Shown here piece after piece: positions 1-15,532 of a DNA stretch of 15,532 nucleotides. Source of the DNA: Opitutales bacterium. GTDB taxonomy: Bacteria; Verrucomicrobiota; Verrucomicrobiia; Opitutales; JAJFLR01. Position numbers and translations under genes: made by a program. The notes beneath the pieces were generated by a model. That model made no database searches. It was not told the origin of the DNA and saw only the letters and a list, made by a program, of their open reading frames with translations. The DNA lies in assembly GCA_021772565.1 (NCBI GenBank), contig JAJFLR010000001.1, positions 1 through 15,532 on the forward strand, read 5' to 3'. The first letter of the stretch is position 1. The number at the start of each line of letters is the position of its first letter.

Positions 1-603
1 ATGAAGGCGATTGAGGCAATGGAAGTGTTACCCAAATTTCGCGGAATATTGGTGCATGATTGCTGGCAAACCTATTTTCGGCTCGATTGCGAACATAGTC
101 TGTGCAATGCTCATCTGATCCGCGAGTTGATCTTTCAGAAAGAAGAATGTCAGCAAAAATGGGCAGCGAAAATGGAAACGTTATTGTGGCAGGCATACGA
201 ACATCCGGATAAGAAAAGTTTAAAAAGATGGCAAATACAATATAGTAAAATAGTAAAAGCCGGGTATAAAGAAAACCCATATAAACCACCGCCGAGGAGA
301 AAAGGTCAACGAGGTCGAATAAAAAAACCGGAAGTATTGAATTTGTTAGACCGATTTGAAAAACATCGAGAAAGTGTGTTGAGATTTATCGAAAACACCG
401 AAGTGCCGTTCACCAATAATCAAGCAGAACGAGATATACGAATGGTGAAAGTAAAACAGAAAATATCGGGGTGTTTCCGCAGTTGGGAAGGGGCACGCAT
501 ATTCGCCCGGAATCGATCTTATATCTCAACAGCCATCAAACAAGGCCATCGAGTTTTTGATGCACTATTAAGTGCAGTCTCAGGTAATCCGTGCTTTTGT
601 TGA
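1..603 (+). mobile_element. IS66-family transposase, C-terminal ~200 aa (5'-truncated by window edge)
   Basis: The translation contains the IS66 DDE C-terminal signature 'FTNNQAERDIRMVKVKQKISGCFRSWEGARIFARNRSYISTAIKQG' (compare the IS66 consensus TNNxAERxIRxxxxxRKNWLFxGSxxGxxxAxIYSLIxTCKxNG). Upstream it has 'CNAHLIRELIF', which resembles the IS66 'CWAHxRRKF' motif. The ORF runs into position 1, and the Met at position 1 is almost certainly an internal residue. Confidence 0.65.
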
Positions 604-1020
604 TGAAATACACGACTTGCTAACCGACTCTGATAACAGCGACATTTATCATTCTAAACGTAATCGTAAACCGAGAATGATTACGAAATAACAGGAATTG
701 AAAACCGTGTTTTTTCTTGCTTCTTAATCAATATGCTACTGATATCTGCTACCTTACCTCTTCGACGTAGGTAGTTACAAAAATTCTATATATACCTTAA
801 ACAACTGAATTTTGGATTTTCTAATACTGAACAATATGGGGATAAAAGTTTGTCTTCACATAATGTAATACGACACTACTATTCATGACTTAGTCATTAT
901 TCTAAAACAATTACCATAAATGTTTTCGTTTATAGCAAAAATCAATAGTAACGTCGTAAAGAATATGACTGAAAACAATATGCTAAAAAAAATAGATTAC
1001 CAAATCCTGTCTTGTCAGAT

Positions 1021-1066
1021 CTCTCTACCGATTCCCAATTTATCGTGACGACATGATCGCTACCGG
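1021..1066. repeat. Solo copy of repeat module D (ctctaccgaNtcccaatttatcgtgacgacatgatcgctaccgg)
   Basis: It is near-identical to 1201-1245 (ctcgctaccgagtcccgatttattgggacgagatgatcactaccg). It is the reverse complement of 12576-12609. It has the shared 'ctaccg...cccgat/ttat...gacga...ctaccg' architecture. Confidence 0.45.
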
Positions 1067-1170
1067 AAAAATTCATCTTTAGCCAATTATCAATAAAATA
1101 GTTAATTATAGCATCTACCATAATAAATTACCGAAATAAATCAGTGTAAGAAATCAATAAACGTACTTCA

Positions 1171-1384
1171 GATAGATTGCCACACTCTGCATTCGCAGAG
1201 CTCGCTACCGAGTCCCGATTTATTGGGACGAGATGATCACTACCGAATCCGAAGGATGACACCTCAACGAGTGAAGCGAGTACCGAACGAAGTGACATCA
1301 AACATAACAGAAAACATGACAGTTCCTAGTTTTTTACTTTGTCATCGCGAGGAGCAACGCGACATCCCGACAAGTCGGGATGAC
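1171..1384. repeat. Diverged, expanded composite copy of the B-D-A repeat family (B-like head, D module, A-like tail with cccga-N4-tcggg hairpin)
   Basis: 1171-1184 'gatagattgccaca' matches the B module head 'catagattgccacatc'. 1201-1245 is module D. 1338-1353 'tttgtcatcgcgaggag' is the module A head, and it is followed by 'catcccgacaagtcgggatgac' with a perfect hairpin. The flanking 'gatgaca ... tttgtcatc' inverted pair mirrors the atgacaa/ttgtcat stem of the main array. The 69-aa ORF at 1223-1432 lies wholly inside this repeat. Confidence 0.45.
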
Positions 1385-1547
1385 TTTTTTCAGACAGAAC
1401 TTTTGCGAAATGCTAAACGAACTTTATTTTAATTTACAACCTATCGTAATGGATACAGAACATTCTATCTATTTCGGTGCCGAGTTGAAAACGACATCTA
1501 CCAATTTCTTATGGCAGATGCTATATATATAACGCAGCCTATTATTT

Positions 1548-3653
1548 CTATAAATTTTCAAGCGTCTCTATTACAATTCCTGCTGTCAAAATTTCAGGCA
1601 ATATAATTGGGTTATCCAGGTTTGGTGAATAAATAATATTAAACGGCACTGCTGACCTACCATACTTTGCTAACGCCTCAGTAATTTTTGGATCTCGATT
1701 TGTCCAATCCGCTTTTAATGTAACGATATTTTTATCTAAAAACATATCTATAACTTTTTCCGACGTAAAAACGGTTGCCTTATTTGATAGACATGTCGTG
1801 CACCAACGCGCAGTAAAATCAACATAAACAATTTTACCTTCTGCAATATTCTGATCTACTTTTTCCTGAGACCACTCTTCCCAAATTATGCCACTGTTTT
1901 CATTTTCAGGATAACCAATAAATAACGCTCCACTAAAAACCATAATACTTCCCATGACCGCCAATCGACGTATATTTAACTTACTAGCAGGAGTTGACCA
2001 GCGACCATAGATCCAGCAGGACAATCCGACTAAGACCAATGAGATAAACACTGCCAACAAACCATATTCATTTATCTGCCCCGCCAGTACCCAAATCAAT
2101 AAACCAACAGTTGCATAAATTGGAAATGCCATCAGCTGTTTAAAGGATTCCATCCACGCACCCGGCTTGGGCAGAATCTGAATGAACTTGGGAAAGACAG
2201 CAAAAAACAAATAGGGTGTCGATAATCCAAGACCAATAAATGTAAATAATACAATTGAGGTAATGGGGTCTAAAATCAAAGCTGCTCCCAAAGCTATTGA
2301 TAAAAAGGGTGCTGCACATGGTGTTGAAACTAAAGTTGCCAGAACACCTGTAAAGAAAGATGCCGATAATCCATCTCGCATAATTAAATTTCCGCCTATA
2401 CTAGTAGCCGATGTACCAACCTCAAATAATCCACTCAGGTTGAGTCCAAAAATAAAAAAGACTTGTATCAGTAAAAAAATAAATACGGGTGATTGAAGAT
2501 GATATCCCCAGCCAATTTCCTGACCTCCGGATTTTAATATTATTAATGTTCCCGCCAGCAACCAGAACGACACTAAAACACCTAGCGTGAAAATTAAACC
2601 ATGAAGCATAATTTTTGATTTCTCATCACCTCCCTGCTTTACAAAACCCATAATTTTCAATCCAAGAACAGGAAAAACACACGGCATTACATTCAGAATC
2701 AAACCACCAATATATGCAAAAATCAGAATACCTAATAATGATTTTTCAGTTGCCGTAATTTGATTGCCACTCCCTTTATCAGCAATCTTGGAAACGATAG
2801 ATTTTGGTAGTGGATCATTGGTAATTTCTGGAGAAATTTTAATTGCTACCACAGACCCATCGTCAGTCCATCCATTTTTATTGTATAAGATGCCAGGTAA
2901 AGTTTTATATTTTTTATCCTGATCAGATTTTATTAACTCCAGCAAATAACCATTATCTGATTTTATTAATTTTTGCTGGGCATTTGGATCAATAAGTGGA
3001 TATTCAGAAAAGAAATAAATTTCATTTAACTTTTCATTGGCATTTTCTAATGGTAATAGATTCAAAAAAACCTTACCTTCTTCAGCGAATGTAGAAAATT
3101 TCCAATTTGCATTTTCAACCGGCAAATTCTTGCGAGTTTGTTCAATTGAATCAGCCCACTTTCTATTTATGTTAGAATCATCATTACTAGCAGGTAATCT
3201 CAACTCAACGTCAGCTGATCCGGGAATACAGATGTTTTCACACATTAAAAAATCTACTTTCCCTTTTAGAAAATAATTTTTTCCGATCTCAAGATTATTG
3301 GGTGGTGTAATATCAATTAACAAATAAACTTCATCCTCATAACCATAATTCGTAAATTCTCCTAATTTGAAATTTTTTGGTGTAGGCCACTGAATTTGTC
3401 CGGCAGTAAATCCTTTTGGTAATTCCCAGGTAATTTTAGTTGGCAGTCCTGCATCACCCGGATTGATCCAATAGGTATGCCAATGCTCATCCATCAACAT
3501 TCTCAACGCTACGGTAAATGTTACGCCGGACAATATTGATGTCTGATCCGAAACAAGTTCGACGCTGACATGTTCCACCTTTATCGGCTTTGCTTCGATC
3601 TGGCACAGTAACGAATACAGCAATAATGTTAATATATTTAAAAATTGTTTCAC
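1548..3653 (-). CDS. DsbD-family thiol:disulfide interchange protein (protein-disulfide reductase with N-terminal periplasmic domain, polytopic membrane core and C-terminal thioredoxin domain)
   Basis: 701 aa with an N-terminal signal peptide (MKQFLNILTLLLYSLLCQIEA). There is a multi-TM central region with the two conserved membrane cysteines in 'NVMPCVFPVL' and 'STPCAAPFL' (DsbD/CcdA core). The C-terminal thioredoxin fold has 'FTARWCTTC' (CxxC). It uses a GTG start, with rc(cac) at 3651-3653. Confidence 0.85.
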   Translation of the reverse strand: MKQFLNILTLLLYSLLCQIEAKPIKVEHVSVELVSDQTSILSGVTFTVALRMLMDEHWHTYWINPGDAGLPTKITWELPKGFTAGQIQWPTPKNFKLGEFTNYGYEDEVYLLIDITPPNNLEIGKNYFLKGKVDFLMCENICIPGSADVELRLPASNDDSNINRKWADSIEQTRKNLPVENANWKFSTFAEEGKVFLNLLPLENANEKLNEIYFFSEYPLIDPNAQQKLIKSDNGYLLELIKSDQDKKYKTLPGILYNKNGWTDDGSVVAIKISPEITNDPLPKSIVSKIADKGSGNQITATEKSLLGILIFAYIGGLILNVMPCVFPVLGLKIMGFVKQGGDEKSKIMLHGLIFTLGVLVSFWLLAGTLIILKSGGQEIGWGYHLQSPVFIFLLIQVFFIFGLNLSGLFEVGTSATSIGGNLIMRDGLSASFFTGVLATLVSTPCAAPFLSIALGAALILDPITSIVLFTFIGLGLSTPYLFFAVFPKFIQILPKPGAWMESFKQLMAFPIYATVGLLIWVLAGQINEYGLLAVFISLVLVGLSCWIYGRWSTPASKLNIRRLAVMGSIMVFSGALFIGYPENENSGIIWEEWSQEKVDQNIAEGKIVYVDFTARWCTTCLSNKATVFTSEKVIDMFLDKNIVTLKADWTNRDPKITEALAKYGRSAVPFNIIYSPNLDNPIILPEILTAGIVIETLENL

Positions 3654-3770
3654 GGTCTGTTAGAGAGCTAGCACTTTAATTTATTTCTAGGTTTATTAAA
3701 ATATAAAATAGTATCAAAGAAACAAAATTGCTTTTAAAGAAAATTTTCTCATCTACTGTAATGATTAAAA

Positions 3771-5156
3771 ATGTTTAAATATTTAAAATATATTTTTCTC
3801 AGTGCCATCATTTTAGCTGGAGGATGTAAATCTACTCAAATAGTAGATGAAGAAAAGTTACCTTTTGCATTACCTGAACAGTGGGGAAATGGCAAAAATA
3901 ACGATCAAAAACAATTTTTAGATAATTGGCTAACTGATTTTAATAATCCTGCATTAGATAAACTTGTTGCTGAATCTTTAGAGAAAAATTTTGACCTTAA
4001 ATCTGCCGAAGCTAGATTAGATTCCGCCACAGCATTACTGACAATTGCAGGAGCAGACCGATTGCCTCAAATCAATGGTAGTTTAGGTGGATCGCGACAA
4101 AAAAGAACATCGACGGGTGGATTCATTATCTCAAACCCAATATCTGATAATTTTAATTTATCCGGAATTTTTACCTGGGAGCTCGATTTATGGGGACGTC
4201 TAAAAGACCGACGTGTAGCCGCATTAGCAGACTTGTTTGCTGCTAAAGAAGATTTTCAAGGTTTAAAATTATCACTGGCCGCTAACACAGCAAAATTATG
4301 GTTCGATATAATCGAAGCAGGTCAACAGCTCAAATTATCTAAAAAAACTTTAGAGAGCTTTGAATCAAACCTGAATATTCTGCAGGAACGTTTTGAGCGT
4401 GGTATTTCTGAAACTTTGGATCTAAGATTAACCCGAGCTAATGTAGCCACAGCAAAAAGTAACGTTTTCAGAAGACAGAGACTGTTAGATGAATTAGTCA
4501 GAAGTCTTGAAATATTACTTGGCCGTTACCCAAAGAATCAGTTAAATTTCAATAACGACATTCCGAAAATTAAACGAAATGTCCCGGCGGGTCTACCCAT
4601 TCAGTTATTAAAACGTCGTCCAGATATCGCTGCAGCAGAAAATCGAGTGATAGCCTCTCATAAAAGAATCAATGAATCCCGCAAAGCACTTCTACCCGGT
4701 ATTTCTTTAAATGCCTCAGGCGGTACGAGTTCCAGTAATTTATCAGATCTGCTCGATAAAAATTTCAAAGTTTGGAGTTTGGCTGGAAATGTCACACAGC
4801 CATTTTTTCAAGGGAGACGGTTAAAAGCAAATATCAAACGATCTGAAGCAGTAAAAAAAGAAGCAGTCGCAAATTTTCATAAAACTGTTTTAACCGCTTA
4901 TAGTGAAGTTGAAAATTCTTTGGCTAATGAATCATTACTTGAAAACGAAGAATCTGCATTGAAAGAAAACGTTAAAGAATCAAGAGCTGCCGAAGAATTA
5001 TCATGGGATAGATATCAATCCGGACTCACTGATATTATAACAGTACTTGAGGCACAACGTCGTTCCTTCAATGCCCAAAGCAATTTACTTCAAGTTTCGA
5101 ATTTAAGACTGCAAAACAGAGTCAATTTATATTTAGCACTCGGTGGTGGGTTTTAA
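3771..5156 (+). CDS. Efflux-transporter outer-membrane factor lipoprotein, NodT/OprM/TolC family
   Basis: 461 aa. It has a lipoprotein signal peptide with lipobox 'ILAGGC' (MFKYLKYIFLSAIILAGGCKST). Its length and two-repeat coiled/β architecture are typical of OMF proteins, and the C-terminus 'LYLALGGGF' is a characteristic NodT-family ending. It is divergent from the DsbD-like gene across a 117-bp AT-rich spacer. Confidence 0.8.
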   Translation: MFKYLKYIFLSAIILAGGCKSTQIVDEEKLPFALPEQWGNGKNNDQKQFLDNWLTDFNNPALDKLVAESLEKNFDLKSAEARLDSATALLTIAGADRLPQINGSLGGSRQKRTSTGGFIISNPISDNFNLSGIFTWELDLWGRLKDRRVAALADLFAAKEDFQGLKLSLAANTAKLWFDIIEAGQQLKLSKKTLESFESNLNILQERFERGISETLDLRLTRANVATAKSNVFRRQRLLDELVRSLEILLGRYPKNQLNFNNDIPKIKRNVPAGLPIQLLKRRPDIAAAENRVIASHKRINESRKALLPGISLNASGGTSSSNLSDLLDKNFKVWSLAGNVTQPFFQGRRLKANIKRSEAVKKEAVANFHKTVLTAYSEVENSLANESLLENEESALKENVKESRAAEELSWDRYQSGLTDIITVLEAQRRSFNAQSNLLQVSNLRLQNRVNLYLALGGGF

Positions 5157-5255
5157 ACGAAAATCCTTATATGTTTACTCACAGAATACATTGTGAATGA
5201 TTCTATATTGACTCTAGTTCACCACCCTTTATCGCTCTCTCTATATATTTAAAAA

Positions 5256-7328
5256 ATGGAAAATACCCTGCAAAAAAAAAGTAAATTAGCCGATTTTAGT
5301 CCTATCGACTTTAAGGAAGAATTAAATGAAGAACAGTATGCTGCCGTTACAGCTGAACCTGGACCGGCTTTAGTTCTGGCTGGTGCCGGATCCGGTAAAA
5401 CCAGGACACTGACTTATCGCGTAGCCTGGCTGATATCTCAAGGAGTGAGCCCGGGTGAAATTTTACTTCTGACATTTACCAATAAAGCATCTAAAGAAAT
5501 GTTGAAACGCGTTGAAGATCTGACGGGTATTGAAACCCGTTTTTTTTGGGGCGGAACGTTTCATCATATTGGGCAAAAAACAATTCGCTTTCACGGCGAA
5601 TCTATTGGCCTACAAAAAAATTATGTCATTCACGATCAAGGTGACTCTGAAGCACTACTCAGTGATGTGGTCAAATCAATCAATAGTAAATTTTTCAAAG
5701 ATAAGGCCAATCCAAAAGCACGGTTAATTCATGAAATTATCAGTTATGCTAGAAATACTAGACAAACAATTAGAGACGTTATTAATATCCGCTACTACTG
5801 GCTAGATAACCTTAAGGAGGATATAACACAATTCGCCAAATCATATCAGGAAGAAAAATTAAAAAGACAAGTCACCGACTATGACGATTTGCTGCATCAC
5901 TGGCTTGAAATTTTAAAAACTAATTCAGAAGTGGCAACCTACTATCAAAATCGATTCAAGCACATTTTAGTCGATGAATATCAAGATACAAACAAGATAC
6001 AATCTGATATCATAGATTTCTTAGGAATCAATAACCAAGTAATGGCAGTCGGTGATGACGCTCAATGTATCTATACCTGGAGAGGTGCAAGTTTTGAAAA
6101 TATAATGACATTTTCTGACCGCCACCCAAAAACAGTTATGCACAAGATTGAAACAAACTATCGCAGCACTCCAGAAATTTTGCAGTTTGCCAATAGAGTG
6201 TTAGCAACCCAACCGATCGGCACTGGTTTTAACAAAGAATTAAAATCAATTCGTCCGTCTGGATCACTGCCGTATGTTGTGCCGGTGATGGATGGAAGAA
6301 AGCAAGCTGAGTTTGTAATCAAACGTGTAGAAGGTCTGATTAATGAAGGTTACCGGATGTCAGATATTGCCATACTCTATCGAGCTCATTACCACGCGTT
6401 AGACATGCAAGTTGAACTCTCAAGATTAAGTATACCATTTGTTATCACAAGTGGTGTCAAATTTTTTGAACAAGCTCATGTTCGCGATCTTGTCGCCCAT
6501 TTAAGATTTGCCGCAAACATTAAAGATATAACGGTATTTAAAAGACTTGTTTGTCTCTTACCTAAAATTGGTGATGTCACTGCCGGGCGACTTTATAGTT
6601 TAGCAGAAAAATTCGGAGACAAAAATAACAAAACGATAATCCAGTCACTTTCTAATGAATCAGTTGTAGCAAAAGTTCCTGCAGAAGCTAAGGAAGATTG
6701 GATAGATTTAAGTTACACATTACAGGATTTAGAATTAGCGATTAACGGCCCATCAAAACCAAAGAAAGAATTATCGTTATTTGACGACGATACAGCTGAA
6801 GAAAAAGTCACAAAAATTCATACACCAGACGAAGTCGTTAAAATCGCAATCGATGGCTGGTATGGGGATTATATGCGAAATGTCTATGTTAACTGGGAAT
6901 CAAGACGAGATGACTTAGATAGCATAGTTGGCTTTGCCAGTGGTTTCGAAGACATGAATGAATTGCTTGCACAATTAATACTGCTCAATTCCGAATCGTC
7001 TGACCGCGGTGCCAATCAAAATGCAGACGCTATCCGAATGACAACTATTCATCAGGCTAAAGGGCTGGAATATCCAATAGTTTTTATAATAGGAATGGCC
7101 GAAGGATTATTCCCTCTAAAAAGAAGTATTGATAATGATGACGTCGAAGAAGAACGCAGATTATTTTACGTAGCCGTTACTCGTGCAAAAGATGAGCTCT
7201 ACATTTGTTATCCGATGATTAATACTCAAAACGGCCCATCAATAAGAATGGGACCGAGTCAGTTTCTAGAAATTCTACCGGATGACAGTTATGAAATTTT
7301 AAATGTAAGACAAACTACCAATTGGTAA
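5256..7328 (+). CDS. UvrD/PcrA/Rep-family ATP-dependent DNA helicase (superfamily 1)
   Basis: 690 aa. Walker A motif 'AGAGSGKTRTLTYRVAWLI', motif II 'VDEYQDTN', and the motifs 'NYRS' and 'TIHQAKGLEYPIVFIIG...LFYVAVTRAKDELYI' are all typical of UvrD/PcrA. Confidence 0.9.
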   Translation: MENTLQKKSKLADFSPIDFKEELNEEQYAAVTAEPGPALVLAGAGSGKTRTLTYRVAWLISQGVSPGEILLLTFTNKASKEMLKRVEDLTGIETRFFWGGTFHHIGQKTIRFHGESIGLQKNYVIHDQGDSEALLSDVVKSINSKFFKDKANPKARLIHEIISYARNTRQTIRDVINIRYYWLDNLKEDITQFAKSYQEEKLKRQVTDYDDLLHHWLEILKTNSEVATYYQNRFKHILVDEYQDTNKIQSDIIDFLGINNQVMAVGDDAQCIYTWRGASFENIMTFSDRHPKTVMHKIETNYRSTPEILQFANRVLATQPIGTGFNKELKSIRPSGSLPYVVPVMDGRKQAEFVIKRVEGLINEGYRMSDIAILYRAHYHALDMQVELSRLSIPFVITSGVKFFEQAHVRDLVAHLRFAANIKDITVFKRLVCLLPKIGDVTAGRLYSLAEKFGDKNNKTIIQSLSNESVVAKVPAEAKEDWIDLSYTLQDLELAINGPSKPKKELSLFDDDTAEEKVTKIHTPDEVVKIAIDGWYGDYMRNVYVNWESRRDDLDSIVGFASGFEDMNELLAQLILLNSESSDRGANQNADAIRMTTIHQAKGLEYPIVFIIGMAEGLFPLKRSIDNDDVEEERRLFYVAVTRAKDELYICYPMINTQNGPSIRMGPSQFLEILPDDSYEILNVRQTTNW

Positions 7329-7339
7329 ATTTTAGGTAG

Positions 7340-7361
7340 GGACGGCTGTCCCCAGCCGTCC
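7340..7361. terminator. GC-rich hairpin just after the helicase stop (ggacggct-gtcccc-agccgtcc), possible intrinsic terminator
   Basis: Perfect 8-bp stem (ggacggct / agccgtcc) with a 6-nt loop, 12 nt after the TAA at 7326-7328. It is followed by 'aaaaa' and preceded by 'ttt', so the U-tract is better for the minus strand. It is marginal as a rho-independent terminator for the helicase. Confidence 0.3.
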
Positions 7362-7419
7362 AAAAACGATTTCACAATGATGGTAATTCTACTATAAACA
7401 AATCGGAATCCATCTCTAC

Positions 7420-8066
7420 CTTGTCATCGCAAGGAGTATAAGGAGTCGACTTCGCCATAGTAACCTATGGCTACAACGGCTGGACGCGGCCATCCATCAT
7501 TTTTCTTTATTCTACATAGATTGCCACATCCTGATTTTACATCGGGATTCGCAATGACAACTACTTTGTCATCGCGAGGAGTGTAACGACGTGGCGATCC
7601 ATGATTATTCTTGTCATCGTGAGGAATGAAAATGAGCCGACTCCGCCATAGTAGCATATGGCTACGACGGCTGGACGCGGCGATCCATCACTTTTTCTTT
7701 GTTCTACATAGATTGCCACATCCCGATTTACATCGGGACTCGCAATGACAACTGTGTTTGACTTTGTCATCGCGAGGAGTGTAACGACGCGGCGATCCAT
7801 GCCTTTTCTTTATTCTACATAGATTGCCACATCCCGATTTTCATCGAGACTCGCAATGACAACCTCTTTTTCACTTTGTCATCGCGAGGAGGAAACGACG
7901 TGGCGATCCATCCATACCTTGTCATCGCGAGGAGTGAAACGACGTGGCGATCCATGCCTTTTCTTTATTCTACATAGATTGCCACATCCCGATTTACATC
8001 GGAACTCGCAATGACAACTGTGTTTGACTTTGTCATCGCGAGGAGTGTAACGACGCGGCGATCCAT
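7420..8066. repeat. Tandem composite repeat array, part 1 (modules A/B plus two A+C units), upstream flank of the GIY-YIG cassette
   Basis: Module B copies (tctacatagattgccacatcccgatttacatcgggactcgcaatgacaa) start at 7511, 7703, 7814 and 7969. Module A copies (tttgtcatcgcgaggagtg[t/a]aacgacg[c/t]ggcgatccat) lie at 7565-7602, 7763-7800, 7875-7911, 7919-7955 and 8029-8066. A+C variants with an inserted palindrome 'gccatagta(acc/gca)tatggc' lie at 7420-7496 and 7611-7688. Linkers are 'c(a/c)cttttctttRttc' (A to B) and T-rich 11-12-mers (B to A). Confidence 0.9.
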
Positions 8067-8077
8067 GATTATTAATT

Positions 8078-8374
8078 TCACAGATACCAATCTTTCGAGT
8101 AGTCTTCCCACTGATGGTTTATTTTTTCAATAAGTTTCAATTTATTTTTCCTTGATCCAGATTTAATTTGTTTCTCCCTCGATATAGCGTTATGAATATC
8201 GTGAAATACTTCAAAATATACAAGTTTTGTTAAATTATACTTTTTTGAAAAACCATCATAAGACTTATTTTTATGTTCCCACATACGTTTAATAAGACTC
8301 TTAGTAACACCAGTATATAGAGTACCATTTTTCTTATTACATATTATATAGACATAGTAATAGTGTCTTTGCAT
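8078..8374 (-). CDS. Small GIY-YIG nuclease-family protein (YhbQ/UPF0213-like, single-domain)
   Basis: 98 aa. 'YYVYIICNKKNGTLYTGVTKSLIKRMWEHK' contains the GIY-YIG motifs (YxVYII ... GTLYTGVT ... R..EH). The downstream part 'LVYFEVF...REKQIKSGSRKNKLKLI' completes the domain. The gene sits in a roughly 375-bp unique segment (8067-8440) flanked on both sides by the tandem repeat array. Confidence 0.85.
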   Translation of the reverse strand: MQRHYYYVYIICNKKNGTLYTGVTKSLIKRMWEHKNKSYDGFSKKYNLTKLVYFEVFHDIHNAISREKQIKSGSRKNKLKLIEKINHQWEDYSKDWYL

Positions 8375-8440
8375 AATTTTGGGAGAAAATTAACTTGATA
8401 ATTCCACACTTAATATTGAAATTTTTATGTCAATAAAAGT

Positions 8441-9098
8441 CTACATAGATTGCCACATCCCGATTTTACATCGGGATTCGCAATGACAATCACTTTTCCA
8501 CTTTGTCATCGCGAGGAGTGTAACGACGCGGCGATCCATCCATACCTTGTCATCGCGAGGAGTGAAACGACACGGCGATCCATCACTTTTTCTTTGTTCT
8601 ACATGGATTGCCACATCCCGATTTACATCGGGACTCGCAATGACAACCTCTTTTTCACTTTGTCATCGCGAGGAGGAAACGACGCGGCGATCCATCACTT
8701 TTCTTTATTCTACATGGATTGCCACGCCCCGATCAAACATCGGGACTCGCAATGACAATCGATTTTCCACTTTGTCATCGCGAGGAGTGAAACGACACGG
8801 CGATCCATCACTTTTTCTTTGTTCTACATAGATTGCCACATCCCGATTTACATCGAGACTCGCAATGACAATCGATTTTATTTTGTCATCGCGAGGAGTG
8901 AAACGACGCGGTGATCCATCACTTTTTCTTTGTTCTACATGGATTGCCACGCCCCGATCAAACATCGGGACTCGCAATGACAACCTCTTTTCAACTTTGT
9001 CATCGCGAGGAGTGAAACGACGCGGCGATCCATCACTTTTTCTTTATTCTACATAGATTGCCACGCCCCAATTTTACATTGGGACTCGCAATGACAAT
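8441..9098. repeat. Tandem composite repeat array, part 2 (six B copies and seven A copies), downstream flank of the GIY-YIG cassette
   Basis: B copies lie at 8441-8490, 8599-8647, 8710-8759, 8824-8872, 8935-8983 and 9049-9098. A copies lie at 8503-8540, 8548-8584, 8660-8696, 8772-8809, 8883-8920 and 8997-9034. B-to-B spacing is 111 or 114 nt for simple units. Variants of the B hairpin are cccgat-ttac-atcggg, cccgat-caaac-atcggg and cccaat-ttttac-attggg. Confidence 0.9.
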
Positions 9099-9179
9099 TT
9101 GAATTTATAAAAAATACTGACTGGTAAAATTCGTCATTACTCTTATAGGCTAAGAAATATAAAATAAAAACTATATCAG

Positions 9180-10172
9180 ATGCCAGATACATTAGAAAAT
9201 ATTAATCCGATTGTCATTGGTCCAAATAACAAGAATCGACCAGATAAACTCTCCCCTATTCAGGAAGAAATTATCGCACTTAAGAAAAAACGTAATGCTG
9301 TAATTTTGGCGCATAACTATCAAGTCGATTCTATTCAAGAAATTGCCGATTACGTTGGAGATTCATTGGGTCTCTCATATAAAGCTGCTGAAACTGAAGC
9401 TGATGTTATTTTATTTTGCGGTGTCCACTTTATGGCTGAAACGGCAAAAATTGTTAACCCAAACAAAACAGTTTTACTACCAGACTTGAATGCTGGCTGC
9501 TCTCTATCCGATTCTTGTCCGGCAGAAAAACTAGCAGACTATAAAGAAAAAAATCCTGATGTCTATGTTGTCGCTTACATCAACTGTTCAGCCGCAGTTA
9601 AAGCACTCAGCGATGTAATTTGCACTAGCGGCAATGCAATTAAAATAGTCGAAAAGATTCCAGAAGATAGAGAAATTTTATTTGTTCCCGACCAAAATCT
9701 TGGACAATGGGTTTCTAAAGTCACTGGCAGAAAAATGTTGCTCTGGCCAGGCAGTTGTTACGCGCATGTGTTATTTACTGTAAGAGCAATTGACAGAATT
9801 AAAATGGATTTCCCCAACGCACCTATTGTAGCACATCCAGAATGCATCGAAGCTGTGCGCGATATTGCCGATGAAGTTTGCAGCACTGAAAAAATGATAA
9901 GCTTTGCAATAAATCATGCTGCCAATGAAATTATCGTAGTCACAGAATCCGGCATGCTACATCGACTACGACGTGAAGTTCCAGATAAAACTTTTATTGC
10001 CGGACCAACTGAAAATTGTGCCTGCAATGATTGTCGATTTATGAAAATGAACACCATCGAAAAAACGCGTGACGCCCTACTTCATCTCGAGCCAAAAATT
10101 GAACTTGATGAAAATTTGAGAATTAATGCCTACACCCCGATCAAAAAAATGTTAGACTGGAGTAGAAGTTAA
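9180..10172 (+). CDS. nadA: Quinolinate synthase A (NAD biosynthesis)
   Basis: 330 aa. It has the NadA hallmarks 'ILAHNYQ', 'ILFCGVHFMAETAKI' and 'VVAYINCSAAVKA', and three conserved Cys (Fe-S cluster ligands) at roughly 80, 106 and 127 residue spacing. The length is typical for NadA. Confidence 0.9.
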   Translation: MPDTLENINPIVIGPNNKNRPDKLSPIQEEIIALKKKRNAVILAHNYQVDSIQEIADYVGDSLGLSYKAAETEADVILFCGVHFMAETAKIVNPNKTVLLPDLNAGCSLSDSCPAEKLADYKEKNPDVYVVAYINCSAAVKALSDVICTSGNAIKIVEKIPEDREILFVPDQNLGQWVSKVTGRKMLLWPGSCYAHVLFTVRAIDRIKMDFPNAPIVAHPECIEAVRDIADEVCSTEKMISFAINHAANEIIVVTESGMLHRLRREVPDKTFIAGPTENCACNDCRFMKMNTIEKTRDALLHLEPKIELDENLRINAYTPIKKMLDWSRS

Positions 10173-10228
10173 CCACTCACATATTTTAAAAATTAGATTA
10201 AACATAAACATCAAAAAGGAGAATACAA

Positions 10229-11515
10229 ATGTCTGAAAATTATAAATTTGAAACTAAATGCCTGCATGTTGGACACCAACCGGATCCTTCAACTAATGCT
10301 CGTGGTGTACCTGTGAACCGTACTTCCTCCTACGTCTTTAATAACACAGAACACGCAGCCAATCTGTTTGCTCTAAAAGAATTTGGCAACATCTACACAC
10401 GCTTGATGAATCCGACACATGATACATTAGAGCAACGAGTCGCTTCATTGGAAGGGGGTTGTGCCGGCTTAGCTTTTTCATCAGGTACTGCTGCCATTTA
10501 TAATTCGATAATTAATATCTGTTCTATGGGAGATGAGATTGTTTCAGCAAACAATCTTTACGGAGGAACCTATACGATGTTTGATTCGATACTTCCGCAA
10601 TTCGGTATTAAAGCAAATTTTGTCGATCCGCGAGATACATCAAGTTTTGAATCTGCGATAACTGATAAAACAAGGGCGATTTTTATCGAGACCATTGGTA
10701 ATCCAGTTTTGGAGTTTACTGATATCAGTGCCGTTTCAGAAATTGCCAAGAAACACAAAATTCCACTTATTGTTGATGCCACATTCACCACACCGTATCT
10801 ATTGAAAACTATTGAGCACGGTGCTAACATAGTTATCAATTCATTAACAAAATGGATGGGCGGTCATGGGACTGGTATTGGTGGAATCGTTATTGATGCC
10901 GGAAATTTTGATTGGACAGATTCTAAATTCAAACTCTTCAATGAACCTGATGCAAGTTATCATGGATTACGTTATGCGCATGATTTAGGAGAACTGAATC
11001 ATTTGGCATTTATATTAAGGCTTCGATTAGTACCTCTGCGTAATATCGGTTCCTGTATCTCACCGGATAACGCCTGGATGTTTCTACAGGGATTGGAAAC
11101 TTTACCTTTACGTATGCAACGCCATTGTGAAAATGCCGCCAAAGTTGCAGCTCATTTGGAAAGTCATGCACAAGTCGATTGGGTACGTTATCCCGGATTG
11201 AAAAATGATCCAACTCACGAAGTTGCGAGCAAATATTTAAAAAATGGTTTTGGCAGTATGGTTGTTTTTGGCATAAAAGGTGGATACGATGCCGGGGTAA
11301 AATTTGTCGACAATCTAAAATTATTTTCTCACTTGGCCAACGTTGGTGATGCAAAAAGTTTAGTGCTGCATCCATCGAGCACATCACATTCGCAACTGTC
11401 AGAGGAGCAACAAGCATCGAGTGGCTTAACACCTGACCTCGTTAGACTATCTGTCGGCATCGAACATATCGACGATATAATTGAGGATTTAGAATTTGGT
11501 TTTTCACTGGGTTAG
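10229..11515 (+). CDS. metY: O-acetylhomoserine aminocarboxypropyltransferase / O-acetylhomoserine sulfhydrylase (PLP-dependent, Cys/Met metabolism family)
   Basis: 428 aa. The PLP-lysine motif 'NSLTKWMGGHGT' and 'GNIYTRLMNPT' are conserved in MetY/MET17-type enzymes, and the C-terminal 'GDAKSLVLHPSSTSHSQL' is typical. There is a strong SD sequence (aaaaaggag) 8 nt upstream of the ATG. Confidence 0.9.
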   Translation: MSENYKFETKCLHVGHQPDPSTNARGVPVNRTSSYVFNNTEHAANLFALKEFGNIYTRLMNPTHDTLEQRVASLEGGCAGLAFSSGTAAIYNSIINICSMGDEIVSANNLYGGTYTMFDSILPQFGIKANFVDPRDTSSFESAITDKTRAIFIETIGNPVLEFTDISAVSEIAKKHKIPLIVDATFTTPYLLKTIEHGANIVINSLTKWMGGHGTGIGGIVIDAGNFDWTDSKFKLFNEPDASYHGLRYAHDLGELNHLAFILRLRLVPLRNIGSCISPDNAWMFLQGLETLPLRMQRHCENAAKVAAHLESHAQVDWVRYPGLKNDPTHEVASKYLKNGFGSMVVFGIKGGYDAGVKFVDNLKLFSHLANVGDAKSLVLHPSSTSHSQLSEEQQASSGLTPDLVRLSVGIEHIDDIIEDLEFGFSLG

Positions 11516-11522
11516 CTCCAGA

Positions 11523-11540
11523 GTCCCGATATATCGGGAC
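11523..11540. terminator. Perfect hairpin gtcccgat-at-atcgggac between convergent metY and PEP-CTERM genes (terminator and/or minimal repeat-family member)
   Basis: The 8-bp stem uses the same cccgat/atcggg arms as the module B hairpin of the 7420-9098 array. It lies 8 nt after the metY stop, and no clean U-tract follows. Confidence 0.35.
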
Positions 11541-11594
11541 AACATAATCACGATTAAAAGTATAACGCTTTTATGATTCAGAAATTTTTGAAAA

Positions 11595-12281
11595 CTAAGA
11601 TGTTTTTCTCAGCTTACGGTAGTATGCTAAACCTAACGCACCGAGTCCAAGTGCAGCAGCATATGCGGCTGGCTCAGGAACAGTTGTAACAACAATCGGT
11701 GTATTCAGATTTGTTTCGAGTTTACCACCAAGAATAGTCATAGTTTTTTCAGATACATTCCAATCAACATTTATGAACCCGAACTGACTGTCTCCTGTTT
11801 GAAATCCAATTGCACCAATTCGATTTGTTATCCAATCCCCAACAGCTCCACCATAATAACTATGAAATAATCGACCGTTTGTTGAAGCTGAATTGAGATT
11901 ACCATTTACAATAGATCCATAACTATAGTAATTCGCATTGGATCCAGTAGTCATAATGTTAGATCCACTTCCACCAAAAACTATAACAAGTTGGTCACCG
12001 GACAATACTCGCCCCCAAAATGTCAAATAGTCGTTAGAATCAGATGAAGCATCCAAGCTATATCCTGCTGTTTGCCCGCCAGTTCCACTACCAGTAGAAA
12101 TAAACGTAGTGCCAATTAGACTTGCAAGATTAAGATCAATAACTGCAGCTGAGGATATTACAGTCTGTCCAAGAATTCCCGATAACAGGGCCAGACTCGA
12201 CGAACTAATTGAATAACTTTGTATTCTATTTTTAATTGGGGTTAGATGTCTTGATATACTTGTCGTTAGTTTAGTACTCAT
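11595..12281 (-). CDS. PEP-CTERM sorting-domain protein (putative exosortase substrate), Gly/Ser/Thr-rich secreted protein
   Basis: The C-terminus 'TVPEPAAYAAALGLGALGLAYYRKLRKTS' is the VPEP motif plus a hydrophobic helix plus a basic cluster, which is the canonical PEP-CTERM anchor. The body is low-complexity and G/S/T/N-rich. The annotated ATG at 12281 has no SD, and the hydrophobic signal-like segment starts around residue 27, so the true start may differ. Confidence 0.75.
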   Translation of the reverse strand: MSTKLTTSISRHLTPIKNRIQSYSISSSSLALLSGILGQTVISSAAVIDLNLASLIGTTFISTGSGTGGQTAGYSLDASSDSNDYLTFWGRVLSGDQLVIVFGGSGSNIMTTGSNANYYSYGSIVNGNLNSASTNGRLFHSYYGGAVGDWITNRIGAIGFQTGDSQFGFINVDWNVSEKTMTILGGKLETNLNTPIVVTTVPEPAAYAAALGLGALGLAYYRKLRKTS

Positions 12282-12467
12282 TATTATTTATTTGGTTTTG
12301 GTATTTATGTAAAATATTCTAATGTAGTAATTATTGAAAAAATGCACCAATATTTAAATTTTAATATATTATTTATGTCAAGTCTGTTTAATATTATTTA
12401 TAGCAATTGCCAAAATGTATTCGTTTATATTGAGCATAGACTAACGTTCTGTTCGAATTAAATAGTC

Positions 12468-12625
12468 ATGGATCGCTTTGTCCAGCCGTCGTAGCCATTG
12501 GCTACTATGGCGGAGTCGGTTCACGTTGTTCCTCACGATGACAAAGTTGTGCGATTGTCATGTTTTCTCGTGATCATGTCGTCCCGATAAATCGGCACTC
12601 GGTAGCGAGACCTGCTGAGGCAGGT
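12468..12625. repeat. Inverted solo copy of array modules (rc of C, rc of A-head, rc of B-end, rc of D) followed by a short palindrome
   Basis: rc(12468-12519) = ccgactccgccatagtagccaatggctacgacggctggacaaagcgatccat, which matches the A+C unit at 7636-7688. rc(12530-12546) = ctttgtcatcgtgaggaa, which matches 7610-7626. 12553-12562 'cgattgtcat' is the rc of the B-end/linker 'atgacaatcg'. rc(12576-12609) = ctcgctaccgagtgccgatttatcgggacgacatg, which is module D (compare 1201-1245). 12610-12625 'acctgctgaggcaggt' is a perfect hairpin. Confidence 0.6.
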
Positions 12626-12834
12626 CGCGGTAATCTATCTAATTTTTGATTTGAGTTGATATTTGATTACAGTATAATCATTCAGTTTATTACTTCTGAT
12701 ATTTAAAATATACGTATGCATTTATGGCAATCGCTATAGTTTGAAAATTTATAAAAAGATAACCCGTCTGAGAATATATTTTTGATATCATACCTCAGAA
12801 GGGTTCTTTTTTTTTGATCTGAAAACATTCATAA

Positions 12835-13938
12835 TCAGATCAGTTTTGTGATACGATCGGTTAAGCCTTGCTCACCGAGAACCACGTTTAGTTTACTTGT
12901 TTTAGCTACGGTTTCCAGAACTTCCAACTCACGAAGTTTCATGAGAACAGGATTTGCCTCTATTAACTTGGCAGTGTTCATTTGAGAACGCATAGCTGCA
13001 GTTTCTTCACGACGTTTGATGACATTTGCTTCAGATGCTTTTTGAGCTTCCATAACTTTATTCATCAATTCCTTCATGTCTCCAGGAAGAATAATATCGC
13101 GAATGCCCAGCGCGATAATTTCAACACCGAAGCCTTTTGCTACTGCATCGATATTACGCTTGGTATATTTCGCCAGATCTTCTTTGTCTGCAAGTAGTCC
13201 ATCGAGTACTCGAGTTCCTACTTCAGAACGAAGAGTCAGCTGTGCTTCACGGTACAGCGCTTGAGCAATATCCATAACCTTATCAACAGACTTTTGAGGA
13301 TCAGTGATACGGTAAGTCAGGAGTGCATTCAAACGCATAGTTACTTTATCCTGGGTCATAATTTCCTGACCGGAAATATCCATAATCTGCTCACGTTGAT
13401 CAACCAAGTAAATTTTTACTTTGGCTGCATCTTTCCAAAATGCATTTTTTCCGGAAGGAAGAATTTCGGTGAATTCACCATTGACGTATAGAACGCCAAC
13501 TTTTCCATCAGGAATATCAGTAATATTTAGAAAGACATTCGCAGAAACATTTTTTAGAATAGTTTCCAGGTCTTGCCGTTTTAGTTGTAGTGCATCAGTT
13601 TTAATAACTGTGACATCAACCTTACGGAATTTTGTCCATAGACCATACAGGCCAGGACCCACGATTTTTTCGAAACGATTGTCCACCCAGACAAGAGCAC
13701 GTTCATTATCCTTTAGGTCAATGAACTTTGCTTTGTCGTTCAACAATACGCTACGAGCGAGCTGATCGATTTCTACAGAATCGATCCAGGGACTTCGCTG
13801 GCTAACAACTTCCACTTTAACTTTACTGCGGAAGCTGAAGAACCAACGCCATCCTTCGCTTACAAGATCGATCAATTTACCATTCTTGTAAACCAGCCCG
13901 AACTCATCATATTTAATATATTTTCGGAATAGGATCAT
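12835..13938 (-). CDS. SPFH/band-7 domain protein (stomatin/prohibitin/HflC-like), apparently without N-terminal membrane anchor
   Basis: 367 aa. The central region 'QDKVTMRLNALLTYRITDPQKSVDKV...REAQLTLRSEVGTRVLDGLLADKEDL...GVEIIALGIRDIILPGDMKELMNKVMEAQKASEA' matches the SPFH core plus a C-terminal coiled-coil. There is a strong SD sequence (aaggag) upstream. No hydrophobic TM segment is present in the first 60 residues. Confidence 0.8.
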   Translation of the reverse strand: MILFRKYIKYDEFGLVYKNGKLIDLVSEGWRWFFSFRSKVKVEVVSQRSPWIDSVEIDQLARSVLLNDKAKFIDLKDNERALVWVDNRFEKIVGPGLYGLWTKFRKVDVTVIKTDALQLKRQDLETILKNVSANVFLNITDIPDGKVGVLYVNGEFTEILPSGKNAFWKDAAKVKIYLVDQREQIMDISGQEIMTQDKVTMRLNALLTYRITDPQKSVDKVMDIAQALYREAQLTLRSEVGTRVLDGLLADKEDLAKYTKRNIDAVAKGFGVEIIALGIRDIILPGDMKELMNKVMEAQKASEANVIKRREETAAMRSQMNTAKLIEANPVLMKLRELEVLETVAKTSKLNVVLGEQGLTDRITKLI

Positions 13939-14306
13939 TTTTTCTCCTTGGTTTTAGTTTATGTTGTAGTTCACACCTCATTATTAAGATGCGAAAGTAT
14001 TAAAAGAGTGATCCTCGGGAAGCATTCGAGACCTTGATCCCATCAATATTACGGAATCATTTTTTAGAAAAGTATCAGCTTTGGTTTTTGAAAGGATAGA
14101 AATACAAAATTGTCTAAACAGTTTTTGTTTTCAATCGAACCTATTACGATTTCAATAATCGAATTAGTAATAGCAATCAATGCGCAAGCTTCTACCAAAC
14201 GGTATCCAAATGATTCTGGTAAGTTTGATGTTGTAATCGATATAAAATCGATTGACAGATCTCAGTAACGTTAACTTCCCTTGGATCGTATTTGAGCCTG
14301 CAAAGC

Positions 14307-14331
14307 AGGCAGTTAAGGGATTTGAACCCTC
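14307..14331 (-). other. Isolated tRNA 3' fragment (T-arm plus acceptor 3' strand, GAGGG-TTCAAAT-CCCTT-AACTGCC-T) with no matching 5' half
   Basis: The minus-strand sense sequence contains a canonical T-loop TTCAAAT with a 5-bp stem and a 7-nt acceptor strand. No complementary 5' acceptor (GGCAGTT) is found upstream. It is followed by the hairpin gcctgctttgcaggc. Confidence 0.4.
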
Positions 14332-14352
14332 GGTTTTCCACTTTTACCTTAG

Positions 14353-14424
14353 TCGGATACACGGGATTCGAACCCGCCACAGCTTGATTCTAAGTCAAGT
14401 GCTCTACCACTGAGCTAATATCGC
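14353..14424 (-). tRNA. tRNA-like gene, anticodon UAG, class-I (short variable arm). Acceptor stem has 2 terminal mismatches, so it is a possible pseudogene or atypical tRNA
   Basis: Minus-strand sense: GCGATAT-TA-GCTC-AGTGGTA-GAGC-A-CTTGA-CTTAGAA-TCAAG-CTGTG-GCGGG-TTCGAAT-CCCGT-GTATCCG-A. The D-, anticodon- and T-arms are canonical (T-loop TTCGAAT, U33, A37). In the acceptor stem, pairs 3-7 are fine but 1-72 is G/G and 2-71 is C/C. Confidence 0.5.
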
Positions 14425-14821
14425 GTGTTTTCACGATGCTTTCGATGCCATTGACAGAATACAATAACATAACGGAATACTCAAAACGAATTTCCGACAT
14501 ATTGCACTGTTGGACGGCAACATGAAATTGTACTCCGACCCTTACCGTCACATATTACCCGGATTATGCATTAGGTTAGATGTTTAGTTTGTGAAATTAA
14601 TGACAAAGGAGCGTATTCTAATACGTGACTGCAGTCCTTGATTGAAGCACACTGAAAATGTAGCCAAAACGTTTTTCAAAAATTTTAATTTTTGTTTTCT
14701 ATATACTATTAGAAAACATTCTGAATAATGAACAATTACAGAATAATTTTGAAAAACGTGGTGCAGAATTCGGGTTGATAACGTGGTGTGCCAACCCTAA
14801 CACTACCGGAGCAAAAATATT

Positions 14822-14891
14822 TGGAATGGAAGGATTCGAACCTGGGATTAAAGATTAACAATCTCCTGTGTTACCACTACACCATCTTGCT
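14822..14891 (-). pseudogene. tRNA-Asn(GUU)-like gene with 3' end (T-stem 3' strand plus acceptor) replaced by unrelated sequence ending CCA
   Basis: Minus-strand sense: AGCAAGA-TG-GTGT-AGTGGTA-ACAC-A-GGAGA-TTGTTAA-TCTTT-AATC-CCAGG-TTCGAAT-CCTTCCATTCCA. The D-arm and anticodon arm (anticodon GUU) are good. T-stem 5' CCAGG has no partner (CCTTC), and the 3' tail does not pair with the 5' acceptor AGCAAGA. Confidence 0.45.
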
Positions 14892-14901
14892 AAAATAAAT
14901 T

Positions 14902-14975
14902 TAACCGAGGAGGGATTCGAACCCCCATCAAACTGTTTCTAAAACAGTCGCCTTTATCCGTTGGGCTACTCGGCT
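14902..14975 (-). tRNA. tRNA, anticodon UAG, class-I fold (5-nt variable loop), identity uncertain (nominally Leu by anticodon)
   Basis: Minus-strand sense: AGCCGAG-TA-GCCC-AACGGATAA-AGGC-G-ACTGT-TTTAGAA-ACAGT-TTGAT-GGGGG-TTCGAAT-CCCTC-CTCGGTT-A. All four stems pair (7/7 acceptor including one G·U, 5/5 anticodon stem, 5/5 T-stem including one G·U). The T-loop is TTCGAAT, with U33 and A37. It is 74 nt and CCA is not encoded. Confidence 0.65.
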
Positions 14976-15121
14976 GAAAATTGGTTGGCTAGCGACAATT
15001 AGAACTCCCTATTAACGACAATTAAAAATCCCTACCATTGTTTTGTCAAAAAGCCTGGAGCTTTTTGGCGGAACGTAATCAGAGTTAAGGGATGATATCT
15101 CATCAACAATACCGAAAAATT

Positions 15122-15532
15122 ATGAAGCATTATAATATAACTGGAAAAATCAGCACTACTGCTGTTAAAGTAGGTGTAGATATTAAAACAGCTCGAAAGT
15201 ATATTGGAGGGGCAAAGTCACCAATTGAGCTTAAGCCGCCGCGTGATTGGGTAACCCGTTCTAATCCATTCGATGGTGTTTGGCACAAGGTGCAAAGTTG
15301 GCTTGAGGTGGATCCTCAATTACAATCGACCAGTATCTTTGAGCAATTGTCTCGAGAGTTTCCAGGTCGTTTTGAGTCGGGGCAACTACGCAGTTTGCAG
15401 CGAAAGATAAAAAGATGGCGAATCGATAATGGCGTGATGCCGGCCAAGCCAATTTATTTTGAGCAGATACATCTGCCGGGTCGGCTATTGGAGTTGGATT
15501 GGTTTAGTCCAAAGAGTTTTGAGGTGAGCATT
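15122..15532 (+). mobile_element. IS21-family transposase IstA-like N-terminus (partial, runs off the 3' window edge; absent from the ORF track because there is no in-window stop)
   Basis: The reading frame from ATG 15122 is open to the window end: MKHYNITGKISTTAVKVGVDIKTARKYI...KPIYFEQIHLPGRLLELDWFSPKSFEV. It has an N-terminal HTH resembling IstA 'IAxxLGVSRNTVRKYL'. The segment 'YFEQIHLPGRLLELDW' fits the IstA 'RFETxPGxQxQVDWG' motif that precedes the DDE core. Confidence 0.55.

Follow-up and report, generated by a model that had tools for sequence, protein, structure and literature searches.

In Neisseria meningitidis, Chenal et al. (Nat Commun 2025; PMC11893778) described the GIY-YIG nuclease SsnA (NMV_0044) together with its NTS/SRM repeats, where the NTS extends the older dRS3 repeat. 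Binding of SsnA to the hairpin requires single-stranded DNA, the nick falls immediately 5' of the hairpin, and the enzyme neither binds nor cuts RNA; cleavage restricted to single-stranded DNA was shown for four homologs (PMC11893778). In the NTS, cutting depends critically on the three bases that precede the palindrome and binding on the C that follows it, repeats typically flank ssn genes (71% of homologs), and clusters of repeats have been described (PMC11893778). A phylogenomic study of 2006 assigned standalone GIY-YIG domains of prokaryotes to a Slx1-like group, and a term search of that paper retrieved no mention of repeats associated with them. Our literature search for GIY-YIG proteins paired with MITE or REP elements returned nothing relevant.

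Here, we analyzed a window of 15,532 nucleotides from an uncultured bacterium, classed as Verrucomicrobiota-like from its UvrD-like helicase, in which a repeat array with an embedded GIY-YIG gene had been predicted and judged not to be a described element. This judgment has to be given up, as the Ssn/SRM (NTS) system, published in 2025, has the same repeat-gene-repeat architecture and clusters (PMC11893778). The repeat block is real, yet it is a new example of that system and not a new kind of element.

Results

A 23-copy array of head-out hairpin modules. A frame search recovered 23 copies of a hairpin module at positions 7423 to 9095, 13 on the + strand (termed A) and 10 on the - strand (termed B), between two + strand genes, a uvrD-like gene and nadA (Table 1). 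The 11-mer GTCATYGCGAG (≤1 mismatch) matched the window 25 times versus 0.33 expected, with 23 of the 25 matches inside the array; none of 200 shuffles reached 25 matches, so the predicted array is real and far above chance. A repeat search of the window detected module A 12 to 13 times and module B 10 times, and Tandem Repeats Finder reported periods of 111 to 114 nt and higher-order periods of 155 and 225 nt at positions 7674 to 9098. Tandem periodicity was thus correctly predicted, but a strict succession of about 12 units of about 112 nt was not: the array is composed of 10 A/B pairs and three extra A copies (7568, 7878, and 8505), and two A copies (7423 and 7613) carry an additional hairpin of ∼40 nt. 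Gaps between modules measured 22 to 23 nt tail to tail and 9 to 17 nt head to head (frame search). The range first assigned to the array (7420 to 9098) does contain it, but related modules also occur at about 1168 to 1388 and 12470 to 12640, giving at least 24 copies with the complete frame, all intergenic, in three intergenic regions of the 15.5-kb contig. The module at 1168 to 1262 is interrupted by the same second repeat, at the same position, as that at 12553 to 12640. Short-read contigs of the sample in Logan were broken by the repeat blocks and stopped 170 nt before nadA.

Table 1. Positions of the array modules, the ssn gene, and further module copies in the window
Feature	Position	Strand	Evidence
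SRM-like module, tail GATAGATTGCC, hairpin CTCTGC..GCAGAG	1168..1262	-	sequence read, motif scan
Module with canonical head GTCATCGCGAG, divergent 3' part (hairpin ATCCCGAC..GTCGGGAT)	1341..1388	+	11-mer scan, sequence read
SRM-like module, long A variant, 73 nt, extra internal hairpin GCCATAG..CTATGGC	7423..7495	+	frame search, sequence read, repeat family D7
SRM-like module, B type, core CCTGAT..ATCGGG (one mismatch versus CCCGAT)	7518..7558	-	11-mer scan, frame search
SRM-like module, A type, 33 nt, extra copy without B partner	7568..7600	+	11-mer scan, frame search
SRM-like module, long A variant, 74 nt	7613..7686	+	frame search; DNA fold z -1.6
SRM-like module, B type	7710..7749	-	11-mer scan, frame search
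SRM-like module, A type	7766..7798	+	11-mer scan, frame search
SRM-like module, B type	7821..7860	-	11-mer scan, frame search
SRM-like module, A type, 32 nt, extra copy	7878..7909	+	11-mer scan, frame search
SRM-like module, A type	7921..7953	+	11-mer scan, frame search
SRM-like module, B type	7976..8015	-	11-mer scan, frame search
SRM-like module, A type, at ssn 3' end, head away from gene	8032..8064	+	11-mer scan, frame search
Unique 374-bp stretch, carries ssn and upstream region	8067..8440	.	sequence read, frame search
ssn gene, 98-aa single-domain GIY-YIG nuclease, stop codon included	8078..8374	-	ORF, PF01541, SsnA homology
SRM-like module, B type, ssn 5' side, head away from gene	8447..8487	-	11-mer scan, frame search; DNA fold z -5.3
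SRM-like module, A type, extra copy	8505..8537	+	11-mer scan, frame search
SRM-like module, A type	8549..8581	+	11-mer scan, frame search
SRM-like module, B type	8605..8644	-	11-mer scan, frame search
SRM-like module, A type, 32 nt	8662..8693	+	11-mer scan, frame search
SRM-like module, B type, core variant CCCCGATCAAACATCGGGA	8716..8756	-	11-mer scan, frame search
SRM-like module, A type	8774..8806	+	11-mer scan, frame search
SRM-like module, B type	8830..8869	-	11-mer scan, frame search; DNA fold z -2.9
SRM-like module, A type	8885..8917	+	11-mer scan, frame search
SRM-like module, B type	8941..8981	-	11-mer scan, frame search
SRM-like module, A type	8999..9031	+	11-mer scan, frame search
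SRM-like module, B type, last of array, 85 nt upstream of nadA	9055..9095	-	11-mer scan, frame search
Long A-type module, solo, other intergenic region	12470..12542	-	sequence read, frame search
SRM-like module, second small hairpin repeat (TACCGAG...GACGACATG, - strand reading) inserted after GTCAT head	12553..12640	+	sequence read, motif scan

A and B are one hairpin element in two orientations. Both modules consist of GTC, a stem ATYGC, a variable core, the stem GCRAT, and a C. All 23 array modules start with GTC, and the frame search found the full GTC-ATYGC...GCRAT-C in 22 of them, the exception (7423 to 7495) having CCAT where the others have GCRAT. A and B represent two sequence classes that lie in opposite orientation, which makes the array a succession of head-out pairs. 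The inverted repeat noted earlier between each B end and A start is indeed present, because adjoining modules are head-to-head copies of one element. The hairpin CCCGAT-N4/5-ATCGGG ascribed to module B is also real, with z scores of -2.9 to -5.3 for B modules folded as DNA, but no stable fold was predicted for module A alone with standard nearest-neighbor DNA parameters (z +0.8 to +1.2).

The Y/R position of the closing stem was T-A in 211 modules, C-G in 13, and A-A in 1, with no case of T-G or C-A. The core pairs showed compensatory changes, with a covariation score of 0.266 versus 0.098 in shuffles (0 of 500 reached 0.266) and 0.009 to 0.123 in slid controls. According to module counts, many cores are XY-GNA-Y'X' mini-hairpins (GNA triloop) with flanking tandem G.A mismatches. 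The GNA-triloop mini-hairpin is a DNA motif, and work by Hirao, Yoshizawa, and co-workers in the 1990s is said to have found it exceptionally stable in DNA. A literature search with the core sequence yielded only unrelated primer matches. This makeup, in which many cores are GNA-triloop DNA mini-hairpins with compensatory changes, is one of three additions made here; the others are that the published search pattern misses this dominant repeat class and that two ssn units in a related genome have sharp ends close to their repeat heads (see below).

The embedded gene encodes an Ssn-like protein. As predicted, the GIY-YIG gene sits in a unique cassette (8067 to 8440; 374 bp) at a single A/B junction, where the tails of one A and one B, usually 22 to 23 nt apart, are separated by the cassette instead. 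The protein matched PF01541 (E 4.5e-15, residues 5 to 79 of 98) and no other Pfam entry. By BLASTP, it aligned without gaps to the 94-aa SsnA ortholog of Neisseria gonorrhoeae with 44% identity (E 1e-27), and tblastn against N. gonorrhoeae chromosomes gave an E value of 7e-18. With this gonococcal ortholog as our reference for SsnA homology, the match lies below the tblastn E < 1e-10 used to define Ssn homologs (PMC11893778). Residues Y9, Y20, and E67 are invariant among 20 homologs and align without gaps, and with the same spacing, to Y6, Y17, and E64, the SsnA residues mutated by Chenal et al. (PMC11893778); these three residues are present in the gonococcal 94-aa ORF, which is flanked by NTS copies. 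The PDB contained no structure of an Ssn protein, only distant UPF0213 structures, and no family among the PADLOC protein models was matched at E values up to 0.01.

The layout of the modules matches that of the NTS, with GTC, a palindrome starting with ATT/ATC and ending with AAT/GAT, and then C (CGTCATTCCCGCG...CGCGGGAATC in the NTS). The published SRM search string, HGTCWYN(0-2)YYVSBRHN(0-5)WNVSBRGN(0-2)RNCYNB, had no match in the window versus 9 in the 3.25-kb gonococcal locus, and it occurred near the gene in only 5 of 80 homologous loci. It misses the modules because it demands a pyrimidine run where they have GCGAG, and our assignment of the repeats to the SRM family is therefore based on their layout and on their association with the gene instead of the authors' operational definition.

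Gene and repeats are associated across phyla. The same 10-nt core was found within 400 nt of the gene in 54 of 80 homologous loci from many phyla, with a chance expectation of ∼0.006 per locus estimated from motif degeneracy. At the core-bearing loci, the heads usually point outwards (28/54), and similar arrays lie beside ssn in an Anaerolineae metagenome-assembled genome, a Planktothrix plasmid, and Brachyspira. Nuclease and repeats thus belong together, in line with the original prediction, and the nuclease is not the homing-type passenger also envisaged there but very probably the enzyme cognate to the array. A free-standing GIY-YIG homing endonuclease gene that landed by chance in an unrelated repeat array is extremely improbable; a group I intron endonuclease family of NCBIfam did match weakly, below threshold (21.4 bits versus a cutoff of 56), but the gene-repeat association recurs as above and is published (PMC11893778), and the 98-aa protein lacks the DNA-binding extension of I-TevI-type enzymes. 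We also hold it very unlikely that the array acts as RNA, its units being structured small RNAs, processing sites, or terminators. Read-through transcription is conceivable between the two + strand genes and the B modules fold well, but modules lie on both strands, and neither promoter-like sites (6 versus 5.1 expected) nor terminator-like sites (2 versus 1.4) were enriched. Rfam searches at gathering and permissive thresholds, even at E values up to 5, gave no match in the array and, elsewhere, tRNAs and one chance snoRNA match; in addition, many cores are the GNA mini-hairpins whose exceptional stability is reportedly a property of DNA. Neisseria SsnA, for its part, does not interact with RNA (PMC11893778). 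Between the small-RNA and protein-binding units that had been offered as alternatives, these points disfavor the former; the reading as structured, protein-binding units is supported.

A further reading overlaps with the Ssn/SRM explanation and does not exclude it. SRM-ssn-SRM would be an active, autonomous, IS-like mobile element driven by a GIY-YIG nuclease and mechanistically analogous to REP/RAYT, and the ∼100-nt head-out A/B pairs would be its MITE- or REPIN-like miniature derivatives, deleted for the gene, mobilized in trans by Ssn, and inserted side by side. The predominant repeat class shared among phyla would then form a separate, DNA-only structure that the published definition does not cover and that may combine an ATTGC stem with tandem G.A mismatches and a GNA-triloop mini-hairpin. 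We regard this as possible but doubtful. It agrees with the gene filling exactly the spacer of one A/B pair, and horizontal spread is suggested by a protein identity of 51 to 68% among many phyla. A related Verrucomicrobiota genome (L001) has a pair of inverted ssn units, 3.6 kb apart and ∼99% identical over ∼465 bp, the identity beginning and ending ∼5 nt beyond both GTC heads, which is a hint of mobility, and strains of Brachyspira aalborgi differ by module-sized insertions or deletions at one locus. The authors of the published study raised the same idea (PMC11893778). Against it, no target-site duplication was visible at the two L001 copies, and we found neither an empty site nor a whole-unit insertion polymorphism: related Rhizobium plasmids provided no empty site, as all close relatives carry the homolog (43.7% identity, without canonical repeats), and a candidate empty site, a difference between L001 and a second genome (L002), proved to be due to an unrelated IS that had inserted into the second ssn copy. 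The 155- and 225-nt periods, with 91 to 92% matches, point to block duplication instead of one-by-one insertion, and the homolog is nearly absent from phage genomes (weak homologs only) and, among plasmid records, occurs mostly on large replicons. We know of no strand-transfer or joining activity of a GIY-YIG domain. The demonstrated activity of Ssn is cleavage only (PMC11893778). The self-targeting, MITE-like origin proposed earlier accordingly keeps some probability, but without its homing component. The ends of the L001 units fall roughly at the reported cut position of Ssn.

Discussion

Judging from homology, repeat layout, and gene-repeat association, the locus is very probably an Ssn/SRM locus, in which the 98-aa ORF would belong to the Ssn family (cd10448) and the 23 modules would be its cognate SRMs. 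A known repeat family with no link to GIY-YIG genes had been named as an outcome that would speak against the original prediction; the family is known, but precisely through its GIY-YIG link. We propose that each SRM acts as an oriented DNA hairpin, in which a GTC head precedes the closing stem ATYGC/GCRAT, the stem encloses a distal core of variable sequence, and a C directly follows it, and that one head-out pair encloses the gene as SRM-ssn-SRM. By homology with the Neisseria enzyme, Ssn would bind an SRM only if the strand is single-stranded and folded, would nick a few nucleotides 5' of the head, and would spare double-stranded DNA, RNA, and the complementary strand. Where the locus is present in single-stranded form, as in incoming transforming DNA or in intermediates of replication and repair, Ssn would cut either strand at many sites, and this cutting would lower recombination there. 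The array probably grew by segmental tandem duplication together with some Ssn-dependent spread of repeats resembling that of REP/RAYT.

Blocks of this type should be annotated as Ssn/SRM loci, so that they are not mistaken for a CRISPR-like array, a MITE, or a series of spurious small ORFs. Since the repeat class found beside most close homologs of the protein escapes the published pattern (5 versus 54 of the 80 loci), pattern-based repeat counts and association figures are probably underestimates. Each repeat class may have its own cleavage specificity, which is relevant for tools acting on single-stranded DNA, and the regular two-class array and the sharp-ended paralogous units offer concrete substrates for the question of Ssn mobility.

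With CRISPR arrays, the locus shares short, regularly spaced repeats in an intergenic position. We rejected this assignment, as the original prediction had, since both alternating units are conserved, so that the "spacers" are repeats too, the orientation alternates, and a Pfam scan found no cas domain among the window ORFs. Like I-TevI-type homing endonucleases, the protein has a GIY-YIG catalytic domain and is encoded by a small free-standing gene, but it has no C-terminal DNA-binding domain, its gene lies outside any intron or phage, and its predicted target is a repeated single-stranded hairpin instead of a unique double-stranded site. The small gene within terminal inverted repeats, with gene-less pairs of the same ends nearby, recalls insertion sequences and their MITE derivatives; unlike these, it has no transposase recognized by Pfam, no target-site duplication at the L001 copies, and no demonstrated mobility. 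A closer likeness exists with the REP/BIME/REPIN repeats and their RAYT enzymes (IS200/IS605-related), which also involve short oriented hairpin repeats recognized as single-stranded DNA, inverted pairs in arrays, an enzyme gene flanked by inverted repeats, and a proposed domesticated or selfish origin. RAYTs, however, are HUH/Y1 transposases (none of the 8 window ORFs scanned against Pfam had a Y1 transposase domain) and not GIY-YIG nucleases, their repeats have a GTAG or CGTC head whereas here (T)GTC runs directly into the stem (GTC-AT), and the activity demonstrated for Ssn is cleavage, not transposition or joining.

Several features set the locus apart from the Neisseria system itself. Identity of the protein to the gonococcal ortholog is only 44%, and the host is an uncultured Verrucomicrobiota-like bacterium. 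Whereas a simple ATTCCCGCG hairpin of 28 nt makes up the NTS, our modules, of 32 to 74 nt, combine an ATYGC/GCRAT stem with a conserved GAG / GNR internal loop and a distal hairpin that varies, and they alternate as two classes in a very regular 23-copy array. Shared with the Ssn/SRM family (PMC11893778) are the single-domain GIY-YIG protein of about 94 to 98 aa with the same spacing of the catalytic Tyr/Tyr/Glu residues, the head-out oriented hairpin repeats (GTC, palindrome ATT...AAT, and C) that flank the gene, the intergenic and clustered position of the repeats in this window, and a distribution over many phyla.

Architecture of the hairpin array

The UvrD-type helicase gene, whose product is 56 to 60% identical to Opitutae/Opitutales proteins, is separated from nadA by a 1.85-kb noncoding block, in which ssn is the sole substantial open reading frame (see the table). 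Tandem Repeats Finder detected periods of 111 to 114 nt in this block, together with higher-order periods of 155 and 225 nt, and a repeat search of the window recovered 12 to 13 copies of module A and 10 of module B. With one mismatch allowed, GTCATYGCGAG has 25 matches in the window, where chance would give 0.33, and 23 of the 25 fall in 7423-9095; the tandem array of the original prediction is thus real and nonrandom.

Coordinates of genes, ssn units, and second small repeats
Feature	Location	Strand	Remarks
UvrD-type helicase gene	window 5256-7328	+	
ssn, GIY-YIG protein gene	window 8078-8374	-	98 aa; PF01541, E 4.5e-15
nadA	window 9180-10172	+	
ssn unit copies	L001 3882-4351 and 7548-8017		mutually inverted, 3.6 kb apart
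Second small repeat	window 1026-1055	+	
Second small repeat	window 1206-1235	+	
Second small repeat	window 12575-12604	-	
Second small repeat	L001 3915-3944		
Second small repeat	L001 7955-7984		

Module A and the reverse complement of module B share one frame, composed of GTC (the head), ATYGC, GAG, a variable core, GNR, GCRAT, and C. Its 5-nt stem arms, ATYGC/GCRAT, read ATCGC/GCGAT in A and ATTGC/GCAAT in B, a compensatory difference. A frame search placed 13 modules on the plus strand and 10 on the minus strand, with gaps of 22 to 23 nt from tail to tail and 9 to 17 nt from head to head. The array is a succession of head-out pairs, A then B, with three extra A copies and an inserted hairpin in two A copies. 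The inverted repeat said to bridge each B end and A start is present and is explained by the two module heads that face each other there. The unique cassette at a single A/B junction also held: ssn fills the spacer of one pair, where 374 unique bases replace the 22 to 23 nt found elsewhere.

Related modules occur in two further intergenic regions of the window. A 950-bp intergenic mosaic at 600-1548 carries degenerate hairpin modules from at least two repeat families and no open reading frame with family support. Short-read Logan contigs from the same organism (L011 and L012; SRR15505518/19) stop 170 nt upstream of nadA, at the last module of the array; short-read assemblies are broken by the array.

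Association of ssn with repeats in other genomes

Homologues of the window protein number in the thousands, at about 55 to 68% identity. Three were inspected first, one each from a host-related lineage, Brachyspira aalborgi, and a gammaproteobacterium; all three genes lie between modules that share the head and tail seen in the window and have different cores. In the host-related lineage, the helicase homologue P0128 lies on the same 2.29-Mb contig as the homologous protein P0004. We then surveyed 80 loci, one genome per species, from Proteobacteria, candidate-phyla-radiation (CPR) groups, Cyanobacteria, Chloroflexi, Bacteroidota, Planctomycetota, Campylobacterota, and others. The 10-nt core GTCATYGCRA lies within 400 nt of the gene in 54 loci, and 200 of the 247 core matches fall within that distance (about 0.006 matches expected per locus, as estimated from motif degeneracy). 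The commonest layout (28/54 loci) has a sense head upstream and an antisense head downstream, that is, head-out like the window. The association of ssn with repeats is general. An Anaerolineae MAG and Planktothrix likewise have ssn flanked by arrays of head-out pairs, often with truncated heads in tandem, so the window architecture is recurrent and not unique.

The Planktothrix agardhii homologue (57% identity; plasmid NZ_LR882964.1, L095 1992-2276), which has its own repeat arrays, is located between a restriction-modification gene of the MmeI type and drmA, the gene for the DISARM helicase, a defense-island context. Some database models of homologous genes (P0024, P0064, and P0081) have N- or C-terminal extensions, e.g., DCFVAALLAMT and LLRRCAPRND, which are translated flanking repeats; protein predictions are therefore contaminated by repeats.

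Structure of the modules

DNA folding gave a clear hairpin for module B (z of -2.9 to -5.3) and, under nearest-neighbor rules, no stable fold for module A (z of about +1). In 37% of 155 distinct modules, the core contains a GNA triloop on a two-pair stem, versus 9% of shuffled cores. Among 31 distinct 32-nt modules, one core pair is GC in 17, AT in 9, and CG in 4, the other is CG in 17, TA in 7, TG in 3, and GC in 1, and the changes at both are compensatory. The covariation score of 0.266, compared to 0.098 in shuffles, was reached by none of 500, and slid controls scored far below it. As modules were selected for this alignment by their closing stem, only the core pairs provide independent evidence. 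The pairs flanking them are mostly G.A or A.G. In DNA, unusual stability is characteristic of mini-hairpins of the d(GCGNAGC) type and of tandem sheared G.A pairs, for which reason a single-stranded DNA ligand fits better than RNA. We consider these data evidence that the module cores probably form DNA mini-hairpins. The Rfam scan suggested earlier for the array returned no match, and a site scan revealed no enrichment of promoter-like or terminator-like sites.

Growth and possible mobility of the arrays

A 109-nt block of the array is duplicated at 98% identity and, with the higher-order periods (91 to 92% matches), points to segmental duplication; at one locus, strains of Brachyspira aalborgi differ from each other by insertions or deletions the size of a module. 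In L001, from a related genome, two ssn units are ∼99% identical over ∼465 bp, their identity ends ∼5 nt outside both GTC heads, and strong difference is confined to the 8-nt inner loop of one flanking repeat. These ends fall a few nucleotides to the 5' side of each head, roughly at the cut position reported in Neisseria relative to the repeat. The paralogous units have the appearance expected of a discrete unit that duplicates; in the sister contig L002, an IS3-type insertion disrupts the second copy. Our search for ssn-unit mobility found neither an empty site nor a target duplication, so mobility of these units stays conjectural, and we regard it as rather unlikely.

Runs of tandem truncated heads, with a unit of GTCATTGCGAG plus ∼10 nt, a period of 20 to 24 nt, and one complete module at the end, occur in several phyla (L026 25-95 and 701-771; L003 4330-4500; L062 2440-2520; L095 1690-1750 and 2320-2400), which suggests recurrent slippage or insertion at a fixed hairpin point. 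No such runs were seen in the window array.

A second small repeat consists of TACCGAG, a short hairpin, and GGGACGA(C/G)AT. In the window, two copies interrupt modules that resemble Ssn-related motifs (SRMs), precisely where the GTCAT head meets GCGAG. The L001 copies lie at the mirrored site, within the tail of the SRM found upstream of ssn in both units. This second repeat may be a mini-insertion nested in the SRM or a version of the SRM that forms a three-way junction. On the minus strand, window 14353-14975 holds two tRNAs (70 and 74 nt; Rfam, 51.8 and 60.2 bits), both Leu (anticodon TAG) according to ARAGORN, and a weak third tRNA-like match (14829-14886, 31.6 bits). A tRNA-Leu with a short variable arm is unusual for bacteria.

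Comparison with the Neisseria Ssn system

SsnA of N. meningitidis (NMV_0044) is a 94-aa, single-domain GIY-YIG protein of CDD family cd10448 (Chenal et al. 2025, Nat Commun 16:2388, PMC11893778). Its ligand is the hairpin repeat NTS, CGTCATTCCCGCGMAVGCGGGAATCYRG, bound exclusively as single-stranded DNA; SsnA cuts a few nucleotides upstream of this repeat and is inactive on duplex DNA, RNA, and the opposite strand. Cutting is governed by the three bases preceding the palindrome and binding by the C following it (PMC11893778). Our reference orthologue came from two 2.17-Mb Neisseria gonorrhoeae chromosomes (NZ_CP119140.1 and NZ_CP119142.1) that PLSDB catalogues as plasmids, as it does several multimegabase Sinorhizobium, Aeromonas, and Shinella replicons. 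The window protein matched these chromosomes (E 7e-18) at a 94-aa open reading frame surrounded by NTS copies and carrying Y6, Y17, and E64 as in SsnA; pairwise, the two are 44% identical over 84 ungapped residues (E 1e-27). Y9, Y20, and E67 of the window protein are invariant in the family alignment. The window gene is an intact Ssn homologue, and its repeats have the Ssn-motif layout: GTC, a palindrome from ATT/ATC to AAT/GAT, and then C.

By analogy with the Neisseria biochemistry, Ssn would recognize each module once its strand is single-stranded and would make its nick immediately 5' of the GTC head. Given 13 sites on one strand and 10 on the other, the locus would be fragmented whenever either strand became single-stranded in its uncultured, Verrucomicrobiota-like host. 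The sole tested role of Ssn is to limit recombination of incoming DNA in Neisseria, where NTS-containing DNA transforms less well in the presence of the system (PMC11893778).

SRMs flank homologous genes across phyla, with at least one in 71% and both sides occupied in 42%, and the authors likened the repeat-gene-repeat layout to an insertion sequence and to REP/BIME/RAYT (PMC11893778). The architecture had not been recognized as that of a described element; the window locus belongs, as a further member, to this system published in 2025, and our results are of use to specialists and not surprising. New here are the evidence for cores as DNA mini-hairpins, the sharp-ended paralogous ssn units in L001, and a repeat class that escapes the published SRM pattern. 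That degenerate string has no match in the window versus 9 in a 3.25-kb gonococcal locus, and matches near the gene in 5/80 loci versus 54/80 for GTCATYGCRA. The window repeats therefore form a class outside the operational pattern, and they fit the authors' SRM concept; the Planktothrix plasmid repeat, GTCATTCTGAGTGAAACGAAGAATC, is an intermediate form.

Follow-up and report, generated by a model that had tools for sequence, protein, structure and literature searches.

A tandem array of two-tier hairpin repeats around a predicted GIY-YIG nuclease gene in an Opitutales-like verrucomicrobium is probably a variant Ssn/SRM system

Introduction

SsnA of Neisseria meningitidis is a single-domain GIY-YIG protein of 94 amino acids (Chenal et al., 2025, Nat Commun, PMC11893778). 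It binds the NTS hairpin repeat (CGTCATTCCCGCGMAVGCGGGAATCYRG) solely as single-stranded DNA and on one strand only, cuts upstream of it, and is inactive on double-stranded DNA and RNA (PMC11893778). Ssn homologues occur across phyla and are flanked by so-called Ssn-related motifs (SRM), with at least one motif nearby in 71% of cases and motifs on both sides in 42%; the authors point out that a gene placed between inverted elements resembles an insertion sequence (PMC11893778). A search for follow-up literature returned the Ssn paper alone, queries combining GIY-YIG with intergenic or palindromic repeats or with RAYT matched only papers on organelles, and a text search with the repeat sequence described below retrieved unrelated primers only. 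To our knowledge, Ssn proteins alone among site-specific nucleases cut nothing but single-stranded DNA.

Here we analyze a stretch of 15,532 nucleotides (the window), which is one whole NCBI contig. It probably carries an Ssn/SRM system of the kind published in 2025, with a variant repeat architecture and in a new host lineage, and does not represent a new kind of system. As in the described loci, a small single-domain GIY-YIG gene (~94-98 aa) has inverted hairpin repeats on both sides, the repeats are multi-copy, intergenic and clustered, and they follow the frame GTC-AT(stem)...(stem)AT-C, in which a conserved non-palindromic 5' head gives the element its orientation. Unlike in the described loci, the stem is two-tiered, in that an internal loop separates a conserved 5-bp base from an apical hairpin of variable sequence; there is a second repeat class (module A), often without the apical hairpin; the elements are arranged as head-to-head A/B doublets in a tandem array; and the probable host is not a proteobacterium but an Opitutales-like verrucomicrobium. 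The published SRM motif, HGTCWYN(0-2)YYVSBRHN(0-5)WNVSBRGN(0-2)RNCYNB, does match NTS and NTSvar, but has no match in the window, so that the elements in the window are not SRMs by the authors' rule.

Three other kinds of repeat invite comparison. The Neisseria dRS3 repeat (ATTCCC-N8-GGGAAT) is the palindromic core of the NTS, and ATTGC...GCAAT occupies the same place after GTC in the window; however, the stem sequences differ, and dRS3 is a simple palindrome, whereas the palindrome of the window elements is split by an internal loop plus an apical hairpin that varies. REP/BIME and REPIN/RAYT systems share with the window intergenic hairpin repeats that are recognized as single-stranded DNA, inverted doublets, mosaic clusters and an enzyme gene between its own repeats, but the enzyme in the window is of the GIY-YIG and not of the Y1 (HUH) transposase type, and the head is GTCAT, without GTAG/GGAG. 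Intrinsic terminators are likewise intergenic, GC-containing stem-loops, but the window elements lack a T-tract and have conserved unpaired flanks on both sides.

Results

Repeat array and its elements

Positions 7420-9100 of the window are non-coding DNA between a gene for a UvrD-like helicase (5256-7328, plus strand) and nadA (9180-10172, plus strand); the closest named relatives of NadA are from Opitutales and Puniceicoccales MAGs (73-75% identity), which points to a probable host of the class Opitutae. The region is packed with two alternating repeat modules, A and B, which form a tandem array of ~1.7 kb with units of ~112 nt, interrupted by a minus-strand open reading frame for 98 amino acids (8078-8374). 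In this one short-read MAG assembly, a kind of assembly in which array copy number is uncertain, the array totals 23 elements within the window (10 B and 13 A). Twenty elements in 7519-9095 match the frame GTC-ATNNN...NNNAT-C, where shuffled sequences lead to an expectation of 0.9, and in this frame module B is oriented along the minus strand and module A along the plus strand. The segments 8699-8849 and 8924-9074 are 93% alike (repeat family D2) and mark a 225-nt higher-order repeat; the copies of module B are recent tandem duplicates. Two contigs from the Logan collection, L001 and L002, reproduce window positions 9011-12476 and 9011-10818, respectively, with 0 mismatches, the copy at 9056 included. 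L001 begins and stops inside repeat elements, and L002 begins at the same point within module A. The locus is contained in the sequencing runs SRR15505518 and SRR15505519. Six longer open reading frames that cross the repeats had no match in Pfam, and among the window open reading frames scanned against Pfam there was no Y1 transposase, integrase or cas domain.

Module B has the form GATTGCCAC-(stem-loop)-(C/T)TCGCAATGAC, and all ten copies lie within 7519-9095. On the minus strand it folds so that an internal loop, GA(G)/GTG, joins the basal stem, ATTGC/GCAAT, to an 8-bp apical stem with a loop of 4-5 nt. The outer 5-bp stem that encloses the hairpin is invariant in the B copies. The closing pair varies (A·C in five copies, G-C in three, A-T in two), as does the loop (TTAC in four, TTTAC in three, CAAAC in two and TTTC in one). 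The stability of the hairpin is beyond chance, with a z-score of about -4 in DNA folding and none of 200 shuffled sequences folding as well. The copies are as follows.

7519-7558, minus strand: module B, two-tier hairpin with GTCAT orientation on minus; CCTGAT; the sole genuine C·A mismatch on minus
7711-7749, minus strand: module B, consensus form; MFE -9.7 kcal/mol as minus-strand ssDNA
7822-7860, minus strand: module B, ATCGAG; plus-strand C·A is minus-strand T·G wobble; -6.3 (minus) vs -3.6 kcal/mol (plus)
7977-8015, minus strand: module B, ATCGGA; wobble on the minus strand
8448-8487, minus strand: module B, 74 nt upstream of the start codon of the ssn-like gene and on the gene's strand; 8-bp apical stem all Watson-Crick; -10.9 kcal/mol
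8606-8644, minus strand: module B, consensus form
8717-8756, minus strand: module B, loop CAAAC (plus-strand reading), closing pair G-C
8831-8869, minus strand: module B, plus-strand ATCGAG, a wobble on minus
8942-8981, minus strand: module B, loop CAAAC; duplicate of 8717 inside the 225-nt higher-order repeat (93%)
9056-9095, minus strand: module B, CCCAAT...ATTGGG, compensatory change from G:C to A:T; -8.5 (minus) vs -6.3 kcal/mol (plus); confirmed in Logan contigs

The original prediction for this DNA had singled out the module B hairpin, and the features it quoted are present: the stem CCCGAT/ATCGGG, the loop CAAAC in the copies at 8717 and 8942, and, in the copy that it placed at 9049 (9056 here), CCCAAT...ATTGGG with both sides of one pair changed. 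It had also given TTAC as the loop of most copies, whereas only four of the ten have it. The two copies that it described as losing or weakening a pair through single changes, ATCGAG (7822) and CCTGAT (7519), do exist, but on the minus strand the change in 7822 is a G·T wobble, and 7519 alone is truly mismatched. Two further copies carry single changes, 8831 (ATCGAG) and 7977 (ATCGGA), and to these the variable closing pair and the invariant outer stem can be added.

Module A has the form GTCATCGCGAGGAG...GCGATC. Its internal loop carries GAGGAG and GACG(A/C)(A/G), and the apical hairpin is often absent; two of the 13 copies are long forms with an inserted hairpin. Module A on its own gave no significant fold (z 0.65).

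7423-7494, plus strand: module A, long degenerate form with inserted hairpin; repeat family D8
7568-7599, plus strand: module A (GTCATCGC...GCGATC), GTCAT orientation on plus; sequence and frame match
7613-7685, plus strand: module A, long form with inserted hairpin; repeat family D8
7766-7797, plus strand: module A; sequence and frame match
7878-7908, plus strand: module A; sequence and frame match
7921-7952, plus strand: module A; sequence and frame match
8032-8063, plus strand: module A, 15 nt downstream of the stop codon of the ssn-like gene, on the strand opposite to the gene; position conserved at homologous genes
8505-8536, plus strand: module A; sequence and frame match
8549-8580, plus strand: module A; sequence and frame match
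8662-8692, plus strand: module A; sequence and frame match
8774-8805, plus strand: module A; sequence and frame match
8885-8916, plus strand: module A, outer stem broken (GTGATC); sequence match
8999-9030, plus strand: module A; sequence and frame match; alone z 0.65

In a B/A doublet, folding indicates that the two heads can pair with each other over 13 bp, in competition with B's basal stem, and leave its apical hairpin untouched. The doublet as a whole folds into a long hairpin. Copies of the elements are also dispersed elsewhere in the window.

12471-12542, minus strand: long-form module A, dispersed, outside the array; repeat families I1 and I4; L001 stops inside it
1341-1384, no single strand: dispersed composite of a plus-strand module A head, GTCATCGCGAGGAG..., overlapping a minus-strand NTS-like simple hairpin, GTCATCCCGACTTGTCGGGATG (1363-1384); repeat family D5; -13.4 kcal/mol, z -5.2

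The GIY-YIG gene

The gene inside the array, which the original prediction did not mention, is the key to the nature of the repeats.

8078-8374, minus strand: ssn-like gene for a predicted single-domain GIY-YIG nuclease of 98 aa; PF01541, E 4.5e-15, residues 5-79

It is present as a single copy in the window, and PF01541 is the only Pfam domain in its product. The protein has at least 7994 homologues, mostly of 93-100 aa, and Y9, Y20, G22, R30, H34, E67 and N86 are invariant across 25 of them in an alignment (A1); the tyrosines of GIY and YIG and the residues of the metal-binding or catalytic type are thus conserved. NCBIfam holds no specific model for it, the sole match in a sequence search of the PDB was a weak one to the UPF0213 protein 1zg2, and a look-up of its exact sequence found no record. 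Two viral-contig proteins that are flanked by NTS align with it over nearly the full length (49% identity, E 9e-34, and 43% identity, E 2e-28). It is by way of these NTS-flanked homologues, at 43-49% identity, that the protein is, indirectly and provisionally, assigned to the Ssn type.

Covariation and strand preference in the window

When the ten B copies are read on the plus strand, 91.5% of the stem cells pair, and there is one true compensatory pair. On the minus strand, 129 of 130 cells (99.2%) form a standard pair, and only the copy at 7519 is truly mismatched. The plus strand, on which the original prediction had read the pairing, is thus the less informative of the two. The mismatches on the plus strand are nearly all A·C, which on the minus strand become G·T. 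In single-stranded DNA folding, nine of the ten copies are more stable as minus than as plus strand. The asymmetry within the window is only suggestive, since it rests on about 3-4 independent events against one.

The observed covariation score in the window was reached by 27 of 500 shuffles for the plus strand and by 25 of 500 for the minus strand. Covariation inside the window is therefore, on its own, weak and not convincing evidence; with a single compensatory event among copies that are recent tandem duplicates, the window alone does not prove selection on the stem. Both changes in the copy at 9056 are transitions at CpG dinucleotides, one in each arm.

Family-wide conservation of the hairpin

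Related elements were collected from viral contigs by their flanks only (GATTGCCAC, 15-30 unspecified bases, CGCAATGAC), which gave at least 120 stretches. Among the matches listed, 65% of 131 distinct inner segments had five or more perfect pairs anchored at the ends of the segment, as compared to 0.4% of shuffled sequences. In a second set, of 145 metagenome elements also picked by their flanks, the proportions were 59% and 0.3%. The pair that closes the segment was G-C in 87, A-T in 34 and another in 10 of the 131 viral-contig segments (again among the matches listed). The 37-nt length class, which comprises 32 distinct sequences and aligns without gaps, had 98.4% of its cells paired, compared with 77.6% for shuffled sequences and 27-52% for slid controls; it contained 77 double-change cells, where shuffling gave 21, and its covariation score was reached in none of 500 shuffles. 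The outer helix is invariant in the family set because the flanks were fixed by the search.

Family-wide pairing, covariation and the shuffle controls lead us to conclude that the hairpin is a conserved structure with freely varying sequence. The claim that it is selected and not decaying junk is borne out by these data, and not by the compensatory change that had been cited for it, which is statistically weak (27 of 500 shuffles). Pairing is biased to one strand: across both sets, mismatches of the transition type were G·T on the GTCAT strand in 26 cases and on the other strand in nine (p = 0.006), which suggests that the hairpin is read on the GTCAT strand. A cruciform, which had been proposed among other possibilities, is a symmetric form, and the strand asymmetry speaks against it.

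Head-to-head B/A doublets were found in more than 120 metagenome stretches, a lower bound. Other contigs contain alternating clusters of 6-13 elements; counted by that criterion, the window contains 20, out of a total of 23. GTCATTGCGAG-type elements occur in Verrucomicrobiota, Spirochaetota and Bacillota and on many viral and environmental contigs; a pattern specific for module B had matches among genome contigs only in Treponema bryantii and a Faecousia MAG. A tblastn search with the nuclease against 120 flank-selected viral loci detected the gene in one only (L070), where it adjoins its repeat. The majority of dispersed copies thus lie at a distance from ssn genes, in the manner of REPs and RAYTs.

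Association of repeats and nuclease genes

The converse approach started from the gene. For 21 of 37 viral-contig homologues with 40-53% identity, a hairpin of the form GTC-AT...AT-C lay at most 300 nt away; the published SRM motif was matched at 18 of the 37 loci, and seven loci had the exact 28-nt NTS when no more than one mismatch was allowed. Closer homologues, with 55-69% identity, were available at seven metagenome loci, and at all seven, elements of the GTCATTGCGAG type lay at a distance of 3-50 nt from it. The same distance applies to the GTCATTGCGAG-type elements at a homologue pair with 65% identity on a 2.29-Mb contig (L125/L126). The published SRM motif was found at none of nine loci of the close subfamily. 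Protein subfamily and repeat type change together, and so the pattern fits cognate pairs.

The layout is conserved as well. At the closer homologues, the upstream element is on the strand of the gene and the downstream element on the opposite strand, and the window shares this arrangement, with 74 nt between the gene and the upstream B copy at 8448 and 15 nt between the gene and the downstream A copy at 8032.

Discussion

Together, our data suggest that the array at 7420-9100 probably consists of hairpin repeats that are cognate to the Ssn-type GIY-YIG gene at its center, and that are recognized as single-stranded DNA; binding and cleavage would follow by analogy with SsnA. The hairpin of module B most likely owes its importance to recognition, as single-stranded DNA, by the nuclease of the array. 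Of the roles that had been proposed for it, a protein-binding site is thus the one that we favor, in the form of a site on single-stranded DNA.

We propose the following model. Whenever the DNA becomes single-stranded, as it may in the course of replication, repair or DNA uptake, every B copy would fold on its minus strand into the two-tier hairpin, with TTGTC at its 5' side, the basal stem ATTGC/GCAAT, the internal loop GA(G)/GTG, the 8-bp apical stem with a loop of 4-5 nt, and a C at the 3' side. The nuclease would bind the GTCAT head together with the hairpin, on that strand only, and, by analogy with SsnA, nick the DNA a few bases upstream. Selection would keep the stem paired, tolerate G·T and leave the apical sequence free, which would account for the compensatory change in the copy at 9056. 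Module A would be an inversely oriented element of this kind, and head-to-head B/A doublets may later have been amplified in tandem. Against this model stand the missing SRM match, the lack of a significant fold in module A on its own, and the pairing of the heads over 13 bp in a doublet, at the expense of the basal stem of B. Candidate biological roles are the control of recombination, the uptake of single-stranded DNA, or the spread of the repeats themselves.

The last of these roles leads to a different view of the locus, in which the doublets resemble REPINs with their RAYTs, as non-autonomous, selfish mobile elements that are copied by the GIY-YIG nuclease or another enzyme and keep their hairpin for the sake of spreading and not of a host function. 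It shares the molecular recognition with the reading that we prefer and differs from it only in the biological role. The placement of the gene between inverted elements does recall an insertion sequence, a point also made by the Ssn authors (PMC11893778), and B/A doublets in more than 120 metagenome stretches, clusters of 6-13 alternating elements on other contigs, dispersed copies in the window, the start and end of L001 within repeats and the start of L002 within module A, and the folding of the doublet into a long hairpin all fit mobility. However, transposition activity is known for no Ssn protein, rejoining of DNA is beyond a GIY-YIG nuclease alone, and unequal recombination would by itself suffice to yield a tandem array. 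We regard spread as the reason for the hairpin as possible, but on balance rather unlikely.

Another possibility is that the hairpin acts as RNA, be it a small RNA, an mRNA-stabilizing UTR element or a terminator, in a minus-strand transcript together with the nuclease gene. The strand bias in G·T pairs suits RNA equally as well as single-stranded DNA, and this counts against recognition as single-stranded DNA, the reading that we prefer: an RNA helix would tolerate G·U just as the minus-strand pairing does, the B copies are on the strand of the ssn-like gene, and strong covariation is the classic signature of RNA helices. But no Rfam family matched 7400-9100 at E-values up to 1 when the whole window was scanned, and the terminator scan was empty at every B copy, none of which is followed by a T-tract, contrary to the RNA and terminator roles that had been considered originally. 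Across the region of the array, the scan for terminators and promoters showed no excess, with two terminator-like sites, both in the ends of module A, as compared to 1.4 expected. Module A is located on the other strand, and doublets always show both orientations; moreover, the elements track a gene for a DNA nuclease, the characterized relatives of which do not bind RNA (PMC11893778). A role as RNA thus seems quite improbable to us.

The compensatory change could also be a mutational by-product, created by templated repair of a quasi-palindrome, by gene conversion, or by two C-to-T changes at paired CpGs. For the copy at 9056 on its own, such an origin is possible, given one double change in ten recent duplicates, a score that 27 of 500 shuffles reach, and the fact that both changes are CpG transitions. 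It leaves the family-wide pattern unexplained, as hundreds of independent elements from unrelated samples have perfect stems of unrelated sequence and symmetric mutation would not give a pairing bias to one strand, so that as a general explanation it is very unlikely. The sequence diversity of the flank-selected elements also speaks against their recent descent from a few masters. Least credible of all is a REP/BIME array with a Y1 (RAYT, IS200/IS605-type) transposase, a set of integron attC sites or a CRISPR-like array: the intergenic clusters of alternately oriented hairpin repeats are BIME-like, but the open reading frames scanned against Pfam include no Y1 transposase, integrase or cas domain, the nuclease that consistently adjoins the repeats is of the GIY-YIG type, the REP head GTAG/GGAG is absent, what would be CRISPR spacers are conserved repeats too, and the units fall short of the length of gene cassettes.

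For annotation, it is of practical relevance that such repeats break short-read assemblies and yield spurious open reading frames. Each pair of nuclease and repeat is also a potential tool for handling single-stranded DNA.

For the family, a wider reading can be put forward tentatively, although we find it doubtful. Two-tier hairpins of the form GTCATTGCGAG...GCAATC, which the SRM motif misses, may constitute a very large, unnamed superfamily. An Ssn subfamily of their own may read them via the conserved base and the shape of the helix alone, and they may spread in tandem arrays and, like REPINs, as A/B doublets. In that case, they would be the first example of hairpin repeats propagated by a GIY-YIG enzyme instead of a Y1 transposase. 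The freely varying sequence of the apical stem suggests that it is the shape that is read there, and not the sequence, in elements that are able to build long tandem arrays around the gene. As the repeat architecture of this subfamily, which is that of a large and widespread class, is invisible to the published motif, current counts of Ssn-associated repeats are underestimates.

A third repeat type with the apical stem of module B

Besides modules A and B, the window holds a third, longer composite repeat with two hairpins, at the following positions:

985-1058, composite repeat
1170-1240, composite repeat
11503-11558, composite repeat
12563-12645, composite repeat

The composite repeat opens with a GATTGCCAC box (at 1175), which it shares with the modules of the array, and contains GTCCCGAT-TTAT-(A)TCGGGAC, whose apical stem is identical to that of module B. 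The sequence of its first hairpin varies while the pairing is kept (ACTCTGC/GCAGAG at 1184 versus ACCTGC/GCAGGT at 12601-12620).

In the B/A doublet at 8606-8692, a head-to-head pair of module B and module A, one GTCATYGCGAG head is the inverted repeat of the other. In the predicted fold the heads form a 13-bp stem, which would be an alternative to the basal stem of module B (whole doublet -19.5 kcal/mol, z -4.6).

An extended box, CTACATRGATTGCCAC, is present in all module B copies, and is also found in other phyla, namely in the spirochaete Treponema bryantii XBD1002 (L123, 1248-1385) and in a Faecousia MAG of the Bacillota (L124, 4765-4801). In both contigs it is adjoined by more elements of the GTCATTGCGAG type, and beside those of Treponema lies a very weak GIY-YIG-like tblastn match (L123, 1548-1667; E 0.06).

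Other features of the window

1-603, IS66-family transposase, C-terminal part only (PF03050, E 4e-26), running off the contig start
7125-7219, inside the UvrD-like helicase gene, sub-threshold match to Rfam n00280
7333-7360, perfect 9-bp hairpin GGACGGCTG-TCCC-CAGCCGTCC, immediately after the helicase stop codon
14354-14423, 14829-14886 and 14902-14975, two minus-strand tRNA-Leu genes (anticodon TAG; ARAGORN) and a tRNA-like match

The IS66-family fragment has no apparent connection with the hairpin repeats. The 7333-7360 hairpin, in part similar to 12463-12490 (repeat family D19), is possibly the terminator of the helicase gene or else a further fragment of a repeat. Rfam n00280 is a Clostridioides difficile sRNA situated within a helicase gene; the match here scores 41.5 bits where the gathering score is 65.2, and it probably reflects conservation of the coding sequence, not an RNA. 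The two tRNA-Leu genes are spaced 480 nt apart, and the third tRNA-like Rfam match, between them, is weak and truncated (31.6 bits).

Consequences for annotation and assembly

Gene callers translate the repeats as spurious extensions or ORFs, as in the GIY-YIG homologues P0064 (where 'LLRRCAPRNDN' precedes the protein) and P0024, and in ORFs of the loci L132 and L139. 'VIPAKAGIQ' and 'SSFPRKRESS' are likewise translations of copies of the NTS, the hairpin repeat of Neisseria. The six ORFs of the window array (63-101 aa) have no Pfam match.

The Logan contigs L001 and L002, assembled independently from the short reads of SRR15505518 and SRR15505519, match the window exactly. Caution is needed with the number of copies in the 1.7-kb array. 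Both contigs start at 9011, inside a module A, and the other end of L001, at 12476, lies inside a dispersed long module A. Since the contigs are broken inside module A elements, the repeats are multi-copy in the genome and fragment its assemblies.

Follow-up and report, generated by a model that had tools for sequence, protein, structure and literature searches.

The stretch of DNA analysed here (the window, 15,532 nucleotides) carries a Band-7/SPFH gene, its leader, a cluster of tRNA genes and tRNA-like remnants, and the left end of an insertion element, in the following order:

12835..13938, minus strand: Band-7/SPFH gene of 367 amino acids, conserved partner of a tRNA-like element (Pfam Band_7, 1.3e-28)
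13939..14352, minus strand: leader of ~410 nt between the putative b7a-tRNA and the Band-7 start, with the RBS AAGGAG before the ATG (ORF list and sequence)
14292..14350, minus strand: t4, a tRNA fragment with a weak D-like hairpin and the T-arm GAGGG-UUCAAAU-CCCUU (sequence and fold)
14353..14424, minus strand: t2, a putative b7a-tRNA (band-7-associated tRNA) with 'anticodon' UAG (R2 model, position and structure)
14818..14894, minus strand: t3, a degenerate tRNA with loop UUGUUAA and anticodon GUU (Rfam tRNA 31.6 bits, R2 22.4 bits)
14902..14975, minus strand: t1, a structurally intact class-I short-arm tRNA-Leu of 74 nt with anticodon UAG and without an encoded CCA (Rfam, ARAGORN Leu(tag))
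14983..15532, plus strand: IS21-family element, left end (NCBIfam transpos_IS21, 8e-13 for 15101-15532)

In the whole window ARAGORN called two tRNA genes and no more, at 14354-14423 and 14902-14975; each is on the minus strand, has the anticodon tag and was labelled tRNA-Leu. The Rfam tRNA model gave 60.2 bits (E 3.8e-11) for t1 and 51.8 bits (E 7.6e-09) for t2, over model positions 1-71 in both cases, and both scores are above the gathering threshold. The anticodon loops, UUUAGAA and CUUAGAA, confirm the register proposed in an earlier note on this DNA and its assignment of UAG to both cloverleafs; the 5-nt variable loops (UUGAU in t1 and CUGUG in t2), which place both in class I, and the D-loops (AACGGAUAA in t1 and AGUGGUA in t2) are also as given there, and the tRNA bodies differ, so that the two are indeed not duplicates. 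An amber suppressor on the opposite strand was also considered, as YUUAGAA read in reverse complement gives a CUA-type loop, but this reading was rejected: the minus strand is fixed by the canonical T arm and by the Rfam scores. Overlooked in the earlier note were the non-standard pairs of t2 at 1:72 (G.G) and 2:71 (C.C), and also the third, degenerate tRNA t3 and the D-arm/T-arm fragment t4 (~14300-14350).

The acceptor stem of t1 forms all seven pairs, among them A1-U72 and G2.U71, and the molecule has A73, A14, A15, G18G19, U48 and C13.A22, a D arm of 17 nt with a large D-loop containing the canonical GG, and a canonical T loop, UUCGAAU. The Leu signature, consisting of A15:U48, a non-Watson–Crick 13:22 and A73, is thus present; this triple signature was found in 146 of 152 short-arm Leu tRNAs and 52 of 55 long-arm Leu tRNAs, and in no more than 19% of any other isotype. 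Isotype HMMs run with a masked anticodon placed short Leu at the top for t1 (46.6 and 38.9 bits), and Leu tRNAs make up 27 of the 40 sequences nearest to it. The pattern YTTAGAA-N10-GNGGGTTCGAATCCC matched at least 120 viral contigs, and a tRNA of 72-79 nt was called in 120 of the 123 viral matches listed (126 once Logan copies of the window are counted). Among the matches listed, the 90 unique phage sequences show covariation in all stems; A73 occurs in all 90, and A15:U48, a C.A or G.A at 13:22, and a 7/7 acceptor stem are each found in 87. Each of these family features is present in t1, and the same type of tRNA is annotated as tRNA-Leu in T5-like, Felix-O1-like, Streptomyces, Gordonia and Mycobacterium phages. 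Judged by its sequence, t1 is an intact short-arm tRNA-Leu(UAG) of the phage or accessory-array type.

It is a wrong premise that a bacterial-type LeuRS requires the long arm. The E. coli enzyme can do without it (PMC9976931): it requires A73, A15-U48, G18G19 and A20a, but neither the long arm nor the anticodon, and A73 is crucial for leucine identity in E. coli (PMC9976931). The T5-like phage OSYSP (MF402939.1) encodes just two tRNA-Leu, each of 77 nt and with a short arm, and an MF402939.1 tRNA-Leu provided with a CGA anticodon inserts leucine at TCG in E. coli (PMC13596443), as a T5-like phage tRNA-Leu of this type reportedly does there with any anticodon; short-arm phage tRNA-Leu is thus functional. 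If transcribed, t1 would be processed, provided with CCA and charged by LeuRS, its expression and charging both being predicted steps, and would then read CUA and CUG (possibly all CUN) as leucine; these two codons occur at 12.0 and 15.9 per thousand, respectively, in the window's genes. LeuRS would recognise it by A73, A15:U48 and the corner formed by the D-loop and T-loop. The D-loop of t1 continues after G19 as A-U-A-A instead of the common U-A-G, and the numbering of the extra base is ambiguous; the position aligned to 20a is U rather than A, and position 37 is A rather than the usual G. Owing to the U at the aligned 20a and to A37, efficient charging or maintenance of the reading frame is not guaranteed.

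The second cloverleaf, t2, is of a different kind. Its 5′ end lies 486 nt upstream of the start codon of the Band-7 gene (13938), on the same strand, and the model R2, made from 46 homologous elements with the window left out, matched it over its full length with 74.4 bits, compared with 51.8 bits for the Rfam tRNA model. The minimum-free-energy fold is a cloverleaf, the acceptor stem of which has five of seven pairs together with G1.G72 and C2.C71, as in another of the loci compared (L147). With G15, G48, C13-G22 and a D arm of 15 nt, t2 has nothing of the Leu signature except A73, and isotype models with the anticodon masked scored best for Asn (42.5 bits), Lys (40.5 bits) and Pro (39.8 bits). 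A t2-specific pattern, GCTCAGTGGTAGAGC-N6-YTTAGAA, had no match in viral contigs; in metagenomes it had only two, which lie beside a cox3-like ORF in a mitochondrion-like setting and were set aside as unrelated.

Of the loci outside Bacillota, 52, from several phyla, include enough sequence upstream, and in 48 of these the Band-7 homologue is preceded on its own strand, at a distance of 290-790 nt, by a tRNA-like element; weak matches to it were seen in four Bacillota loci. Pairing holds in 92% of the cells of a family alignment (A1), and none of 500 shuffles reached the observed covariation score. The D, anticodon and T arms covary and residues of the D- and T-loops are invariant. The outer end of the acceptor stem is frayed: among 37 sequences, 1:72 is unpaired in 16, 2:71 in 22 and 3:70 in 12, and pairs 5:68 to 7:66 are essentially always formed, leaving an acceptor stem of the inner four to five pairs. 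Neighbouring array tRNAs, by contrast, have seven of seven acceptor pairs in 100 of 112 cases. The anticodon loop departs from 7 nt in nine of 47 elements, and the 38 loops of seven nucleotides show U33 in 23 cases and 22 different triplets. These elements score 57-84 bits and some ordinary host tRNAs reach ~71 bits, so that covariance model scores alone fail to separate the two, and membership of t2 in the family was assigned from position, acceptor stub and loop variability. On this basis t2 is a predicted non-decoding tRNA mimic that matches the b7a-tRNA proposed for RtcB RNA-repair operons by Burroughs and Aravind 2016, as related by Wang et al. 2018 (10.1101/312249); that preprint treats the b7a-tRNA as a prediction without experimental validation as of 2018.

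We conclude that t1 and t2 are unrelated kinds of RNA, and two suggestions made in the earlier note each hold for one of them only. Origin in a phage or mobile-element array fits 14902-14975, a member of the phage-array family of short-arm tRNA-Leu(UAG), but not 14353-14424, which is a Band-7-associated element; conversely, a non-translational tRNA-like RNA describes the latter but not the former. A third suggestion, that they are tRNAs of another isotype with a mutated anticodon, is not the best description of either. Nor is there support for attaching significance to the common UAG: the triplet is hypervariable in the family of t2, and it equals the anticodon of a neighbouring array tRNA in two of about 11 arrays. 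As this is roughly what chance would give, a general rule of matching between the two was dropped as the main explanation, and it seems most likely that the UAG common to t1 and t2 is a coincidence.

The closest homologues of the Band-7 protein are ~53% identical to it, and its best genome relatives are PVC bacteria at ~50% identity. It gave HflK-like matches below the cutoff and no match in PADLOC, so that it was not taken for a known defence protein. We compared 80 loci homologous to the window's Band-7 gene: RtcB lies immediately downstream in 21 of them, RtcR occurs in seven and RlaP in eight (all confirmed with Pfam), and most of the Planctomycetota loci are without RtcB. As tblastn found none of these three in the 15.5-kb window, the link to repair is indirect for this locus. 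The leader contains no convincing ORF, the equivalent spacers in related loci measure ~290-640 nt, and neither the window nor the closest loci showed a conserved small ORF or leader sequence in this interval.

Upstream of the element, ten loci have a further 3-23 tRNAs, with short-arm Leu tRNAs among them. The same arrangement occurs on a viral contig (L209), where a 35-tRNA array including a short Leu(tag) is followed by Arg-Arg-Arg-Cys tRNAs, the b7a element and a Band-7 gene, with a gpA terminase gene ~5.5 kb further on; the Band-7 protein of this contig, 53% identical to the window's, came from an alignment-based search of viral contigs, a single-protein search of which had given no match. 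Remnants of such an array are visible in the window. The Rfam match of t3 (14829-14886) covers model positions 6-65 only, since the acceptor stem is not in register: a possible pairing of AGCAAGA with UUUUGCU is displaced by ~11 extra nucleotides, and the T stem has three pairs only. It is probably an array pseudogene. The fragment t4 gave a local R2 match of 10.4 bits, limited to its T arm, which is followed by the hairpin GCCUGC-UUU-GCAGGC within 14292..14350, and has no equivalent in the leaders of the closest loci. Reading t2 plus t4 as a YrlA RNA was rejected, as RF02553 gave 17.9 bits over 14303-14405, against a gathering score of 69, with E ~1. On the other side of t1, the IS21-family element has terminal direct repeats (14990-15011 and 15013-15034), and Logan contigs identical to the window end at 14982 and 15015, with the same allele in three samples; the adjacent protein was matched on three Logan contigs only, all of them short and identical to the window. 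The insertion, ~8-10 nt upstream of t1, severs the cluster from its former upstream DNA and, at that distance from the 5′ end of t1, has removed the native promoter; a simple scan of the tRNA cluster for promoters and terminators found nothing convincing. From its sequence, the locus appears to be a decayed copy, truncated by IS21, of a mobile cassette made up of a tRNA array, a b7a-tRNA and a Band-7 gene, which the viral contig carries intact.

Taking sequence, structure, covariation, synteny and gene neighbourhoods as the observed part of the explanation, we consider it very probable that the locus is the decayed 3′ end of such a cassette, in which t1 is a surviving array tRNA-Leu, t2 a non-decoding Band-7-associated mimic and the UAG coincidental. 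That both RNAs are ordinary, functional tRNA-Leu(UAG) isoacceptors of the bacterium that have lost the long arm would agree with their Rfam scores, with the ARAGORN labels and with the use of CUA and CUG in the window's genes. We regard this as highly improbable, however, because t2 combines G1.G72 and C2.C71 with G15 and G48 and keeps only A73 of the Leu signature, its homologues at the same position show 22 triplets and frayed acceptor ends, and t1 itself sits in a decayed cluster adjoining an IS element. The acceptor-stem mismatches of t2, its preference for the Asn, Lys and Pro models once the anticodon is masked, and the company of the pseudogene t3 and the fragment t4 in the same cluster might instead mark it as a dead Lys/Asn-type tRNA, the anticodon of which has drifted to UAG and the Band-7 neighbourhood of which is meaningless. 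This is scarcely credible: 48 of the 52 loci, which come from several phyla, have the element at the same site and in the same orientation, three of its arms show strong compensatory change, residues of its D- and T-loops are invariant, and a pseudogene would not be kept in that way. A more serious alternative, although we think it rather unlikely, is that t1 has kept an intact sequence but is not expressed, being an array relic that lost its promoter to the IS21 insertion and plays no role in translation. The nearness of the IS21 end, the absence of a promoter-like site within the cluster in our simple scan, and the degenerate state of the neighbouring t3 all point that way; against it, t1 has no structural defect (its acceptor stem is complete, no tertiary signature position is missing and it scores 60.2 bits), transcription could run outward from an IS end, and an identical allele is fixed in three samples.

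If t2 is a mimic, it would retain the L-shaped likeness to tRNA provided by its D, anticodon and T arms, with an acceptor stub of 4-5 bp and a free-running anticodon loop. By analogy with the Ro60/Y-RNA (YrlA) particle, we tentatively propose, at somewhat less than even chances, that it serves as an RNA cofactor of the Band-7 protein in a ribonucleoprotein for the control of tRNA damage; the binding of t2 to the protein and the role in RNA repair are both predicted. The particle would act with the RtcB ligase where this is present, or with spare tRNAs where there is an array. RNase P and RNase Z recognise the T arm and the inner acceptor helix, both of which t2 keeps. The element lies between tRNA arrays and the Band-7 ORF on the same strand, and might be mainly an RNA-processing signal, the fold of which recruits RNase P, RNase Z or RNase E, rather than a cofactor of the protein; cleavage would free the Band-7 mRNA from the upstream array transcript, or set its 5′ end. 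This appears unlikely, since the element is equally present in loci without an array, a spacer of 290-790 nt separates it from the ORF, and the D arm and a paired anticodon arm are conserved more strictly than a cleavage signal should require. In a third proposal, which we think decidedly unlikely, the cassette would be a mobile counter-measure to tRNA-cutting toxins that replaces damaged tRNAs instead of religating them, with the b7a element as bait or sensor and its anticodon loop tuned to the nuclease met by each lineage. The threat of a nuclease specific for tRNA-Leu(UAG) would then explain why t2, as the bait, and t1, as the one surviving spare, both carry UAG.

Like the b7a-tRNA of Burroughs and Aravind 2016, t2 adjoins a Band-7/SPFH gene whose homologues precede RtcB, RlaP and RtcR; the window differs from the RtcB operons in lacking RtcB, RtcR and RlaP, and here and in Planctomycetota the element instead follows a tRNA array. 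Like t2, YrlA (rsr-yrlBA-rtcBA of Salmonella; RF02553) mimics tRNA and has the gene for a scaffold protein next to it, together with RtcB, but a Ro60-binding stem replaces its anticodon arm and its partner is Rsr, not a Band-7 protein. Mimics of the YrlA type have been proposed as repair cofactors or nuclease decoys (10.1101/312249; PMC7790460).

The phage short-arm tRNA-Leu and t1 have in common a 5-nt variable loop, A73, A15:U48, a non-Watson–Crick 13:22 and an E. coli-Leu-like D-loop; t1 differs in lying on a bacterial-looking chromosome segment, in the lack of an encoded CCA, and in A1-U72, G2.U71 and the AUAA after G19. Accessory tRNA arrays reportedly occur on mobile elements in mycobacteria and Firmicutes and as the cyanobacterial trn operon, in the work of Tran et al. 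in 2016 and Santamaria-Gomez et al. in 2021. The window likewise has a same-strand tRNA cluster with atypical and degenerate members and adjoining IS elements, but only one intact member is left. We know of no description that links such arrays to the pair of b7a-tRNA and Band-7 gene.

Animal mitochondrial tRNA-Leu is, like t1, a leucine tRNA without a long arm, and is recognised via A73 and A14 (PMC9976931), whereas t1 has canonical D and T loops (GG and UUCGAAU) and a bacterial or phage context. A review of tRNA identity states that the long arm of tRNA-Leu is kept everywhere except in animal mitochondria (PMC9976931). Contrary to that view, our survey shows that tRNA-Leu lacking this arm is widespread among phages and in accessory arrays, and our literature search found no paper on short-arm phage tRNA-Leu as such. 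Gene finders label both t1 and t2 as tRNA-Leu, and the 'anticodon' of t2 should not be counted in estimates of decoding capacity or in arguments about recoding. For the Band-7 RNA-repair modules, the frayed acceptor end, the hypervariable loop and the coupling to large phage-type arrays, the last seen in Planctomycetota and in one terminase-encoding viral contig, may provide handles on what the associated RNA does.

In the window, ARAGORN called two tRNA genes (14354-14423 and 14902-14975), both on the (-) strand and both with the anticodon tag, and the Rfam tRNA model matched each over its full length. With variable loops of 5 nt in both, these calls bear out the earlier note's description of two class-I UAG tRNAs, including the anticodon loops and D-loops that it had read. 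It had missed two non-standard pairs in t2, the degenerate tRNA t3 and the fragment t4, which are listed here with the neighbouring gene.

14902-14975, (-): t1, class-I tRNA; 60.2 bits with the Rfam tRNA model; anticodon loop UUUAGAA; D-loop AACGGAUAA
14829-14886: t3, degenerate tRNA; loop UUGUUAA; 31.6 bits; acceptor stem lost in register
14353-14424, (-): t2, class-I tRNA; 51.8 bits with the Rfam tRNA model; anticodon loop CUUAGAA; D-loop AGUGGUA; non-standard pairs G1.G72 and C2.C71
3′ of t2: t4, D-arm/T-arm fragment and GC hairpin
12835-13938, (-): Band-7/SPFH protein gene

A search pattern describing t1 (UAG loop, 5-nt variable loop and canonical T arm) matched at least 120 viral contigs, and ARAGORN called 120 of the 123 viral matches listed (126 with the window's own Logan copies) as tRNAs of 72-79 nt. 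Among the matches listed, the 90 distinct phage sequences had complete, covarying stems and 16-19-nt D arms whose loop is that of E. coli tRNA-Leu (AAUUGGUAGA); A73 was present in 90/90, A15:U48 in 87/90 and C.A or G.A at 13:22 in 87/90, and t1 carries all the features common to them. The Leu signature, taken as A15:U48, a non-Watson–Crick 13:22 and A73 and counted in 1,697 tRNAs of the same phage arrays, was found in 146 of 152 short-arm and 52 of 55 long-arm tRNAs with Leu anticodons, and in at most 19% of every other isotype. Isotype HMMs (75% accuracy in cross-validation), applied after masking of the anticodon, ranked t1 as a short Leu; 27 of its 40 nearest neighbours were Leu tRNAs, and genes of this type are annotated as tRNA-Leu in T5-like, Felix-O1-like and actinobacterial phages. 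We conclude that t1, as judged by these sequence features, is a genuine tRNA-Leu(UAG) of the short-arm type. Its function as a leucine tRNA is supported indirectly: E. coli LeuRS requires A73, A15-U48, G18G19 and A20a but can dispense with the long arm and does not depend on the anticodon (PMC9976931). In the T5-like phage OSYSP the tRNA-Leu genes number just two and are both of the short-arm type. Placed in E. coli, an OSYSP tRNA-Leu whose anticodon had been swapped reads TCG as leucine (PMC13596443).

The Leu(UAA) and Leu(CAA) tRNAs of the phage arrays (L004-L123) are mostly short-arm too, with medians of 79 and 77 nt, and the Ser tRNAs of these arrays stay long (84-97 nt). According to a 2023 identity review, only animal mitochondria have a tRNA-Leu that lacks the long arm (PMC9976931). 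One clearly homologous pair of array tRNA-Leu(CAG) genes, of 75 nt without an extra arm (L153 6574-6648) versus 84 nt with a short one (L135 6966-7049), directly illustrates how the arm was lost in this lineage of arrays. Contigs from soil metagenomes also have a 74-nt class-I tRNA(UAG) (L204 320-393; L205 7109-7182) next to a cox3-like reading frame; they look like a mitochondrial genome and are unrelated to the window.

The second tRNA lacks the Leu signature: t2 has G15, G48, a Watson–Crick 13:22 and a 15-nt D arm, and its body resembles the Asn, Lys and Pro types once the anticodon is masked in the isotype HMMs. A pattern search of viral contigs for its D arm combined with the UAG loop found none among phage tRNAs. 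The 5′ end of t2 precedes the Band-7 start by 486 nt, and in most of the loci retrieved with the window's Band-7 protein ARAGORN called a same-strand class-I tRNA approximately 290-790 nt upstream of the homologue, with an anticodon that differs almost every time. We regard this upstream tRNA as the decisive result for the predicted identity of t2. A covariance model found the element in 48 of 52 non-Bacillota loci with enough upstream sequence, and weakly in four Bacillota loci; the R2 model, built without the window, gave t2 74.4 bits, compared with 54.5 for t1 and 22.4 for t3.

Alignment of 37 elements gave a consensus cloverleaf with invariant D- and T-loop residues and strongly covarying D, anticodon and T stems; 92% of cells were paired, and none of 500 shuffles reached the observed covariation score. 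The acceptor helix is dependable at its inner pairs only, with 1:72 unpaired in 16, 2:71 in 22, 3:70 in 12 and 4:69 in six of the 37, and a Planctomycetota element (L147) has the same G1.G72 and C2.C71 as t2. By contrast, tRNAs of the adjacent arrays have all seven acceptor pairs in 100 of 112 cases. The anticodon loop of the elements is unconstrained: it is not 7 nt long in 9/47, seven-nt loops have U33 in just 23/38 and A34 in 14/38, and 22 different triplets occur, NAG being the commonest. Two or three such elements stand in tandem before one Band-7 gene at L130 9166-9549 and L177 1113-1276 (56-69 bits each with the R1 model).

Clustering of the ORFs adjacent to Band-7 revealed three conserved, Pfam-confirmed partners among 80 loci: the RNA ligase RtcB, directly downstream (21 loci), the sigma-54 activator RtcR (seven) and the nucleotidyltransferase RlaP (eight); none of the three lies within the window. 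A Band-7-associated tRNA-like RNA (b7a-tRNA) in an RNA-repair context has already been described as a prediction; it is presented there as not experimentally validated, and a possible redundancy with YrlA, a tRNA-like Y RNA, is raised (bioRxiv 10.1101/312249). YrlA itself has been considered as a cofactor, or as an RNA that competitively inhibits an anticodon nuclease (PMC7790460). This neighbourhood, taken with the described RNA, leads us to assign t2 as a predicted b7a-tRNA, whose UAG would not be a decoding anticodon. The YrlA model (RF02553) matches weakly but at full length at 14303-14405 (-), across the T arm of t2 and t4; at 17.9 bits, where the gathering score is 69, this is far under threshold, yet in the right biological neighbourhood.

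Two loci (L125 and L126) share a motif, GTGTGGCG(G/T)TTCGACCG, with GG-N10-GC spacing, which precedes the Band-7 start by approximately 90-120 nt and falls between the b7a element and that gene. It could be a sigma-54 promoter, in which case the two would be transcribed separately in RtcR-type loci. In Bacillota (L182-L203), where the tRNA-like element is far more divergent (21-25 bits), two conserved genes precede the Band-7/RtcB pair, one with a WYL domain (413 aa) and one of 303 aa with no Pfam match.

At ten related loci, mostly from Planctomycetota, 3-23 further same-strand tRNAs precede the b7a-tRNA/Band-7 pair, in arrays that include short-arm Leu tRNAs and often end Arg, Arg, Cys. When viral contigs were searched with a profile, one of 94 kb (L209) proved to hold the complete arrangement: 35 tRNAs, among them short Leu(tag), Leu(caa) and Leu(gag), are followed by Arg-Arg-Arg-Cys, a b7a element (77 bits), a Band-7 gene 53% identical to that of the window and, about 5.5 kb further on, a gpA-type terminase gene; on another (L210), b7a and Band-7 are accompanied by a large serine recombinase. 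A fixed run of tRNA-Arg(UCG), tRNA-Arg(GCG) and tRNA-Cys(GCA) lies approximately 650-1200 nt upstream of Band-7 in many Planctomycetota loci (L125-L179), before b7a even without a larger array, and the same run ends the array of L209.

The window itself looks chromosome-like, with genes for an IS66 transposase fragment, DsbD, an outer-membrane efflux protein, UvrD, NadA, a Cys/Met PLP enzyme and a PEP-CTERM protein besides Band-7/SPFH. We found no close genome, the best Band-7 relatives being approximately 50% identical and from Verrucomicrobiota, Planctomycetota and their allies. An IS21-family element, recognized by a transposase N-terminus, 22-nt terminal direct repeats and identical Logan contigs ending at 14982 and 15015, starts approximately 8-10 nt from the 5′ end of t1, whose former upstream sequence has therefore been cut off. 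On the simplest reading, the window would hold the retained 3′ end of a mobile tRNA-array/b7a-tRNA/Band-7 cassette, with t1 as the last intact array member, t3 a dead one and t2 the b7a-tRNA before the Band-7 gene, the upstream part having been lost to IS21.

On the downstream side the cassette is flanked by members of an abundant repeat family of approximately 112 nt per unit, with the core TTGTCATCGCGAGGAG...GACGCGGCGATCCAT...CTCGCAATGACAA. The family is dense at 7400-9100, with at least ten copies around a small GIY-YIG ORF (8078-8374), and recurs at 985-1362 and 12460-12645; inverted copies occur elsewhere in the window, and the copy downstream of Band-7 coincides with a Logan contig end at 12601. 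Between the Band-7 and PEP-CTERM genes, 550 nt (12282-12834) without an ORF of at least 60 aa consist partly of these repeats and occupy the position taken by RtcB in other genomes.

To explain the two tRNAs, the earlier note had proposed a phage- or mobile-element-type array, a mutated identity or a non-translational RNA. Its phage-type array tRNA holds for t1 and its non-translational tRNA-like RNA for t2, but the shared triplet we treat as coincidence, because the b7a triplet equals an array anticodon in two (the window and L135) of about 11 loci having both, close to the chance expectation from array sizes, and because the window locus had been chosen on account of the match. A bait-plus-spare arrangement has, in our estimate, a low probability. 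Both t1 and t2 are of known kinds, a short-arm phage-type tRNA-Leu and a predicted b7a-tRNA; the instance is new and the categories are not. What merits follow-up is the frayed acceptor end and unconstrained loop of b7a, its coupling to large tRNA arrays, the finding of the module in a phage and, in addition, how widely tRNA-Leu without the arm occurs.
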